Source: Rhodospirillaceae bacterium (GTDB lineage: Bacteria; Pseudomonadota; Alphaproteobacteria; Rhodospirillales; UBA2165). Taken from it: a stretch of DNA of 64,000 bases. Position numbers and translations under genes: made by a program. The notes below the pieces were generated by a model, which was not told the DNA's origin, did not search any database, and saw nothing but the letters and a program-made list of their open reading frames with translations. The stretch is taken from positions 21,615 through 85,614 of the forward strand of contig JABHAA010000043.1 of assembly GCA_018674495.1 (NCBI GenBank), read 5' to 3'. Below are positions 1 to 64,000 of this stretch, one piece after another (position 1 is the stretch's first letter; every line of letters starts with the position of its first letter).

Positions 1-2513
1 GTCAGTTCGAATAACTTTTGCGCCCAGCGCCTAGCTTCGTTGGGGCGGCCGTAGCTGGTGTGATAGAGCGAATGGCCGGTGAGAGCCTTGGAGGTCAGCC
101 AATTGTCCTTGAGAGCGCGGCCAATGCGCTCGGCTTTTTCGGAATATTCCACGACGATCCGCTTGCTTGTGGCGTCGTGATCACGGAAATAGATTTCCCC
201 CCACATCTTGCCCATGGCCACATAGCCGGTGATCAATTCGTTGCCGCTTTCGACGCCGATGGCGTCGGCCCGATCCAATAGTGGATAGCCGGTATCCATA
301 TTTCCGGCAAAAACATGGGCGTAACCGATTTCGAACAGTAGGCGCGAAAGGCGGTGGGGATCGCCAAGGGCCTCGGCGCGCGGCAAATGGGGTTCCAGCA
401 ACTCGACGATGCCGCCCATATCGATACGAAAATAAAGAACCCGCGCGAAATTTAATAATACATCGACGAAAAACGCATCGTCGGCGGCGTCCGGCACTTC
501 CTCGACCAGTTCCACCACCTGGCGAAGCCGTAAATAGGCTTCGTCCAGGGAATAGACCATCAGGCTTTTCTCGCCGGCCTCGGCCATATAGCGGACCGCT
601 TTTTCGGCGCGCGTCGTCTGGCCATAATGATGCGCCAGGGTTTCGGCGATCTCGCCCAGGCGGTGCTCGTTCTTCTGCTCCATCACCTCGGCGACCCGCT
701 CATGCAGAGCGGCGCGTTTATCCGAAAGCAAGCTGTCATAGACCGCGTCCTGGATCAGGGCGTGCTTGAAGATATATCCATCGCCGCGGGCGCCGCCATG
801 GATCAACTCCAACCGTTCCAACTCGGCGATGATCGACCCGGTATCGCCGCCGGCGACCTCGCCAACGATATCCGCATCGAAGCCGCGGCCGATCACCGAG
901 GCTACCTGCAACCAGTTCTTGGGAGCCTCGTCCAGCCGGTCAACGCGCGCCATCAAAAGGTTTTCGAGGGATACAGGCAGCGCCATATTGGCGGCGGCGG
1001 TTTCGGTAATCTCGCCCCGCTCGGACAGATAATTGACAATCTCTTCGGCAAATAGCGGATTACCTTCCGCCTTTTCGGTCACCAGTCGCGCCAATTCAGC
1101 CGGCACATCCTCGGTGCCCAGCCGGGCGCGCAGCAATTCGCCGGTGGCATTGGCGGACAAAGGCTTGAGCGCCATGGTCGTGACATTGGACTGTTCGTCC
1201 CAAGGCGGCGTGTAGCCGGGCCGGTAGGTGAAGATAGTCAACAATCGCCGCTCGCCGGCGTCACCCACAAGCCGCACCAACAAGGCTTCCGAGGCGGCGT
1301 CCATCCAGTGCAGGTCTTCGATATATAGTACCACCGGCGAGATGCGGCAGCGCTCTTCCAAAAGCCGGGCCAAAAGATCGCGGGTGCGTATGCCGGCGAT
1401 TTCCGAATGCTCCTTGGTAAATTCGGCCCCTTCCACTTTGACGCCCAAGAGGTTCAGCAAATAGGGCGCCTCTGCCTCGGCATCTAGCCCAAGCCGTTCC
1501 AGGCCCCGCTTCAAGCGCCGTTCCAGCGCTGTTTCGCTTTCCTTTTCATCGATCCGGAAGGACGAGCGCACCACATCGATAAACGGCAGGAACGGGGTGC
1601 CGTGGCCGCTTTCGGAACAATTGCCCTGCAGCCACACGGCGTCTTCGCCGGAGCCACGCTCGCGCAACTCATGCACCAGCCGGGATTTGCCGAGCCCAGC
1701 CTCGCCGATGATATTGACCACACGCGCCGCGCCGCCCGATGTTGTCTTGGCGAGATCGAGCAGCGTATCCAGCTCGTTCTGGCGGCCCACCAATTGCGTC
1801 AGGCCGCGCCTCAGGGCAGCATCGAAGCGGCTGGTATCGGCCGCCAAGCCATCGACGCGCCAGATTTTTTGGGCCTCCGTCTTGCCCTTGACGCCGTGCT
1901 CGCCGGCGAACTCGGCGACCACGAAATCGGCGACCAGCTGGTACGTTGCCTCGCCGACGACCATGGTGCCGGGCGCCGCCAACCCTTCCAGGCGCGCCGC
2001 TACATTGACCGAATCGCCAAGCGCCGTCACTTCTTGCTGCAACGCGCCGCCCAGCGCGCCGACAACCGCATAGCCGGAATTGACGCCGATACGCACTTCC
2101 GGGCGCTCGCCATGCTCGGCCTCGATAGCACGGCCCTTGGCATCGATGCGGGCCAGAATATCGAGCCCGGCACGGCACGCGTTCAAGGGTGCATCCTCCA
2201 CCGCCAGGGGCGCGCCAAACAACGCCATCAGCCCATCGCCAGTCAGTTTTTCGATGGTGCCGCCGTGATCGGTCACCGCCGCAGACATGTCGGCGATAAT
2301 TTCGGCCATGATATTGTAGAGCACTTCCTCGCCAACCCGCTCCGCCAGCGGCGTTGAGCCGACCACATCGGCGAACACGGCTGTCACCCGGCGCCGCTCA
2401 CCGCCGCCTATTGGCGCGGCTTCAGTTTCGGTGTCGGCGTTCAACGGCTCACCGCAGGCGCTGCAAAAGCGGGCGTCCCCGGCAATTTCGCCTTGGCATT
2501 TCGGACATTGCAT
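1..2513 (-). CDS. Multidomain signalling protein, 3' end runs off the window: zinc-ribbon + class III adenylate/guanylate cyclase domain + AAA/STAND-type NTPase + helical (TPR-like) C-terminal region
   Basis: Absent from the ORF track because it has no stop inside the window. Hand translation of the minus strand from ATG at 2513..2511 gives MQCPKCQGEIAGDARFCSACGEP. This is followed by cyclase motifs (RRRVTAVFADVVGSTPLAE, LTGDGLMALFGAP, RIGVNSGYAVVG, GDSVNVAARLEG), a Walker A motif (IIGEAGLGKSRL) and AEGNPLFAEEIV. I checked that the frame stays open at 1201-1260, 601-660 and 1-60. The + strand ORFs listed between 18 and 2357 are shadows of this gene. Confidence 0.85.
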   Translation of the reverse strand, partial: MQCPKCQGEIAGDARFCSACGEPLNADTETEAAPIGGGERRRVTAVFADVVGSTPLAERVGEEVLYNIMAEIIADMSAAVTDHGGTIEKLTGDGLMALFGAPLAVEDAPLNACRAGLDILARIDAKGRAIEAEHGERPEVRIGVNSGYAVVGALGGALQQEVTALGDSVNVAARLEGLAAPGTMVVGEATYQLVADFVVAEFAGEHGVKGKTEAQKIWRVDGLAADTSRFDAALRRGLTQLVGRQNELDTLLDLAKTTSGGAARVVNIIGEAGLGKSRLVHELRERGSGEDAVWLQGNCSESGHGTPFLPFIDVVRSSFRIDEKESETALERRLKRGLERLGLDAEAEAPYLLNLLGVKVEGAEFTKEHSEIAGIRTRDLLARLLEERCRISPVVLYIEDLHWMDAASEALLVRLVGDAGERRLLTIFTYRPGYTPPWDEQSNVTTMALKPLSANATGELLRARLGTEDVPAELARLVTEKAEGNPLFAEEIVNYLSERGEITETAAANMALPVSLENLLMARVDRLDEAPKNWLQVASVIGRGFDADIVGEVAGGDTGSIIAELERLELIHGGARGDGYIFKHALIQDAVYDSLLSDKRAALHERVAEVMEQKNEHRLGEIAETLAHHYGQTTRAEKAVRYMAEAGEKSLMVYSLDEAYLRLRQVVELVEEVPDAADDAFFVDVLLNFARVLYFRIDMGGIVELLEPHLPRAEALGDPHRLSRLLFEIGYAHVFAGNMDTGYPLLDRADAIGVESGNELITGYVAMGKMWGEIYFRDHDATSKRIVVEYSEKAERIGRALKDNWLTSKALTGHSLYHTSYGRPNEARRWAQKLFEL

Positions 2514-2670
2514 AAAGTTTCCCCGGCCCCTTATTTTCCGCACAGGGGCTCGCCAGTATACTACCCAAACGGGCAGTACCTGTCCAATTCCCGGAAATGG
2601 CGTAAAGCGCTTTTTAAGATTTGCGGGCCTACCCTACCGGCAATTCTGGCAATAAATATGGTGGGCGACC

Positions 2671-3825
2671 ATGCCAAGTGGCGAGCAGATATTCAACGCT
2701 GCCATCGAGCAGCAACTAGGCGGCAATCTCGGCGAGGCCGAGCGCTTGTACAAAATTTTTCTGGCCGATCATCCCGAACGAGACGACGCCCATTTCGGAT
2801 ACGGGCTTTTGTGCCTGGGCGACGGGCGCAAGGAAGACGCCGTCCGCAATTTCGAACGAGCTTTGTTCCTTAGCCCGGGCAACGTGGATTACTGGGCCAA
2901 TCTTGCCACCGCGAATTTCTCCATGGGCCGCATCGCCGACGCCCAATATGCCCATTTGCGGGCGCTCCGAATTGAGCCGGGCAACACCGAAATCAAAAAA
3001 TTGCGCGAGGATTTTGCCGCCCGGCCGCACATGTTCGGCGAAGGCGGTATCCAGAGCGCCCATGCGCCAGCGCGCCAGGTTTATATGTCGGCGGCGGTGG
3101 ATTTACTCAAAGACACGGCGGCGCCGCTACGCATTCTGGAGATCGGCTCCTATATGGGCGCCTCGCTCCAGACCTGGGCCGACGCCGCCGAGCGTCTTTA
3201 CGGCGCGGAAACGGAGATCCTCTGCATTGATCCCTGGGGTGATACTGGCGCCGCGCAATACCGGGATAAGGTGTGCGGCGCATTGGAATCCCAGGTTGCC
3301 TACGAGATATTCCGGCACAATGCGAAGCTTGCCGCCGCCCGGCCCAATATTTCGGTCACCGGAATGCGGGCCACCAGCCGCGAGGCCCTGCCCTTCCTGG
3401 GCGAGTTACGATTTCAACTCATCTATGTTGATGGCGGCCATTTTTACGACGACGCCCTGTTCGACATCACCGAATGCCACCGCCTGCTGGCCCCCGGCGG
3501 CATCATGTGCGGCGACGATTTGGAATTACAGGCGCACCAATGCGATTACGACTTCCTTCAGGCCAATAAAGCGGCCGATTTCATTGCCGGCGATGATGGC
3601 ACCGAATTTCATCCCGGCGTGACCCTGGCAGTGGCGGAATTTTTCGGCAAGGTTTCGGCCTTCAATGGCTTCTGGGCGATGCGCAAACTTGAAGGCGGCG
3701 CCTACGCCGCAGTTGACTTCAAGAATGCCAGGGGGCTGCTTCCAGTTCATTGGCCGGGGAACCTGCAAAGACTGGCACGGGATCAGATCGCCGAAAACCA
3801 ATCCCTCGATACCCTGGTGGCCTGA
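2671..3825 (+). CDS. TPR repeat protein fused to a class I SAM-dependent methyltransferase (Methyltransf_24/CmcI-like)
   Basis: 384 aa. The N-terminus has TPR-like repeats (AERLYKIFLADHPERDDAHFGYGLL, NFERALFLSPGNVDYWANLA). The C-terminus has MTase-fold motifs LRILEIGSYMGASL, CIDPW, LIYVDGGHFYDDALFD and LLAPGGIMCGDD. Confidence 0.7.
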   Translation: MPSGEQIFNAAIEQQLGGNLGEAERLYKIFLADHPERDDAHFGYGLLCLGDGRKEDAVRNFERALFLSPGNVDYWANLATANFSMGRIADAQYAHLRALRIEPGNTEIKKLREDFAARPHMFGEGGIQSAHAPARQVYMSAAVDLLKDTAAPLRILEIGSYMGASLQTWADAAERLYGAETEILCIDPWGDTGAAQYRDKVCGALESQVAYEIFRHNAKLAAARPNISVTGMRATSREALPFLGELRFQLIYVDGGHFYDDALFDITECHRLLAPGGIMCGDDLELQAHQCDYDFLQANKAADFIAGDDGTEFHPGVTLAVAEFFGKVSAFNGFWAMRKLEGGAYAAVDFKNARGLLPVHWPGNLQRLARDQIAENQSLDTLVA

Positions 3826-3936
3826 TCTGGCCGGCTAATTCAGCTGCCTATACAATTGCGTCTTTTCTATCGGAACGGGTATATTGCTGCCCATTGCGGC
3901 CAAGCGCACGCGGCGAACCGGGGACGCGTAACTTCC

Positions 3937-4914
3937 ATGACGCGGATTAACTTTATTTTATTGGTGCTAAGCGTTTGGATATCAGGCAGCGGATCTGGTC
4001 AAGCGCTCGAGATTAAAATCGTCGAAAACCAGATGATAGTGACCGGTCCGATCACCGTGCCCGACGCAAGGGAATTTGGGCTTACCCTCAACAAACATCC
4101 ACAAGTGGACACGCTGGTTTTGCGTCAAATGCCGGGCGGAAGAGCCGTCGCCATGGAGCAAATATCGGCAATGGTCGAAAAAAGGAAACTCACGACGATT
4201 GTTTCGGGATTATGCCTGTCGGCCTGTGCCCATATTTTTCTGGCCGGTGAAAAACGTCAATTTTCAGACGATTTTCCGTTGGTGAATTCGTTTCTTGGAT
4301 ATCACGGCACCTACCCGTCGGCCAACTCCGGGGATGGCTGGATGGGCGATGTCCCAGACAATACCGAACGCTGGTACGTCAAACGCTCCGGCGGCAAACT
4401 TGATCCCCAACTGGTGCTCGACTGGCTTCGCCTCGACCATGCGTCCGGTCTGGCGCGGTTTTACCATCCCAAGCTCAAAGGCCGATTTTCCGTTGTTACT
4501 TTTCTCTGTGAAAGACGCATGGCCTTGAGCAAGTGCAAGCAATTGGAAAAATCGGCGCTCGAATACGGCGTGATCACCACGGGCGAGCTAGGCCACGTCA
4601 AGGACACGCCCTACTGGACGCCCGATCTCTATAAGAAAACCACCCTGCATGTTAAGGAGCTGATGCACGGCGATACACTCACCGACGAAAAAAAGGGAGA
4701 TGTCGAAGCCTATCTGAAGGACCCCAAGCGCCGCGCCATGGTCATGTCCGGCAATGGCAGATGGCTGCTTTGGTCTTCCAAAATCCGATTGGACGTGGCC
4801 ATTGCGACGGCAATATTTCGTTGCCGGGCCCGGACGAATGGGCAATGCCATGTGATCGCCCTGGACGACGCACTGGTCAAAACGCCACTGCAAATAGACC
4901 GCTTGCGATTTTAA
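3937..4914 (+). CDS. Secreted hypothetical protein
   Basis: I moved the start to the internal ATG at 3937, which gives a signal peptide MTRINFILLVLSVWISGSGSGQA. GLCLSACAHIFLAGEKR weakly resembles a ClpP/SppA-fold motif. The C-terminal GNGRWLLWSS...AIATAIFRCRARTNGQCHVIA weakly resembles DUF4189. G+C is visibly lower than in the flanks. Confidence 0.55.
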   Translation: MTRINFILLVLSVWISGSGSGQALEIKIVENQMIVTGPITVPDAREFGLTLNKHPQVDTLVLRQMPGGRAVAMEQISAMVEKRKLTTIVSGLCLSACAHIFLAGEKRQFSDDFPLVNSFLGYHGTYPSANSGDGWMGDVPDNTERWYVKRSGGKLDPQLVLDWLRLDHASGLARFYHPKLKGRFSVVTFLCERRMALSKCKQLEKSALEYGVITTGELGHVKDTPYWTPDLYKKTTLHVKELMHGDTLTDEKKGDVEAYLKDPKRRAMVMSGNGRWLLWSSKIRLDVAIATAIFRCRARTNGQCHVIALDDALVKTPLQIDRLRF

Positions 4915-4932
4915 ACGCACCCTTCGGGTAAT

Positions 4933-6564
4933 CTAGCCAGGCAGGCTGTAACCCTTGAAGTCTTCGCGAAGCTTGGTCTTCAAGATTTTGCCGGTGGCCG
5001 TGTGCGGCAGCTCATCAACGAATTCCACCGCATCGGGGATGCACATCTTTGCCACCTTGCCATCGAACAAGGCCAGGATATCATCGGGCGCCGGCGCTTT
5101 GCCTTTCGCCGGCACAATGACCAGCAACGGCCGCTCGCCCCATTTATCATGTTCAATGCCAATGACTGCGGCCTCCGCCACATCTGCATGGCCGACCGCC
5201 AGGTTTTCCAGCTCGATAGAGCTGATCCATTCGCCGCCCGACTTGATCACGTCCTTGGCCCGATCGACGATCTGCATGAAGCCTTCTGCGTCGATGGTGG
5301 ACACATCTCCGGTGCGCAAATAGCCGTCATCGTCGAAGGCGCCCTTGTCGGCGTCATCGTCCTCGAAATAGCCGCCGGTGATCCAGGGGCCGCGCACGCA
5401 CAGCTCGCCAAACGCATCGCCGTCATGGTCCAAGGGCTTGCCGCCGTCGCCTGCGATTTTCATATCGACACCATAGACCGGGCGTCCCTGTTTGACGCGG
5501 TATTGAATGGTTTCGGAAGGCGCTGCGCCGGTCATAGAATTTTTGATTCTGGCGACGGTGCCGAGCGGGCTCATCTCGGTCATGCCCCAGGCGTGGATGC
5601 ATTCGGCGCCAACGTCGTTTTCAAACGCCTCGATCATGGATTGGGGCACCGCCGAGCCGCCGACGATGACCCGCTCCAGCTTCGGCAGTTGCACGCCCGC
5701 TTCCTTCAAGTGTGCCAGCAGCATGGCCCAGATTGTGGGCACGCCGGCGCTCATGGTGGCGCCTTCATCGGCCAGCAGCTCGGCCACCGATTTGCCGTCC
5801 ATGCCGGCGCCCGGAAAGATCAACTTGGCCCCGGCCATGGCGCAGGCATAAGGCAATCCCCAGGCGTTGACGTGGAACATGGGAACCACCGGCAGCACCG
5901 CGTCCCGGGCCGAAACGGCGAGCCCGTCGGCGGCGCAGGTGGCCCAGGAATGTAATACTGTCGAGCGGTGCGAATACAAAACCCCCTTCGGATTGCCGGT
6001 GGTGCCGGACGAATAGCAAAGCGAGGACGCGGTGTTTTCGTCCAACGCCGGCCATGGGTAATCTTCTGCCTCGGCTCCGATGATATCTTCGAATGCGAGG
6101 GCGCCGGGGATTTGCGTTTCGGGCATGTGCTCGGCGTCGGTCATGATCACCACGCGGGCGCCCACCGGCAATCGGTCCACAAGTGCTTCCAGCACCGGCA
6201 CGAACGTCAAATCCACAAAGATCACCTTGTCGCCGGCATGGTTCAGGATATAGGCGATCTGATCGGCGAACAGGCGGGGATTGATGGTGTGGCAAATAGC
6301 GCCCATGCCGGAGACCGCGAAATACAATTCGAAATGCCGGTTGGTGTTCCAGGCCAATGTCGCCACCCTATCGCCCTCGCCAACACCAAGACCAGCCAGC
6401 GCGTGCGCCAGCTTGCCGATGCGCTTGTAGGAATCCGCATAAGTATAGCGGTGGATCGGCCCTTCGACCGAGCGGGTCACGATCTCCGTGGAGCCATGAA
6501 ATTTGACCGCAAATTCGATCAGCGAATTGATCGTAAGCTGGGTATCCATCATCTTGCCGAGCAT
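4933..6564 (-). CDS. Medium/long-chain acyl-CoA synthetase (AMP-forming adenylate-forming family)
   Basis: 543 aa. It carries the AMP-binding signature [12 protein letters not shown], then [32 protein letters not shown] and a C-terminal [10 protein letters not shown]. Confidence 0.9.
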
Positions 6565-6749
6565 TTTAACCTCCCTGGCCGCAATCCTTGAATACGCGTG
6601 TTATAGCGATTGGTGATTGAAGCGATTAAAGCCCGAAACCGTTGGCGAATAAATCGAATTTTATATAACTTTGTTTTTACCGCGCTAGCTCCAATATAAT
6701 TTGCAGGATTGCGTAGCATCCGAATAGATCCAAATAGGCTGACCGAAAT

Positions 6750-9398
6750 ATGAAACTTAAAACGATCGCATTGGCATTTACGATCCTGCTGGCCGTTACC
6801 GGCGCACTGATTGTGGCGGCAGAATATTTCACCCTGAGCAATGTGCGCGATATCGAATCCAAATGGATCGCCTTCCAGGCGGGGCGCTCGGAAAAATTGC
6901 GTGCGGTCAATACGCTGCGCCGCGAGCTCGGCTATGGCGGTATGATCCATAGCTTCAAAAATTATGTCCTGCGAAAGGATGCCGGGCTCAAAAGGATTGT
7001 CGATACCAATCTTGGCGGCGCGCGTGCAATCATCGCCCAGTACCGTTCGCTCGGCATTGGCGCGGAGGAAGAGAAATCTCTGGTTGATATTTCCAAGGTA
7101 TTGGATGCCTATTCCGATGCATTGGAAAAGGCCGGAACGCTGATCGGCCGGGGCGAATCCCCCGGCGAAATTGACGGCACCGTCAAAGTCGATGACGCGC
7201 CAGCCCTGGGTGGGCTCAATGCGCTGGACCGCGAATTGACAAGGCAAAGAAACTTGATCACCCCGGTCCGCGGCAAACCGCAATTTATCAGTGATTTCCG
7301 CCGCTCCATTGGCTATGGCGGCATGATCCACGATTTTAAGAATTTTGTTCTGCGCCACGACCATACGCTTTTGAAATCCATCGAAACCGATTTGGCCGCC
7401 GCCACCAGCGCCTTGAACGGCTATGAGGCGCTTGGCATCAATGACGCGGAGACGCGGGCCTTGGCCGGCATTCGATCAACCCTTGCCTCCTATGCCACTG
7501 CGGTAGCGATAGCCGAACGGCTTGCCGATGGTGGCTCCCGGCCGGCGGTGATCGACCAGGCGGTGCGCGTCGATGATGGCCGGGCCCTCAGCGGGCTGGC
7601 AACCCTCAGCCAGGAAATCATTGCCGCCAGCGACGCCAGCGCCAGGCGCGTTTCAGAATCGCTCGGTTTGGTTGCCGGGATCGCTGTATCGGCGGCCTGG
7701 ATCACCACCGCGCTTATTTTGCTGCTGATCGCCACGTCACTATGGCTGATCCGAAACCGTATCGTCGGCGCCATCACCCGTATGACAGCGCTTATGACCC
7801 GGCTAGCCGAGGGTGATTTAAATGCCCCCATTTATGAAACCAACCAAATCAATGAAATCGGCGCCATGGAGCACGCCCTCGAGATTTTTCGCGATACGGC
7901 AACCGACCGGCTGGACCAGGCGCTCCGCTTCCAGCTGGTTCTGGACAATGCCGCCGACGGCATCATCACGATCAACGATCAAGGCACTATTGAGCTGTTT
8001 AATTCGGCGGCGGAGCAAATGTTCGGATACAGCGCCGGCGAAATGGTTGGAAAGTCGTTGGATGCGCTGCTGCCGGAATCAATAGACGGCAACCATGTCA
8101 AATTCATCGGTGACTATATGGGGACTGGTATCGCCAAGGTCATCGGATCCAAATCGGAATTTGAAGGGCGCCGCAAAGACGGCACGACCATTCCCATCGA
8201 GCTGGCCGTTACGGAACTGAAAACCGGCGGACGGTCCCTATTTACCGGAATTATCCGTGATATTCGCGACCGCAAGCAAGCCGAGCTGGTAAAAGATCAA
8301 TTCGTATCAACGGTCAGCCACGAGTTGCGCACGCCGCTCACATCGATCCGAGGCTCGCTCGGCCTGTTGCTTGGCGGCGCATTATCTGGCGACGCTGAGA
8401 AGACCAATGAAATGCTGACTTTGGCATCGAACAACACAAACCGGCTCATCAACTTGGTGAATGATCTTTTGGATTTCGAAAAGCTGCAATCGGATCAGAT
8501 CAGCTTCGATTACCAGCCGGTCGATCTCGGCACGCTGGTCGAGCAAGCTATCGAGATCAACCGCCCTTACGCGGAGCAGTTGGACGTGTCGATCCGTTAT
8601 GAGAACGCCGCCCAGGATTCCAGCGACGGCGCCCAGGTCATTGTAGACCCAGACCGCCTGATACAGGTGCTGTCCAATTTTCTTTCCAACGGTGCAAAAT
8701 TTTCGCCGGCAGGCGGCTTGCTGTCCGTCACCGTCGCCAGTGAAGGCAAAAATATCCGGGTTTCGGTGGCCGACAATGGCCCGGGGATCGCGCCGGAATT
8801 CGAAGATGGCATCTTTGAACGCTTCACTCAGGCCGATTCGTCCGATACCCGCCACAAGGGCGGCACCGGGCTTGGCCTTTCCATTTCCAAAGCAATTATC
8901 GAAAAGCATGGTGGCACTATCGGTTTCACCACCGAGGTCGGTACGGGCAGCGTATTTTTCTTCGAGATAGCCGAATCCGGCCGGGGCCAAGACATTCAAA
9001 ATCAGGTTTTGTCGGGCAAAGTGTTCCAGAGGCAGCGCGCGGACGGCGAGAAACCCAGAATCCTTCATGTCGAGGACGACAAGGACATATCCCGCATTAT
9101 GCAAACGCAAATCGGCGCCGACATGGACTATGACTGCGCCGCGACCATGGCCGATGCGCGGCGCATGTTGTTGGCAGGGCCCTACGATGCGGTGATCATT
9201 GATCCCGGCATGCCCGACGGTAGTGGGCTGGACCTTTTGCCCTACCTCAACCCATCGAGCGAAGACGGCGTGCCGTCCATTGTCTACTCATCCGACAACT
9301 GGGACCCAAGTCAATTTGCAGAAGCCACCACTTTCTACCTGAAATCGAAACATTCGAACGCTGAGCTGATCGACGAAATCAAGCGGCTGGTGGCGTAA
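6750..9398 (+). CDS. Hybrid sensor histidine kinase: TM, duplicated periplasmic sensor module, TM, HAMP, PAS, HisKA, HATPase_c and a C-terminal receiver
   Basis: 882 aa. There are two roughly 110-aa sensor repeats, each opening with (L/I)GYGGMIH(S/D)FKN(Y/F)VLR. It also has an H-box VSTVSHELRTPLTSIRG, an ATPase G-box DNGPGIAPEF...GGTGLGLSISK, and a receiver segment RILHVEDDKD...AVIIDPGMPDGSG. Confidence 0.9.
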   Translation: MKLKTIALAFTILLAVTGALIVAAEYFTLSNVRDIESKWIAFQAGRSEKLRAVNTLRRELGYGGMIHSFKNYVLRKDAGLKRIVDTNLGGARAIIAQYRSLGIGAEEEKSLVDISKVLDAYSDALEKAGTLIGRGESPGEIDGTVKVDDAPALGGLNALDRELTRQRNLITPVRGKPQFISDFRRSIGYGGMIHDFKNFVLRHDHTLLKSIETDLAAATSALNGYEALGINDAETRALAGIRSTLASYATAVAIAERLADGGSRPAVIDQAVRVDDGRALSGLATLSQEIIAASDASARRVSESLGLVAGIAVSAAWITTALILLLIATSLWLIRNRIVGAITRMTALMTRLAEGDLNAPIYETNQINEIGAMEHALEIFRDTATDRLDQALRFQLVLDNAADGIITINDQGTIELFNSAAEQMFGYSAGEMVGKSLDALLPESIDGNHVKFIGDYMGTGIAKVIGSKSEFEGRRKDGTTIPIELAVTELKTGGRSLFTGIIRDIRDRKQAELVKDQFVSTVSHELRTPLTSIRGSLGLLLGGALSGDAEKTNEMLTLASNNTNRLINLVNDLLDFEKLQSDQISFDYQPVDLGTLVEQAIEINRPYAEQLDVSIRYENAAQDSSDGAQVIVDPDRLIQVLSNFLSNGAKFSPAGGLLSVTVASEGKNIRVSVADNGPGIAPEFEDGIFERFTQADSSDTRHKGGTGLGLSISKAIIEKHGGTIGFTTEVGTGSVFFFEIAESGRGQDIQNQVLSGKVFQRQRADGEKPRILHVEDDKDISRIMQTQIGADMDYDCAATMADARRMLLAGPYDAVIIDPGMPDGSGLDLLPYLNPSSEDGVPSIVYSSDNWDPSQFAEATTFYLKSKHSNAELIDEIKRLVA

Positions 9399-9851
9399 GC
9401 GGTCTTCAATCGCCCTCGATCTTTAACCCGGCCTTGCGGAGGCCTTCGTTAATCTGATCGAAAAAAAGCGGTGTGTTTATAACATGTTTCCGCTGGATAC
9501 CGAAATCGGAAGGGATGGTTTCAGGTATATCCAGATTGTCTTTAGCCGACTTCAGCCTCCAAATCGTCCAAGTGAACCAGTGCCGACAAAAGCACATATT
9601 TTGAGCCCGGCGAATTGTGGTCCGGCTAGCAGCCCTACAAATCCTTGGCGGCCTTTTCGCTCAGACAACCCTCTTCCAGGTTGCGCGCCAGGCACGTAGT
9701 TGCCCGCGCGAGCGGATCGCCGAAACCGCCGCCGGCGCTTCTTCTTCGTCCGGCATGTCGGCGCCGATCAAGACCGAAATCCTCCTTGCCCGCCAGCTTG
9801 CCCTGCCCCGATTCTTACCTGAACCAGTGGCCCGATAAATTCGCCGGAGAA

Positions 9852-10490
9852 TCAAGATTTGCGGTAAATCAGCGACAGGTTGTTGGACGGCATCGAAACG
9901 CGGCGCTCCAATGCGAAGCCATGATCCTTTGCCAGCGTCGTTACGTCATCCAAGTCACGCACCCCGTATTCGGGATTGCGAGATTTTAACGCCGCATTGA
10001 AATTGGCGTTGCCGGGAGACGTGTGCACGCCGCCCTCGGAAAACGGGCCATAGATATACAGAATTCCGCCCTTCCCCAATATCCGGGCAGCGCCGGCGAT
10101 CAGGCCGACGCAAGACGCCCAGGGAGATATATGGATCATGTTGGACGATATCACCGCATCCGCCTGATCGACGGGCCAATGGTCCTCGCGGCAATCCAAT
10201 TCAAGCGGGGCTGGTGCGTTTTCGATACCGGCGTAATCGATCCAGGCGGCGATGCTGGTTCGCAAATCCGGCTCCGGCTCGGTTGCTTGCCATTCTAGGC
10301 CGGAGAAATGGGCGGCGAAGTGGGCCGTATGCTGGCCCGACCCGGCGCCGACTTCCAACACAAATCCGGAGCTTGGCAGCACCGTTTTCAGGACCTCCAG
10401 GATCGGGCCTTTGTTGTTTTCCGGCGACGGATAGATGCGCCGCGCGCCTTTGGCGTCATAGCCGTCGGCATGGGTGGGCGTTCTGGCCAT
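9852..10490 (-). CDS. DUF938-type class I SAM-dependent methyltransferase-like protein
   Basis: I moved the start to the ATG at 10490, 7 nt after the stop of the upstream cyclase gene. Motifs are VLEVGAGSGQHTAHFA, AVISSNMIHISPW and GGILYIYGPF. Confidence 0.8.
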   Translation of the reverse strand: MARTPTHADGYDAKGARRIYPSPENNKGPILEVLKTVLPSSGFVLEVGAGSGQHTAHFAAHFSGLEWQATEPEPDLRTSIAAWIDYAGIENAPAPLELDCREDHWPVDQADAVISSNMIHISPWASCVGLIAGAARILGKGGILYIYGPFSEGGVHTSPGNANFNAALKSRNPEYGVRDLDDVTTLAKDHGFALERRVSMPSNNLSLIYRKS

Positions 10491-10497
10491 GGTCACA

Positions 10498-12264
10498 CTA
10501 TTCCGGGAAATCCACTTTGCGAACGGCATCGGTGACGGTGCCGCATCTTGCGAAACCCGAGCAATCGCTGTGATAGGCCGCGAGTGACGCTTGCGGGTGC
10601 CGGGCCAAGAGCGCATCGCGTTCCATTCGCGCATCCTCCAGTCGCTCAAGCAGGACATATGTCGCAACGCGCGTCAGGTAAAGGCCCGGCCAAGTCAAAT
10701 TTGGGTTCGAGCGCTCCGCCTTGACCGCCCATTCGAGGGAGACCTCAAATTCGCCAAGGTCAAAATAGGCGCCAGCGATACCGGCCATGGCTTGGCCGGC
10801 ATATTGATCACGCGGGCTCAGGCGCATGGCGGTTTGCAAATGCTCAATGGCATCTTCTGAACGACCGGCTACTTCGAGGGCGCGTCCAAAGGTATAATGG
10901 GCGTAGGCCGAGCTTGGATTGAGATGGGTCGCATGCTCATTGGCTGCGAACGCCGCATCGAAATTGCCGTCTATCTGCGCGACACTCAGCAGTGCCCGGC
11001 CCAAATTGGCATGGGCGTTGACGTCATCTCGATCAAGCGCGACCGCCTTGCGGGCCATCTCGAGGGCTTCGGCCCGCAATTCAGTCCGGTTTTCCGCATA
11101 TTGACCCATATTTACGATAAACAGCACTTGCGCCAATCCGGAATAGGGCGCGACCAGGTTTGGATCCAATGCGATAGCCTGGCGGAACAGGCGCGCGGCT
11201 TCCAACATATCGTCGCCGCTATGAATGTAATAATGGTACATACCACGTTGATAGAGGTCCCAGGCATCGAGGCTTTCCGGTGGTTTCGCACGGGCGCGCT
11301 TGATCTCGGCATCGGTCAATTCCGGCTGGATGGCGCCAACAACGGTTTCGGTGATCTCGTCCTGCAGGGCAAATATGTCTTCCAGATCGCGGTCATAGCG
11401 TTCCGCCCAGAGATGATTACCGGAGGAGCCGTCGATAAGCTGGGCCGTTATACGCACCTTGTTGCCGGCCTTGCGGACGCTGCCTTCGAGCACATAGCGG
11501 ACGCCCAGATCCTTGGCCACGTCGCGGATATCCGGTGACTGACCTTTATAGGAGAATGTCGAGTTGCGCGCCGTCACGAAAATCCATTTGAGGCGGCTAA
11601 GCGCCGTAATAATATCCTCGGTCATGCCATCGGAGAAATATTCCTGCTCCGGATCGCCCGACAAGTTATCGAACGGCAGTACGGCAATGGAGGGCAGCTC
11701 CGATACGGCCACCGCCATAACCGGTTGCCCGGACGACGTATCCGCAACCACCTTATAGGCGCGCACCGGCTGGACGATGTTCTTGACCTGCTGATCGCCC
11801 ATGTCTTCCAGCCCCACATCGAGGCGCTGGCGCACCTGTTCGGCGACCACGCCGGAAATACAGATGCCGCCGACATCGGCCAGGCTTTCCAGGCGCGCCG
11901 CGATATTGACCCCGTCGCCGTAAATTTCGCCGCCGTCGTCGATCACCTCGGCCATGTGGATGCCGATGCGGAACAGCAAGCGCTGATCTTCGGGGATATC
12001 TTCATTCTCTTCGGCGAAACGGCGCTGGATGTCGATGGCCATTTCGACGCAGGCGACGACGCTGCCGAATTCCGCCAGGATGGCATCGCCGGCATAATGA
12101 TTAACGCGCCCGCCGCGCCCGTCAATGGCGCGGGTTAGGCTGGCCAGACCGGCGCGCAAGGCGGCGTGGGTCGCGTCCTCGTCGGCGCCCGTGAGACGCG
12201 AATAGCCGGCCACGTCGGCATAAAGAACTGCCGCCAGCTTGCGTTGTATCGGTTGCTCAGACAT
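10498..12264 (-). CDS. Class III adenylate/guanylate cyclase domain protein with a central TolB-N-like region and C-terminal TPR repeats
   Basis: I moved the start to the ATG at 12264, which has a GGGAGG ribosome-binding site. Motifs are KLAAVLYADVAGYSRL, YAGDAILAEFGS, RIGIHMAEV and GDGVNIAARLES. They are followed by SIAVLPFDNLSGDPEQEYFSDGMTEDIITAL and TPR-like repeats. Confidence 0.85.
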   Translation of the reverse strand: MSEQPIQRKLAAVLYADVAGYSRLTGADEDATHAALRAGLASLTRAIDGRGGRVNHYAGDAILAEFGSVVACVEMAIDIQRRFAEENEDIPEDQRLLFRIGIHMAEVIDDGGEIYGDGVNIAARLESLADVGGICISGVVAEQVRQRLDVGLEDMGDQQVKNIVQPVRAYKVVADTSSGQPVMAVAVSELPSIAVLPFDNLSGDPEQEYFSDGMTEDIITALSRLKWIFVTARNSTFSYKGQSPDIRDVAKDLGVRYVLEGSVRKAGNKVRITAQLIDGSSGNHLWAERYDRDLEDIFALQDEITETVVGAIQPELTDAEIKRARAKPPESLDAWDLYQRGMYHYYIHSGDDMLEAARLFRQAIALDPNLVAPYSGLAQVLFIVNMGQYAENRTELRAEALEMARKAVALDRDDVNAHANLGRALLSVAQIDGNFDAAFAANEHATHLNPSSAYAHYTFGRALEVAGRSEDAIEHLQTAMRLSPRDQYAGQAMAGIAGAYFDLGEFEVSLEWAVKAERSNPNLTWPGLYLTRVATYVLLERLEDARMERDALLARHPQASLAAYHSDCSGFARCGTVTDAVRKVDFPE

Positions 12265-12400
12265 AGGCCTCCCGTGAGCTAGTATTTTGCTGGCGCCTAT
12301 ACTAGCGAAAGATGGTACCGAGGCAATGGCTGGGGCGCCAATGCGCAAGGCCCAGCTTGCGAAGGCCATCCAGGGATTCATCGCGGAACCCGCACCACAG

Positions 12401-12479
12401 AAAATAAAGGACGCCAATCAATGGCGCCCTTTTGAGCTAGATATTGATGGGCGCCTCCTGGATCTCCGGAGGCGCCCAT
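12401..12479 (-). terminator. Two tandem hairpins downstream of the TRAP SBP gene: a 12-bp GC-rich stem-loop, then a shorter hairpin followed by a T-rich run
   Basis: 12447..12479 (ATGGGCGCCTCC-N9-GGAGGCGCCCAT) forms a perfect 12-bp stem 10 nt after the stop. 12409..12429 forms an 8-bp stem with one mismatch. On the minus strand it is followed by TTTATTTT (12401..12408). Confidence 0.45.
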
Positions 12480-12488
12480 TCGATTGGA

Positions 12489-13616
12489 TTAGTATTTGGC
12501 GGGATCGAGCCGATCGTAAATTTGGCTCTTGAAGAGGGCCGCCACCTTGCCCACGTCGCCGCCGGCTGTGGCCGCCAGGCCTTCCCATTTTTTGAGGTTC
12601 TTGATGAAGGCGGCCATGATCCTCTTGGCCGTGGCTTCCTTGACCTTGACCTTCTTGAGGCCCTTGGGAATGGCGGTCAGTTCACTTTTCTTGTGCGCCG
12701 CCATTAGGACACCGATCTCTGGCCCACCGGGAACGATCGTTATTCCACGCTTCTTGGCCTGTGCGAGGATTTCGATGTCCGCGGCCATGTAGCCGATCAC
12801 CGTCGCCCGCGCCGAGGCACCTGGCAGATGCTTGAACATCACCTTCTTTTGGGCCACCGAAAGCGAATCCCAGGACTTGCGGTTCATAGCCATCAAGGAG
12901 AGCCCGCGCGGCGTGCCCATGGGGAAATTGATGATCGACTTGGCGACATCCATATAGCCGTAGGACACCAGCCACGGCACCGGCCCGTGCAGGCAAGTGA
13001 GCGCCCCGCGCTGCATGGCGGTGACGCCGTCCACCGGCGACATGGCCACCGGGATACCGCCTATGGCCTTGACCCATCGCGCCGCCGAACCCACGGCGCG
13101 GGTTTTCACGCCTTTCATCTGAGCGATGCTGGTAATCGGTTTAGAACAGATCATCTTGAACGCAGTGGTGCCGAAACCACCCAGAAAGACGGTCTTGTTT
13201 TTCTTGTACTCGGCCCGGCATTCGGGGCAATCGAGCATGACGGTTTCGGTGCTGGCGCCGGCGATGGCAACCGGATCGCTGCCCCACGGCCCCATGTCGA
13301 ATATGACGTTGCTGTTGGCCAATGCCTTGCGGGCGAACACCGGAATGACCAGCCCCGCATCGACTATTCGATCGCGGACACCAGGAAGCGTCGAGCGCGC
13401 GCTGACCAATTGGCCGCCGGCCAGAAGCCTCCATTTTACGGCGCCGCCCGTATCCTTTTCGACGGCCTTAAAGAAAGGCTCCAAGCCGGCCGTGTTGACG
13501 CCGTGCTTGGCGGCCACCCACGAGCCATAAACGAATTCCGCCGCCGATACGGTTTGCACAGCGACCAGCGTAGCTGCTAGCGCGACACCGGCAATTATAA
13601 ATTTCCTGCTAAACAT
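12489..13616 (-). CDS. TRAP transporter substrate-binding protein (DctP family)
   Basis: 375 aa with signal peptide MFSRKFIIAGVALAATLVAVQTVSAAE. Length and pattern are DctP-like, and it is divergent from the DctQ/DctM-type permease genes. Confidence 0.75.
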   Translation of the reverse strand: MFSRKFIIAGVALAATLVAVQTVSAAEFVYGSWVAAKHGVNTAGLEPFFKAVEKDTGGAVKWRLLAGGQLVSARSTLPGVRDRIVDAGLVIPVFARKALANSNVIFDMGPWGSDPVAIAGASTETVMLDCPECRAEYKKNKTVFLGGFGTTAFKMICSKPITSIAQMKGVKTRAVGSAARWVKAIGGIPVAMSPVDGVTAMQRGALTCLHGPVPWLVSYGYMDVAKSIINFPMGTPRGLSLMAMNRKSWDSLSVAQKKVMFKHLPGASARATVIGYMAADIEILAQAKKRGITIVPGGPEIGVLMAAHKKSELTAIPKGLKKVKVKEATAKRIMAAFIKNLKKWEGLAATAGGDVGKVAALFKSQIYDRLDPAKY

Positions 13617-13929
13617 TTCGGACCCCTTTATTTGGTTGTTGGCTTTTGTTCCGCCACAATTCCTCCAGTGTACCGATGAATTGGAACCCTGGATTGCCAG
13701 CGGTCACCGGCCTTATGTTACCCTATACCAGCAAACCGATTGCCAGCAAAACCGGAACCTTTATGTTGCCTCATTCAAGGCCAGCACGCAATATCCATAC
13801 TAATTATGGGATTATTGGGCAGCGGCGTGCTAAATTCCGAGAAGTGGCGTACCGTGGGGGCAATTCACGCGATGTTACGAGAACCGCGTGAGGCGGGCGC
13901 GATATAATTGGGATGGGGGAATAGGCGGC

Positions 13930-14463
13930 ATGCGTAAATTGGAAAATCTGGTTGAGGCTCCTGCCAACCTGTTGGTGTTCCTTGCCTGCGTCCTAACCAT
14001 TTTCATGATGCTGCACGTGACCGCGGAAGTGGCCACCAAATACCTTTTTGCCTACCAGTTCGAGGGCACCATCGAAATCGTTTCCAGCTACAATATGGTT
14101 GCGGTGGTGTTTTTCCCCTTGGCCTATGTGGCCCGCCACGAAGGCCATATCATTGTCGAGTTGTTCACCCGCGGCCTGCCCGAACGCGCGACAACAAAAC
14201 TGGACGGCGCCATGGGAATTGTCACATTTGTCTTCATGGTAATCTTTACCGTGATAACCACCCAGGAAGCAGTCGATCAAACCTTAGACGGCGAGGTGGT
14301 GCAAACCGCCGCCGACGTTTTGATTATATGGCCGAGCCGCTGGTTTCTGCCCGCCGGCGCCGCCGTCATGGCCGCTTATGTACTGATCCGGCTCATCAAC
14401 GACTTCCGCGGAATAAAGACCGATGGCGGGCCACCGGCGTCAGCCGTAGAGAACGAAATCTGA
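13930..14463 (+). CDS. TRAP transporter small permease (DctQ family)
   Basis: I moved the start to the ATG at 13930. It encodes a roughly 177-aa protein with four hydrophobic segments and lies directly upstream of the large permease. Confidence 0.8.
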   Translation: MRKLENLVEAPANLLVFLACVLTIFMMLHVTAEVATKYLFAYQFEGTIEIVSSYNMVAVVFFPLAYVARHEGHIIVELFTRGLPERATTKLDGAMGIVTFVFMVIFTVITTQEAVDQTLDGEVVQTAADVLIIWPSRWFLPAGAAVMAAYVLIRLINDFRGIKTDGGPPASAVENEI

Positions 14464-14486
14464 TCACACCGTAACCGGAGTCCTTC

Positions 14487-15797
14487 ATGTCCCCCCTCGA
14501 ACTTGGTTTCTATGGCATTGGTGCGGTAATCCTGTTGATCGCCATCCGCCTGCCGATCGGAATCGTGCTGGCGTTGGTTTCATTCCTCGGCATCGGCCAA
14601 TTGCGCGGCCTCGACGTCGCATTCGGTCTTTTGCGGGTCGTTCCATTCGAATTCGCGGCCCATTGGGCATTGTCGGCAATTCCGATGTTTCTATTGATGG
14701 GGGCGGTGGCCCACCATTCGGGCATATCCTCGGCCCTCTTCAGGGCGGCGCGGCTTTGGCTGAGCGGCCTCCCCGGCGGGCTGGCGGTGGCCAGCAATTT
14801 CGCCTGCGCAGGTTTTGCCGCCGCGTCCGGCTCCAGTGTCGCGACGGCCGCCGCCATGGGCCGCATCGCCATTCCGGAAATGATCCGGCAAGGTTATGAC
14901 AAGGCCCTGGCGACCGGCACCGTGGCGAGTGCCGGCACATTGGGCTCGTTGATACCACCCAGTATCCTATTCGTGCTTTACGGTGTCTTTGCGGAAACCT
15001 CTATCACGCAACTGCTGATCGCCGGCGTCTTTCCCGGCCTCCTGACGGCGGCCGTCTATGCATTGATGATCATCGGCCGCTGCAAGCTTAATCCAAAATT
15101 GGCGCCGCCGACCACAATCAAGGTCGACAGGGGCGAGCGCTGGCGCGCATTGGGCGCGGTGTGGCCGTTACTGGTACTTATACTAGGCATCATCGGCGGC
15201 CTGTATGGCGGCATCGTCACGCCAACCGAAGCCGGCGCCTTCGGCGCCTTTCTCGCCTTTGTCATCGCCTTTTTCCAAAAACGCCTGAGCCTGAAGGTAA
15301 TCAAGGACAGCGTTTTGGAGGCCGTTACCAGCACAGCGCGCATCTTTTTCGTCGCCGTCGGCGCCGTCATGCTGACCAAGTTCCTGGCACTGACCGGCGT
15401 GCCCGTCTACCTCGGCCAATTGATCGGCGACTGGGCGCTCGATCCGCTTCTCCTGGTGATCGGCGCGTCACTCATTTACCTGGTGCTCGGCATGTTCCTG
15501 GATCCGCTCGGCATCCTTCTGATAACCCTGCCGGTACTGCTACCCATGTTCGAGGCGCTGGATCTGGATCTGATCTGGTTCGGCGTGCTGGTGGTCAAAT
15601 ACCTGGAAATCGGCCTCTTGACGCCGCCCGTCGGGTTCAACGTCTACGTCATCAAGAGCGTCGTCGGCGATACGGTGGATCTTGAAACCATATTCCGGGG
15701 GGTTACATGGTTCTTGGGCTGCGAAGTGATCATCGTCGCTCTGCTGATCGCTTACCCTCAAATTTCGCTCTTCCTGCCGAACACCATGTCGAATTAG
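14487..15797 (+). CDS. TRAP transporter large permease (DctM family)
   Basis: 436 aa, polytopic, with a typical DctM pattern (GIGQLRG..., LTPPVGFNVYVIK). Confidence 0.9.
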   Translation: MSPLELGFYGIGAVILLIAIRLPIGIVLALVSFLGIGQLRGLDVAFGLLRVVPFEFAAHWALSAIPMFLLMGAVAHHSGISSALFRAARLWLSGLPGGLAVASNFACAGFAAASGSSVATAAAMGRIAIPEMIRQGYDKALATGTVASAGTLGSLIPPSILFVLYGVFAETSITQLLIAGVFPGLLTAAVYALMIIGRCKLNPKLAPPTTIKVDRGERWRALGAVWPLLVLILGIIGGLYGGIVTPTEAGAFGAFLAFVIAFFQKRLSLKVIKDSVLEAVTSTARIFFVAVGAVMLTKFLALTGVPVYLGQLIGDWALDPLLLVIGASLIYLVLGMFLDPLGILLITLPVLLPMFEALDLDLIWFGVLVVKYLEIGLLTPPVGFNVYVIKSVVGDTVDLETIFRGVTWFLGCEVIIVALLIAYPQISLFLPNTMSN

Positions 15798-16121
15798 AAG
15801 CGAGTATGAAAAAGGGCCTGCATTCCAGAATTTTTTTTTCGTAAGCAGTCGGTTGTGAAGAATTCCCAACGCGCCGAATTTATTTGGGCTTCCAACTTTA
15901 AGGTGCCTTTTTACTGCTATATTTTGGGCCTCTTGGCGTGATTTTCTCGCGGACTAGGCGTTGCCGAACTCGGACCTAATCGCATCGCCGGCGTATTGAA
16001 CTGACGCCGGCACCATCAAACCTGCCTACAATCCAAATGCGAATGGTGCAAATTTGAGGACATACAACTATAAGGGAAAACCGAATCTTGGTACCGGGAA
16101 GAAATTATCTATGCTGAAGGT

Positions 16122-16547
16122 ATGTCGTTTCAAATATTCGTAGATCCGGACGTTAATTGCACATTCGTCCGCTACTCCAAGTTCGTTCAAGGCGAAGGTC
16201 TGTCGGCGATCAATCAGATCATTCAAAATTCCCGATTTCGCCATGGCATGAATATCCTGCGCGACACGCGGCAGATCGTGCTGCCGGACAAACTGGATTA
16301 CGCATGGTTCAAGAATGATTTCGAAGATATTTACCCCCGCGAGCACCTCTTGATGCAGGGAAGCCTGTTTGCCTGGCTGGTCGGATCGCCAGCCGATTAC
16401 GCCAAGGCCCATTCCTGGGCTTTGGTTACGCGCACAATGAGCGGACAAAATCGCCGGGCATTCCGAAATATGGACGCAGCCAAGGATTGGCTCGACATAC
16501 CGGTGAATTACACAATCAACTACGCGCCAGACTATTCTACAAAATAG
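16122..16547 (+). CDS. Small soluble hypothetical protein, paralogue of 38909..39322
   Basis: 141 aa. It shares blocks with the product of 38909..39322: NC.FV.Y, GMN.L.D...LP, AW..GS..DYAKAH.WA..TR and AAK.WLDIP..Y.I.Y. Confidence 0.6.
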   Translation: MSFQIFVDPDVNCTFVRYSKFVQGEGLSAINQIIQNSRFRHGMNILRDTRQIVLPDKLDYAWFKNDFEDIYPREHLLMQGSLFAWLVGSPADYAKAHSWALVTRTMSGQNRRAFRNMDAAKDWLDIPVNYTINYAPDYSTK

Positions 16548-16574
16548 GACCAAACGGGGCGGCGCTGACGCAGC

Positions 16575-16603
16575 AAAAAGGGCCCGGCATTGCTGCCAGG
16601 CCC
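16575..16603 (-). terminator. Rho-independent terminator downstream of rpsI
   Basis: On the minus strand, GGGCCTGGCA-GCAA-TGCCGGGCCC forms a 10-bp stem followed by TTTTT. The single non-Watson-Crick pair is a U-G wobble on the minus strand, and it would be a C-A mismatch on the plus strand. Confidence 0.6.
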
Positions 16604-16675
16604 AATTTGCGAAAATCTTGTTCGGCGTTCCGGGCGACGGCCAACCATGCCATCCCCATCGCCCTGCTCCCGTTG

Positions 16676-17248
16676 CTAACGCTTCGAGAACTGGAAGCTC
16701 CGCCTTGCCTTGGCGCGGCCGTATTTTTTACGCTCGACGACGCGGCTGTCGCGGGTCAGGAAGCCGCCTTTCTTAAGCGCGGGGCGCAAGCTGGGCTCGA
16801 AATAGGTCAGCGCCTTGGAAATGCCGTGGCGCACGGCGCCAGCCTGGCCGGACAAGCCACCGCCCTTGACGGTGCAGGTGACGTCGTATTGATCGGCACG
16901 TTCCGCTGCCTCGAAGGGCTGGTTGATGATCATGCGCAAGACGGGCCGCGCGAAATAGGTTGACCAGTCGCGGCCATTGACGCTGATCTTGCCGCTGCCT
17001 GGCTTGATCCAGACCCGTGCGACGGCGTCTTTGCGCTTACCGGTCGCATAAGAGCGGCCGTGCTCGTCGATGACCGGCTCCACCATCAGGACCGGCGCTT
17101 CTTCTTCCGGCGGCGGCGGGGCCGCAGCTTCTTCTTCGGCGGCCGCTTCGGGCGCCGCTTCCGCGGCCTCGGCAGCTTCCGCCTCGGCGGCGGCGGCGCC
17201 TTCCATGGCTTGCTTCAAATTATCGAGCGTTACATTTTCTTCGGCCAC
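16676..17248 (-). CDS. rpsI: 30S ribosomal protein S9 with a long Ala/Glu/Pro-rich N-terminal extension
   Basis: The C-terminal core is [27 protein letters not shown]...[19 protein letters not shown]...[26 protein letters not shown]. The N-terminus contains [35 protein letters not shown]. Confidence 0.95.
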
Positions 17249-17250
17249 GA

Positions 17251-17715
17251 TTACGCGCTCCTCTTGTTTTTCGGGTTCATGGCGGCCAAATCAATGGCTT
17301 CGGGCTGCTGGGCATCGTGGGGATGCTCCGCGCCGCCATAAACATGCAATTTCTTCATCTGCTGGCGGCCCAGGGGGCTGCGCGTAATCATGCGTTCCAC
17401 CGCCTTGATCACCACACGTTCCGGGTGCGCGCCGTCCAGAATTTTTTCGGCGGTGCGGCTCTTGATGCCGCCCGGCCAGCCGGTGTGCCAGTAATAGGTC
17501 TTGGCGGCCCGCTTGTTGCCGGTCAGCGCCACCTTTTGGGCGTTGATGACGATGATGTTGTCGCCGCAATCGATATGCGGAGTATACATGGGCTTGTGCT
17601 TACCGCGCAGGCGCATGGACACAAAGCTGGCCAGACGGCCAAGCACCATGTCTTCGGCGTCGATCACGTACCAGCCGCGCGTCACGTCGGCGGGCTTGGC
17701 GGAATAGGTTTTCAT
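17251..17715 (-). CDS. rplM: 50S ribosomal protein L13
   Basis: I moved the start to the ATG at 17715 ([30 protein letters not shown]...). It sits immediately upstream of rpsI in the conserved operon order. Confidence 0.95.
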
Positions 17716-17970
17716 AGCAACCATTGTTCGCATCTCTTCTTATTTGTAAATTGGCGTCGGAAGGCGCGCAGTATGCCCATTAAAAATGGAACGTCAACCG
17801 GAATAATGGTTATTTTACCGTGGTTTATGATTACGGTATTATAATACCGCAGAACCAGAATTATAGCGATTGCGCAACGTCAATCACGTTAATATGCCTT
17901 GCAGAGCGAGACCGCAACCGGGCAAAATCCGCTAGCTTTAAAAGGTGGCGCCCGCCGAGGGAGAGATAGG

Positions 17971-18768
17971 ATGACGGAGAGTACCGGAACCAACGAGCCT
18001 TTGTTGCTGCGCGCGTATGCAGGCGGCATTTGCACGCTGACCCTCAACCGGCCCGAAAAGCGCAATGCGCTGTCGCTTGATTTGTTACAAATGCTGGACG
18101 ATGCCTTGGATGATATCGCCGCCGATAAATCCGTACATGTAATCATCCTGGCCGGCAATGGGCCGGTGTTTTCGTCCGGTCATGATCTTAATGAGATGCG
18201 CGCAGATTCCGGTTATGCCGCAATCCATGAATTGTTCTCGAAATGCTCCGACGTGATGGCCGCCATGACGCGGATGCCGCAGCCGATCATCGCCCGGGTG
18301 CACGGGATCGCGACGGCGGCGGGCTGCCAATTGGTGGCGTCCTGCGATCTGGCGGTGGCAGTGGACACGGCCCGCTTTGCGGTGCCCGGCGTTACCAACG
18401 GGCTGTTTTGTTCGACCCCGGCGGTCGCCTTGGGGCGCGCCATTGGGCGCAAGCACGCTATGGAGATGCTGCTCATGGGGGAGCTGATCGACGCCGAAAC
18501 GGCGCTTCGTCACGGCCTCCTGAACAAAGTGGTGGCCGCCGATGATCTGGACGCCGCCGTGATGGAATATGCGACAAGTATCAATGGTCGCTCGACCCTG
18601 ACCATGTCCATGGGCAAGGCCGCGTTCTATCAGCAGATGGATATGGAACTGGATGACGCCTACGCCTTCGCGTCCGACGTGATGGCGCGCAACATGCAGG
18701 AGCACGACGCCCATGAAGGCATCGATGCTTTCCTGCAAAAGCGCAGCCCCGAATGGAAGGGCCGCTAG
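17971..18768 (+). CDS. Enoyl-CoA hydratase/isomerase (crotonase) family protein
   Basis: I moved the start to the ATG at 17971, which has a GAGGGAGAG ribosome-binding site. Motifs are LTLNRPEKRNALS, FSSGHDLNE and GIATAAGCQLVASCDLAVA. Confidence 0.85.
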   Translation: MTESTGTNEPLLLRAYAGGICTLTLNRPEKRNALSLDLLQMLDDALDDIAADKSVHVIILAGNGPVFSSGHDLNEMRADSGYAAIHELFSKCSDVMAAMTRMPQPIIARVHGIATAAGCQLVASCDLAVAVDTARFAVPGVTNGLFCSTPAVALGRAIGRKHAMEMLLMGELIDAETALRHGLLNKVVAADDLDAAVMEYATSINGRSTLTMSMGKAAFYQQMDMELDDAYAFASDVMARNMQEHDAHEGIDAFLQKRSPEWKGR

Positions 18769-18777
18769 GCTTTCCCC

Positions 18778-19287
18778 ATGAGCGATCTTGAATACGACGA
18801 CGAGTTGATTGCCGGCATTCTGGAGCGCACCGAAACCATCGCCATGGTTGGCGCCAGCAGCAACTGGGTGCGGCCCAGCCACTTCGCCATGAAATATCTG
18901 CAAAGCAAAGGCTACCGGGTAATTCCGGTCAATCCCCGCGAAGCCGGGAGCCAACTTCTGGGCGAAACCGTCTATGCCGATCTAGCCGCAATCCCGGATC
19001 AATTTCAGATGGTCGATATTTTTCGCAACTCCAAAGCCGCCGGCGGTATCGCCGACGAAGCCGCCGCCATCAAAGATAAGGGCATCGAGTTTATCTGGAT
19101 GCAGTTGGGGGTGCGCAACGACGAAGCCGCATCGCGCGCCGAGGTCGCCGGGCTGAACGTCATCATGGACCGCTGCCCGAAGATCGAATATGGCCGCCTT
19201 TATGGGGAGCTGAGTTGGAGCGGCGTCAATTCGCGCATCATATCAGCCAAGCGCCCGCGCATCATGCAAAGGAGGCGGAATGGCTGA
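18778..19287 (+). CDS. CoA-binding domain protein (YccU/YneT-like)
   Basis: 169 aa with TIAMVGASSNWVRPSHFAMKYLQSKGYRVIPVNP and DIFRNS. It overlaps the metY start by 8 nt. Confidence 0.8.
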   Translation: MSDLEYDDELIAGILERTETIAMVGASSNWVRPSHFAMKYLQSKGYRVIPVNPREAGSQLLGETVYADLAAIPDQFQMVDIFRNSKAAGGIADEAAAIKDKGIEFIWMQLGVRNDEAASRAEVAGLNVIMDRCPKIEYGRLYGELSWSGVNSRIISAKRPRIMQRRRNG

Positions 19288-20572
19288 CCGGGGCAAGCAT
19301 CAGACCGGTTTCGGTTTTGAGACACGGGCCATCCACGCCGGGGCGCGGCCCGAGCCGGTAACCGGGGCGCGCAACACGCCGATCTATCAAACCTCGTCCT
19401 ATGTGTTCGAGGACGCCGAGCATGCGGCGGATTTGTTTAACCTGTCGCGCTTCGGCTTTATCTATTCGCGCCTGACCAACCCGACGGTTTCGGTACTGGA
19501 AGAGCGTGTCGCCAGCCTGGAAAATGGCCGCGCCGCCGTCGCCGCGGCGTCGGGCCACGCCGCCCAGTTCCTGACCTTCTTCACCCTGTTAGAGCCCGGT
19601 GATGAGTTCGTGGCGTCGCGTAATCTTTATGGCGGCTCCATGACCCAGTTCGGATTGTCGTTCAAGAAGCTGGGTTGGACTTGCCATTTCGTCGATGGAA
19701 CGGACCCGGAAAATTTTCGCCGCGCCATCACGCCGAAGACCAAGGCGCTCTTTTTGGAAGTGCTGGCCAATCCGGGCGGCATCATCATCGATCTCGAAAA
19801 GGTGGTCGAAATTGGCAAGGACGCTGGCATTCCGGTGATTGTCGACAACACCATGGCGTCCCCTTATCTGCATCAGCCATTGGAATGGGGCGCTGATATC
19901 GTCATCCATTCGACCACCAAGTACTTGAGCGGGCACGGCACCTCCATGGGCGGCGTGGTGGTGGAGAGCGGAAAATTCGATTGGACCCAAGGCGGAAAAT
20001 TCCCGTCCATGACCGAGCCCGAGCCCTCCTATCACGGGCTGACGTTCTACGAGACCTTCGGCGATTTTGGCTTCACCACCAAGGCCCGCGCCGTTGCTTT
20101 GCGCGATTTCGGCCCGGTCCAATCGCCCATGAACGCCTTCATGACCATCACCGGCATCGAGACATTGCATCTCCGCATGGAGCGGCACGTGGCCAACGCA
20201 CAAGTTGTCGCCGAATATTTGGAGGGCCATGAAAAGGTTGCCTGGGTATCTTATGCCGGGCTCCAATCCAGCCCCTACCGGGAATTGGCGCAGAAATATC
20301 TGCCCAAAGGCCCCGGCGCCGTCTTCAACTTCGGCCTCAAGGGCGGCTATGAGGCGGGCGTTCACGTCGTCGAAACGGTGGAGCTGTTTTCCCACCTCGC
20401 CAATGTGGGCGACACCAGAAGCCTGATCATTCACCCCGCCTCCACCACCCACCGGCAACTGAGCCCAGAGCAGCAAATCGCCGCCGGCGCCGGGCCGGAT
20501 GTTATCCGCTTGTCAGTCGGACTAGAATCGGTGGAGGATTTGCTCCGCGATCTGGATCAAGCTCTCGGATAG
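19280..20572 (+). CDS. metY: O-acetylhomoserine aminocarboxypropyltransferase / sulfhydrylase (PLP-dependent, Cys/Met metabolism family)
   Basis: 430 aa with ETRAIHAG, IYSRLTNPT and the PLP-lysine region HSTTKYLSGHGTSMGG. Confidence 0.9.
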   Translation: MADRGKHQTGFGFETRAIHAGARPEPVTGARNTPIYQTSSYVFEDAEHAADLFNLSRFGFIYSRLTNPTVSVLEERVASLENGRAAVAAASGHAAQFLTFFTLLEPGDEFVASRNLYGGSMTQFGLSFKKLGWTCHFVDGTDPENFRRAITPKTKALFLEVLANPGGIIIDLEKVVEIGKDAGIPVIVDNTMASPYLHQPLEWGADIVIHSTTKYLSGHGTSMGGVVVESGKFDWTQGGKFPSMTEPEPSYHGLTFYETFGDFGFTTKARAVALRDFGPVQSPMNAFMTITGIETLHLRMERHVANAQVVAEYLEGHEKVAWVSYAGLQSSPYRELAQKYLPKGPGAVFNFGLKGGYEAGVHVVETVELFSHLANVGDTRSLIIHPASTTHRQLSPEQQIAAGAGPDVIRLSVGLESVEDLLRDLDQALG

Positions 20573-20608
20573 TCTAAATTCCGGCGGCCGCCGATTGGGG
20601 AATAAGGC

Positions 20609-21784
20609 GTGTATGCGCAATTGAAGCGGGCCACACATCTATTTCTGGATTCGTCCTCGCCGGGCGACAAGGCCGGCATGAGCTTCGATTATTTCATGAT
20701 CGCGCTGATTGTCGCCAACGTGTTCGCCATCATCCTGGAAACCGTCGAAAGCATCTACGTCAAATCGCCGGTGTTCTTTTTCTGGTTCGAGGTGGTATCG
20801 GTGGCCATCTTCACGCTGGAATATGTGCTTCGGGTCTGGTCCTGCGCCGAAGACCCGTCGCGCGGCAGCAACCATCCGATTATGGAGCGCGTGCGCTTTG
20901 TTTTAACGCCCATGGCGATGATCGATTTGCTCGCCTTCCTGCCCTTCTACCTAAGCGCCTTCTTCGGCATCGATTTGCGCATGCTGCGCGCTATCCGGCT
21001 CCTACGCTTGTTAAAACTGTCCCGCTATTCGCCGGCGCTCAGCGTCATCGGTTCGGTGATCATGGCCCAGCACAAGGCGCTGACGGCGGCGCTACTGGTC
21101 ATGCTGATCGCACTTTTGTTTTCGTCCAGCATTCTGTTTGTCCTCGAACAAGACGTGCAACCCGACAAATTCGCCTCCATCCCGGACGCCATGTGGTGGT
21201 CGCTGGCGACCCTGACCACGGTCGGCTATGGCGACGTGGCGCCGATCACGCCATTGGGGCGCTTCTTCGGCGGCATCACCATGATCATCGGCATCGGCAT
21301 GTTCGCTCTGCCCACCGGCGTGATCGCCACCGGCTTTGCCGACGAAATCCGGAAAAGGGATTTTGTCGTCAATTGGAAGCTGGTCTCCGGCGTGCCCCTG
21401 TTCCAGAGCCTCGATGCGGCCCAGGTTGCCGAGATTGTTTCCGTGCTGATGCCTCTGGTTGTGCCCTCGAATTACGCCGTGGTGCGCATCGGCGACGATG
21501 CCGACAGCATGTTCTTTATTATATCGGGACGGCTTGAGGTGGAGCTGCCGCCGAAACCGTTTTATTTGGAGGCCGGCGAATTTTTTGGCGAAATGGCGGT
21601 ACTGTCCGGGGGCAAACGCAGCGCTTCGGTGGTGGCGGTAACCGATTGCAATCTTCTGGAATTGAAGGTCGATGATTTCAAAAAGCTGATGGCGGCACAT
21701 CCGGCCATCGCCCAATCGCTACACGAAGTGATCGCCGAGCGCACCCGGCAATTGGAATTGGCGAGCAAGGAAGATCAGGTATAA
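20609..21784 (+). CDS. Cyclic-nucleotide-gated/regulated K+ channel (6-TM ion-transport domain + C-terminal cNMP-binding domain, MloK1-like)
   Basis: It has an S4-like segment LRAIRLLRLLKLSR and the K+ selectivity filter TLTTVGYGD. The C-terminal cNMP-binding motif is FFGEMAVLSGGKRSASVVA. Confidence 0.85.
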   Translation: MYAQLKRATHLFLDSSSPGDKAGMSFDYFMIALIVANVFAIILETVESIYVKSPVFFFWFEVVSVAIFTLEYVLRVWSCAEDPSRGSNHPIMERVRFVLTPMAMIDLLAFLPFYLSAFFGIDLRMLRAIRLLRLLKLSRYSPALSVIGSVIMAQHKALTAALLVMLIALLFSSSILFVLEQDVQPDKFASIPDAMWWSLATLTTVGYGDVAPITPLGRFFGGITMIIGIGMFALPTGVIATGFADEIRKRDFVVNWKLVSGVPLFQSLDAAQVAEIVSVLMPLVVPSNYAVVRIGDDADSMFFIISGRLEVELPPKPFYLEAGEFFGEMAVLSGGKRSASVVAVTDCNLLELKVDDFKKLMAAHPAIAQSLHEVIAERTRQLELASKEDQV

Positions 21785-21802
21785 TAGGCTTTCGTCTTAC
21801 CC

Positions 21803-22693
21803 GTGGGAGCCAAGAATTTGAGCCTCGACGTAAAGCCCCTCGACAAATTCGGCGCCGAAATAGCGGGCATCGATATCAGCCAGAAGCTGGACGCGAGCGT
21901 CGTTGACGCCATCCGCGCTGCCATCGATATCCACGGCGTGTTGGTATTCCGAAACGCCGCCCCCCTGAGCGATAGCCAGCAGATCGCCTTTGCTGGCGGT
22001 TTCGGCCCCTTGCAGCATTTGAGCATGATAAAAATGCTGGGCGGTGGCGCAACGCGGCTCGACCATACTGAGTTGATTGATGTCTCCAACCTGGACGAGA
22101 CCGGCAAGATTGTCGGCGCCGATGACCGCCGGCGGCATTTTCATGACGCCAATCTTTTGTGGCACACGGACGTATCGTTCGACGCCAACCGGGCTGTTTA
22201 TTCGATCCTGTCGGCGCGCATCCTCCCTCCCGCCGGCGGCGACACGGACTTTGCCGATATGCGCGGCGCCTACGCAGCCCTGACCGACAAGCGAAAGGCC
22301 GAGCTGGATGGCTTGGAGGTCGAGCATTCGATCTGGTATTCCAGGGCGCTGGGCGGATTTACAGCAGTCAGCGAAGACGAAATGGCCACCCGCCCGCCGG
22401 CCCGCCACGGGCTGGTCAGCGCTAACCCGCGCACCGGCACCAAGGCTTTGTACCTCGCCTCGCACGCTTCGCACATTATCGGTTGGCCCGAAGATGAGAG
22501 CCGCGCACTTCTCGATGAGTTGATAGACTATGCGACCGAGGACCGCTTTTTCTACGGCCATGTCTGGCAGCCCGGCGACGTGGTCATGTGGGACAACCAA
22601 ACGACCATGCACCGGGCGACGGAATTTGACAGCCTCACCCATGTCCGCGACATGCGCCGGGTGACCACCCTGGAACGGGAAATGGTGCGTTAG
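21803..22693 (+). CDS. TauD/TfdA-family Fe(II)/2-oxoglutarate dioxygenase (paralogue 1 of 3)
   Basis: 296 aa with FGAEIAGIDIS, LLWHTDVSF (HxD) and VVMWDNQTTMHRA. Confidence 0.85.
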   Translation: MGAKNLSLDVKPLDKFGAEIAGIDISQKLDASVVDAIRAAIDIHGVLVFRNAAPLSDSQQIAFAGGFGPLQHLSMIKMLGGGATRLDHTELIDVSNLDETGKIVGADDRRRHFHDANLLWHTDVSFDANRAVYSILSARILPPAGGDTDFADMRGAYAALTDKRKAELDGLEVEHSIWYSRALGGFTAVSEDEMATRPPARHGLVSANPRTGTKALYLASHASHIIGWPEDESRALLDELIDYATEDRFFYGHVWQPGDVVMWDNQTTMHRATEFDSLTHVRDMRRVTTLEREMVR

Positions 22694-22958
22694 AGTCTAG
22701 AGCGTTCTACATTTAGTTTGAAGCGTATCCGGAATTTTTGAAATAATTTGCGCATTCCTGTTGTTAGAATTTATCTAACAGTGTGGGGATGAGAATCGGC
22801 TTCACATAGGCGGTGAAGCTGACGGCGTTTATGGGGCCGCCGACCTCGATTATTGATATAAGCTTTTATTATATAACGATAATACGAATTGGGTTCGTTT
22901 CGTAGTTGCCCCGATGTGACGATTGGGACTCTATTTGGTGACCCGCGTTTATTTCGTG

Positions 22959-23005
22959 ACAGTATACTAATTAACGCATGCTAAAATAGTTAATTAGTAT
23001 ACTGT
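22959..23005. repeat. Perfect 17-bp inverted repeat with a 13-nt spacer inside an AT-rich convergent intergenic region
   Basis: ACAGTATACTAATTAAC (22959..22975) and GTTAATTAGTATACTGT (22989..23005) are exact reverse complements. The spacer is GCATGCTAAAATA. Confidence 0.85.
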
Positions 23006-23080
23006 AACGAATTAACTTCAGCCAACATCTTGAACCGCAATCCATGGTTCTTGGGAATTCCCTTTTTCAATTCATCCTAT

Positions 23081-24178
23081 TCATAGGATGCTCTGGGCCG
23101 CGCGCCCACCTAGCCTCGCCAACAATTTCAGACCATCTTCAGCCAATTGCCGCGTTAATTCGCCGCTGCCCATTTCGGAGGCGAGCGCTGCCGCTTGGCC
23201 CGACCAGAGCGACGAGAAATCGGTGCGCCCGTTCTCCTCGGCTTTGACTTTCAAGGGCGCCAATGCGCCGCCAGCGGTTGGAAAGATCGGCGCGGCATCG
23301 GACATTGGCCCGGCTTCACGCATAATGCGATTTACCAGCCCGCGCGCCGGCCGGCCGGAAAATATATTGGTCAGCATCGTTTGATCGTCCTTGGCGCTAC
23401 GCAAGGCATCTTTGTGGAGTTCAGAGATCGTCGCTTCGGGCGTCAAGAGATAAGCGGTGCCCAATTGAACGCCCGCCGCGCCGAGGGCAAAGGCCGCCGC
23501 AATACCGCGCGCGTCGGCAATGCCGCCAGATGCGATCACCGGAACGGAAACCGCATCGACGACTTGCGGCACCAGGGCCATGGTGCCGGCCTGGGTGGTG
23601 ATATCCTCAGCCAGGAACATGCCACGATGGCCACCGGCTTCATAGCCCTGGGCGATGACCGCATCGCATCCGTTATCTTGCAGCCAACTGGCCTCGGCAA
23701 CGCTGGTGGCCGATGCGATGACGGTACAGCCGGCGGACTTCACACGGCGCACAAGCTCCTTTGCGGGAAGCCCAAAGTGAAAACTCACAATTTCAGGGAC
23801 AACCTCTTCGACAATAGTGCACATTTCGTCGTCAAAGGGCCTGCGGTTGGGAGCCGGCGCCGCCGCCGATAAATTCAGTCCCAATTCCAAATAAAATCGC
23901 TCAAGCGCCTTTCGCCATTGAATTTCGGCATCAGGGTCCGGCTCTTCAGGCGTATGGCAGAAGAAATTTGTATTCAACGGCTTCGTCGTTTGTTGCCTAA
24001 TGACGCCAATTTCGGCGCGCACTTTGTCGGCGTCCAGCATTGCGCAGGGCAAGGAGCCGAGGCCGCCTGCCTCGCTGACTGCAATCGCCATGGCCGCGCC
24101 ATTGGCGCCTGCCATCGGCGCCTGAATAATGGGTAATTCAGTACCCAACAAATCCAGAAGTCTTCGGTTGGGCCACAT
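23081..24178 (-). CDS. Nitronate monooxygenase / NMO-family FMN oxidoreductase
   Basis: 365 aa with LPIIQAPMAGANGAAMAIAVSEAGGLGSLPC and VPVIASGGIADARGIAAAFALGAAGVQLGTAYL. It starts 18 nt downstream of the TPR-GT gene on the same strand. Confidence 0.85.
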   Translation of the reverse strand: MWPNRRLLDLLGTELPIIQAPMAGANGAAMAIAVSEAGGLGSLPCAMLDADKVRAEIGVIRQQTTKPLNTNFFCHTPEEPDPDAEIQWRKALERFYLELGLNLSAAAPAPNRRPFDDEMCTIVEEVVPEIVSFHFGLPAKELVRRVKSAGCTVIASATSVAEASWLQDNGCDAVIAQGYEAGGHRGMFLAEDITTQAGTMALVPQVVDAVSVPVIASGGIADARGIAAAFALGAAGVQLGTAYLLTPEATISELHKDALRSAKDDQTMLTNIFSGRPARGLVNRIMREAGPMSDAAPIFPTAGGALAPLKVKAEENGRTDFSSLWSGQAAALASEMGSGELTRQLAEDGLKLLARLGGRAAQSIL

Positions 24179-24196
24179 GATCTTACCTTTTACGCC

Positions 24197-25891
24197 TCAA
24201 TGGATGCCGAGAAAAATTTGAAACGCGCCCGCCAATTTTGTGAACGCATCGTCCCAATTGCCGGGCTCGGATTGGCGGAACACCTGAATAGATGGATGCC
24301 AGTCGTGGTCGTGGCCGGCCAACCCGAAGCGCCATTCCGGCGCGCTGGAGAGCAATGTAAAAGTGGGAATGCCCTGGGCGCCGGAAACCTGGATGGTGGA
24401 ATTGTCCACCGATATGACCAAGTCCATGGCCGCCACCTGGGCGAACCAATCTTCGGCATTGGTCAGAGGGTCGACCGAGCCATCCACATAGACATCGGCG
24501 CCGTAGGCGATGCGCGCCGCCTCGATATCGCCGGCGGTCTCGCCATATTGCAGAGAGATGAAGTTGCACCCGGCCCGGGTCAGAATATTGCGCCAAAGCC
24601 CCAGCGGCGCGCTTCGCTCATGGCCGACGATGGGATTGCCGCTGCGCCAGCAGATACCAATATTCAGCCCCGGCCCGAGTGCCTGATAACGTGTCCGCAA
24701 TTCCGCAACTCGCGTGGGTTCGGGTTCAAGATAGCGCCCCCGGTTCGCGGTAAAGCTGATTTTCGAGCTTCGCAAATAGGTGCAAAGGGACGCCATCGGC
24801 GCCTGGTAATCGATGCCCGCCCCGTCGATGAGCCCACTGGGCGGATCGCTGCGCGCCACCACCGCTGCGTCCGGAAACGAGCGCTGGAATATGGGTGCCA
24901 AGCGGTCGTTGCATTCCAAAACCAGCTCGGCGCCCGAAGCCAGCAGATCGGGGATCGGGTTCGCGAACATGATCTCATCGCCGATGCCCTGCTCCGACCA
25001 AACCAGGACCCGGCGCCCCTTCAACGGCTCGCCTTGCCATTGGGGATAGGGGAATTGCCGCCAGCTGGAAGGGAAATCATGGCATTTCCAGCGCCATTCG
25101 TTTTCGATCCAGCCCTCTTCGTAATTGCCCTCCATCAACAAGATGCGGCTCAGATTGAAATGGGCTTCGGGAAACTTAGGGTCGGACTTGATGGCCTGGC
25201 GCAGCGCGTTTTCGGCATCGGTCCAGCGGTGCTGGGCGGCCCGGGCAAGGCCCAAATTACTGAACGCCTGCGCATTGGCGGGATCAAGGTTGATGGCCCG
25301 ATCATAATGGCTGGCGGCAGTTTCAGCATCGCCGGCGCCGAGGCTGGCATTGCCAAGATTGACATGGGCGGCGGCGTAGCCCGGGTCCTTGTCAACGGCA
25401 CGGCCAAAGGCCTGGACGGCCAGACCCGATTTGCCCATGGCGAGATAGGCAAGCCCGGCCTTGTCTTCCGGTTCGGGCAATTCGGTTGCGCCCAGAATCG
25501 CCAACTGGGCGGCGGCGAGAGCTTCGTGCGCGCGGCCCATGCGCGACAGCACGAACGACATACGGCAGAGAAAATCGGTATCGCCAGGCCGGCAATTCAG
25601 CGCCTGTGCCAAGGCGGCGCGGGCTTCGCCGTAGGCACCCTTGTCGATCTCGAATCTGGCTAATCCGTTCAAGGCATGCAAATAATTGCGCGTGAATTCG
25701 GGGCGCCCGGGCTCTGAATTACGGGCCGATTGCAGCAATCCGGCGGCTGACCGCCAGCGCGCCTGGCGCATGCGGATCAATCCCAAAGCATGATGGGCAT
25801 CGGCGTTTTCCGGCTGCGCCGCCAGCACCTGTTCGGCGATGGTTTCAATCTCGGCCAGTTTGGCCTCTGCCGCGGCATCCAAATTGGTCAT
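24197..25891 (-). CDS. TPR repeat protein with a C-terminal glycosyltransferase family 9 (heptosyltransferase)-like domain
   Basis: I moved the start to the ATG at 25891, which forms an ATGA overlap with the radical SAM gene's stop. There are several TPR repeats (AHVNLGNASLGAGDAETAASHYDRAINLDPANAQAFSNLG...). These are followed by RRVLVWSEQGIGDEIMFANPIPDL, IGICWRSG and LVISVDNSTIQVSGAQGIPTFTLL. Confidence 0.75.
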   Translation of the reverse strand: MTNLDAAAEAKLAEIETIAEQVLAAQPENADAHHALGLIRMRQARWRSAAGLLQSARNSEPGRPEFTRNYLHALNGLARFEIDKGAYGEARAALAQALNCRPGDTDFLCRMSFVLSRMGRAHEALAAAQLAILGATELPEPEDKAGLAYLAMGKSGLAVQAFGRAVDKDPGYAAAHVNLGNASLGAGDAETAASHYDRAINLDPANAQAFSNLGLARAAQHRWTDAENALRQAIKSDPKFPEAHFNLSRILLMEGNYEEGWIENEWRWKCHDFPSSWRQFPYPQWQGEPLKGRRVLVWSEQGIGDEIMFANPIPDLLASGAELVLECNDRLAPIFQRSFPDAAVVARSDPPSGLIDGAGIDYQAPMASLCTYLRSSKISFTANRGRYLEPEPTRVAELRTRYQALGPGLNIGICWRSGNPIVGHERSAPLGLWRNILTRAGCNFISLQYGETAGDIEAARIAYGADVYVDGSVDPLTNAEDWFAQVAAMDLVISVDNSTIQVSGAQGIPTFTLLSSAPEWRFGLAGHDHDWHPSIQVFRQSEPGNWDDAFTKLAGAFQIFLGIH

Positions 25892-26874
25892 GAGGTATAG
25901 GCCCGGTGGTCGAGGCCGCCGACAATTTTGGACTGGCCATAGCTGCGCCCCGGAATATTGCTCCACACCAGGGCGTCTGGAAAATCATAAAGCTGATCGC
26001 AATCGGCGCAGTAGGAGATGTCATCGAAGCGCCCCTCCCGATGGGCGGCGCGCAATTCCTCGTAAGGCGCACCGCCAACCACTTCGGCGATGCTCTGATC
26101 ATCCAGATGGCCGAGCGTCGCCTCGCCGTCCTTGCCGAGCACCATACAGCAGGCGACGACGGCGCCGTGATGGCCGTCCAGCCCGCCGGCGCGCACCTGC
26201 AGTAATTCGGAAAACGGCCGTCCGCAGGACCGCTTGACCGGCGCATCCGTCAACGCTGCGCGGTCGTAGGGAGACGCATAGCCGCCCGACCAGTTATGCA
26301 TCATCCAAATCTCGGCGAAGGCACCGGTCGCCTCGACCCAGTTTTTCCGGTAGGCGGCAATTTCTTCATCGCGCCGCGCCGCATCGGTGAGCAGATGATA
26401 GAGGTGAATTTCGGTCCCCGTCCCTTGTGCCATTTGGGCAAAGCGGGTGACGTTGGCGCGCACGCTTTCGAACACATCCATGCTCATCCAGCGGTGGTAG
26501 CTTTGCGCATCGGCGCCGATGGCCGACACCCGCAAAATATCGATCCCCGCATCGATCAAGCGCCCGGCCATGGCTTCATCCAGCCGGTAGCCGTTGGAGA
26601 ATGAGATACAGATGAGCCCGCGCGCCTTGATGGCGGCCACCGCGTCCGGCATATCGCTGTTCATGGTCGGCTCGCCGGAGCCGTGCAGGGAGACTGATTC
26701 GACGCCGTACTGCATGGCGTCATCGAGAATTTTTTCCAAGGTTTCGGCGGGCATTTTTTTCAAGAAATCCCGCTCCCGGCCATCCGCCTGCGGGCACATT
26801 TGGCATTTGAAATTACAGCCGCCGTTCAGCTCCAGATCGAGCTGTTTGATCTTGATGGACCCGGGAACAGGCAT
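25888..26874 (-). CDS. Radical SAM protein with a Cys-rich SPASM/twitch-like C-terminal domain
   Basis: 328 aa. It has the CxxxCxxC cluster NGGCNFKCQMCPQ and GSGEPT. C-terminal cysteines are in SCGRPF, VVACCMVLG and YCADCDQ. Confidence 0.85.
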   Translation of the reverse strand: MPVPGSIKIKQLDLELNGGCNFKCQMCPQADGRERDFLKKMPAETLEKILDDAMQYGVESVSLHGSGEPTMNSDMPDAVAAIKARGLICISFSNGYRLDEAMAGRLIDAGIDILRVSAIGADAQSYHRWMSMDVFESVRANVTRFAQMAQGTGTEIHLYHLLTDAARRDEEIAAYRKNWVEATGAFAEIWMMHNWSGGYASPYDRAALTDAPVKRSCGRPFSELLQVRAGGLDGHHGAVVACCMVLGKDGEATLGHLDDQSIAEVVGGAPYEELRAAHREGRFDDISYCADCDQLYDFPDALVWSNIPGRSYGQSKIVGGLDHRAYTS

Positions 26875-26879
26875 GATGC

Positions 26880-27380
26880 CTAACCGCTCTGCTTGACGCT
26901 AATGATCAGATCGCACACCTCACGGACGGCACCATTGCCGCCGTTTTTTTTGGTGACGTACAGGGCCGCATCCCTGGCCATCGGCATGGCGTCCTGAACG
27001 CTCAACGGGCAGCCGACCGCTTGCAGCACCGGCAGATCGTTTACATCGTCGCCCATATGGGCCACCTGATCCAGATCGATGCCCATCTTGTCGCAAAGCC
27101 CAACCAGCGCCGCCAGCTTGTCCTCGGTCTCCAGATACACATGCTCCAAGCCCAGCCGGTGACCCCGGTGGGCGATGGCCGGCGCGGAGCTTGCCGTTAT
27201 GATCACCACCTCGACGCCGGCGCGGCGTAGCATCTGCATGCCCATACCGTCCTTGACGTTGAACTTGCGCATCTCGTCGCCGGCATCGGTATAATAAAGA
27301 CCGCCATCGGTGAGCACACCGTCGGTGTCCAGAGACAACAACTTCAGCCCAGCCAGGCGCCCACGCAACAAATCATCCAT
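26880..27380 (-). CDS. kdsC: 3-deoxy-D-manno-octulosonate-8-phosphate phosphatase (HAD-IIIA, KdsC/YrbI family)
   Basis: 166 aa with LLSLDTDGVLTDGGLYY, FNVKDGMG, MGDDVNDLP and GGNGAVREVCDLI. It aligns along its whole length with E. coli KdsC as I recall it. Confidence 0.8.
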   Translation of the reverse strand: MDDLLRGRLAGLKLLSLDTDGVLTDGGLYYTDAGDEMRKFNVKDGMGMQMLRRAGVEVVIITASSAPAIAHRGHRLGLEHVYLETEDKLAALVGLCDKMGIDLDQVAHMGDDVNDLPVLQAVGCPLSVQDAMPMARDAALYVTKKNGGNGAVREVCDLIISVKQSG

Positions 27381-27385
27381 GCGGT

Positions 27386-28117
27386 TCAGTCCCCGCCGGC
27401 CAAGATGACCGCCACTTGGGCCGCGTCTTCAGGCGTATCGACGCCGATAGAGCCGGGCGCCACGGCGACGCAGGCGATACGTTCGCCATGTTCTAGAAAA
27501 CGCAGCATCTCGCCGCTTTCAGCGCGCTCCACCGGACCTCGCTCCCAGGCTGCAAAGCGCGCAATCGCGGCCCCGGTAAAGGCATAGAGGCCCACATGGA
27601 CGGTGCGCGGCATCGCCTCGGCCATCGGAAAGGGCAGTGGGAACCGGGACAACATCATCACGCAGCCATCCAGGCTCGGCACCAGATGCACCACCGACGG
27701 ATCATCCAGTTGCTCGTCGCTGGCTTCGGCAATATAGCCAGTGGAAACTTCAATGCCGCGCGTGAGGTTATCGCTCAGGCAGTTGACCACCGCGTCGATG
27801 GCGGCGGGCTCGATGAGCGGCTCGTCGCCCTGCACATTCACATAAATATCGGCGTTCATTTTATCGGCCACCTCGGCGCCCCGGTCGGTTCCGGTCAGAT
27901 GATCGGAGGAGGTCATCACCGCCTGCATTCCATTGGCGGCGCAATAGTCCATGATTTCGTCGTCTTCGGTGGCAATGACCACGTTATCGATGGTGGCGGC
28001 TTCGCTGGCGCGCTCCCACACCCATTGGATCATCGGCTTGCCGGCGATATCGGCCAGCGGCTTGCCGGGAAAGCGCGTGGAAGACATACGCGCCGGTATG
28101 ATGGCCAGCGTGCTCAT
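27386..28117 (-). CDS. kdsB: 3-deoxy-manno-octulosonate cytidylyltransferase (CMP-Kdo synthetase)
   Basis: 243 aa with AIIPARMSSTRFPGKPLADIAGKPMIQWVWERA, HLTGTDR and VNVQGDEPLI. Confidence 0.85.
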   Translation of the reverse strand: MSTLAIIPARMSSTRFPGKPLADIAGKPMIQWVWERASEAATIDNVVIATEDDEIMDYCAANGMQAVMTSSDHLTGTDRGAEVADKMNADIYVNVQGDEPLIEPAAIDAVVNCLSDNLTRGIEVSTGYIAEASDEQLDDPSVVHLVPSLDGCVMMLSRFPLPFPMAEAMPRTVHVGLYAFTGAAIARFAAWERGPVERAESGEMLRFLEHGERIACVAVAPGSIGVDTPEDAAQVAVILAGGD

Positions 28118-28548
28118 TCGCCGAGCAACGCCCGGAGCGCCGGATGCAGATGGATCAGCCCTTGCAAGTGGCCGCCTTCGTCCAGCACCGGCAGATCGAA
28201 GATCTCCCGCTCCTGCAACAGGTTGAGCGCATCATCGATGCTGGTATCGGCGCGAACGGAAGAAAACTCCCGGCGCGCGTGATCGATAATGTCATCGGCA
28301 AACAGGGCCGAGAGCGGCTTTTGGCTGCGCAGTAACAAGCGCCGCAAATCGCCATCGGTGAACAGCCCGATCAGCCGCCCGTCATCATCGACGATACAGG
28401 CGAGACCCAGCTTGCTGGCCGACATTTTCTCCAGCGCCTCCTTGACCAGGGTACGCGGCGGCACCACCGGGATTGCTTCCGGCGGGAGTAGAATGTCTGC
28501 GATAGTCCTAGTCGTCGAGGTGGACACGGTCCTCTCCCCATTCCTCAA
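28114..28548 (-). CDS. Stand-alone CBS-domain pair protein (resembles the C-terminal half of KpsF/KdsD, with no SIS domain)
   Basis: 144 aa with two CBS-like repeats (LGLACIVDDDGRLIGLFTDGDLRR, IFDLPVLDEGGHLQGLIHLH). It overlaps kdsB by 4 nt and the kdsA 3' end by 41 nt if the annotated ATG is used. Confidence 0.7.
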   Translation of the reverse strand: MRNGERTVSTSTTRTIADILLPPEAIPVVPPRTLVKEALEKMSASKLGLACIVDDDGRLIGLFTDGDLRRLLLRSQKPLSALFADDIIDHARREFSSVRADTSIDDALNLLQEREIFDLPVLDEGGHLQGLIHLHPALRALLGE

Positions 28549-29389
28549 GCAATTCCTGGCGCGCAGCGTGCATCGCCTTGGCCTGGGCCAGTATATTCTT
28601 CAAGTAGCGGATATCCAGTTGCGTGTTCGGGTCCGACAGGGCTTCGTTCGGATTGTCGTGCACTTCCATAAACAAGGCGTTGATGCCGGCGCCGGCGGCG
28701 GCGCGCACGAGATGCGGAATAAACTCCCGCTGGCCGCCCGACACGTTGCCCATGGAAGTGGGCATTTGCACCGAATGGGTGGCGTCGAAGCAGACCGGAT
28801 AGCCGGTTTCGAGCATGATCGGGAAATTCCGGTAATCGTTGATCAGCATATTATAGCCGAAAAAGGTGCCGCGGTCGGTCAGCAAAATTTGCTCGTTGCC
28901 GGTGGCTTCGATCTTGCGCACTGAATTTTTCATGTTCCACGGGCTCATGAACTGGCCCTTTTTCACGTGCAGGGGTTTGCCGGTTTCGCCGGCGGCCTTG
29001 AGCACATGGGTTTGCCGGCAAAGATAGGCCGGTATCTGCAACAGATCGACCGTTTCAGCGGTGCGCGCCGCCCAGGCGGCGTCGGAAAAATCGGAGACCA
29101 CGGGAATTTTGTAGGCGCTGCGCACTTCGGCCAGTATATCCAGCCCGGCATCCATGCCAATGCCATGGAAGGAATTTTCCGACGAACGGCAGTCTTTGTC
29201 GTAGCAGGATTTGTAGACCCACGGGATATCGAGGCCTACGCAGACCTCGCCGATACGCTCCGCCATTTCCAACGCGTGGGCGCGGGTCTCGATAGCGCAA
29301 GGCCCGCCGAGGAATGCTAGCGGCAATGTACCGCCGATTTGAACCTCGGCAACATCGCCGCCGCCCACCTTTATGATCTTTGGAATCAT
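28508..29389 (-). CDS. kdsA: 3-deoxy-8-phosphooctulonate (KDO8P) synthase, metal-dependent-type sequence
   Basis: 293 aa with GGPCAIE, YKSCYDKDCRSSENSFHG, LQIPAYLCRQT, KKGQF, FDATHSVQ and EVHDNPNEALSD. It has Cys in GPCAIE where the E. coli enzyme has Asn. Confidence 0.85.
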   Translation of the reverse strand: MIPKIIKVGGGDVAEVQIGGTLPLAFLGGPCAIETRAHALEMAERIGEVCVGLDIPWVYKSCYDKDCRSSENSFHGIGMDAGLDILAEVRSAYKIPVVSDFSDAAWAARTAETVDLLQIPAYLCRQTHVLKAAGETGKPLHVKKGQFMSPWNMKNSVRKIEATGNEQILLTDRGTFFGYNMLINDYRNFPIMLETGYPVCFDATHSVQMPTSMGNVSGGQREFIPHLVRAAAGAGINALFMEVHDNPNEALSDPNTQLDIRYLKNILAQAKAMHAARQELLEEWGEDRVHLDD

Positions 29390-29429
29390 GGGCAGATTTT
29401 ACCGCCGCCCCCGTTAAGGAAACGTGAAA

Positions 29430-30578
29430 TCAGTCAACCGGCTCCCAAGCGCCGGAACGCACCTCGGCCATGCGCAGCGAGGTCACATCGAGGCCCAGAT
29501 GATCGTCGGCGTTGATCTTGAAGATACCGCTGGTGCCGACCAGACCCTTTGTGCCTTCAATGGTGCGGCGCAAAGCGGCCTTGTTGGTGGAGCGGGCTTT
29601 GCGGATGGCGGCGATCAAGATCTGAATGGCGTCGTGAGCGTGGGCGCCGTAAACCGACGGCGACACCTCCCAGCGGCCCCGGTAGAGCTTGTTATAGGCG
29701 GCGATCACCGGGCGCACCGGATCGCCAGGTGCCAAGCGATCCAACAATACCAGCGGCGCCACCGGCATGCGCACGCCTTCCGCCGCGGGACCGGCCAGAT
29801 CAAGGAAATCCTGGTTGGCGGCGGCGTGGCTCTGATAGAGCGGCACCTGAAATTTCATGCGCCGGAATTGCTGGGTGATATAGGCGGTGGTGCCGCCGAA
29901 GCCGATATTGACCAACGCCCCAACGCCCGCCATTTTTTTTTGGATGCGTTGCATTTGGCGGGACACCCGGCGGGTGCGCGATCGGTACACCTCGTCGGCA
30001 ATGATCGTGACCCCCATGGGTCCGGCCAATTGCCGGCAATGGCCGGCCATGGCGGTCCCGAAGCCGTCATCGCCGGACAACAGGGCGATGGATTTGATAT
30101 CCCGTTTGACGATATCGGCCAGTATCTTGGCGCAGGCGAGGCGCTCGGTCGGCGAGGATTTGAACACCCATTTGCGCACCGGCGAGGTAATCGATGCCGA
30201 TCCGGCGAGGGCCAGAAACGGAACCCCGGATTGCTCGATAATGGGTATCACCGCCATGGCGGCACCGGTTGTCGAGCCGCCGATGATGGCGTCCACCTTG
30301 TCCTTGTCGATCAGGCGGCGGACGGCGGTCTGGGCGGCGCGGGTATCGATGCCCACATCATATTGAATAAGCGACAAACGGCGCCCGAGAAGGCCGCCCT
30401 GGGCATTCGTCAAATCCACATAAAGTTTCAACGTGGCCAGCGCCGGCGCCCCCAAAAAGGCGCCGGCGCCGGTCACCGACAGAAACGTGCCGATACGGAT
30501 TGGCGCTTGCGCGCGCAAGGGCGAAGCCGCCAACGCGGCGAGCCAACCGGCCAGGATTAACAACCGCAGCAGCCGCAT
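29430..30578 (-). CDS. ABC transporter substrate-binding protein (branched-chain amino acid / Peripla_BP_6 type)
   Basis: I moved the start to the ATG at 30578, giving signal peptide MRLLRLLILAGWLAALAASPLRAQA. It has a LivJ-like pattern (IRIGTFLSVTGAGAFLG, IIGGSTTGAAMA). Confidence 0.85.
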   Translation of the reverse strand: MRLLRLLILAGWLAALAASPLRAQAPIRIGTFLSVTGAGAFLGAPALATLKLYVDLTNAQGGLLGRRLSLIQYDVGIDTRAAQTAVRRLIDKDKVDAIIGGSTTGAAMAVIPIIEQSGVPFLALAGSASITSPVRKWVFKSSPTERLACAKILADIVKRDIKSIALLSGDDGFGTAMAGHCRQLAGPMGVTIIADEVYRSRTRRVSRQMQRIQKKMAGVGALVNIGFGGTTAYITQQFRRMKFQVPLYQSHAAANQDFLDLAGPAAEGVRMPVAPLVLLDRLAPGDPVRPVIAAYNKLYRGRWEVSPSVYGAHAHDAIQILIAAIRKARSTNKAALRRTIEGTKGLVGTSGIFKINADDHLGLDVTSLRMAEVRSGAWEPVD

Positions 30579-30879
30579 AGAAGTTTGAATTGTTGCTCTA
30601 GACGCGCGCTTCATGATGTCCCAATGGGGTTTTCTGAGGACTTCCCGCAGGGAATAATTTCACGGTGCCGCACGCGCGGCAACTTAAAAGCTGCGGCGCA
30701 TAGGCAGCTTTACTTGAAAAATAGACAAAAAATTGCCATTTGAAATTCGAACACTTGAGCGGTCGTTCGGCGTCTAGTATCGATCTTGTTTCCGGGCTCT
30801 TCTGAGAATTCGACTGGCAACCACGCCGTGCTGATCCGTTCTGATTCAAGGAACCACCACGAGCGTTGCTCAAGATTTT

Positions 30880-32712
30880 ATGTTGGATGAGGTTGTCGTA
30901 CCCCCAATGGACTACCACAAATTCAAAAATTTGTTCAAATTTGCAACGATGGTGCCAATTGGCCTCGCTCTGCTGTTTGGTCTGACTTCGGTTGTCGGCC
31001 AAACATTGGCCGAGGGATTTGTGAATATCCGCGTGCAGGGCGTCCTCATGCCGATATTGATGGGAATAAGTTCGGGCACCATAATTTCGTTCCTGGTAAC
31101 TAGAAATCGCCGCCTTCTCGCCGGGCAACTGGAAATCGAACGTAATCTGGCCCAGAATCTGGCTGATTTGGTTGCCGAACGCACTGCCCAGCTTTCGGAA
31201 AGCGAAGAGAAATTTAGGCTGATTGCGGAAACGTCGCCTAACGCGATCTCAATCTCGCGGGTATCTGACGGCCTCTTGCGATACGCCAACCCAGCGTCGA
31301 GTAAAATGCTTGGGGTAGAAAATGGAACGATGGTCGGGCGAAGGGCGCAGGACTTTTATTTCAACCCGGAAGAGCGCGCGCCCCTAATGGCCCGCCTGCA
31401 GGAAACGGGGCTGATTCAAAACAATGAAATATTATTAAAAAAAGTCGATGGATCACCGCTTCCAGTCTTGTTCAGCGCCGCCGTCGCCGATTTTGGCGGA
31501 GAACCCCATCTGTTCATTGAGGTCATCGACATTTCCGAACGCAAACTGGCTGAAGCGGCGCTCGCCGAAAGCGAAAGCCGACACCGCAAGCTATACAACG
31601 AGACCCCGGTCATGCTTCACTCGATCGCGGCCGATGGCACGATCACCCGCGAAAGCGATTTCTGGCTGGCCCATTTGGGATACGACCGTGACGAAGTAAT
31701 TGGCAAAAGCATTACCGATTTTCAAGACGAACAATCCAAGGAATATTCCCGCAACGACGGAATACCCCAATTCCTAGAAAATGGCGTTCGCTCCAACGTA
31801 CCCCTACGGTTCGTCAAGAAAAATGGCGAGGTTATTGATACTTTGCTTTCTGCCTTGCTCGAACGGGACGAAGACGGGAATTTCCTCGGATCCTTGTCAG
31901 TAATCTTGGACATCACCGCACAAAAACAAACGGAGGCCGCGCTGGTAGAAGCCGAAGCGACCGCCCAACAAGCCAGCGCCGCGAAATCGGAGTTCCTATC
32001 ATCCGTCAGCCACGAGTTGCGCACGCCATTGAATGCGATTCTTGGGTTTGGGCAATTGCTGGAATTAGATATGGATGGAGAGGCGTCCGAAGAACACCAA
32101 AGCCATGTGCGCCATATCTTGGAAAGCGGCGGCCACCTTCTGCAACTTATCAATCAAGTTCTAGAATTATCGCAAATTGAAGCCGGCAAGATCAGTCTGT
32201 CTCTCGAAACCTTTGATCCGGAGCGGGTTCTCGAAGAGTGCAAGGACATGGTCCAGGAACGGGCCCGCGAGAATCAAATAGCACTCACCATTAATACCGG
32301 CGGCAAGCTACCCTTTATAACCACGGATAAATTACGCTTCCGGCAAATCATTCTCAATCTGCTGTCTAACGGGGTCAAGTACAACCGCACCGGCGGATCA
32401 GTCACCATCAATTGCGAACGCAAGGCTGGGCCACGCCTGCGCTTCAATATCATCGATACCGGCTTCGGAATTCCCAAGGATAAACAGGACGCATTGTTCG
32501 AGCCTTTCAATCGGCTCGGGCGCGAGTCAGGAGAGATCGACGGCACTGGAATTGGACTGACCATTACGGCGCACTTGATGGAGATACTGGACGGCGATTT
32601 CGGCTTCGAAAGCGAGGAAGATAAGGGCAGCACCTTCTGGGCTGAATTTTCCCTGGACGCACCCGCGCCTACTGCCGAGGCGGTTGATGCCGGCCGGGCC
32701 AGCGCCGACTGA
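30880..32712 (+). CDS. Membrane-anchored sensor histidine kinase with two PAS domains
   Basis: 610 aa. It has N-terminal hydrophobic segments, a coiled linker and two PAS-like segments. The H-box is LSSVSHELRTPLNAILG, and the ATPase motifs are NLLSNGVKYN, DTGFGIP and GTGIGLTI. Confidence 0.85.
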   Translation: MLDEVVVPPMDYHKFKNLFKFATMVPIGLALLFGLTSVVGQTLAEGFVNIRVQGVLMPILMGISSGTIISFLVTRNRRLLAGQLEIERNLAQNLADLVAERTAQLSESEEKFRLIAETSPNAISISRVSDGLLRYANPASSKMLGVENGTMVGRRAQDFYFNPEERAPLMARLQETGLIQNNEILLKKVDGSPLPVLFSAAVADFGGEPHLFIEVIDISERKLAEAALAESESRHRKLYNETPVMLHSIAADGTITRESDFWLAHLGYDRDEVIGKSITDFQDEQSKEYSRNDGIPQFLENGVRSNVPLRFVKKNGEVIDTLLSALLERDEDGNFLGSLSVILDITAQKQTEAALVEAEATAQQASAAKSEFLSSVSHELRTPLNAILGFGQLLELDMDGEASEEHQSHVRHILESGGHLLQLINQVLELSQIEAGKISLSLETFDPERVLEECKDMVQERARENQIALTINTGGKLPFITTDKLRFRQIILNLLSNGVKYNRTGGSVTINCERKAGPRLRFNIIDTGFGIPKDKQDALFEPFNRLGRESGEIDGTGIGLTITAHLMEILDGDFGFESEEDKGSTFWAEFSLDAPAPTAEAVDAGRASAD

Positions 32713-32763
32713 ACGAAGCGCCGGCCAGGGGGCTCTACCTCGCAGGCGCCTCAGCGTCGGGCT

Positions 32764-33210
32764 CTACCCCGCCGGGCTACTTCCGCTGCCGTACCATTGC
32801 ATAGTGCGCAGCAAGGTGGCGACAGTGATCGAGCCGAAAGTGGCGCGCGCGATATCATCGATTTCGCCCTGCACCTTTAAAAGCGCGGTGCCGATATCGG
32901 TGTCCTCACCTTCCCCCGGCGGCCCGGCATTGCCGCCGGCATTTCCCGTTGCGCCAATGTCTTCGAAGATATTGATCACGTCCAAAAGCGTGGTGCGCCG
33001 CGCGTTGCCGGAAAAGCGGTAGCCGCCGCCGGCGCCGCGCACCGATACCACCAGCCCGGCGCGCCCCAAATCACGCAACACTTTGGCCAGATGGTTGGCT
33101 GATATACCGTAGATGCCAGCGATATCGGTTGCCGAAAGCTGACGCTCGGGATCGCGTGCCAGCTCCAAGATAGAATAAAGGCCAAACAAGGTAGCTTTTT
33201 GCAGCCTCAT
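32764..33210 (-). CDS. Rrf2-family transcriptional regulator
   Basis: I moved the start to the ATG at 33210. The sequence reads MRLQKATLFGLYSILELARDPERQLSATDIAGIYGISANHLAKVLRDLGRAGLVVSVRGAGGGY. Confidence 0.85.
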   Translation of the reverse strand: MRLQKATLFGLYSILELARDPERQLSATDIAGIYGISANHLAKVLRDLGRAGLVVSVRGAGGGYRFSGNARRTTLLDVINIFEDIGATGNAGGNAGPPGEGEDTDIGTALLKVQGEIDDIARATFGSITVATLLRTMQWYGSGSSPAG

Positions 33211-33237
33211 CCCAGCCGCTCCCAAATAATAAGCGCT

Positions 33238-33738
33238 TTATTCTTCATTCTCGAACTTCCAGGCGACCGGCTTTTCCAACTCGATAAATGGCCCCGCCAT
33301 CATCCCCTGGGCCCGGAAAAAAGACATGTTCAGATGGTCGGCGCGGGCGATCATGGTGCGTACCGTCTCAACCCCATCCGCTTCCAGTTTTTCGCACATG
33401 GCGTTGAATAGGCGCTCGCCGATGCGGTGCACCCGTTGCTCGGGAACCACGCCGATGGCGACGATCCAGCCACAAGGTTGCGAGCCGAATTCCCAGGCGC
33501 GCACTTCGCCGATGATAAAACCGGCAAAGCCGCCTTCGCCCGCCGCATCACCAGCGCTTTCAGCGATCAATACGTGGCGCCCATCACGACCGATATAGCG
33601 TTCGAAGGTTTGCCGCCAATAGCTCTCTTTGCGCAATCCGGTGATCAGCGCATCCAACGCGGTCACCCGCTCGCAATCGTCTTCACCTGCGGCGCGGATG
33701 GTTATGGTTTCGGACGGGTTGGCGGCGGTATCGGGCAC
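33238..33738 (-). CDS. GNAT-family N-acetyltransferase
   Basis: 166 aa with the acetyl-CoA-binding motif IGVVPEQRVHRIGERLF. Confidence 0.8.
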   Translation of the reverse strand: MPDTAANPSETITIRAAGEDDCERVTALDALITGLRKESYWRQTFERYIGRDGRHVLIAESAGDAAGEGGFAGFIIGEVRAWEFGSQPCGWIVAIGVVPEQRVHRIGERLFNAMCEKLEADGVETVRTMIARADHLNMSFFRAQGMMAGPFIELEKPVAWKFENEE

Positions 33739-33793
33739 CGGGTGGACCTCGTGAAGCTCAAGGGATCAAAAAATGCGGGTTCAATATCCGGCG

Positions 33794-33820
33794 ATTCTCA
33801 AATGCATGCAATTCTCAAAT
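33794..33820. promoter_or_regulatory. Candidate operator in the boxC upstream region: direct repeat ATTCTCAAAT x2 flanking a GCATGCA core
   Basis: ATTCTCAAAT occurs at 33794..33803 and 33811..33820, separated by GCATGCA, which is part of the palindrome TGCATGCA. Two TTGAC boxes follow at about 33830-33850. Confidence 0.3.
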
Positions 33821-34085
33821 TAGGCGGATTGACTTGCCGGTTGACACAATGGAGCGAGGAGCGCATATTGTAAATAGGTATTACAGTACCGATTTATTTA
33901 CTATTATCATATTAAGCCTGTATATGGCTTGTTTCTGCTGTTATCACGGTATATCCAGGCAACGATCAAAGCCTGAGCAGCGCAATCTCATAGGAATCAA
34001 ACGTCCAAGGCCTCTCACATTTTGCTTCGCTCGACCGAATTAAGATTGCCTTTAATACGCAATAACACATGGAACCATAAGACCA

Positions 34086-35735
34086 ATGATCGATTTCTCC
34101 ACATCGCCTGACCAATACAAGCACTGGACCATCGATTTCGACGGCCCGGTCGCCACCCTGACCATGGACGTGGCCGAAGACGGCGGCTTGGTTCCGGGTT
34201 ACGATTTGAAGCTCAATTCCTATGATCTCGGTGTCGATATCGAATTGCATGACGCTATCCAACGGCTCCGCTTCGAGCATCCCGAGGTCAAAAGCGTCAT
34301 CATGACATCGGCCAAGGACCGTGTCTTTTGTGCAGGCGCCAATATCTCCATGCTCGGCACGTCGAGCCATGCGCACAAAGTGAATTTCTGCAAATTCACC
34401 AACGAAACCCGCAACGGCATCGAGGATGCGACCAAATTTTCGGACCAGCGTTATATCTGCCTGATCAACGGCACCGCCGCCGGCGGCGGCTACGAATTGG
34501 CCCTGGCCGCCGACTATATCATGCTGATCGACGACGGCTCTTCGGCGGTATCCCTGCCCGAGGTGCCGTTGCTGGCGGTTTTGCCGGGCACCGGTGGCCT
34601 GACCCGGGTTGTCGACAAGCGTCATGTGCGCCGCGACCGCGCCGATTTCTTCTGCACCCTGACCGAGGGCATCAAGGGCAAGCGCGCCGTCGAATGGGAT
34701 CTGGTCGATGAATTGGTGCCGCGCTCCAAGCTGATGGAGACAGCCCAGATGAGAGCGCGGGAATTCGCCGAAAATTCCACCCGCCCGGACGGCGCCAAGG
34801 GTATCGCGCTGACGCCTTTGGAGCGAAACATCAGCGATGATGAGATCAGTTATACGCATCTGACCGCCAAGCTGGACCGGGCCCACGCCACCGCCGAAGT
34901 AACATTGCACGGCCCGAGCGCCGCGTCCGAGACCGAGGCGGGCGCCATTCACGCCGCCGGCGTCAATTTCTGGCCACTCGCCTTCGCCCGCGAGTTGGAC
35001 GACTTCATCCTGCACATGCGCGCCAATGAGACCGAAATATCCACCTGGGTAGTGCGCGCCACCGGCGATGCCGATCTGGTCGAGGCCGCCGACAAGGCGC
35101 TTATCGACAACGCCGATGACTGGCTGGTGCGCGAGATCACCTTGTTTCTGAAACGCGCCCTCAAGCGCCTTGATGTTTCGTCCCGCTCGATCATCGCGCT
35201 GGTAGAGCCAGGCAGTTGCTTTACAGGCTCGCTGCTGGAATTTGTGCTGGCGGCGGATCGTAGCTTTATGCTGGACGGCACCTTCGAAGGCTCTAACGTG
35301 CCCGCCGCAAGCCTCCGCCCAACGGCTATGAATTTCGGCGCGCTGCCCATGTGCAACGATCTGAGTCGCCTGGAAACCCGTTTTTTAGACGGCGACGAGG
35401 CCTTGAACGCCATCCGCGCCAAGATCGGTGAAGATTTGGACGCAACCGAGGCCGAAGAACTTGGCCTGGTGACCTTCGCCCCCGATGACATCGACTGGGA
35501 AGACGAGGTGCGCATCGCCATCGAAGAGCGCGCCAGCTTTTCCGGCGACGCCCTCACCGGCATGGAGGCCAGCTTGCGCTTCGCCGGGCCGGAAACCTTG
35601 GAGACCAAAATCTTCGGCCGCCTCAGCGCCTGGCAGAACTGGATATTCCAGCGCCCCAACGCGGTCGGCGATGAAGGCGCGCTGAAATTGTTCGGCACCG
35701 GCAAACAATCCAACTTTGACAAAAAACGGATATAA
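34086..35735 (+). CDS. boxC: 2,3-epoxybenzoyl-CoA dihydrolase / benzoyl-CoA-dihydrodiol lyase (BoxC)
   Basis: 549 aa. It has a crotonase-like N-terminal half (VFCAGANISMLG, INGTAAGGGYELALAADYIMLIDD, LPEVPLLAVLPGTGGLTR) and the size and second domain typical of BoxC. It is directly followed by boxB. Confidence 0.8.
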   Translation: MIDFSTSPDQYKHWTIDFDGPVATLTMDVAEDGGLVPGYDLKLNSYDLGVDIELHDAIQRLRFEHPEVKSVIMTSAKDRVFCAGANISMLGTSSHAHKVNFCKFTNETRNGIEDATKFSDQRYICLINGTAAGGGYELALAADYIMLIDDGSSAVSLPEVPLLAVLPGTGGLTRVVDKRHVRRDRADFFCTLTEGIKGKRAVEWDLVDELVPRSKLMETAQMRAREFAENSTRPDGAKGIALTPLERNISDDEISYTHLTAKLDRAHATAEVTLHGPSAASETEAGAIHAAGVNFWPLAFARELDDFILHMRANETEISTWVVRATGDADLVEAADKALIDNADDWLVREITLFLKRALKRLDVSSRSIIALVEPGSCFTGSLLEFVLAADRSFMLDGTFEGSNVPAASLRPTAMNFGALPMCNDLSRLETRFLDGDEALNAIRAKIGEDLDATEAEELGLVTFAPDDIDWEDEVRIAIEERASFSGDALTGMEASLRFAGPETLETKIFGRLSAWQNWIFQRPNAVGDEGALKLFGTGKQSNFDKKRI

Positions 35736-35740
35736 AAATT

Positions 35741-37159
35741 ATGAGCTCTATCGATTACAGCCAGAAAATTCCCAACAACGTGAACCTTGGTGACGACCGC
35801 CGGCTGCAGAGAGCGCTGGAAAACTGGCAGCCCGCCTATCTCGATTGGTGGAACCAGCTTGGCCCCGTAGATAGTTCCGAGATGGAAATCTACCTGCGCA
35901 CTGCGGTCGCCGTCGACGCCGACGGCTGGGCCCAGTTCGGCATGGTCAAGATGCCGGAATATCGCTGGGGAATTTTCCTAGCCGATGCCGAGCCGGACCG
36001 CAAAATCAATTTCGGCATGCACAAGGGCGAAGCCGCCTGGCAGGACGTGCCCGGTGAATACCGCTCCGATCTTCGCCGCCTGATCGTGACCCAAGGCGAT
36101 ACCGAGCCGGCCAGCGTCGAGCAGCAGCGCGCCCTGGGGCGCACCTGCCCTTCGCTTTATGATCTCAGGAGCCTGTTTCAGGTGAATGTGGAAGAGGGCC
36201 GCCATCTTTGGGCCATGGTCTATCTGCTGCACGCCCATTTCGGCCGCGATGGCCGCGAGGAAGCAGAAGAATTACTGGCCCGTCATTCCGGCGACGTGGA
36301 CAAGCCGCGCATCCTGGAAGCTTTCAACGTGCCCACCGAGGATTGGCTGTCGTTCTTTATGTTCACCTATTTCCAGGACCGGGACGGCAAGTATCAGCTT
36401 AGCGCGCTCGCCGAATCCGGGTTTGATCCGTTGTCGCGCACCTGCCGCTTTATGTTGACCGAGGAAGCGCATCATATGTTTGTGGGCGAAAGCGGCGTTG
36501 GCCGTATCATCCAGCGTTCGACCGAGCTATCGGCCAAGCATGACACGCTGGATATCGAAGCCCATGGCGGCATCCCGCTGCCGACGATCCAGAAATACAT
36601 CAACTTTCATTTCTCCATCTGCCTGGATCTGTTTGGCCAGGAGCGCTCCACCAACGCCGCCAACTTCTACACCACTGGCCTCAAGGGCCGCTTCGGCGAG
36701 ACCAAGATCGACGATGACCATATGCTTGATGGCGCGAGCTACAAGCTGCCCGATATCGAAGGCGGCAAGGTTGTTTGGTCTGACCAGCCCGCGCTCACGG
36801 CGATCAACGAAGTCTTGCGTGACGAGTACCGCGAAGACAGCCTGCGCGGCCTGAGCCGCTGGAATAAAGCGATCAAGGCGGCTGGCGTCGATTTCGAATT
36901 AACCCTGCCGCACACCGCTTTCAACCGCAATATCGGCACCTTCCGGGACGTCAACGCATCGCCCACCGGCGAAATCCTCACCCAGGAAGAATGGGACCGG
37001 AACGTGGACGCCTGGCTGCCCAACGACGCCGACCGCGCCCACGTCAAATCGCTGATGGTGCCGGTGACCCAACCCGGCCAGATGGCCAACTGGATTGCCG
37101 CTCCGGCGCGCGGCATTCACGGCCAGGACGTTGAATTCGAATACGTGAAGTTCCACTAG
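35741..37159 (+). CDS. boxB: Benzoyl-CoA 2,3-epoxidase oxygenase component (diiron, BoxB)
   Basis: 472 aa with N-terminus MSSIDYSQKIPNNVNLGDDRRLQRALENWQPAYLDWW. Diiron-type motifs are NVEEGRHLWAM and LTEEAHHMFVGE. Confidence 0.8.
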   Translation: MSSIDYSQKIPNNVNLGDDRRLQRALENWQPAYLDWWNQLGPVDSSEMEIYLRTAVAVDADGWAQFGMVKMPEYRWGIFLADAEPDRKINFGMHKGEAAWQDVPGEYRSDLRRLIVTQGDTEPASVEQQRALGRTCPSLYDLRSLFQVNVEEGRHLWAMVYLLHAHFGRDGREEAEELLARHSGDVDKPRILEAFNVPTEDWLSFFMFTYFQDRDGKYQLSALAESGFDPLSRTCRFMLTEEAHHMFVGESGVGRIIQRSTELSAKHDTLDIEAHGGIPLPTIQKYINFHFSICLDLFGQERSTNAANFYTTGLKGRFGETKIDDDHMLDGASYKLPDIEGGKVVWSDQPALTAINEVLRDEYREDSLRGLSRWNKAIKAAGVDFELTLPHTAFNRNIGTFRDVNASPTGEILTQEEWDRNVDAWLPNDADRAHVKSLMVPVTQPGQMANWIAAPARGIHGQDVEFEYVKFH

Positions 37160-37232
37160 GCGGGCAAAATCCATTAGCACGGTGGTGGCTCCCGAGGCCA
37201 GTTTCGCTCCCGCTCCAACCACTGGGCGATTT

Positions 37233-37820
37233 TTACGGATCGCTGTTGAATGCCCGCATTGTGACGGAAATTCGGCGGCCTGAAGCACGTTTCGATTTTG
37301 GGATTTCATGGGTCCAAGCTCGGTTGGTGGCATAGGGAATAATCGCGATAGATCCATTTTCGACAGGAAAATCGAGGCGGTCGGATCCCTTCCATTTTCG
37401 CAAGCGCAAGATCCTGGTTTCTCCGAACGATATGGTCACGTAGGAGCTGCCTTCCTGTATCCCGATTTCGCTGTCACGATGTTTGCCGATGTAGTGTCCC
37501 AATTTTCCGTCGAACCAGTTCACCAGCAACCCATTTAGTTCACCATCGATGGCCTGATGAGCCCATGCCAAATACGGAGCGAGGTCGGCATTAACCGGCG
37601 ATGCCTCGCGCGTGATGCCAGAAAAGCGGTGGTTCCTGCCGAACGCTTGGTGCCAACGGGGCATGGCCATTTCCCGCCCATAAATCATACAGGTTGGAAA
37701 TTTTTTGGGGTGTAATTCCCAAAGCCGTTCAAACTGCTCTTCGGAAGGCAGCAATTCATCCGGCAAGCTGCCAGTATAGATGTGATGGTTATTATCCAGT
37801 GCCTGTTTGGATAATGTCAT
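37233..37820 (-). CDS. AlkB-like Fe(II)/2-oxoglutarate oxygenase
   Basis: It has the HxD motif in IGKHRDSE, a distal His in AWTHEIP and the 2OG-binding RISVTMR. The start is ambiguous: ATG at 37820, or 37844 inside the hexamer repeat. Confidence 0.75.
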   Translation of the reverse strand: MTLSKQALDNNHHIYTGSLPDELLPSEEQFERLWELHPKKFPTCMIYGREMAMPRWHQAFGRNHRFSGITREASPVNADLAPYLAWAHQAIDGELNGLLVNWFDGKLGHYIGKHRDSEIGIQEGSSYVTISFGETRILRLRKWKGSDRLDFPVENGSIAIIPYATNRAWTHEIPKSKRASGRRISVTMRAFNSDP

Positions 37821-37824
37821 AGCC

Positions 37825-37848
37825 GTTACCGTTACCGTTACCATTACC
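37825..37848. repeat. Hexanucleotide tandem repeat (GTTACC)x3 plus one degenerate unit (ATTACC)
   Basis: The sequence reads GTTACCGTTACCGTTACCATTACC. It lies between the tauD-like stop (37871) and the alkB-like start. Confidence 0.8.
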
Positions 37849-37870
37849 CTTCCATTTTGCCGGAACCGCT

Positions 37871-38827
37871 CTAGATATCTTTTTCTCGGTCGATGGGGCG
37901 TATGCTGGCCCGGTGGCCACCGAATTCATCGGCGCTGCCGGCGGCACTTGTTTCGGGATTGTCTTGCAAGAAATAGGTGGGCCCGGCGGGACCGAAGGGC
38001 CGGTCGCCCTTAATTGTGATGCGCTCCAGATAACGCCGCTGGGGGAAGTAATCGTGGGGCGCGTAGTGCTGGGTCGAGCGGTTGTCCCAAAACACGAAGC
38101 TGTCGGCCTTCCATTGGTGCCGGTATTGTATCTCGGGTATCGCCGCCTGGCGGAACAAGAAATCCAACAACGTCCGGCTTTCGTCTTCGCGCATGTTCTT
38201 GATGCGGATCGTGAACTGGGGATTGACGAACAACGCCTTTTTGCCGGTGACCGGGTGAATGCGAACAACGGGGTGCACCGGGTTTGGGTATTGTTCTTCG
38301 TATTTACGCATCGTCGCCAGCCCATCCTCGCCGCCGCCGAACAATTTACGGAACAGGACCATGTCGTGGATGGCTTCCAGATCATCAAGAAAGTTTTGCA
38401 TGGTCTCGCTCAAAGCATCGTAGGCCGCCGTCATGGAAGCAAAGATGGTGTTACCGCCATAGGCCGGTATGACTTTGGCCGACAACATGGTGCCCAAAGG
38501 CGGCTCGGCGCGGAAGGTTTCGTCCGAATGCCAGCGGTCGGTGCCGAACGGCGGATTGTCTTCGTTATTGTCGAATATAATCAGCTCCGGTGTGTCTTCC
38601 TGGTTGGGGGAAAACGGATGCACGCTCAATTCGCCAAAGCGTTTGCCAAAGGCGATTTGCTGTTCGGCATTGATCTTTTGGTCGTGGAACACAACGACTT
38701 CATTTTCCATCACCGCGTCGTGGACGGCGGCGAATTCTTCGTCGCTGAGCGCCCGGCTCAGATCGACGCCCCGGATTTCAGCACCCAGATGCGGCGCGAC
38801 TTTAATGACCTCGACATTGTGACCCAT
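37871..38827 (-). CDS. TauD/TfdA-family Fe(II)/2-oxoglutarate dioxygenase (paralogue 2 of 3, closest to taurine-dioxygenase pattern)
   Basis: 318 aa with LGAEIRGVDLS, DRWHSDETF, GGNTIFASM and VFWDNRSTQHYA. Confidence 0.9.
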   Translation of the reverse strand: MGHNVEVIKVAPHLGAEIRGVDLSRALSDEEFAAVHDAVMENEVVVFHDQKINAEQQIAFGKRFGELSVHPFSPNQEDTPELIIFDNNEDNPPFGTDRWHSDETFRAEPPLGTMLSAKVIPAYGGNTIFASMTAAYDALSETMQNFLDDLEAIHDMVLFRKLFGGGEDGLATMRKYEEQYPNPVHPVVRIHPVTGKKALFVNPQFTIRIKNMREDESRTLLDFLFRQAAIPEIQYRHQWKADSFVFWDNRSTQHYAPHDYFPQRRYLERITIKGDRPFGPAGPTYFLQDNPETSAAGSADEFGGHRASIRPIDREKDI

Positions 38828-38908
38828 GGCGGTATCTCCGAATTTGCTGATCCCTGGCGGCTCGCAGGGCCATTGTAATTTAACGCGGGCCTCAAGGGCA
38901 CAAAATAG

Positions 38909-39322
38909 TTACGCCGGATAGGTGATTACATAATCTTCCGGTATGTCCAGCCACTCCTTGGCTGCCGCAAGGTCGCGATAGACTCTTCGTTCGATTTTGC
39001 TTGTCAATCGCGTGGAGACAGCCCAGCGATGCGCCTTCGCATAATCCAATGCCGAACCAGTGACCCAAGCGATATGGCATATTTCAATTTTCTGGTCATA
39101 TTCTTCAAGCCGTTCGCGGCCAGCCCTCAATATGGGCCCGTCGCCAAAATTTTCAGGCAGGGTCGTTCTCGACACGTCGTGGAGCATATTCATTCCGCCA
39201 CGATGCGACGCATCGCAGGTAATTTCGCCTAAAGCCTCAAAGCCTTCAAATTTTTCGAAATCGCCGAAATATTTAACGAAGGCACAATTCAGCCCGGCAT
39301 CAATGTAGTACGTGTGAGCCAT
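38909..39322 (-). CDS. Small soluble hypothetical protein, paralogue of 16122..16547
   Basis: I moved the start to the ATG at 39322 (MAHTYYIDAGLNCAFVKY...). It shares GMNMLHD, LDYAKAHRWAVSTR and AAKEWLDIPEDYVITY with the 16122 product. Confidence 0.6.
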   Translation of the reverse strand: MAHTYYIDAGLNCAFVKYFGDFEKFEGFEALGEITCDASHRGGMNMLHDVSRTTLPENFGDGPILRAGRERLEEYDQKIEICHIAWVTGSALDYAKAHRWAVSTRLTSKIERRVYRDLAAAKEWLDIPEDYVITYPA

Positions 39323-39360
39323 GCATAAATTTACACGAGACAATTGGCTTGCAGCAATAT

Positions 39361-40380
39361 TCAATATTTCTCGGCTATAGTGTATGCCGCATCGACAAGT
39401 TCGACCGCCCGGTAGCAGTCGCGGGCGGACGCCAGCGGCGCCTGGCCGCCCCGCCACCTGGCCAAGGTATCATCGAGGATCCGGTAAGCCGGCGCTTCGC
39501 CGGGGATAAACGGCACCTGCCCTTGGATCTCTTTTGTGGTCACCCGGAGAACACCATCCTTGAACGTCAACAAGGCATGGCTGCCGGACAGTTTGTATTC
39601 GGCGTCGGTTCCGACCCAGGGCGCCTCCAAATTTGCGGGCTTCGTGACTTGCGGAAAGATGTTGCCCACCTCCACCGTCGCCAGAATGCCGCTATCCGAT
39701 TGCAAAAGCACCGAGGCGTAATCTTCGACATCGCGGCCAAGGGCGCGCCCCGAAACTTGAGCGCCGGTCACATGTGCGCCCTCGCCCATCAGATACAAAA
39801 ACATATCGAGGCCGTGCAGCCCCAAATTGCGCAAGGTGCCGCCGCCGGCAACCGCCGGGTCCAGCATCCAGGGTGAGCCCCAGTTGACATAGCGCTCCGA
39901 CGTGGGCCGGTTGTTGCGTGCATAAAAATGCGAGACCGTCCCGAAGCTGCCATCGGCGATCATTTTTTGTGCTTGGGCTACGAACGGCAAATAACGCATG
40001 AAAAACGGCACCGCCGCGAAGGCTCCCTTGGCCTCCACCTTTTCGGCGATTGCCAATACCTCTACGGCATTGAGCCCCATGGGCTTCTCCATCAGGAACG
40101 GATAACCTTGGTCCAGTAAATAGTGGGCGGTTTCGGCCATGGCGGCGTGGCGGCCGAGAGCGAGCACGAAATCGGGCTTGGTTTCTTTCAGCATTTTCCG
40201 GTAATCGGTATAGCTATCGGCAACGCCGGCCTCGGCGGCGATGCGGCGGCAGAGATGTAAATCCGGGTCTTGCAGCGCAACCACTTCGGCTTCTGGAATT
40301 TTGGCAAGATGGGTAAGGTAGGCGGCATCCTTCAAGGCGTGCCAATGGCTGACTTCGATTACAGCGATACGAATGGGCAT
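39361..40380 (-). CDS. Gfo/Idh/MocA-family NAD(P)-dependent oxidoreductase
   Basis: I moved the start to the ATG at 40380 (MPIRIAVIEVSHWHA...). It has an N-terminal Rossmann fold and EKPMGLN. The upstream 118 codons of the listed ORF look like non-coding read-through. Confidence 0.85.
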   Translation of the reverse strand: MPIRIAVIEVSHWHALKDAAYLTHLAKIPEAEVVALQDPDLHLCRRIAAEAGVADSYTDYRKMLKETKPDFVLALGRHAAMAETAHYLLDQGYPFLMEKPMGLNAVEVLAIAEKVEAKGAFAAVPFFMRYLPFVAQAQKMIADGSFGTVSHFYARNNRPTSERYVNWGSPWMLDPAVAGGGTLRNLGLHGLDMFLYLMGEGAHVTGAQVSGRALGRDVEDYASVLLQSDSGILATVEVGNIFPQVTKPANLEAPWVGTDAEYKLSGSHALLTFKDGVLRVTTKEIQGQVPFIPGEAPAYRILDDTLARWRGGQAPLASARDCYRAVELVDAAYTIAEKY

Positions 40381-40423
40381 AAAGAATGCACTCCAGAAGC
40401 TTTGATGACCGGCGGCGTTCGCT

Positions 40424-42181
40424 TTACGCTTCGGAGACAGTATCGAAAGCCGTCGAATGCTCTCCCGGCGGCGGCGGCGCGATGGCGTCCCGGCCCGGCA
40501 CTGGGCGCAGTTCGGCCCGGCAAGTATCACCGGCCTTCGACACCACATAATTGCCGAGGAAGTTGGCATCGTCGCGCTCGGGATAATCCATGCGGAAATG
40601 CCCGCCCCGTGTTTCCTTGCGGGCAAGGGCCGCCGTGCCCAGCATGCGCGCCACTTCAATGAGATTGCGGGTCTCGTAAGTTCGGCGCAGGCAATCCCAG
40701 CGTTGGCGTTTGGTTTTGCCTGAATTATCGACATCGTTGAATGCGCCTTCGGCGGCGGCCAATTCGTTAAGACCGGAGCTCAGGCGTTCCTCCGACCGCA
40801 CCTGACCGAGGGAAGAAACCACAAGATCCTGGACGTTCTGGCGCCAATCGCTTGCCGAGGGACCGGTGCCGGTCCTGGATGCTCTGTCGGCGAGATCCGC
40901 CAGGCCGTCTTGCCAATTGCCGCTTTCGGGATCGGGCGCCTCGCGGGTTTTCGCCTCCTGCGCCGCCGCGATGCCTGAGCGCAGACCGAACACATAACTG
41001 TCGATAAGGGCCAGCCCGCCGAGCCGGTTGGCGCCGTGAATGCCGCCCGCCGCCTCGCCGCCGGCATAGAGCCCCTCGATAGTCGAGCGGCCCCATTCAT
41101 CGATGCGCAAGCCGCCGAGATAGGTGTGCGGCGCCGCGCCGACCTCGAGGAATTCTTTGCTCAGATCGATATTGTTCTTGGCCATGGTAGCGATAATGGA
41201 TTTGCCCGGACCCTGATTGACCGCATCGAAGACATGACGGATATCGATGTTGATATTGCCGCCTGGCGTGCCTCGGCCTTCGAATATTTCCATCGCCATG
41301 GCGCGGGTGTTCATGGCCCGTGACGTTAATTCCATGCGTTCGGGGTCGTACTTTTCCATGAACCGCGCGCCGAGGCCGTTGAGCAGATGCCCGCCGGCAG
41401 TGAGCAATCCGGTCGAATAGCAGGGATAGCCGGCAAGCCTTTCCGGCGCTGCGGTAAGAACCTGATAGTCGATAAACTCCATATCGATCAGCTCGGCGCC
41501 AGCCCGGTAAGCCATGGCGTAGCCGTCGCCGGTAACGATGGGCGGCGAATCATTAAGGGTATGGAGCTGCGGCGCGCCGCCGGTGGCGATGACCGTCGAT
41601 CTGGCGTGAACCACCACGGGCGTTCCTTCCCGGTAGAGGAACCCCCAGGCGCCGACCACCCTATCGCCGTCTTTAAGCAGATCGACGAACATGATGTGGA
41701 TCATCGGCTCGATGTCCCAGCTTTTGGTTTTGCCCGACAGCGCCGCCATGAGCGGCTTGCCCATCAGCCGGTTGCAATGAACCATGCGCGGATAGCGGTG
41801 CGGAAAACCGCCGGGCACTTGATCGAAACGGCCATCTTCGGTCTTGACCAGGCCCAGCCCCCATTCATCCAACTCCGCCGAGCGGTCGATGGATTCGGTG
41901 CTGACGATGTCGATCAGCCGCTCATTGCAAAGCCCTTCGCCGCCGGCCTGGATGTCTTCGAAAAACAGATCGGGATTGTCCGCCGGATCGGAATGGCCGA
42001 GCGCCAGGGAATGGCCGCCGCGCGCCATCGACGAGGAGCCCGACGCATAGGTGCTCTTGGTTGCGATCATCGGCCTTACACCGGAGCGCATCGCACCGAC
42101 CACAGCCAGCATGCCGGCAACGCCGGAGCCGATGATAAGCATGTCTGTCTGGATGCGGCGAATGTCTTCGGGCGGGTTCAT
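40424..42181 (-). CDS. FAD-dependent oxidoreductase of the succinate dehydrogenase / fumarate reductase / L-aspartate oxidase flavoprotein family
   Basis: I moved the start to the ATG at 42181. Motifs are DMLIIGSGVAGMLA, ATGG, GLYAGGEAAGGIHGANRLGG and TRGGHFRMDYPERDD. The listed 977-aa ORF is an antisense extension into the amidohydrolase gene. Confidence 0.85.
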   Translation of the reverse strand: MNPPEDIRRIQTDMLIIGSGVAGMLAVVGAMRSGVRPMIATKSTYASGSSSMARGGHSLALGHSDPADNPDLFFEDIQAGGEGLCNERLIDIVSTESIDRSAELDEWGLGLVKTEDGRFDQVPGGFPHRYPRMVHCNRLMGKPLMAALSGKTKSWDIEPMIHIMFVDLLKDGDRVVGAWGFLYREGTPVVVHARSTVIATGGAPQLHTLNDSPPIVTGDGYAMAYRAGAELIDMEFIDYQVLTAAPERLAGYPCYSTGLLTAGGHLLNGLGARFMEKYDPERMELTSRAMNTRAMAMEIFEGRGTPGGNINIDIRHVFDAVNQGPGKSIIATMAKNNIDLSKEFLEVGAAPHTYLGGLRIDEWGRSTIEGLYAGGEAAGGIHGANRLGGLALIDSYVFGLRSGIAAAQEAKTREAPDPESGNWQDGLADLADRASRTGTGPSASDWRQNVQDLVVSSLGQVRSEERLSSGLNELAAAEGAFNDVDNSGKTKRQRWDCLRRTYETRNLIEVARMLGTAALARKETRGGHFRMDYPERDDANFLGNYVVSKAGDTCRAELRPVPGRDAIAPPPPGEHSTAFDTVSEA

Positions 42182-42322
42182 GATTAAGAACGCTTTCCGT
42201 TGTGATGGGTTACGCGGCCCTGATGATAGCCTTAAGAGCCTCTCCGGCGAAAGGCGATTAGATGGCGGTTGAATTGACGGGGCGTAGCGGGCAAGATTTT
42301 CGCTTAACCGGGAGTTCAAACC

Positions 42323-43771
42323 ATGACCACGCAAACCAAAGACAAAGCCGTCGGCGCCGATGTGCGCGCTCGCCTCGACCATCCGATCATCGATGGCGAC
42401 AGCCACACCCAGGAGACCGCCTTTGGCATGGAGGATTTCCTGAAACCCGTGGCCGGCTCGGAGATCGCGGCCCTTTGGTCCAAATTCCGATCCGTCCATA
42501 CGGTGCAGCCCTTGCGCCTGACATTTTGGAATGTGCCGTCCGGTCCGGCCAGCATTGATCGGGCCATGTCCATGCTGCCCAGGCTGCGCAAGGCGCGGCT
42601 GGAAGAGGCTGGGCTCGATTACTGCGTCATCTACACCACCATGGGCCTCGCACTGGTCGGCCACCGCAACGAAGAATTCCGGCGCGCCTGCTGCCGGGCG
42701 ATGAACGTCATGAACGCCGATATGTATATGGCCGCCGACGTCGCAGACCGCATGACCCCGGCCGCCGTGATCCCGATGAATTCGCCCGCCGAAGCCATCG
42801 AGGAATTGGAATATTGCGTCACCGAGCTTGGCTACAAGACAATCATGATCCCATCCGAAGTACGCACGCCCGTGAAAGAGGTCGCCGATCAGGCGCCGGA
42901 GCTGGCCGCCTATACCACCCACACCCATTCCTTCACCCTGGACGCGCTTTATGATTACGATCCCTTCTGGCAGCGCTGCGCCGATCTGAAAGTTTCCATC
43001 GGCTGCCATTCCAGCCCGAGGGGCGGCGGCGGATTGCGCGGCTCGCCCAGCAATTATGTGTTCAACCATCTGGGCAGCTTTGCGTCGGGCGCCGAATTCC
43101 TGTGCCGCTCGTTGTTCTTGGGCGGCGTGACGCGGCGCTTCCCCACCTTGCGCTTTGCCTTCCTGGAAGGCGGCGTTGCCTGGGCGGCCGATCTTTATGC
43201 CTCCATTGTCGAGGCGTGGGAAAAGCGCAATATGGATACGCTGATGGAGTATTTGAATCCGCACAATCTCGACATGGATCTGATGGTCGAAATGTTCGAA
43301 AAATACGGCAACGACTATTTGACGCCGGAGCGAATGCGCGGCTACCCGGAAACCCACAATTCCCGGCTCGACGAGAACCCGGACAATTACGATGATTTCC
43401 GCGCCTGCGAGATCAAACTAAAAACCGACATCCGCGAATTGTTCGTGCCCAACTTCTATTTCGGCTGCGAGGCCGACGACCGGCTCAACGCCATTGCCTT
43501 TGATGCCAAACTCAATCATATGGACGCCCGCCTGAAAGCCACTTTCGGCTCCGACATCGGCCATTGGGATGTGCTGGATTCAAGGAGCGTGGTGAACGAA
43601 GCCTACGCGCTTGTCGAACAAGGGCTGATGAGCGAAGACGATTTCAGGGACTTCACCTTCACCAACAATGTGACCCTGCACGCTGGCATCAATCCGGACT
43701 TCTTCAAAGGCACCGCCATCGAAGCCGAAGCCGATGCCGCCATGGCACGCGTGAACGCCGCCGCCGAGTAA
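42323..43771 (+). CDS. Amidohydrolase-2 (metal-dependent TIM-barrel hydrolase/decarboxylase) family protein
   Basis: 482 aa with HPIIDGDSHTQE near the N-terminus and FGSDIGHWD near the C-terminus. Confidence 0.75.
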   Translation: MTTQTKDKAVGADVRARLDHPIIDGDSHTQETAFGMEDFLKPVAGSEIAALWSKFRSVHTVQPLRLTFWNVPSGPASIDRAMSMLPRLRKARLEEAGLDYCVIYTTMGLALVGHRNEEFRRACCRAMNVMNADMYMAADVADRMTPAAVIPMNSPAEAIEELEYCVTELGYKTIMIPSEVRTPVKEVADQAPELAAYTTHTHSFTLDALYDYDPFWQRCADLKVSIGCHSSPRGGGGLRGSPSNYVFNHLGSFASGAEFLCRSLFLGGVTRRFPTLRFAFLEGGVAWAADLYASIVEAWEKRNMDTLMEYLNPHNLDMDLMVEMFEKYGNDYLTPERMRGYPETHNSRLDENPDNYDDFRACEIKLKTDIRELFVPNFYFGCEADDRLNAIAFDAKLNHMDARLKATFGSDIGHWDVLDSRSVVNEAYALVEQGLMSEDDFRDFTFTNNVTLHAGINPDFFKGTAIEAEADAAMARVNAAAE

Positions 43772-43791
43772 GGGATCGCTTTACGGCAACG

Positions 43792-45399
43792 CTAATTCGC
43801 GGCGTCCGCCAGAATTATATCAGCGGCCTTTTCGGCAATCATAGTGACCGGCGCGTGGGTGTTGCCGGACGTGATGACCGGCATGATCGATGCATCGGCG
43901 ATGCGCAATCCACCGATTCCATGCACGGCCAAACGATCGTTCACCACCGCCATCGCATCGTCGCCCATTTTCGCGGTGCCAACGGGATGAAAAATGGTAG
44001 TCGCAATGTCGCCGGCCAATTTGGCCAATTCCGCATCGGAGGTGAAATCAGCGCCCGGCTTGAATTCCACCGGCGCGTATCTGGCCATGGCGTTCGTGGC
44101 CATCAGACGGCGCGCATGGCGGATGCTGTCGGCAGCCACTTTGCGGTCATTATCGGTGGACAAGTAATTGGGCTTTATAGCCGGCGCCTGGTTGGCATCG
44201 TTTGACGTGATGTGACAGGTGCCGCGGCTTTCCGGGCGCAGATTACAGACCGAAACGGTGATCGCCGGAAATGTATGCAGCGGTTCGCCAAAGGCATCCA
44301 AAGACAAGGGCTGTACATGATATTCGATATTCGGCGTCTCGAACTCAGGCGCCGATTTGGTGAACAGGCCTAGCTGGCTGGGTGCCATCACCATCGGCCC
44401 GGAACGGCGCATAAAATAATCGGCGGCGATACCAAGCTTGCCCCAAAGGCTCGCCGACATTTCGTTCAGGGTCTTGGCGCCGGAGATTTTAAAAATCGTC
44501 CGTATTTGTAAATGGTCCTGCAGGTTTTCACCGACACCCTTCAATTCATGCACCACCGGAATATTATGCTCGGCCAAAATTTCGCCCGGCCCGATCCCCG
44601 ACAATTGCAGGATTTGCGCCGAACCGATGGAGCCGGCGGCAAGGATCACCTCTTGATTGACGAAGGCTTTGCTCAGTTTGCCGCGCTGGCGAATTTCGAC
44701 GCCGGTAACCTGGCGGCCATCGAAGCAAAGCCGTTCCACCTGGGCCTGGGTGATGATTTGCAGATTGCCCCGGTTTTTGACCGGATCGAGGAACGCTTTT
44801 CTGGAATTCCAGCGCACGCCCTTTTTCTGATTGACCGGAAAATAGCCAACGCCTTCGTTGTTGCCTTGGTTGAAATCATCGGTCGGCGCAACGCCAATCT
44901 CGCCGGCCGCTTCCGCCACACTGTCCAATATGGGCCACGAAAGGCGCTGTTCCTCGACCAGCAATTCGCCGTCCTTTCCGTGGAATTCGCTTCCCTCGCC
45001 ATAATGATGTTCGGACTTGGTGAAATAGGGCAGCACGTCGTCCCAGCTCCAACCCACATTGCCCATTTGGCGCCACTGGTCATAGTCCCTGGCCTGGCCG
45101 CGCATATAGATCATACCGTTGATCGACGAGCAGCCGCCGAGCACCTTGCCGCGCGGATAATTTAACGCCCGGCCATTGAGCCCCGGTTCAGGTTCGGTCC
45201 GGTAGCACCAGTCGGTCTTCGGGTTGCCCATGCAATATAAGTAACCCACCGGTACATGCACCCAGAACCGGTTGTCGCTGCCACCGGCTTCGATCAGCAG
45301 CACTTTGGTTTTGGCGTCGCTGCTCAGCCGGTTGGCCAGAACGCAGCCGCCGGAGCCGGCGCCGATGATGATGTAATCGAAAGTGCCCCTATCGGTCAT
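43792..45399 (-). CDS. GMC-family FAD oxidoreductase (choline/alcohol dehydrogenase-like)
   Basis: 535 aa with FDYIIIGAGSGGCVLANRLS, GKVLGGCSSINGM and HPVGTAKMG. Confidence 0.9.
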   Translation of the reverse strand: MTDRGTFDYIIIGAGSGGCVLANRLSSDAKTKVLLIEAGGSDNRFWVHVPVGYLYCMGNPKTDWCYRTEPEPGLNGRALNYPRGKVLGGCSSINGMIYMRGQARDYDQWRQMGNVGWSWDDVLPYFTKSEHHYGEGSEFHGKDGELLVEEQRLSWPILDSVAEAAGEIGVAPTDDFNQGNNEGVGYFPVNQKKGVRWNSRKAFLDPVKNRGNLQIITQAQVERLCFDGRQVTGVEIRQRGKLSKAFVNQEVILAAGSIGSAQILQLSGIGPGEILAEHNIPVVHELKGVGENLQDHLQIRTIFKISGAKTLNEMSASLWGKLGIAADYFMRRSGPMVMAPSQLGLFTKSAPEFETPNIEYHVQPLSLDAFGEPLHTFPAITVSVCNLRPESRGTCHITSNDANQAPAIKPNYLSTDNDRKVAADSIRHARRLMATNAMARYAPVEFKPGADFTSDAELAKLAGDIATTIFHPVGTAKMGDDAMAVVNDRLAVHGIGGLRIADASIMPVITSGNTHAPVTMIAEKAADIILADAAN

Positions 45400-45405
45400 A
45401 CCACC

Positions 45406-46560
45406 TCAAGGCCATAGCTCGGACGAGGCCAGGGCCGCGCCTTCGGCCAAGGTTTCCAGCTTTGCCCACATAACGGTGGGGTGCACCCGCTGATAACCTT
45501 CGGCCTGGGCAAAGCCGCAATCGGTTCCGGCGATCACGTTTTCTCGGCCCACCAGGCCGGCAAAGCGAACGATGCGATCGGCCACCAGACGCGGATGCTC
45601 GACGGTGATGGTGTGGTGCGAGACAACGCCGGGGATCAGGATCTTGCCGTCCGGCAGCTTGGTATCCTGCCACACCCGCCATTCATGTTCGTGACGCGCA
45701 TTGGCCGCCTCGATGGAATAGGCGCCGGCATTGACCCGTAAGATCAGATCAATGATCGCCTCCAACGGCGCATCGGCGGTGTGCGGAATGTGCCAGCTTC
45801 CGAAACAGACATGGTAGCGGACCCGGTCTTCGGGAATGCCCTTAAGGGCGTGGTTGAGGGCTTCAACGCGCAGCTCCGCCCATTCCCGATATCGTTCCGG
45901 GCTCTGCTGAACCAGATGGTCGTACATGTTGGCGAGCACGGCATCGTCCACCTGCACCAGCAATCCGGCGGCGTGGATGGCCGCATATTCCTTACCCAGC
46001 GCCTCGGCGATGGCGTAGATATAATCATGCTCGTTCTGGTAATGCTCATCGACGCCGTCATAGGCGGTACTGGCCGGCGCGACGGCGGTGATGAAGGCTT
46101 CGGCCACATCGTTCCCGGCAAGCGCCGCTTTCAGGTTTTCGCAATCGCGCTCAATGGCGCCGGCGCCGGTGTAGGTGATGGCACCGATGCAGGCCTCGGT
46201 CGGGCGCCCTTCGACGGCGCTCGGCATCTCCTGCAATATGGCTTCGCGGAAGCGGTCCATGTCGCGGCCCATCCATTCCACGGGGCGCAATTGGTCCGGG
46301 CGGCGCTCCCAACCGGTCATACGGTCCAGCACATAGGCGGCCCAGCTCGACTTGCCGTATTCGCCGTCATTGACGATGTCGATGCCGGCTTCGGTCTGTT
46401 TTTTCACCACCTCGGCGGTGGCGCTTTGCAGCATCGCCGCATAGCTTGCCTGCGATTGCGCATCGCCGGTTCGCGCCGCTTCGCCGGCGGCCAGCAATTC
46501 GGCGGGCCGGATCAGGCTGCCCACATGGGTTGTCAAAATACGCTCGGTGCTTCGTTTCAT
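45406..46560 (-). CDS. Cobalamin-independent methionine synthase (MetE C-terminal domain)-like methyltransferase family protein
   Basis: I moved the start to the ATG at 46560 (MKRSTERILTTHVGSLIRP...). It is a single-domain protein of about 384 aa with HVCFGSW and a GTDCGF-type C-terminal motif. Confidence 0.7.
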   Translation of the reverse strand: MKRSTERILTTHVGSLIRPAELLAAGEAARTGDAQSQASYAAMLQSATAEVVKKQTEAGIDIVNDGEYGKSSWAAYVLDRMTGWERRPDQLRPVEWMGRDMDRFREAILQEMPSAVEGRPTEACIGAITYTGAGAIERDCENLKAALAGNDVAEAFITAVAPASTAYDGVDEHYQNEHDYIYAIAEALGKEYAAIHAAGLLVQVDDAVLANMYDHLVQQSPERYREWAELRVEALNHALKGIPEDRVRYHVCFGSWHIPHTADAPLEAIIDLILRVNAGAYSIEAANARHEHEWRVWQDTKLPDGKILIPGVVSHHTITVEHPRLVADRIVRFAGLVGRENVIAGTDCGFAQAEGYQRVHPTVMWAKLETLAEGAALASSELWP

Positions 46561-46693
46561 GGCTGTGATCTCCTTTGTTCCCTTTGCGCCGAACCTAGCG
46601 CAATCGATCCGGCTGGCCAAACAGAGCGCCGCCGGTTGCTTGGCTGGGCCTCCTGGTCCATGGTCAGGCGATACCGAATCCCGGAGCCGCACA

Positions 46694-47524
46694 ATGCAGA
46701 TTTCACCGCTTGATCCCTTCGGCGCCGAAATCACCGGCATCGATCTGGCTGGCGACGTCGATATCACAGCGATTCAGGATGCCTGGTACGCCCATCAGGT
46801 TCTGGTGTTCCGGGATCAATCGCTCAGCCAGGACGATCAGCTTCGCTTTACCAGCCGGCTCGGGCCCATGGGCATATCGCGCAACACGATCACCGACGCA
46901 GGGCCGAGCGGCGAAGCGACCCAGCCTGGCATCATGTGGGTCACAAATCTTCGCCGCGGCGACGGCAGCGCCTACGGCCAGCCGCACGGGGGCGAGATGT
47001 GGTTCCATTCCGACATGTGTTATGCGGAAAAGCCCTATACGGCGACCATCCTTTATGCCATCGAGTTGCCGGCCTTGGGCGGCGCCACCCGCTTTGCCGA
47101 TATGTACGGCGCCTATGAGGCCCTGCCCGGCGAGACAAAGCAAAGGATCGAAGGCAAAAGCGTCGTCCAGGTGCACGAATATCACCGGCTGGAACGCCCG
47201 TCGCCTGAGGCTGAGCGCCCCGATGCCTTGCAGTTCGCGCACCCGGCGGTGATCGTGCATCCCGAAACCGGGCGCAAAGCCTTGTTCGTCAACCGGCTGA
47301 TGTCGGCAAGCGTGGTCGGCATGGAGGCGGACGAAAGCGAAGCTCTGCTGGAAGAATTGTTCGACCGCTCCGAGGACCCGGCCAAGATATTGAGCCACAA
47401 TTGGCGCCCCGGCGATCTGGTGATGTGGGACAACCGCTGCACCATTCATGGCCGCGCCGATTTCCCCGAAACCGCACGCCGCATTTTGCGCCGCACCACG
47501 GTGATCGGCGAGCGCCCGTCGTAG
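46694..47524 (+). CDS. TauD/TfdA-family Fe(II)/2-oxoglutarate dioxygenase (paralogue 3 of 3)
   Basis: I moved the start to the ATG at 46694 (MQISPLDPFGAEITGIDLAG...). Motifs are MWFHSDMCY, GGATRFADM and VMWDNRCTIHGRA. Confidence 0.85.
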   Translation: MQISPLDPFGAEITGIDLAGDVDITAIQDAWYAHQVLVFRDQSLSQDDQLRFTSRLGPMGISRNTITDAGPSGEATQPGIMWVTNLRRGDGSAYGQPHGGEMWFHSDMCYAEKPYTATILYAIELPALGGATRFADMYGAYEALPGETKQRIEGKSVVQVHEYHRLERPSPEAERPDALQFAHPAVIVHPETGRKALFVNRLMSASVVGMEADESEALLEELFDRSEDPAKILSHNWRPGDLVMWDNRCTIHGRADFPETARRILRRTTVIGERPS

Positions 47525-47625
47525 TCAAGCGCCCCTTGTGCGCCCCCGAAAGCGATAGTTTGCTTGACGTATTCGCTGCATTAATGATGTCATCGCCGTT
47601 AACAGGGCAATCCATATAAGGGGGC

Positions 47626-48702
47626 ATGGCGATGGGTGAGATACTTGGTATCGGAACGACGCATTATCCAGGCCTGACCGGCACTGACGAGGGATTAAGC
47701 TCGGTCTGGCAGCGTATTATCAATGCCCCGCTGATCGGTGAAAAATGGAAAGACAAGGCCAACTGGCCCGCCGGCATGATCGACGAGATCGGCGACGATA
47801 TGGGCCTGGCCTCGGCCGCCGCCTACCGGGAGCGAATGTGGGACAACTTTCGCAAGCAGCGCAAAATGATCGACGAGTTTGATCCCGACTTTATCGTTAT
47901 CATCGCCGATGATCAGTATGAGAACTTCAAAGAAGACATCATCCCGCCGTTTTGCGTCTATGGCCTCGACGATGATTTCGAGCAAGAAGTCTGGGGCCAC
48001 GGCTTTGCCGCCACCAAGGACAATTACTGGGGCGAGCCCCACGATCTGAAGATGGACTTCCATGGCCACCGGGAGGGCGCCAAATATATCACCGCCGGAT
48101 TGCTGACGCGCGGCGTCGCCATGCCGTATGCCTACCGGTTGCTGCATTCGCCGATATTGGCGCACGGCTTCAATTACTCGGTGCTCTATCTCGATCTCGA
48201 CCGCCGGGGCTTCCCCTATCCGATCATTCCGCTGCATGTAAACTGTTATGGCTCATCGGTGATCACCGCCGGCGGCGCCTTCCAACACCTGTTCGAGAAG
48301 CCCGAGCAAAACGGCCTGCCCGATCCGCCCGGCCCTAACCCTGCCCTTTGTTACGAAGTCGGCGCCAATTTGGCCGAGGCTTTGGCGGAGAGCCCCTATC
48401 GTTCGGTGATCATGGCATCGTCGAGCTGGTCCCATTGTTTCTTGTCCACCAATACCGGCTACGTGATCCCGGATTTCGAAAGTGACCGCATGATGCTGGA
48501 AGCGCTGACCGACGGCGACTATGAAACCTGGCGCGGGCGCACAATGGAAGAGGTCGAGGCCGCCGGCCACCATGAATTGCTGAACTGGCATGTGCTGGCC
48601 GGCGCTATGGACAAGCTGGACCGCAAGCCGATGATCGCCGACTATGTAGAAACCTTCATCTTCCAGTCCGACAAATGCTTCGCCGCCTTCCCGCCCAATT
48701 GA
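47626..48702 (+). CDS. Class III extradiol ring-cleavage dioxygenase (LigB)-family protein
   Basis: 358 aa with ILGIGTTHYPGL and FDPDFIVIIADDQYENFKEDIIPPFCVY, which fit the LigB-family pattern. The assignment is by pattern recall only. Confidence 0.6.
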   Translation: MAMGEILGIGTTHYPGLTGTDEGLSSVWQRIINAPLIGEKWKDKANWPAGMIDEIGDDMGLASAAAYRERMWDNFRKQRKMIDEFDPDFIVIIADDQYENFKEDIIPPFCVYGLDDDFEQEVWGHGFAATKDNYWGEPHDLKMDFHGHREGAKYITAGLLTRGVAMPYAYRLLHSPILAHGFNYSVLYLDLDRRGFPYPIIPLHVNCYGSSVITAGGAFQHLFEKPEQNGLPDPPGPNPALCYEVGANLAEALAESPYRSVIMASSSWSHCFLSTNTGYVIPDFESDRMMLEALTDGDYETWRGRTMEEVEAAGHHELLNWHVLAGAMDKLDRKPMIADYVETFIFQSDKCFAAFPPN

Positions 48703-48789
48703 GCACACATAATTATGACTTTGCTGGCGGGCAAATCGGTTATAACGTTGTCGCAAGTTGGATGGCGTTAAACAGGGAATGAAAATCTT

Positions 48790-49200
48790 TTGGAAATCAT
48801 CGGCGATTCACTGAACGAACTTCCGTGGTTCCTGGCTTATTTGGCAACCGCGGTCGCGCTGACTTTGGTCTTTTGCGTCATCTACGCCTGGGTGACGCCC
48901 CATGCCGAGATCACGCTAATCCGGGAAAACAATCTGGCCGCGTCGTTGGCTTTCGCCGGCAGCCTGATTGGCTTTTGCATGCCGCTCGCCAGCGCCATCG
49001 CCAATTCCGCCGCCTTGGTGGATTTCGCCGTTTGGGGGGTGATCGCCATAATCGTGCAGATCGTAATTTTTTATCTGGTCCGCCTGCCCATACCCAAATT
49101 ATCGGAGCGCATCGAGAACGGCGAGGTGGCCAGCGGTCTGTGGCTTGGCGCCGCATCCCTGGCCGGTGGCATGCTCAACGCCGCCTCGATGACGAATTGA
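48790..49200 (+). CDS. DUF350 (YjfL-like) small membrane protein
   Basis: 136 aa with four hydrophobic segments and a TTG start. It is followed by DUF1190-like and GspS-like genes, as in the E. coli yjfLMC order. Confidence 0.7.
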   Translation: MEIIGDSLNELPWFLAYLATAVALTLVFCVIYAWVTPHAEITLIRENNLAASLAFAGSLIGFCMPLASAIANSAALVDFAVWGVIAIIVQIVIFYLVRLPIPKLSERIENGEVASGLWLGAASLAGGMLNAASMTN

Positions 49201-49253
49201 TCAAACACGGCCTGCCCTTGATTTAAGAGGCGCGCCGAATTTAAGGAAACATA

Positions 49254-49796
49254 ATGCCATATTTGAAATCAAAAGCCGGGACTTTGGTGATGGGCGTAAG
49301 CCTGTTCGCCCTCGCCGCCTGCGAGGAGCCCAAGGTTGAGGCCGCCATATTCGAAAACATTCAGCAATGCATTTCCAATGGCGATGCGAACCCGGAACAA
49401 TGCGAGCGAAACTTCCGTGAAGCCAAAAGCCAGCACGCCGCCGTCGCACCGAAATATGCAAACGAGGCCGATTGCCAGGCTGACTTCGGCGCCGGCAAAT
49501 GCGAAAAAGCACCTTATAGAACGGCGGGCGGCGGCTCGGTCTTCATGCCCTTGATGGCCGGCTACATGATGGGCTCCATGCTCTCAGGCAGGAGTTTCAT
49601 GTCGCCGCAGCCCTTGTACCGTTCGGCCTCCAGCCCCGGCACCTTCCGCACCGCCGACAATCGCAGCGCCGGCACCAGAACCGGGCGCACCCAGGTGGCG
49701 CGCACAGCCACGTCGCGCCCATCTGTCAAAACGGCAACCCGGTCGCGCGGCGGCTTCGGCTCATCCGGGCGGCGGTTCGGATCGGGCGCCACGTAA
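49254..49796 (+). CDS. DUF1190 (YjfM-like) lipoprotein
   Basis: It has a lipobox LFALAAC, Cys-containing segments (QQCISNGDANPEQCERNF, ADCQADFGAGKCE) and a Gly/Ser/Arg-rich tail. Confidence 0.7.
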   Translation: MPYLKSKAGTLVMGVSLFALAACEEPKVEAAIFENIQQCISNGDANPEQCERNFREAKSQHAAVAPKYANEADCQADFGAGKCEKAPYRTAGGGSVFMPLMAGYMMGSMLSGRSFMSPQPLYRSASSPGTFRTADNRSAGTRTGRTQVARTATSRPSVKTATRSRGGFGSSGRRFGSGAT

Positions 49797-49815
49797 TTCC
49801 GAAGCCTTAGAAATC

Positions 49816-50976
49816 ATGCAGCGCATTTCGGTTAGCGAACGGTCCGGCCTGGCCGCCGCAGCAGCTGAGCACGGTTTCGAATATGCCGCCAGCGAAGGCG
49901 TCACCGGCTGGGACGAAAGCGGCTACTACCAATTCACTATGGCCCAAATCCAAGATAATTTGGCGGCCCCGGCGGAAGAGCTGGAAGGCTTTTGCTTTGA
50001 ATTGGTCGAGCGCGCGGTCAATGACCAGGCGATCTTGGAGCGCTTAGGCATTGCCGAGCCGTTCTGGGACTATCTGGCCCAAAGCTGGCGGGATGGCGAT
50101 AAAAACCTCACTGGCAGGATGGATCTATCTTACGACGGCACCGGACCGGCGAAGCTTTTGGAATACAATGCCGACACGCCGACGGCGCTGTATGAGACGG
50201 CGGTGTTCCAATGGGAATGGCTGGAACAGGCCGCCGAAGAAGGATTGATCCCGGAAAATTGCGATCAGTTCAACGATGTCCATGAGGCCATTGTTCAGAG
50301 CTTTGCCGCGATGAGTATCGAAGGGATAGCCCACTTCGCCTGCAACACGGATATCGAAGACGATAAGGGCACCCTCGAATATCTGGAAGAGTGTGCCAAG
50401 GAGGCCGGGCTCAAGACGCACCTCTTGGCCATGAACGATATCGGCCTCGATGACTGGGGGAAATTCACCGACACCGAAGAGGATGTGATCACCACCTTGG
50501 TCAAATTGTATCCCTGGGAATGGATCATGGACGAGGAGTTTGGATTAAAAGTACCGGCCAGCCGCGTTCGCTTTATCGAGCCGCCATGGAAAGCCATCCT
50601 TTCCAACAAGGGCATGCTGGCACTGCTCTGGGAAATGTTCGAGGGGCACCCCAATCTTTTGCCGACCTTTTTCGAAGGCGATGCGGGCGCGGATGCACTG
50701 GCCGGCACCTATGTGCGCAAACCCTTGCTGGGGCGGCAAGGAGCGAATATTCAGATGTACCGGGACGGTGCATTGCAAGGCTCAAGCGATGGCCCCTATG
50801 GTGATGGCGGCCAAATCGTTCAGGGATGCGCACCCCTGCCCGATTGCGGCGGCAGATATCCGCTGCTCGGCCTTTGGCTGATCGCCAGCAAGGCCGCCGG
50901 ATTGTGTATCCGTGAAGGCCAGTCCTTGATCACCGGCCCCGATGCCCGAACGGTCCCGCACGTAATTCTGGATTGA
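49816..50976 (+). CDS. Glutathionylspermidine synthase-like ATP-grasp amide ligase (YjfC/YgiC family)
   Basis: 386 aa with GRMDLSYDGTGPAKLLEYNADTPTALYE, YPWEWI, PPWKAILSNKGMLALLWE and RKPLLGRQGANI. Confidence 0.85.
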   Translation: MQRISVSERSGLAAAAAEHGFEYAASEGVTGWDESGYYQFTMAQIQDNLAAPAEELEGFCFELVERAVNDQAILERLGIAEPFWDYLAQSWRDGDKNLTGRMDLSYDGTGPAKLLEYNADTPTALYETAVFQWEWLEQAAEEGLIPENCDQFNDVHEAIVQSFAAMSIEGIAHFACNTDIEDDKGTLEYLEECAKEAGLKTHLLAMNDIGLDDWGKFTDTEEDVITTLVKLYPWEWIMDEEFGLKVPASRVRFIEPPWKAILSNKGMLALLWEMFEGHPNLLPTFFEGDAGADALAGTYVRKPLLGRQGANIQMYRDGALQGSSDGPYGDGGQIVQGCAPLPDCGGRYPLLGLWLIASKAAGLCIREGQSLITGPDARTVPHVILD

Positions 50977-51059
50977 TGAAGCCGTTAAGTCCTTTTCCCA
51001 GGCTTGCCGACGGCATTCCCCAAGGCCATAATCACTTTCAATAAAAGGGAGGAACCGAT

Positions 51060-51980
51060 TTGCTCGATCCGGTCGAACTATTTCCGGAAGTGCCCAACAT
51101 CTATGCGTTTCCAAGCGTCCATGCCGACATGGTTTTCGACAAGTCCCGCGTCGCGGCCTATCGGGATGCGATCAATGAAACCGTCAAACCAGGGGATGTG
51201 GTTGCCGACCTCGGATCCGGAACCGGGCTCTTAAGCTTTCTCTGCCTCCAAGCTGGCGCGGCTCGTGTTCATGCCATAGAACGCAGCGACGTGATCGAAT
51301 GGTCGAAAGAACTGGCCGATAAAAACGGCTTTTCAGACCGCATGGAATTTCACAAGAAGGACGCCCGCGACGAAAGTCTGGAGCTCGGCGAAAAAGTCGA
51401 TGTCATCGTCAGCGAATTGATGGGGCATGTGGCCTTCGAAGAGGGTATGGCGGAAACCATTTGTGTCGCAAAGGAGCGATTTCTGAAACCAGGCGGTGCG
51501 ACTATCCCACAGACGGTGACCTTGCGGGCGGCACTTGTTCATGCGGATGAGCTTTATCGTAATTATATCGATTCATGGAACGTGGTCGAAGGCATCGATT
51601 ATTCGGCTATGCGGGAAAAAGCGGTTCAAAGCGCCTATGTTGTCGACATTCATGCCGACCAAATTTTATCCGACAGTCAGATTATTTCGGTCGAGGCGTT
51701 CTTGTCCAACCCACGAGATACCTACGACACATTCTCATTTACATCCTGGCGAACTGGCTCGATCAACGGCCTAGCGTTTTGGTTTGATGCCGACCTTACA
51801 GACCGAATTCGCTTGTCCAGCGGACCTAGGACCTACACCCATTGGCAGCAATGTTTTATACCATTTGAAAAACACATTAAAGTTTCAGCCAAACATAATA
51901 TTCAGGTTTTGATTGAAATGAAGTATCGCAAATCTTTTGATCAAAAATTCGAATTCAAAATTTCGAAAATTGATGCTTAA
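51060..51980 (+). CDS. Protein arginine N-methyltransferase (PRMT)-like class I SAM methyltransferase
   Basis: 306 aa with the PRMT signature set: HADMVFDKSRVAAYRDAI, motif I VADLGSGTGLLS, AIERS, double-E loop SELMGHVAFEEGM and THW loop YTHWQQCFIPF. It has a TTG start. Confidence 0.8.
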   Translation: MLDPVELFPEVPNIYAFPSVHADMVFDKSRVAAYRDAINETVKPGDVVADLGSGTGLLSFLCLQAGAARVHAIERSDVIEWSKELADKNGFSDRMEFHKKDARDESLELGEKVDVIVSELMGHVAFEEGMAETICVAKERFLKPGGATIPQTVTLRAALVHADELYRNYIDSWNVVEGIDYSAMREKAVQSAYVVDIHADQILSDSQIISVEAFLSNPRDTYDTFSFTSWRTGSINGLAFWFDADLTDRIRLSSGPRTYTHWQQCFIPFEKHIKVSAKHNIQVLIEMKYRKSFDQKFEFKISKIDA

Positions 51981-52015
51981 AAACGATCATTAAACTTCGT
52001 ATAGCTCTCAATAAT

Positions 52016-53722
52016 ATGAACCAAGAACCAGACATACCAATAAAAGAGGCCGAAGAGACTAAGGATCGTCGGACTCCTTCGGAGCCTGGACCCAACGATA
52101 CGGTTATAATGTTTGTGGATATTGCTGGCGCATCAGAAGTATCAAATCATATGTCCGTGGAAAAATATTACAAAAAATTTCTTAAAAAATTTAGCCAGCT
52201 ATTTATTCAAACGTGCAAGGAATTTTATAAGAATATACCTAAATCGATAATCGTCGATGAGGAGACGAAATGGTCTGCAAGAGGTGACGAAGGGATACTA
52301 TTTTTTTTCCCGGTCTATAAAGGTGAATGGAGCGATCAAGAGTATTATGAATCAAAAAACAGAGGACTCGCGACGTGCGTCGATACAGCGATCCACATAG
52401 GACTTGCCTTAAAGCGCAAGTGGCTTCTTTCAGAGGAAAATTCAGCTCGAATTGCCCAAGGAATAATGCCTATCGATTTGGGTGTCGGAATTCACGTTGG
52501 CAAAACTTGGATAACGATTGAAAACGGCGAATATCAACCTGAAGGCTATGCGATTAATCTTGGTAAGCGGGTGGAAAGCCATTCTCGGAACGGACGCTAT
52601 TCACGAATATTTGTCAGTGAGGCTGCGCATGCCGTGCTCGAATATCTGGCTGACGAAAGAACCTATACTTTCGACGAGGCAACATCGGTAGACGCAAAAG
52701 GATTTTCTCGAGAGGTTCGCGCGTTTGAAGTACAACATCATTTCCTCCCGACCGATTGGACAGACTATGTTTTATCTTTGGTAGATACGACACAACCATC
52801 TGACGGTATAGAACAAGATCAGCGCGACAAACGGACAAGACTTGCAAATCTATATACACCCGTTCCGACACAAAACGTCACGGAGGATGTCCAGTTTTCG
52901 ACAGATAAAGAGTTCGATAGGTATTTGAGCCTCACAAAGGAGGCGCGAGCGATAAACCCAACAAATATTTGGCTTTCTGAACAACTGATCAAGGCTGATA
53001 TGGTTTCAGACCTATACCATTTGGCCAAGATCAATGGAAAAGTGCGTGATCGATCAGATATTGAAAAGGACCTAGAAACTAAGTCAGAAATGGGAACCAA
53101 ATATCAAACTGCATTTGAAGTTGCTTCTTATCTTTCGCAGAGCGACTTGAGAGATGCTGGTGTTTTGATGATTCAGGGTCTTATAGAAGGTGAACGTCTC
53201 GATTTCGATGGAGAGCAACGTAGGTACAGGCGCGCACAAAATTTTTCAGATCAAATTGCTCGCTTGGCATGGTACAGGGGTTATTCATGCGCTCAGCAAG
53301 CCTACAACATATTTGATTGGGAAAAGGTCAATAAAGAGACCCGTGACATTACTAATAATTTCGACAGCCGCCAATTGGACTACTGCATTAAATTCGTGAG
53401 AGATGATATTGAGTTAATTGCCGACAAGGAGGCCCTCAAAATAAATCTTTGCGAATGGATAAAAAACGCCAGAGACTTTCTGACATCATCTGTGGAATTG
53501 TCCCCATTTTCGGCTTGGCCAAAGCAAGCATTGGGAATCGAACTTATTATGTGGACCAGCGACCAAACGGCAGAGGGGATGGAAGAGATAGAATATGGCA
53601 AAGAGCTAATTAAAGCTGCTTGTGAAATCTTGCCCGATGTAAAGCTGTTTCTAACCGAGCATAAATACATCGAAAAAATATCGGATGAGGAATGGGTTCA
53701 AGATATATTGTCCAATGAATAA
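52016..53722 (+). CDS. Divergent class III nucleotidyl cyclase-like domain fused to an approximately 320-aa helical domain of unknown family
   Basis: 568 aa. Segments that align to the cyclase homology domain are VIMFVDIAGASEVS, ARGDEGILFFF, GVGIHVGKTWI, GYAINLGKRVESHS, RIFVSEAAHAVL and KGFSREVRAFEV. This is the lowest-G+C gene of the window. Confidence 0.6.
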   Translation: MNQEPDIPIKEAEETKDRRTPSEPGPNDTVIMFVDIAGASEVSNHMSVEKYYKKFLKKFSQLFIQTCKEFYKNIPKSIIVDEETKWSARGDEGILFFFPVYKGEWSDQEYYESKNRGLATCVDTAIHIGLALKRKWLLSEENSARIAQGIMPIDLGVGIHVGKTWITIENGEYQPEGYAINLGKRVESHSRNGRYSRIFVSEAAHAVLEYLADERTYTFDEATSVDAKGFSREVRAFEVQHHFLPTDWTDYVLSLVDTTQPSDGIEQDQRDKRTRLANLYTPVPTQNVTEDVQFSTDKEFDRYLSLTKEARAINPTNIWLSEQLIKADMVSDLYHLAKINGKVRDRSDIEKDLETKSEMGTKYQTAFEVASYLSQSDLRDAGVLMIQGLIEGERLDFDGEQRRYRRAQNFSDQIARLAWYRGYSCAQQAYNIFDWEKVNKETRDITNNFDSRQLDYCIKFVRDDIELIADKEALKINLCEWIKNARDFLTSSVELSPFSAWPKQALGIELIMWTSDQTAEGMEEIEYGKELIKAACEILPDVKLFLTEHKYIEKISDEEWVQDILSNE

Positions 53723-54869
53723 ACTTCTTAGTCCAAACTTCATCTATGACGAACGCCAGCTAGAGCATTCTAATGCTCGCGTACTCGCCTTAGTATCTGA
53801 AAGCGGCTGCAAGGTCTTGTATTCCCCGAAGGCATGTACCGTTCCAGGCGTTTTGAAAAACCTCGCAAATCATATGGACGGATTCTCTTGCTCGTCATTA
53901 TTCGAAGTGCATCTGGTTCAGGAAGTGGTCAAGCATAGCGGTGCCATCCATTTGACTACGCCGGGCATTTTGGCATATCAAATCGATGAGATTATTGAGG
54001 CCTGTGACACCGTCGTTCTGAACAGCCTTTCCCAATGGCTTCGGTTTCGAGAAGAACTTAAAGGTACCGTCGATCTCGGTCTTCGCATCAATCCCCAATT
54101 ATCATTTGCCGAGGACCCCAGGTACGACCCTTGCCGAGAATATTCCAAATTGGGCGTACCGCTGGACCAGTTGGCAGACCAGTTCAGTAATTCGCCACAA
54201 ACATTTGTCGGACTAAACGGTCTCCATTTCCACAACAACTGTGATTCCACCGACCCGGCCGCGCTGGCGGCGACGGTCGATAAAATCATTGCCGCAATCC
54301 CAAGCCTCCTAAATCAAGTTAGTTGGATCAATCTTGGCGGTGGATATTTGCTCGATGAATTCGAGGAGCCTGATATATTTACAGGCACGGTCCAGCGCCT
54401 AACCACCGAATACGACCTAGATGTCATCATCGAGCCGGGCGCAGCATTGGTCCGAACCGCCGGCTCCATCGTTTCCTCCGTCATCGATTTGTTCGAAAGC
54501 GACGGCATTACCGTGGCGGTACTCGATACCACCGTGAACCATATGCCCGAAGTTCTTGAATACGAGTTTGTCCCGGATGTCCTGGGGCACGTGGACGGCG
54601 GTAAATATTCCTACCTGTTGGCCGGGTGTACCTGTCTCGCCGGAGACCAGTTTGGTATTTCATCCTTCGACGCGCCCATTGAAATCGGATCGACAATTAC
54701 CTTCCCCAACACGGGCGCCTATACCATCTCCCGCGCCAATACGTTTAATGGCGTGAATTTGCCATCGATTTACCGCCGGGATATGTCGGGCAATCTCATC
54801 CTTGAAAAAGAACATACGTTCGAAGAATTCGCGGCGCGGGCGGGGGTGGTTTCTAATGTTCGTGTCTGA
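53715..54869 (+). CDS. Carboxynorspermidine/carboxyspermidine decarboxylase (NspC/CANSDC) family PLP enzyme
   Basis: I moved the start to the ATG at 53715, which overlaps the upstream stop by 8 nt (ATGAATAA). Motifs are VLYSPKAC, VVLNSLSQWLRF, GLRINPQ, YDPCREYSKLG, GLHFHNNC, INLGGGY, IEPGAAL, LDTTVNHMPEVLEY, GCTCLAGD and NTFNGVNLPSIY. Confidence 0.85.
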   Translation: MNKLLSPNFIYDERQLEHSNARVLALVSESGCKVLYSPKACTVPGVLKNLANHMDGFSCSSLFEVHLVQEVVKHSGAIHLTTPGILAYQIDEIIEACDTVVLNSLSQWLRFREELKGTVDLGLRINPQLSFAEDPRYDPCREYSKLGVPLDQLADQFSNSPQTFVGLNGLHFHNNCDSTDPAALAATVDKIIAAIPSLLNQVSWINLGGGYLLDEFEEPDIFTGTVQRLTTEYDLDVIIEPGAALVRTAGSIVSSVIDLFESDGITVAVLDTTVNHMPEVLEYEFVPDVLGHVDGGKYSYLLAGCTCLAGDQFGISSFDAPIEIGSTITFPNTGAYTISRANTFNGVNLPSIYRRDMSGNLILEKEHTFEEFAARAGVVSNVRV

Positions 54870-56226
54870 ACAGAGTTTTTCTCTGCCCGCCCAGCAAGGC
54901 CAGAGCGATTTGATCGATTATTTCCGCCAGGCGTGCCGCTTTCGTTTGGACAAGGGGAGCGTTCCAATCCGTTTCGCGGTTACCGCCTCGGATGCCCAAG
55001 AATATAAGTGCGAAATTGGCGCGGCTGAAGACGTAAATTCGGCGACGGCTTTGAACGAAAATTCGATCTTTGATTTTCGCCGCCGCGAGACAGAAGACAC
55101 CAGCTCGTTCAACGCGGTCTTTCTGGTGCCAACGGGCATCGGCGCTGAAATCGGCGGGCATGCCGGCGATGCGACACCGGTGGCGCGTATGCTGGCGCAA
55201 TCCTGCGATGAATTGATTTTGCACCCCAACGCGGTAAATGCTTCCGATATAAATGAAGCACCGGAGAATTCCCTTTATCTGGAAGGCAGCGTCATCACCC
55301 GCCTGATGATGGGCAGCATTGGTCTGCAACGGGTGCGGTCGAACAGATTGCTCGTGGTCATTGATGGCGATCACGAAGATATATTTGTGAATGCCACGCT
55401 AAATTCGGTGGATGCCGCCAGGGCCTGTTATGGGGTTCATATCGTCGATGTGCTGAAAATGATTCCCCCCGTTCGCTTGGCCGGTGCGTTCTCGGAAGCG
55501 GGCCGCGCGGCTGGCACTGTCGAAAATTTAGACTACTTATTCGAAGTACTGGCGGAGCGGCGCCAGGACTATGATGCCGTCGCGATTGCATCCATCATTG
55601 ATATTCCAGATGGATCGGTGCTTGAGTATTTTGCCAGCGATGGCACGGAGGTAAATCCCTGGGGCGGCGTGGAAGCCATGCTGACCCATGCCATATCGGC
55701 GGAATATGATGTGCCGTCCGCACATGCGCCCATGATGGAAGGCCAAGATATTGCCAATGCCGATCTCGGTCAGGTTGATCCGCGCATGGCCGCCGAAGCT
55801 GTGTCCATGACATTCCTGAATTGTGTTATGAAGGGGCTTCAGAAAAGCCCTAAAATTATTTCGGATGCCAGCCTGTTTAATCGCCCGGAAATATTCACGG
55901 CTTCGAATGTTTCTTGTCTGGTGATCCCCGAGGGTTGCCTGGGTCTGCCAACCTTGGCCGCGTTGGAACAGGGAATTCCTGTCATTGCCGTAAAGGAAAA
56001 CCGCAACCTGATGCGCAACGAATTGGCCGCGCTACCATGGAAACCAGGCCAGTATTTTGAGGCCGAGAGCTATCTGGAGGCCTCCGGCGTTATAAACGCG
56101 CTGAAGGCCGGCATCGAGATAGGAACCCTAAGACGGCCACTCGGCCAAACAAAACCACAAATTGTGAGTAGAGAGCGTCAGGAAACGATCCCTCGCCCCG
56201 GCGACGGGAAAACCAATATCGGGTAG
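54856..56226 (+). CDS. DUF3326-like protein of unknown function
   Basis: I moved the start to the ATG at 54856, which overlaps the NspC-like gene by 14 nt. The motif VFLVPTGIGAEIGGHAGDATPVARMLA...LILHPNAVNAS matches my recollection of the DUF3326 family. There are no TM segments. Confidence 0.55.
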   Translation: MFVSEQSFSLPAQQGQSDLIDYFRQACRFRLDKGSVPIRFAVTASDAQEYKCEIGAAEDVNSATALNENSIFDFRRRETEDTSSFNAVFLVPTGIGAEIGGHAGDATPVARMLAQSCDELILHPNAVNASDINEAPENSLYLEGSVITRLMMGSIGLQRVRSNRLLVVIDGDHEDIFVNATLNSVDAARACYGVHIVDVLKMIPPVRLAGAFSEAGRAAGTVENLDYLFEVLAERRQDYDAVAIASIIDIPDGSVLEYFASDGTEVNPWGGVEAMLTHAISAEYDVPSAHAPMMEGQDIANADLGQVDPRMAAEAVSMTFLNCVMKGLQKSPKIISDASLFNRPEIFTASNVSCLVIPEGCLGLPTLAALEQGIPVIAVKENRNLMRNELAALPWKPGQYFEAESYLEASGVINALKAGIEIGTLRRPLGQTKPQIVSRERQETIPRPGDGKTNIG

Positions 56227-56249
56227 AGCCTCCTCGAAACCTCCTCACT

Positions 56250-56269
56250 AAATACAGAAAACTGTATTT
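56250..56269 (+). terminator. AT-rich hairpin after the DUF3326-like gene (possible operon end)
   Basis: AAATACAG-AAAA-CTGTATTT forms a perfect 8-bp stem 24 nt after the stop. The stem is weak and there is no long T run. Confidence 0.3.
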
Positions 56270-56320
56270 GCGAATATCGCCCAGCCCGACTACACTGGTG
56301 GCCAGGCAATGGAGGGGGAT

Positions 56321-56776
56321 ATGCGCCGCGCAATCAAAACCATCGGCATCTTGTTTTTGGGCGTCATTCTTTCGGGCTGCACCGTTGGGATGCCCTACAA
56401 CAGAATCAAGGCGGACCTGCCGAAACTGTCCGCCGGCAAAAGCCGGGTCTTTGTCTATCGGACATTCATTGTGCCCGAGCTTATGCATCCACGGGTGGTC
56501 CTGATTGACGGCAAGCCTTTCGGCGATGCCTTGACCGGCACTGCAAGTTACCGGGACGTGGCGCCGGGCGCCCATGAGTTCTCCATCGCCGACCGTCATT
56601 CCAAATTGAAGGTGCAATTGCAGCCTGGCAAGGTGACCTTTTTGCGCATCACCATTGTTACCGCCAAGGACAGCGGCATCGATACGATCATCAAAGTTAT
56701 TCCGAGCAATAAAGCCGAAGCGGATTTGCATGGCATCAATGTGATCGAAGCCAAGGTCCGCGATCTGGTGAAATAA
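56321..56776 (+). CDS. DUF2846-like lipoprotein
   Basis: I moved the start to the ATG at 56321, which has a GGAGGGGG ribosome-binding site. It has a lipobox FLGVILSGC, then RVFVYR and VLIDGKPFG. Confidence 0.7.
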   Translation: MRRAIKTIGILFLGVILSGCTVGMPYNRIKADLPKLSAGKSRVFVYRTFIVPELMHPRVVLIDGKPFGDALTGTASYRDVAPGAHEFSIADRHSKLKVQLQPGKVTFLRITIVTAKDSGIDTIIKVIPSNKAEADLHGINVIEAKVRDLVK

Positions 56777-56809
56777 CATGCTCGAGCAGTATCACTTCAC
56801 CAATTTCGT

Positions 56810-57553
56810 TCATCGCAATATCAACGCAAGTCCGATCGCAACCAGCGACCATTGCGCGACCATGCTGTAAATTTTTTGCGAGGCGATTTCGAACAGCCGA
56901 GTGCCCGCCCAAGTTCCAATCATTGTCCCTGGTATGAGAACCGCGGCGCGAATAAATGTCTCGGCGCTGATACCGTTGCCGGCCAAGAGTGTAATGATCA
57001 ATATGATGCCCATCATCGAAGCGGTGACGGCAATGTTTGCCCTTTGCACCGCCACCGATTCCGGAGATGCGAGATAATAGAACACCATCAGAGGACCTCC
57101 ACTACCCGTAAACCCGTACACGCTGCCGGCTACGGCACCAACGGCGGCGGACGCGACCACGTTTCGGGGACCGGTGTACCGCCATCCCAAAATGAGGGCG
57201 AGACCGCACGCTGCTATTAATGCGCCAATAGCCGGTTTGACGGTCGAAGCATCTGCGACCAGCAAGGCCATTGCTGTAAGCGGTACGGTGACAACAACCG
57301 CAATGCAGAGGGGGATGGTTTCCGACCACTTGATATGATCGTACGTCTTTCGAAGCAGCATCGCCGAGGAGACGAGGCCGAGCACAGCCGAAATAGCGAT
57401 CGCTTCGAGCGGTCCATAGACAAACGTCAACAACGCGGCGTTGACCAATCCCGCAACAAAGCCGGTAAATCCCCGGGCAATGCCAGCTAGAATGACGATA
57501 AAATATGCGACGGCGAGGTCCGCAGATATGACGTGGATCAGAGCGTCTTGCAT
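56810..57553 (-). CDS. TauE/SafE-family (sulfite exporter-like) membrane protein
   Basis: 247 aa, about 7-8 TM segments, with a glycine-rich TauE-like pattern (GFTGSGGPLMVFY). Confidence 0.8.
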   Translation of the reverse strand: MQDALIHVISADLAVAYFIVILAGIARGFTGFVAGLVNAALLTFVYGPLEAIAISAVLGLVSSAMLLRKTYDHIKWSETIPLCIAVVVTVPLTAMALLVADASTVKPAIGALIAACGLALILGWRYTGPRNVVASAAVGAVAGSVYGFTGSGGPLMVFYYLASPESVAVQRANIAVTASMMGIILIITLLAGNGISAETFIRAAVLIPGTMIGTWAGTRLFEIASQKIYSMVAQWSLVAIGLALILR

Positions 57554-57756
57554 CGCATATTCTCTGACTAGGAAATCAATGGGAAGGTAATTTTGCGCCT
57601 AGCCTACTATCGGGAATGGATGTCCAAAAATGTCAGTGATGGCAAGGAATTTCATTGGGCTGAGGCGTCTCGCATGCCGCGCCGCTTGCCGTTTCGCGAA
57701 AACCTATTAAATTTGTGGGCAACAGAGACGAAGCCCCGCCCAAGGAGAGGTACGCC

Positions 57757-59337
57757 ATGAACGATCATACGGTCACGCTGGATACATCCACGTCTCCCGC
57801 CGGAATTACCTACGCCGATAATTTCAACGTGGCGGTGGCGTTCATCGACCGCCATATCAGCGAAGGCCGTGCTGACCGGGTCATCATCCGCGAACACGGC
57901 GGCGGCACGGTTACCTATGGGGAGTTGGCCGAAAATGTGGGCCGCGCCGGCAACGCGCTCACCGGCCTTGGGCTGGCCCCCGGCGAGCGTCTGCTGATGA
58001 TGGTCAAAGATGCGCCCGAATTTTTCTATGTATTTTGGGGCGCCATCAAGGCCGGCATTATCCCGGTGCCCTTGAACACGCTGCTCCGGGCCAAAGACTA
58101 CGCCTATATGATCGAAAATTCCGTTGCGGCCGGCATCGTCTATTCGGCAGAATTCGCCGGCGAAGTGGATCCGGCTATCGAAGCCGCCAAACACGCGCCG
58201 GCGCTGGTGATCGAAGCCGCCGGCGATGGCGGATTGCTCAGCAAAATGAAAGACGCCTCGCCGGAACTGGCGCCGGCGCCCGCCAAGCCGGGCGATGATT
58301 GTTTCTGGCTCTATTCGTCGGGCTCCACCGGCAATCCGAAGGGCGTTGTCCACGCCCATAAAGATATGGTGGTCACCAGCCAGTATTACGGGACGGAGAC
58401 CATCGGCCTCGGCGAGGGCGATGTGGTTTTTTCAGCGGCCAAGCTGTTCTTCGCCTACGGCCTCGGCAACGCCATGACCTTTCCATTATGGTCAGGCGCG
58501 GAGGCGGTCCTGTTCGAAGGTGCGCCGGCGCCAGACGTCGTGCACGCGGTGATCGAAGAATACAAACCCAGCGTCTATTTCGGCGTCCCCACCCTTTATG
58601 CGGCGCAAATGCGCGCCTTCGATGAGCGCAAACCCGATCTTTCCTCGGTCCGATTGTTCGTATCGGCGGGCGAGGCCTTGCCGCCGGACCTACTGCGCCG
58701 TTGGATCGATGCCACTGGCCTGCCAATCCTCGACAGCATCGGTACCACCGAAATTCTGCATATATTCCTGGCCAACCGGGAAGACGATTTCAAGCCCGGC
58801 TCCAGCGGCAAGACGGTGCCCGGCTACGAAGGGCGCATCGTCGGCGAAGACGGCAACGACGTGCCCGACGGCGAAACCGGCAGCCTGATGATCCGAGGCG
58901 ATTCGCTATTGAAGCTCTATTGGCGCAACCCGGAAAAGACCAACGAAGCGTTGCAAGACGGCTGGATGTATACCGGTGATACATATTACCGAGACGAGGA
59001 CGGATTTTTCTTCTGCTGCGGGCGCTCAGACGACATGCTTAAAGTCGGCGGCATCTGGTGCTCGCCGGTGGAGATCGAGGCGAAGTTGGTGGAGCATCCG
59101 AAAGTACTGGAAGCCGCCGTCGTTGGCCGTGCCGACAACGAAGAGCTGATCAAGCCGGAAGCCTTTATCGTGCTCAACGATGCGTCTGATGCCTCGGACG
59201 CGCTGTCAGCGGAATTGCTGGAGCATTGCAAAAGCGGATTGGCGCGCTACAAATACCCGCGCTGGTTCAATTTCGTCGATGACCTGCCAAAAACAGCGAC
59301 GGGAAAAATCCAGCGTTTCAGGCTCCGCGACGGTTAA
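57757..59337 (+). CDS. Benzoate-CoA ligase family aromatic acid-CoA ligase
   Basis: I moved the start to the ATG at 57757, which has an AAGGAGAGG ribosome-binding site. Motifs are YSSGSTGNPKGVVHAH, YTGDTYYRDEDGFFFCCGRSDDMLKVGGIWCSPVEIE and LPKTATGKIQRF. Confidence 0.85.
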   Translation: MNDHTVTLDTSTSPAGITYADNFNVAVAFIDRHISEGRADRVIIREHGGGTVTYGELAENVGRAGNALTGLGLAPGERLLMMVKDAPEFFYVFWGAIKAGIIPVPLNTLLRAKDYAYMIENSVAAGIVYSAEFAGEVDPAIEAAKHAPALVIEAAGDGGLLSKMKDASPELAPAPAKPGDDCFWLYSSGSTGNPKGVVHAHKDMVVTSQYYGTETIGLGEGDVVFSAAKLFFAYGLGNAMTFPLWSGAEAVLFEGAPAPDVVHAVIEEYKPSVYFGVPTLYAAQMRAFDERKPDLSSVRLFVSAGEALPPDLLRRWIDATGLPILDSIGTTEILHIFLANREDDFKPGSSGKTVPGYEGRIVGEDGNDVPDGETGSLMIRGDSLLKLYWRNPEKTNEALQDGWMYTGDTYYRDEDGFFFCCGRSDDMLKVGGIWCSPVEIEAKLVEHPKVLEAAVVGRADNEELIKPEAFIVLNDASDASDALSAELLEHCKSGLARYKYPRWFNFVDDLPKTATGKIQRFRLRDG

Positions 59338-59362
59338 ATATTTACGACTATTTCCTGGGACA

Positions 59363-59627
59363 AGTGACCTATTTCATCCATGTTGTACCTCTACGATCGT
59401 TTTTCCCGTTTCCTCGGTAGGAGGATGGGCGCCGGCGATGCGGCACATCGGCAAGCCCTTCCGACACCCCGAGGGAACGGGAAAAACGACCCAGAGGGCG
59501 ACGCTGCAAGGCTCCCGGTCGTTGTCGCGCGCAGCTTGTGGTGGATTGGCACCACGGCGCGGCGCGCTCCTAGCCGAAAACCTTGCAGCGCCGTCGTAGT
59601 GGCACAACATGGATGAAATAGGTCACT
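59363..59627 (+). repeat. 265-bp highly structured palindromic element closed by perfect 24-bp inverted repeats (MITE-like element or structured RNA)
   Basis: AGTGACCTATTTCATCCATGTTGT (59363..59386) is the exact reverse complement of 59604..59627. There are two internal helices. One pairs 59397..59417 with 59469..59489: 21 bp with a single pair that is U-G on the plus strand. The other pairs 59502..59511 with 59581..59590: 10 bp, perfect. The element ends 3 nt before the ATG at 59631. Confidence 0.7.
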
Positions 59628-59630
59628 AGC

Positions 59631-60554
59631 ATGCAAGAAAAATTGATGGACCTGAAGGAGGCGGTCGCCTCGCTAGTCAGTGACGGCGACAGCATCGTGC
59701 TCGGCGCGGCACTGGAAAACGCCATCCCCTTCGCCGCCACCCACGAGCTGATCCGCCAGGGCTTTACCGGTCTCAACATGATTGCGCCAATTTCCGACAT
59801 GTCCACCGACATGCTGATCGGCGCCGGCTGCTGCAACGAAATTACCGGCGCCTGGGTCGGCAACGTGTCCGCCGGGCTCGGTCATAATTACCGGCGGGCC
59901 ACCGAGAAAGGCATCCCGCACCGGGTGAAGGTCAACGATTACTCCAACTTCACCCTCGGCATGGCATTATTTGGCGGCGCCTACGGGCTGCCCTATATCG
60001 CCGTGAAGTCCCTGCTTGGATCAGACATTCCCAAGTCCAATCCACTGTTGAAAGTGACCGACAACCCGTTCACAGAAGGCGAAGACCCGGTTGTTCTGGT
60101 GCCAGCGCTGAAACCGGATGTGGCATTCCTGTCCATGCAGCGCGCCGACCGTTTCGGCAACGCCCATTATTGGGGTTCCTACGGCTTAACCCAGGAATCC
60201 TCCATCGCGGCGGAAAAAATCATCGTGCTGGCGGACGAGATTGTCGAGCCCGAAGTGATCGCGTCGGACCCCAGCCGCGTGGTTATCCCGGGCTTTGGCG
60301 TCAATGCCGTCTGCCACATTCCCGCCGCGTGCCATCCATCGCCGCTGATCGGCTGCTGGACGCGGGACAATGAATTTTTTCACGAATATCACAAGCTGAC
60401 TCGCGACCCGGAAGGCTTTGAGGCCTGGATCAAGGAGTGGGTGTTGGATATTCCCGATCACGCCGCCTACCGCGCCAAACTGGGCGAGCGGCTGGAACAG
60501 TTCCGCATCCGCGGCAAAGCGTTATCGGCGCCTGCCAACTACGCGGTAGAGTAA
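59631..60554 (+). CDS. Family I CoA-transferase subunit A (glutaconate CoA-transferase GctA-like)
   Basis: 307 aa with LKEAVASLVSDGDSIVLGAALENAIPFAA and ADRFGNAHYWG. It is followed by a subunit-B gene. Confidence 0.85.
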   Translation: MQEKLMDLKEAVASLVSDGDSIVLGAALENAIPFAATHELIRQGFTGLNMIAPISDMSTDMLIGAGCCNEITGAWVGNVSAGLGHNYRRATEKGIPHRVKVNDYSNFTLGMALFGGAYGLPYIAVKSLLGSDIPKSNPLLKVTDNPFTEGEDPVVLVPALKPDVAFLSMQRADRFGNAHYWGSYGLTQESSIAAEKIIVLADEIVEPEVIASDPSRVVIPGFGVNAVCHIPAACHPSPLIGCWTRDNEFFHEYHKLTRDPEGFEAWIKEWVLDIPDHAAYRAKLGERLEQFRIRGKALSAPANYAVE

Positions 60555-60559
60555 AGCCA

Positions 60560-61321
60560 ATGAGTTTAGATTATTCGACCCAGGAATTGATGATCATCGC
60601 GTCCGCGCGCGAGATTAAGGACAACGAGCGCATCTTTGTCGGCATGCGCCTGCCGATCACCGCCTATGGCGTTGCGCGCCTGACCCATGCGCCGAACGCA
60701 GTCGGCCTGTTCGAAAGCGGCATCGCCCGTTACGAGCCGGCGGACGGTATGCTCTATACCATGTGCGACGCCCCCAACCAGCTGGGCGCCGCCTGGACCT
60801 GCGGGCTGATCCAGATCATGGGCATGCTGTCAGGCGGTCGCGTCCATGCGGGGTTCATCGGCGGCGCCGAGATCGATAAATTCGGCAACATCAACACGTC
60901 GTACATCGGCGGCATAGAAAACCCCAAGGTAAAGCTGCCGGGCTCCGGCGGCGCCGCCGATATCGCCGCCATGTCGCAACGGCTGATCGCCATCATGAAC
61001 CACGAAAAACACCGGCTGGTGGAAAAGGTCGAATTTATCACCTCGCCAGGGTTCCTGGATGGCGGCGATGCCAGAAAGCGCGCTGGATTACCGGGCGCTG
61101 GGCCGTCGGCGGTGATCACCGACCGGGCCATCTTGCGCCCGCACGGTCCCACCAACGAATTGCATCTCTCCACCATCCATCCCGGCCATAGCCAAGCGGA
61201 GATATTGGAGAACACCGGCTGGGATTTGAAAATCGCGCCAGACCTAAGCGAAACACCGGAACCCTCATCCGCCGAGATGGACGCTCTCCATCAAATCGAC
61301 AAAGACGGCTATTGGCGCTAG
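60560..61321 (+). CDS. Family I CoA-transferase subunit B (GctB-like)
   Basis: I moved the start to the ATG at 60560 (MSLDYSTQELMIIASAREI...). Motifs are GLFESG, GGAEIDKFGNINTS and LPGSGGAADIA. Confidence 0.85.
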   Translation: MSLDYSTQELMIIASAREIKDNERIFVGMRLPITAYGVARLTHAPNAVGLFESGIARYEPADGMLYTMCDAPNQLGAAWTCGLIQIMGMLSGGRVHAGFIGGAEIDKFGNINTSYIGGIENPKVKLPGSGGAADIAAMSQRLIAIMNHEKHRLVEKVEFITSPGFLDGGDARKRAGLPGAGPSAVITDRAILRPHGPTNELHLSTIHPGHSQAEILENTGWDLKIAPDLSETPEPSSAEMDALHQIDKDGYWR

Positions 61322-61337
61322 GCGCGTTGGACGAAAT

Positions 61338-62105
61338 CTAGGAAATCGCGCTGCGTACGCCGGGGCCGTTCAAATAGGTGAAGCCGGCAGTGCGGGCGAC
61401 TTTGTCGAGTGTTTCGTTAGCAATGCCGTGCAAGTAGGTATGCAGACGCCCGGCCCCGGCAGAGGCGCAAAAGGTCTGCAAGTGCGGCTTGATCTGCTCC
61501 GCCGGCCAAGCCTTGTCCATCAGATGGAACGAGACGCCTTGGAAATTGCAATTCGTGAATATGGTAAAGTTGGTCCAGCCAGGGCGCGGCCGGGCGATGT
61601 AATGGCGGCAGAATGGAAACACTGTGATCGCAAGATTATCGAGATATTCGAGGCTGAGCTTTTCCGGGAAATTGAACAGCTCGAACACCAGTTTTCCTTC
61701 GGAATTGTTCTGAATTTCTCGGCATTTCTCGGCAAACGCATTCGCAAAGCTGGACAGGCCGAGACCCAGCACATTGATCGGCACAATCACCGTGGGCGAT
61801 TTCCCGTCCACCGAAACCTTGTTGATAAAACGCTCCACAAGGCTGAGCATTTTGCTCAAATTCGATGTCATCAGGGCTTGATCAAGAATACGCTCCGTCG
61901 ATCCGGCGACCAACAATGCGTCGCCGGACATAGCGCCGCCGGTGCCTTCGATTTCAGGCATGCAATAATACAGATTTTCCGCCGGCGCACCGGATACCAC
62001 CACCGGCCAGAACTTGGCGGTCAGATCGGCAGGGACAGTATTTGTCTGGGACAAGGGCTCGTTCACCGGTAATTTCCAAATTCGATTTTGGCGCAACGCT
62101 TGCAT
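61338..62105 (-). CDS. Hypothetical protein, possibly a degenerate EAL-like fold
   Basis: 255 aa. The spacing of IVPINV, LVFELFNFPE, GVSFHLMDK and YLHGIANETLDKVARTAGFTYLNGPG loosely parallels EAL-domain blocks, but the catalytic residues are replaced. The assignment is weak. Confidence 0.45.
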   Translation of the reverse strand: MQALRQNRIWKLPVNEPLSQTNTVPADLTAKFWPVVVSGAPAENLYYCMPEIEGTGGAMSGDALLVAGSTERILDQALMTSNLSKMLSLVERFINKVSVDGKSPTVIVPINVLGLGLSSFANAFAEKCREIQNNSEGKLVFELFNFPEKLSLEYLDNLAITVFPFCRHYIARPRPGWTNFTIFTNCNFQGVSFHLMDKAWPAEQIKPHLQTFCASAGAGRLHTYLHGIANETLDKVARTAGFTYLNGPGVRSAIS

Positions 62106-62138
62106 ACTAACATGTTAAGCGAAGCGGCCAAATTCAAG

Positions 62139-63335
62139 CTAAATGAATGACGCCACGGCGGCGGCGGCGGCGCCCATCAGGGCCAAGGCTATACCGCTCA
62201 TCATATAGGGCCGCGAAGGCCCGCCGAACAATGCTACCAGCTTGGCGATCCCCGCGCCGAAATACAGCAATGCCAACAATAAAGGCGGCAAAAACGGCAA
62301 ATGCACCAGCCAGAATAGGGGCCCCAAGGCTGGCCCGCCGATGCGCGGATCAAAGCCGAATAGAACCTGCCAGGCCAATTCCAGGTTAGCGCTGGCGCCC
62401 GGGAATGCACCGCCGAGGGGGCCGAGCCCAAGAGCCAGCACCGCGATGATCAGCAATCCGATCAAAAGCCGGCCAGCCGTGGCCAATCGACCGGCATGCG
62501 GGCGCGCCGCCTCCAAGGTGATTGCCGCCGCCAATCCGGTGGCCAGAAAGCTGGCCAGCATCATGCGCCAATTAGAATGCACGGGCAGATCGGCTACCGC
62601 CAGATGGCCGGCCAGAAAGGCACCGTAGGTGGCCAAATACACGAACGGGAGGGATGCCGCGAAAACCGCGAATTGGCGATCAAGGACGGATTTCAAAGGC
62701 CCGGCTTGGAGCCGCCGCGCCCCCAGCCGCGCCGCCAGAACGGCGGACTGGCAGACGAAATACAATAACGGCGCCGCCAGGATGGAGCCGAGCACGGCGT
62801 GCCCAATGGGCATGTTGAGCAAGCGCCCGGTGAGCGAGGTGAACACATAACCCGGAACGAAAAAGAAGACGGCGGCGAATATGGCGACCGAAATAAAGGC
62901 GGTTAGTTTTTGCGCTCGGCGCATCTCGCCAAGGATCATGAGAAGGACATAGGCGGCGAATATGGCAAGCACCACCAGAAACAAAAACGCCGAGCCGCCG
63001 CGTAGCATATTGACCAAGGCGGCCAGTGGAATGACCACCAGGGTCATCGCCATGAACACGTTGCTGGCCAGCATATTGTCTTCCGATTGCCCGAACCAGT
63101 GTTCGATGAAAGCATCGCTGCGCACCGCCAATTGCCGGGCCACCAGACCGGGTAGGAGCCGCCAGCCGGTGTCCGCCAATCCGGCCCAGCCCTTGCGAAG
63201 CGCAGCTCTAAGGCCACCGCCAGCGTCCGCCGTCTGTCCTAAATCGAGAAACACCAGGAACAGCCCGACGGCGGCAAGGATGATGGCGGTTACGCTGAAC
63301 AGTCCATCGACAAATTCTATGCCCGGAATATTCAT
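62139..63335 (-). CDS. Polytopic membrane protein of unknown function
   Basis: I moved the start to the ATG at 63335, which has a GAGGAG ribosome-binding site. It is about 398 aa with at least 9 hydrophobic segments. Confidence 0.6.
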   Translation of the reverse strand: MNIPGIEFVDGLFSVTAIILAAVGLFLVFLDLGQTADAGGGLRAALRKGWAGLADTGWRLLPGLVARQLAVRSDAFIEHWFGQSEDNMLASNVFMAMTLVVIPLAALVNMLRGGSAFLFLVVLAIFAAYVLLMILGEMRRAQKLTAFISVAIFAAVFFFVPGYVFTSLTGRLLNMPIGHAVLGSILAAPLLYFVCQSAVLAARLGARRLQAGPLKSVLDRQFAVFAASLPFVYLATYGAFLAGHLAVADLPVHSNWRMMLASFLATGLAAAITLEAARPHAGRLATAGRLLIGLLIIAVLALGLGPLGGAFPGASANLELAWQVLFGFDPRIGGPALGPLFWLVHLPFLPPLLLALLYFGAGIAKLVALFGGPSRPYMMSGIALALMGAAAAAVASFI

Positions 63336-63360
63336 GGCTCCTCGGATTGCCTCTTTCTGA

Positions 63361-63816
63361 TCAGCGCGTAAATTCGATTTCGCCGCCCGGCAATAAATAA
63401 AGAACAATCGCAGCGCCATCGGTTACCGTCGGATTGTGCGCCGTGCCGGGGCCGTACACCACCCAGCCCTGGCCGCTGCCGTCAAACTTGGCATCGCCTT
63501 CCACTGGCATGACCAGATCCACCTCGCCCTTGGGATGGCTGTGGTGCGGGCCGACCACATCATTCATGGCCACCACATCGACGCTGAAGCCGTCCAGATC
63601 CTTGATGACGCGGCCAAACTTGATGCCGCCATATTCCTGATCGCACATCCAGCCCGCTTCGATGGCCGCATCGCAGGCCGCGCGGATGGCCCCGATTGTC
63701 TCGCCATCGGCGGGAAATGCATCATCCAAAAAGGCGCCCAAATCGGCGTCCAGCGCTCTTCCCTTAATGGCGCCGGTCACTTCCGCAACCAGCGCCTGGA
63801 ACCCAACCTTATCCAT
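63361..63816 (-). CDS. Small cupin-like protein (DUF4863-like)
   Basis: 151 aa with the His-rich metal-type motif GPHHSHPKGEVDLVMP, then GTAHNP. Confidence 0.55.
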   Translation of the reverse strand: MDKVGFQALVAEVTGAIKGRALDADLGAFLDDAFPADGETIGAIRAACDAAIEAGWMCDQEYGGIKFGRVIKDLDGFSVDVVAMNDVVGPHHSHPKGEVDLVMPVEGDAKFDGSGQGWVVYGPGTAHNPTVTDGAAIVLYLLPGGEIEFTR

Positions 63817-64000
63817 CTAAAATTCCTCCTAAAATTTCGCCGTCCCTTTGCCTAGCTACTGGATACATATCCCGGCCCGCCAAGGCTACCGGTTTCTCAA
63901 ATAGCCTTGTCGCCAGGGCCGCGTTCGCTTAAGATTGGCCATATTGTTCGGTACCCAAACAATATCTAAATGGACACCAAATACCATGCCCAATCCAGAC

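What the first reader, a model, noticed from the sequence alone, without database searches (positions are those of the whole stretch)
59363..59627. 265-bp multi-helix palindromic element with perfect 24-bp terminal inverted repeats between the aromatic-CoA ligase and CoA-transferase genes
Seen:
- 59363..59386 and 59604..59627 are exact reverse complements.
- Inside are two long helices, which gives a three-way-junction-like fold. The first pairs 59397..59417 with 59469..59489 (21 bp). The second pairs 59502..59511 with 59581..59590 (10 bp) and has further nested pairing, including GTGGTG/CACCAC.
- The only imperfect pair in the 21-bp helix is U-G on the plus strand and would be C-A on the minus strand. 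This hints weakly at selection on a plus-strand RNA.
- The element ends 3 nt before the ATG at 59631, which leaves no room for a normal Shine-Dalgarno sequence.
- Four overlapping 78-81-aa ORFs on both strands are artefacts of the symmetry.

Inference: this is either a MITE-like insertion (I found no clear target-site duplication) or a structured cis-regulatory or terminator RNA that controls read-through from the ligase into the CoA-transferase genes.
Basis: partly seen in the sequence, partly recalled or inferred. Interest (0 to 1): 0.6.

Follow-up and report, generated by a model that had tools for sequence, protein, structure and literature searches.

The report
Miniature transposon inserted between two genes
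The 265-bp palindromic element is one copy of a large, apparently undescribed family of miniature non-coding transposons (MITEs) from marine Alphaproteobacteria that recently landed in a CTAG site 4 nt upstream of the CoA-transferase gene; it is not a riboswitch-like RNA specific to this locus.

Summary
The 24-bp terminal inverted repeats are exact and extend to 34 bp at 94%. They enclose two ~95-nt hairpins (fold z about -14).

The element is a mobile insertion, not a locus-specific RNA:
- Orthologous loci at 96%, 87% and 77% protein identity have a 33-41-nt spacer instead of 293 nt. Their sequence (GGGA[A/C]TAGC-ATG) shows the element entered at the TA of a CTAG.
- An ORF-translation probe and then a motif scan found at least 148 homologous copies on 119 metagenome contigs, in unrelated contexts.
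- All 41 independent full-length insertions are intergenic and show no orientation bias.
- Their flanks give a YTAR target. TA lies on both sides of a GTG...CAC core in 24 of 41 and on at least one side in all 41.

The helices covary (28 pairs with double changes), but both strands fold equally well, so there is no evidence for a strand-specific RNA. Rfam has no match.

One unusual feature: the GC-rich two-hairpin interior is more conserved (89%) than the arms (72%). The same interior also occurs in a sister family with different arms and a direct 3-bp TWA duplication.

No partner transposase was found. In this locus the element is predicted to bury the -15..-4 region of the downstream gene in a stem.

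The parts
59363..59627 (.). It is one copy of a ~266-bp MITE family.
   Evidence: The family profile matches it end to end (nhmmer model 1-266, E = 1e-77). It is absent from orthologous loci.
59364..59626 (.). Transposon core under the TA-duplication reading (GTGACC...GGTCAC, 263 bp)
   Evidence: Filled versus empty site: GGGAC-AA-[core]-TA-GC against GGGAC-TA-GC in L016. The family junction statistics agree.
59362..59363 (.). Left flanking dinucleotide AA: a degenerate copy of the duplicated target TA
   Evidence: Relatives have T at the corresponding position. The left junction reads CAAG, against CTAG in 22 of 41 family copies.
59627..59628 (.). Right flanking dinucleotide TA: the intact copy of the target TA within C-TA-G
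   Evidence: the right junction CTAG occurs in 25 of 41 copies.
59363..59396 (.). Left terminal arm. It is AT-rich and subfamily-specific (window type).
   Evidence: 34 nt, 94% complementary to 59594-59627. The arms covary between subfamilies.
59594..59627 (.). Right terminal arm
59397..59489 (.). Interior hairpin 1 (21-bp basal stem, invariant apical CGATG...CATCG stem), GC-rich and conserved across the family
   Evidence: Compensatory changes occur at alignment pairs 52-113, 63-101, 65-98 and 66-97.
59490..59498 (.). Central linker CCCAGAGGG. It forms a 3-bp mini-hairpin at the element's pseudo-dyad.
   Evidence: pairs 131-140, 132-139 and 133-138, nearly invariant.
59499..59593 (.). Interior hairpin 2. 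It weakly resembles the reverse complement of hairpin 1.
   Evidence: compensatory changes at pairs 144-232, 145-231, 150-226 and 183-194. HP1 versus rc(HP2) gives z = 3.5.
59357..59360 (+). GGGA, the weak Shine-Dalgarno-like motif. In the empty L010 orthologue it lies 6-9 nt upstream of the ATG. Here it is displaced about 270 nt upstream.
   Evidence: Alignment of filled and empty sites. This is an inference from position only.
57757..59337 (+). Upstream gene: AMP-binding acyl/aryl-CoA ligase (526 aa as called in public assemblies)
   Evidence: Pfam AMP-binding and AMP-binding_C. Gene calls are in L002-L009.
59631..60554 (+). Downstream gene: CoA-transferase subunit A (307 aa). Its start region -27..-4 lies in the right arm of the element.
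   Evidence: Pfam CoA_trans. The orthologues use the same start. Accessibility was computed.
60560..61321 (+). CoA-transferase subunit B (253 aa)
   Evidence: Pfam CoA_trans.

Best explanation
[quoted passage not shown] It belongs to a large family of ~266-bp elements found in marine, largely deep-sea, alphaproteobacterial metagenomes.

Shown:
- It inserted in the lineage of this window after that lineage split from relatives with 88-92% nucleotide identity.
- It entered at the TA of a CTAG-like site 4 nt upstream of the CoA-transferase start codon.
- Homologous copies sit at YTAR sites in many unrelated intergenic regions.

Inferred:
- A DDE transposase supplied in trans binds the two AT-rich terminal arms. 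It excises the element and integrates it by staggered attack at TA, duplicating TA.
- The enzyme is of the IS630/Tc1-mariner type, or of an IS5-group type that makes 2-3-bp TA/TWA duplications.
- The element's terminal G...C regenerates CTAG, and therefore any TAG stop codon, on both sides. CTAG is also rare inside genes. Together these would keep insertions intergenic and mostly harmless.
- The GC-rich two-hairpin interior is a DNA-level nested palindrome with weak twofold symmetry. Its pairing is maintained on both strands equally. This fits structure-dependent maintenance, or a role in transposition, rather than a strand-specific RNA.

Local consequences, inferred and untested:
- The insertion moved the native GGGA motif about 270 nt away from the ATG.
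- If the two genes are co-transcribed, positions -27..-4 of the CoA-transferase mRNA sit in a 24-34-bp duplex.
- That should lower or uncouple translation of the transferase. The long perfect stem would also be a plausible RNase III substrate, as reported for Correia elements.
For: Empty sites:
- The spacer is 33, 41 and 35 nt in orthologous loci at 96%, 87% and 77% identity, against 293 nt here.
- Removing 265 bp restores GGGAC(A/T)AGC-ATG.
- The same filled allele, with an identical 293-nt spacer, occurs in 8 independent assemblies that are 99.9% identical to the window.

Dispersed copies:
- 25 pseudo-proteins translated from relatives were found.
- Full-length homologues at 80-90% identity lie in other contexts.
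- These loci hold 148 copies in 720 kb. 25 loci have 2-3 copies, many copies sit at contig ends, and host GC ranges from 47 to 73%.

Junctions at 41 independent sites:
- C at -2 in 32 of 41, T at -1 in 31, A at +1 in 36, G at +2 in 30.
- TA lies on both sides of the GTG..CAC core in 24 of 41 and on at least one side in 41 of 41.
- No direct repeat occurs outside the element (0-3 of 41).

Other evidence:
- The sister family has a non-palindromic direct 3-bp TWA duplication, so relatives do integrate by staggered cuts.
- All 41 insertions are intergenic with no orientation bias (8, 8, 8 and 6 across the four gene configurations).
- There is no strand asymmetry: alifold gives -163.0 against -163.8 kcal/mol, and 17 of 34 copies fold better on each strand.
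- Rfam has no match.
- IS630-family elements insert at TA, prefer CTAG, and sometimes leave imperfect flanks such as AA or a single A (PMC2170065).
- P(unpaired) at -15..-4 is 0.01 in the filled allele, 0.63-0.72 in the empty orthologues and 0.45 after removing the element in silico.
Against: - No transposase-bearing parent with matching arms was found. I checked the window, the 720 kb of family loci and PLSDB plasmids.
- The window-type arm sequence was found nowhere except at this locus. Those collections evidently lack the window's own contigs, so this negative is weak. Copy number in the host genome is unknown.
- Because TA and CTAG are palindromes, a TA duplication cannot be told from blunt insertion into CT^AG by sequence alone.
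- The outer T/A flanks are imperfect in 17 of 39 copies, against about 4 expected from arm decay.
- Contrary to the textbook MITE pattern, the interior is more conserved than the arms (89% against 72%). Local interior hairpins also show compensatory changes. A purely selfish deletion derivative of an IS does not predict either.
Confidence: 0.85

Rival explanations
1. A locus-specific structured cis-regulatory RNA (riboswitch-like leader, attenuator or terminator) that evolved to control read-through from the ligase into the CoA-transferase genes.
For: - The fold is very stable (z = -14).
- It lies between two probably co-transcribed genes and abuts the start codon.
- The helices covary across homologues.
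- It is predicted to occlude the -15..-4 region.
Against: - It is absent from the same locus in relatives at 96%, 87% and 77% identity.
- Homologues sit in unrelated intergenic regions in every gene configuration.
- Both strands fold equally well, and the minus strand of this copy folds better.
- There is no U-tract terminator or promoter consensus.
- Rfam has no match.
Confidence: 0.03
2. The conserved two-hairpin interior is the functional unit: a structured module useful either to the host or to transposition itself. It has been captured by, or has acquired, different transposon ends. On this view the element is a mobile carrier of a functional DNA or RNA structure, not a decaying IS remnant.
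For: - The interior is 89% identical and 70% GC, against arms at 72% identical and 47% GC.
- Compensatory double changes occur inside both local hairpins: 66-97 GC>CG in 9 copies, 145-231 GC>CG in 8, and 183-194 GC>AU in 14.
- The apical stems are invariant.
- The same interior is found with at least four arm types and two duplication lengths, TA and TWA.
Against: - Neither folding nor orientation shows a strand preference, which argues against a transcribed functional RNA.
- Covariation counts are inflated by shared ancestry within subfamilies.
- Quasi-palindrome-templated correction could keep the hairpins paired without selection.
- Chimeric MITEs with swapped ends can arise by recombination.
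- No bound protein or conserved loop motif such as GANTC was identified.
Confidence: 0.1
3. A single-strand-hairpin transposon remnant of the IS200/IS605 (PATE) or REP/RAYT type, mobilised as ssDNA by a HUH tyrosine transposase that recognises the hairpins.
For: - The element has prominent conserved sub-terminal hairpins.
- The stems covary, as expected if structure rather than sequence is recognised.
- There is no unambiguous non-palindromic duplication in the main family.
Against: - It has long terminal inverted repeats and overall twofold symmetry, whereas IS200/IS605 ends are asymmetric and lack such repeats.
- There is no strand asymmetry.
- The sister family makes a genuine direct 3-bp duplication, which HUH transposition does not.
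- The hairpins are ~95 nt, far larger than the ~20-30-nt hairpins of those families (general knowledge).
Confidence: 0.02

Closest known systems
Correia elements (CREE/NEMIS) of Neisseria
   Same: - Non-coding and intergenic, with many copies.
- ~24-26-bp terminal inverted repeats with TA at the termini and a TA target duplication.
- Filled and empty sites exist.
- Transcripts fold into long stem-loops, reported to be RNase III substrates that affect neighbouring mRNAs (PMC2229807).
   Different: - Correia elements are 107-155 bp, AT-rich and restricted to Neisseria. Some carry an IHF site and promoters.
- This family is ~266 bp with a 70% GC interior made of two independent ~95-nt hairpins.
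- Its hosts are marine Alphaproteobacteria.
- No promoter consensus was found.
- Sequence relatedness was not tested directly.
RUP of Streptococcus pneumoniae and other IS630-mobilised MITEs (for example cyanobacterial Nezha)
   Same: - Insertion at TA with a 2-bp duplication.
- Presumed mobilisation in trans by an IS630/Tc1-mariner-type transposase.
- Occasional insertion into IS transposase genes. P0139 is an IS481-type transposase N-terminus interrupted by a family copy (PMC2229807).
   Different: - For RUP the link rests on similarity of its repeats to IS630-Spn1. No parent IS was found here.
- RUP is 107 bp and folds as a simple end-to-end stem-loop.
CIR (CcrM-associated intergenic repeats) of Caulobacter and Brucella
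   Same: - Alphaproteobacterial intergenic repeats.
- The two halves fold independently into two long arms joined by a linker.
- TA at the termini, and conservation across species (PMC2229807).
   Different: - CIRs are ~110 bp and lack terminal inverted repeats.
- They are defined by a conserved GANTC methylation site exposed in a loop.
- Here there are 24-34-bp terminal repeats.
- GANTC is not conserved. It appears only in the arms of 7 subfamily-B copies.
- The CIR sequences themselves could not be obtained for comparison.
Stowaway (TA, Tc1/mariner) and Tourist (TWA, PIF/Harbinger-IS5) MITEs of eukaryotes
   Same: The main family behaves like Stowaway (TA). The sister family behaves like Tourist (a direct TWA duplication).
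   Different: - Here the two end types share one homologous interior.
- In eukaryotes the two classes are unrelated in sequence.
- The hosts here are bacterial.

Membership tests
MITE (non-autonomous DNA transposon) | Terminal inverted repeats | tested here: met
   24 bp exact and 34 bp at 94%. Every full-length family copy has complementary arms, with a mean of 1.3 mismatches in the outer 22 bp.
MITE (non-autonomous DNA transposon) | Small size and no coding capacity | tested here: met
   The element is 265 bp. Its ORFs of 46-139 aa overlap on both strands. The pseudo-proteins called from copies have no Pfam domain and start and end at different points.
MITE (non-autonomous DNA transposon) | Multiple dispersed copies in unrelated genomic contexts | tested here: met
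   At least 148 copies on 119 metagenome contigs, with 41 independent full-length insertion sites. Copy number within the window's own genome was not measurable. The 64-kb window holds a single copy.
MITE (non-autonomous DNA transposon) | Presence/absence polymorphism with precise boundaries (filled versus empty sites) | tested here: met
   Window and L002-L009 are filled. L010-L015, L016-L021 and L022 are empty. The difference is exactly 265 bp at GGGAC(T)AGC.
MITE (non-autonomous DNA transposon) | Target-site duplication | tested here: inconclusive
   TA flanks both sides of the core in 24 of 41 copies and at least one side in 41 of 41. In the window the flanks read AA and TA. Palindromy makes a TA duplication indistinguishable from blunt insertion at CT^AG. 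The sister family shows an unambiguous direct TWA duplication.
MITE (non-autonomous DNA transposon) | A cognate autonomous IS with matching terminal repeats | tested here: inconclusive
   None was found in the window, the family loci or PLSDB. Whole host genomes and ISfinder could not be searched.
IS630/Tc1-mariner-mobilised elements | Insertion at TA, with a preference for CTAG, and a 2-bp TA duplication | tested here: met
   The junction half-sites are CTAG in 47, TTAG in 16 and CCAG in 8 of 82. The empty site in L016 contains CTAG. The literature basis is PMC2170065. The same caveat as for the duplication applies.
IS630/Tc1-mariner-mobilised elements | Arms similar to the ends of an IS630-family IS that encodes a DDE (DD34-35E/D) transposase | not testable with these tools
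   No DNA scan of genome collections remained, and ISfinder is not available.
IS5-group (IS427/ISL2/IS1031; Tourist-like) mobilised elements | A 3-bp TNA/TWA (or 4-bp YTAR) direct duplication | tested here: not met
   In the main family, which includes the window copy, the 3-bp model holds in 0 of 41 and the 4-bp CTAG model in 13 of 41, against 24 of 41 for TA. The feature is met only by the sister family. Whether some IS5-group enzymes make 2-bp TA duplications rests on my recollection of ISfinder and was not verified here.
CIR repeats of Alphaproteobacteria | A conserved GANTC (CcrM) site in a hairpin loop, size ~110 bp, no terminal inverted repeats | tested here: not met
   GANTC is present only in the arms of 7 of 34 copies. 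The element is 266 bp and has 24-34-bp terminal repeats.
Cis-regulatory RNA (riboswitch, attenuator or intrinsic terminator) | Conservation at orthologous positions upstream of the regulated gene | tested here: not met
   It is absent from all three tiers of orthologous loci.
Cis-regulatory RNA (riboswitch, attenuator or intrinsic terminator) | Strand-specific structure and orientation relative to the regulated gene | tested here: not met
   The alifold energy is equal on both strands, and 17 of 34 copies favour each strand. Orientation relative to neighbouring genes is unbiased. There is no U-tract.
Cis-regulatory RNA (riboswitch, attenuator or intrinsic terminator) | A match to a curated RNA family | tested here: not met
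   Rfam 15 has no hit on the window element at E <= 10 other than noise. It has none on six other loci that hold main-family copies of subfamilies A and B and sister-family copies, at E <= 0.1.
IS200/IS605-derived PATE or REP/RAYT elements | Asymmetric ends with small sub-terminal hairpins, no terminal inverted repeats, no duplication, strand-specific insertion 3' of a fixed tetranucleotide | tested here: not met
   The element has long terminal inverted repeats and twofold symmetry, a symmetric YTAR target, and a sister family with a direct 3-bp duplication.

The most novel reading that the evidence does not exclude
The conserved, GC-rich, covarying two-hairpin interior is a selected structural module, not junk. 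For example, it might juxtapose the two ends for the transposase, or act as a host-tolerated or host-useful DNA/RNA structure. On this reading it has repeatedly exchanged its outer ~25-30-bp arms and so moved between transposase systems that make different duplications: TA in the main family with at least three arm types, and TWA in the sister family. That would make it a modular 'cargo plus swappable ends' miniature transposon, a design not described for bacterial MITEs as far as I could find.
Probability: 0.2. Interest if true: 0.6.

Novelty: new member of a known kind. Interest (0 to 1): 0.35.

Why it matters
For annotating this window, the result removes a candidate riboswitch or terminator and replaces it with a recent transposon insertion. 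It also explains the spurious small ORFs, which public pipelines have called as proteins in this copy (P0121) and in relatives.

For the biology of the locus, it marks a natural filled/empty pair of alleles in abundant marine Rhodospirillales. A 265-bp hairpin separates a CoA ligase from its CoA-transferase and buries the transferase's initiation region. That is a ready-made test of how a MITE alters operon expression.

For mobile-DNA research, it adds a large family that breaks metagenome assemblies in deep-sea Alphaproteobacteria. The family has an unusual conservation pattern: conserved interior, divergent but complementary arms, and two duplication types. If real, that bears on how MITEs switch transposases.

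Tried and rejected
1. Rfam on the window region and on six other loci with family copies: nothing.
2. PLSDB plasmids, searched with the element, the flanking operon, a subfamily-A copy, a sister copy and the arms alone: no match, or chance matches at E about 5.
3. Exact 20-mer of the window arm:
   - The species-representative genomes gave one lone 23-nt match inside an SNF2 helicase gene of a Firmicutes MAG. It has no partner arm and I treat it as chance.
   - The metagenome collection gave none.
   - A 16-mer scan of the viral collection gave six lone chance hits.
4. Word-indexed protein search with the element ORF: one relative only. The exhaustive HMMER search was what opened up the family.
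5. Search for an autonomous parent: all unproductive.
   - Arms more than 600 bp apart turned out to be pairs of separate copies.
   - Orphan type-B ends in L031, L084 and L088 have no partner within 3.5 kb.
   - Clustering of ORFs of at least 200 aa found no recurrent transposase.
6. Plus-strand RNA hypothesis from G.U asymmetry: rejected when both strands were treated symmetrically.
7. A 4-bp CTAG duplication, a 3-bp duplication, or any duplication outside AGTG...CACT: rejected by junction counts.
8. CIR membership: rejected on GANTC, size and terminal repeats. The original CIR paper was not available.
9. Source names for the pseudo-proteins: none, since all are metagenomic.
10. Interior motif in viral contigs: none.
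Full report
**1. The observation**

- 59363-59386 and 59604-59627 are exact reverse complements. There were 2 matches against 0 expected in 100 shuffles. Complementarity continues to 34 nt at 94%.
- Inside lie a 21-bp helix (59397-59417 / 59469-59489, one T.G pair) and a second long helix (59499-59518 / 59574-59593, 80%) with nested GTGGTG/CACCAC.
- The plus strand folds as a terminal stem, two ~95-nt hairpins and a 3-bp central mini-hairpin. Energy is -166.1 kcal/mol and z = -14.0.
- The minus strand folds at -174.9 kcal/mol, z = -14.7. This is a DNA-level palindrome, and in this copy the minus strand is the more stable one.
- The element ends 3 nt before the ATG at 59631.
- Overlapping ORFs of 78, 78 and 81 aa lie on both strands.

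**2. The element is an insertion**

The flanking genes are an AMP-binding CoA ligase and the two subunits of a CoA-transferase. Looking up the exact CoA-transferase protein found the same locus in many marine assemblies. Eight contigs carry an identical 293-nt spacer and are about 99.9% identical to the window over 10 kb. They are one population and carry no covariation information.

Orthologues named Rhodospirillales or Alphaproteobacteria by their sources were then fetched.
- In six contigs at 96% protein identity the ligase-to-transferase spacer is 33 nt.
- In six contigs at 87% it is 41 nt.
- In one contig at 77% it is 35 nt.

Aligned:
- L010 reads ...CCCCTGGGAATAGC|ATG.
- L016 reads ...CCTGGGACTAGC...
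- The window reads ...CCTGGGAC-AA-[GTGACC...GGTCAC]-TA-GC|ATG.

Exactly 265 bp have been added at the TA of a CTAG-like site 4 nt upstream of the start codon. This happened after the window's lineage split from relatives that are 88-92% identical in the flanking genes.

**3. It belongs to a large dispersed family**

Direct searches with the arm sequence failed.
- Species-representative genomes gave one lone chance-like hit.
- The metagenome collection gave none.
- Viral contigs gave chance hits only.
- Plasmids gave none.

I then used the element's spurious ORF as a probe, because gene callers often call ORFs inside intergenic repeats.
- An exhaustive HMMER search found 25 other pseudo-proteins that share a long core at 52-73% identity.
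- The DNA behind two of them (L029, L030) is a full-length homologue, 80-90% identical, in unrelated contexts.
- These loci hold 148 copies in 720 kb. 25 loci have two or three copies, many copies are truncated at contig ends, and host GC ranges from 47 to 73%.
- 27 of the 80 listed contigs come from one oxic deep-sea sediment metagenome rich in deep-branching Alphaproteobacteria (LKGT01; PMC4959193).
- The 64-kb window itself holds only this copy.

**4. Insertion signature**

There are 41 independent full-length insertion sites.
- C at -2 in 32, T at -1 in 31, A at +1 in 36, G at +2 in 30.
- Read symmetrically, the 82 junction half-sites are CTAG (47), TTAG (16) and CCAG (8), so the target is YTAR.
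- TA flanks both sides of a GTG...CAC core in 24 of 41 and at least one side in all 41.
- A 4-bp CTAG duplication holds in only 13 of 41.
- No direct repeat of 1-4 bp exists outside AGTG...CACT (0-3 of 41).

This matches IS630/Tc1-mariner elements, which insert at TA, prefer CTAG and duplicate TA. In vitro they occasionally leave AA or a single A on one side (PMC2170065). That covers the window's AA...TA.

Two caveats apply.
- TA and CTAG are palindromes, so a TA duplication and a blunt insertion at CT^AG give the same sequence.
- The outer T/A bases are altered far more often than the inner ones (15 against 3). 17 of 39 copies are imperfect, against about 4 expected from arm decay. Ten of those 17 are CTAG->CCAG/CTGG transitions. 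I cannot explain this; very-short-patch-type repair is a guess.

**5. A sister family**

A second class of hits matches only the interior of the model.
- These are 261-bp elements with the same two-hairpin interior but different arms (TACCAAGGAGCGCTGATCATGACC...).
- They are flanked by direct, non-palindromic 3-bp repeats, TTA/TTA or TAA/TAA.
- This is an unambiguous target-site duplication. It shows that relatives of the window element integrate by staggered cuts.
- It also means the same interior travels on at least four arm types (A, B, window type, sister) and with two duplication lengths.

**6. RNA or DNA?**

I aligned 34 independent copies (A1). The consensus structure has 99 pairs, 28 of them with double compensatory changes.
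- Most are in the terminal stem.
- Some are in the local hairpins: 66-97 GC>CG in 9 copies, 145-231 GC>CG in 8, 183-194 GC>AU in 14.

Watson-Crick covariation cannot separate an RNA from a palindromic DNA, so I treated both strands symmetrically.
- Alifold energy is -163.0 (+) against -163.8 (-) kcal/mol.
- Pairs with frequent G.U number 10 against 7.
- 17 of 34 copies fold better on each strand.

Further points:
- Neighbouring genes are convergent (8), divergent (8), tandem co-oriented (6) or tandem anti-oriented (8). No credible ORF spans any insertion.
- The simple scans found no promoter-like or terminator-like site in the element.
- Rfam has no match for this copy or for copies in six other loci.
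- Hairpin 1 resembles the reverse complement of hairpin 2 (z = 3.5, against 1.1 for the direct comparison). The whole element therefore has weak twofold symmetry.

Everything points to a symmetric DNA transposon and not to a strand-specific RNA.

**7. What is unusual**

Textbook MITEs conserve their terminal repeats, which are the transposase binding sites, and let the interior drift. Here the pattern is reversed.
- The arms are AT-rich (47% GC) and 72% identical between copies. Window against the rest is 61%.
- The interior is 70% GC and 89% identical. Window against the rest is 84%.
- Yet each copy's two arms remain complementary, with a mean of 1.3 mismatches in 22 bp.

I regard arm exchange or co-evolution with different transposases as the likeliest cause, combined with structure-dependent maintenance of the interior. 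A selected function for the interior is not excluded; see the novel case.

**8. Mechanism and local consequence**

Best explanation: a transposase supplied in trans recognises the arms and cuts and pastes the element into YTAR sites.
- The terminal G...C regenerates CTAG, and any TAG stop codon, on both sides. Many neighbouring ORFs end exactly at the junction.
- That regeneration, together with the general rarity of CTAG inside genes, would help keep insertions intergenic.
- The transposase family is inferred, not shown. IS630-type is favoured by TA/CTAG. An IS5-group enzyme is possible given the TWA sister family.
- No parent element was found in the window, the family loci or plasmids.

In this locus the insertion moved the weak GGGA motif about 270 nt away from the ATG.
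- Positions -15..-4 have P(unpaired) of 0.01 in the filled allele. The value is 0.63 and 0.72 in the empty orthologues and 0.45 after in-silico excision.
- The start codon region stays about 0.6 unpaired.
- The orthologues lack a strong Shine-Dalgarno anyway. So 'no room for an SD' is less anomalous than it looked.
- Reduced or uncoupled translation, and RNase III cleavage of the long stem as reported for Correia elements (PMC2229807), are reasonable untested predictions.

**9. Comparison with known systems**

It works like Correia and RUP-type bacterial MITEs. It is not a member of either.
- Size, composition, host and architecture all differ.
- Sequence relatedness was not tested directly.

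It shares the two-arm architecture and the alphaproteobacterial host range of CIR repeats. It fails their defining features, which are a conserved GANTC site, a size of ~110 bp and no terminal repeats. I found no description of this family in the searchable literature.

**10. Verdict**

It is a recent insertion of a miniature transposon from a large, apparently undescribed family. That makes it a new member of a known kind, with one unusual property worth a specialist's look.

Noticed in passing
L039 9606-9866, L053 4250-4510, L059 710-970, L062 400-660, L076 4482-4743, L077 7034-7294, L092 3500-3760, L113 8776-9035, L129 4576-4836: A sister family of 261-bp elements. It has the same two-hairpin interior but different arms (TACCAAGG...), and it is flanked by direct 3-bp TWA duplications. 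In L113 a second copy abuts the first and shares the TTA.
   Followed up: partly
L029 about 5035-5090; also L046, L065, L069, L073, L116, L118, L127, L130, L145: Many family copies carry an extra ~50-nt very GC-rich nested hairpin inserted in the apical loop of hairpin 1. In the profile search these copies split into model 1-115 plus 101-266.
   Followed up: no
41 family junctions (for example L030, L137, L061, L114 on the left; L072, L084, L039, L043 on the right): Junction decay is dominated by CTAG->CCAG/CTGG transitions (10 of 17 imperfect copies), and the outer T/A is altered 15 times against 3 for the inner A/T. This may reflect very-short-patch-type repair acting on CTAG, but that was not tested.
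   Followed up: partly
L001 1291-1313 (Firmicutes bacterium UBA5509, DIOR01000004.1): A lone 23-nt exact identity to the window element's arm lies inside a 992-aa SNF2/ResIII helicase ORF. There is no partner arm and no interior. I treat it as chance, though 23 nt is slightly longer than expected for a 20-mer scan.
   Followed up: yes
pseudo-protein P0139 (JGI contig, 123 aa): An IS481-type transposase N-terminus (LZ_Tnp_IS481, HTH_29) runs straight into an element copy. So a family member has inserted into an IS transposase gene, as reported for RUP and Correia.
   Followed up: partly
L010-L015 153-1946 (-), against window 56810-57553 (-) and the adjacent DUF2846 ORF: In the 96%-identity relatives the genes upstream of the ligase (TauE, DUF2846) are replaced by a 597-aa TIR_2/AAA_16 protein, a defence-like STAND/TIR architecture. 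This is a small variable island next to the operon.
   Followed up: no
window 61338-62105 (-) and 62139-63419 (-): Two ORFs (255 and 426 aa) have no Pfam hit. They are conserved in synteny next to a PnbB-like gene and a Fer2/molybdopterin hydroxylase pair in the 96% and 87% relatives, and in part in the 77% relative. They may be uncharacterised members of this aromatic-acid pathway.
   Followed up: no
L031 (minus-strand position 3193), L084 (1021), L088 (845): Orphan type-B arms (AGTGTCCTGTCCCAGAG...) are followed by sequence that is not the hairpin interior. There is no partner arm within 3.5 kb. They may be truncated copies or the ends of something larger.
   Followed up: partly
L022 4926-5603 (-): In the 77%-identity relative a HAD-hydrolase gene on the opposite strand sits between the two CoA-transferase subunit genes, which are adjacent in the window.
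   Followed up: no
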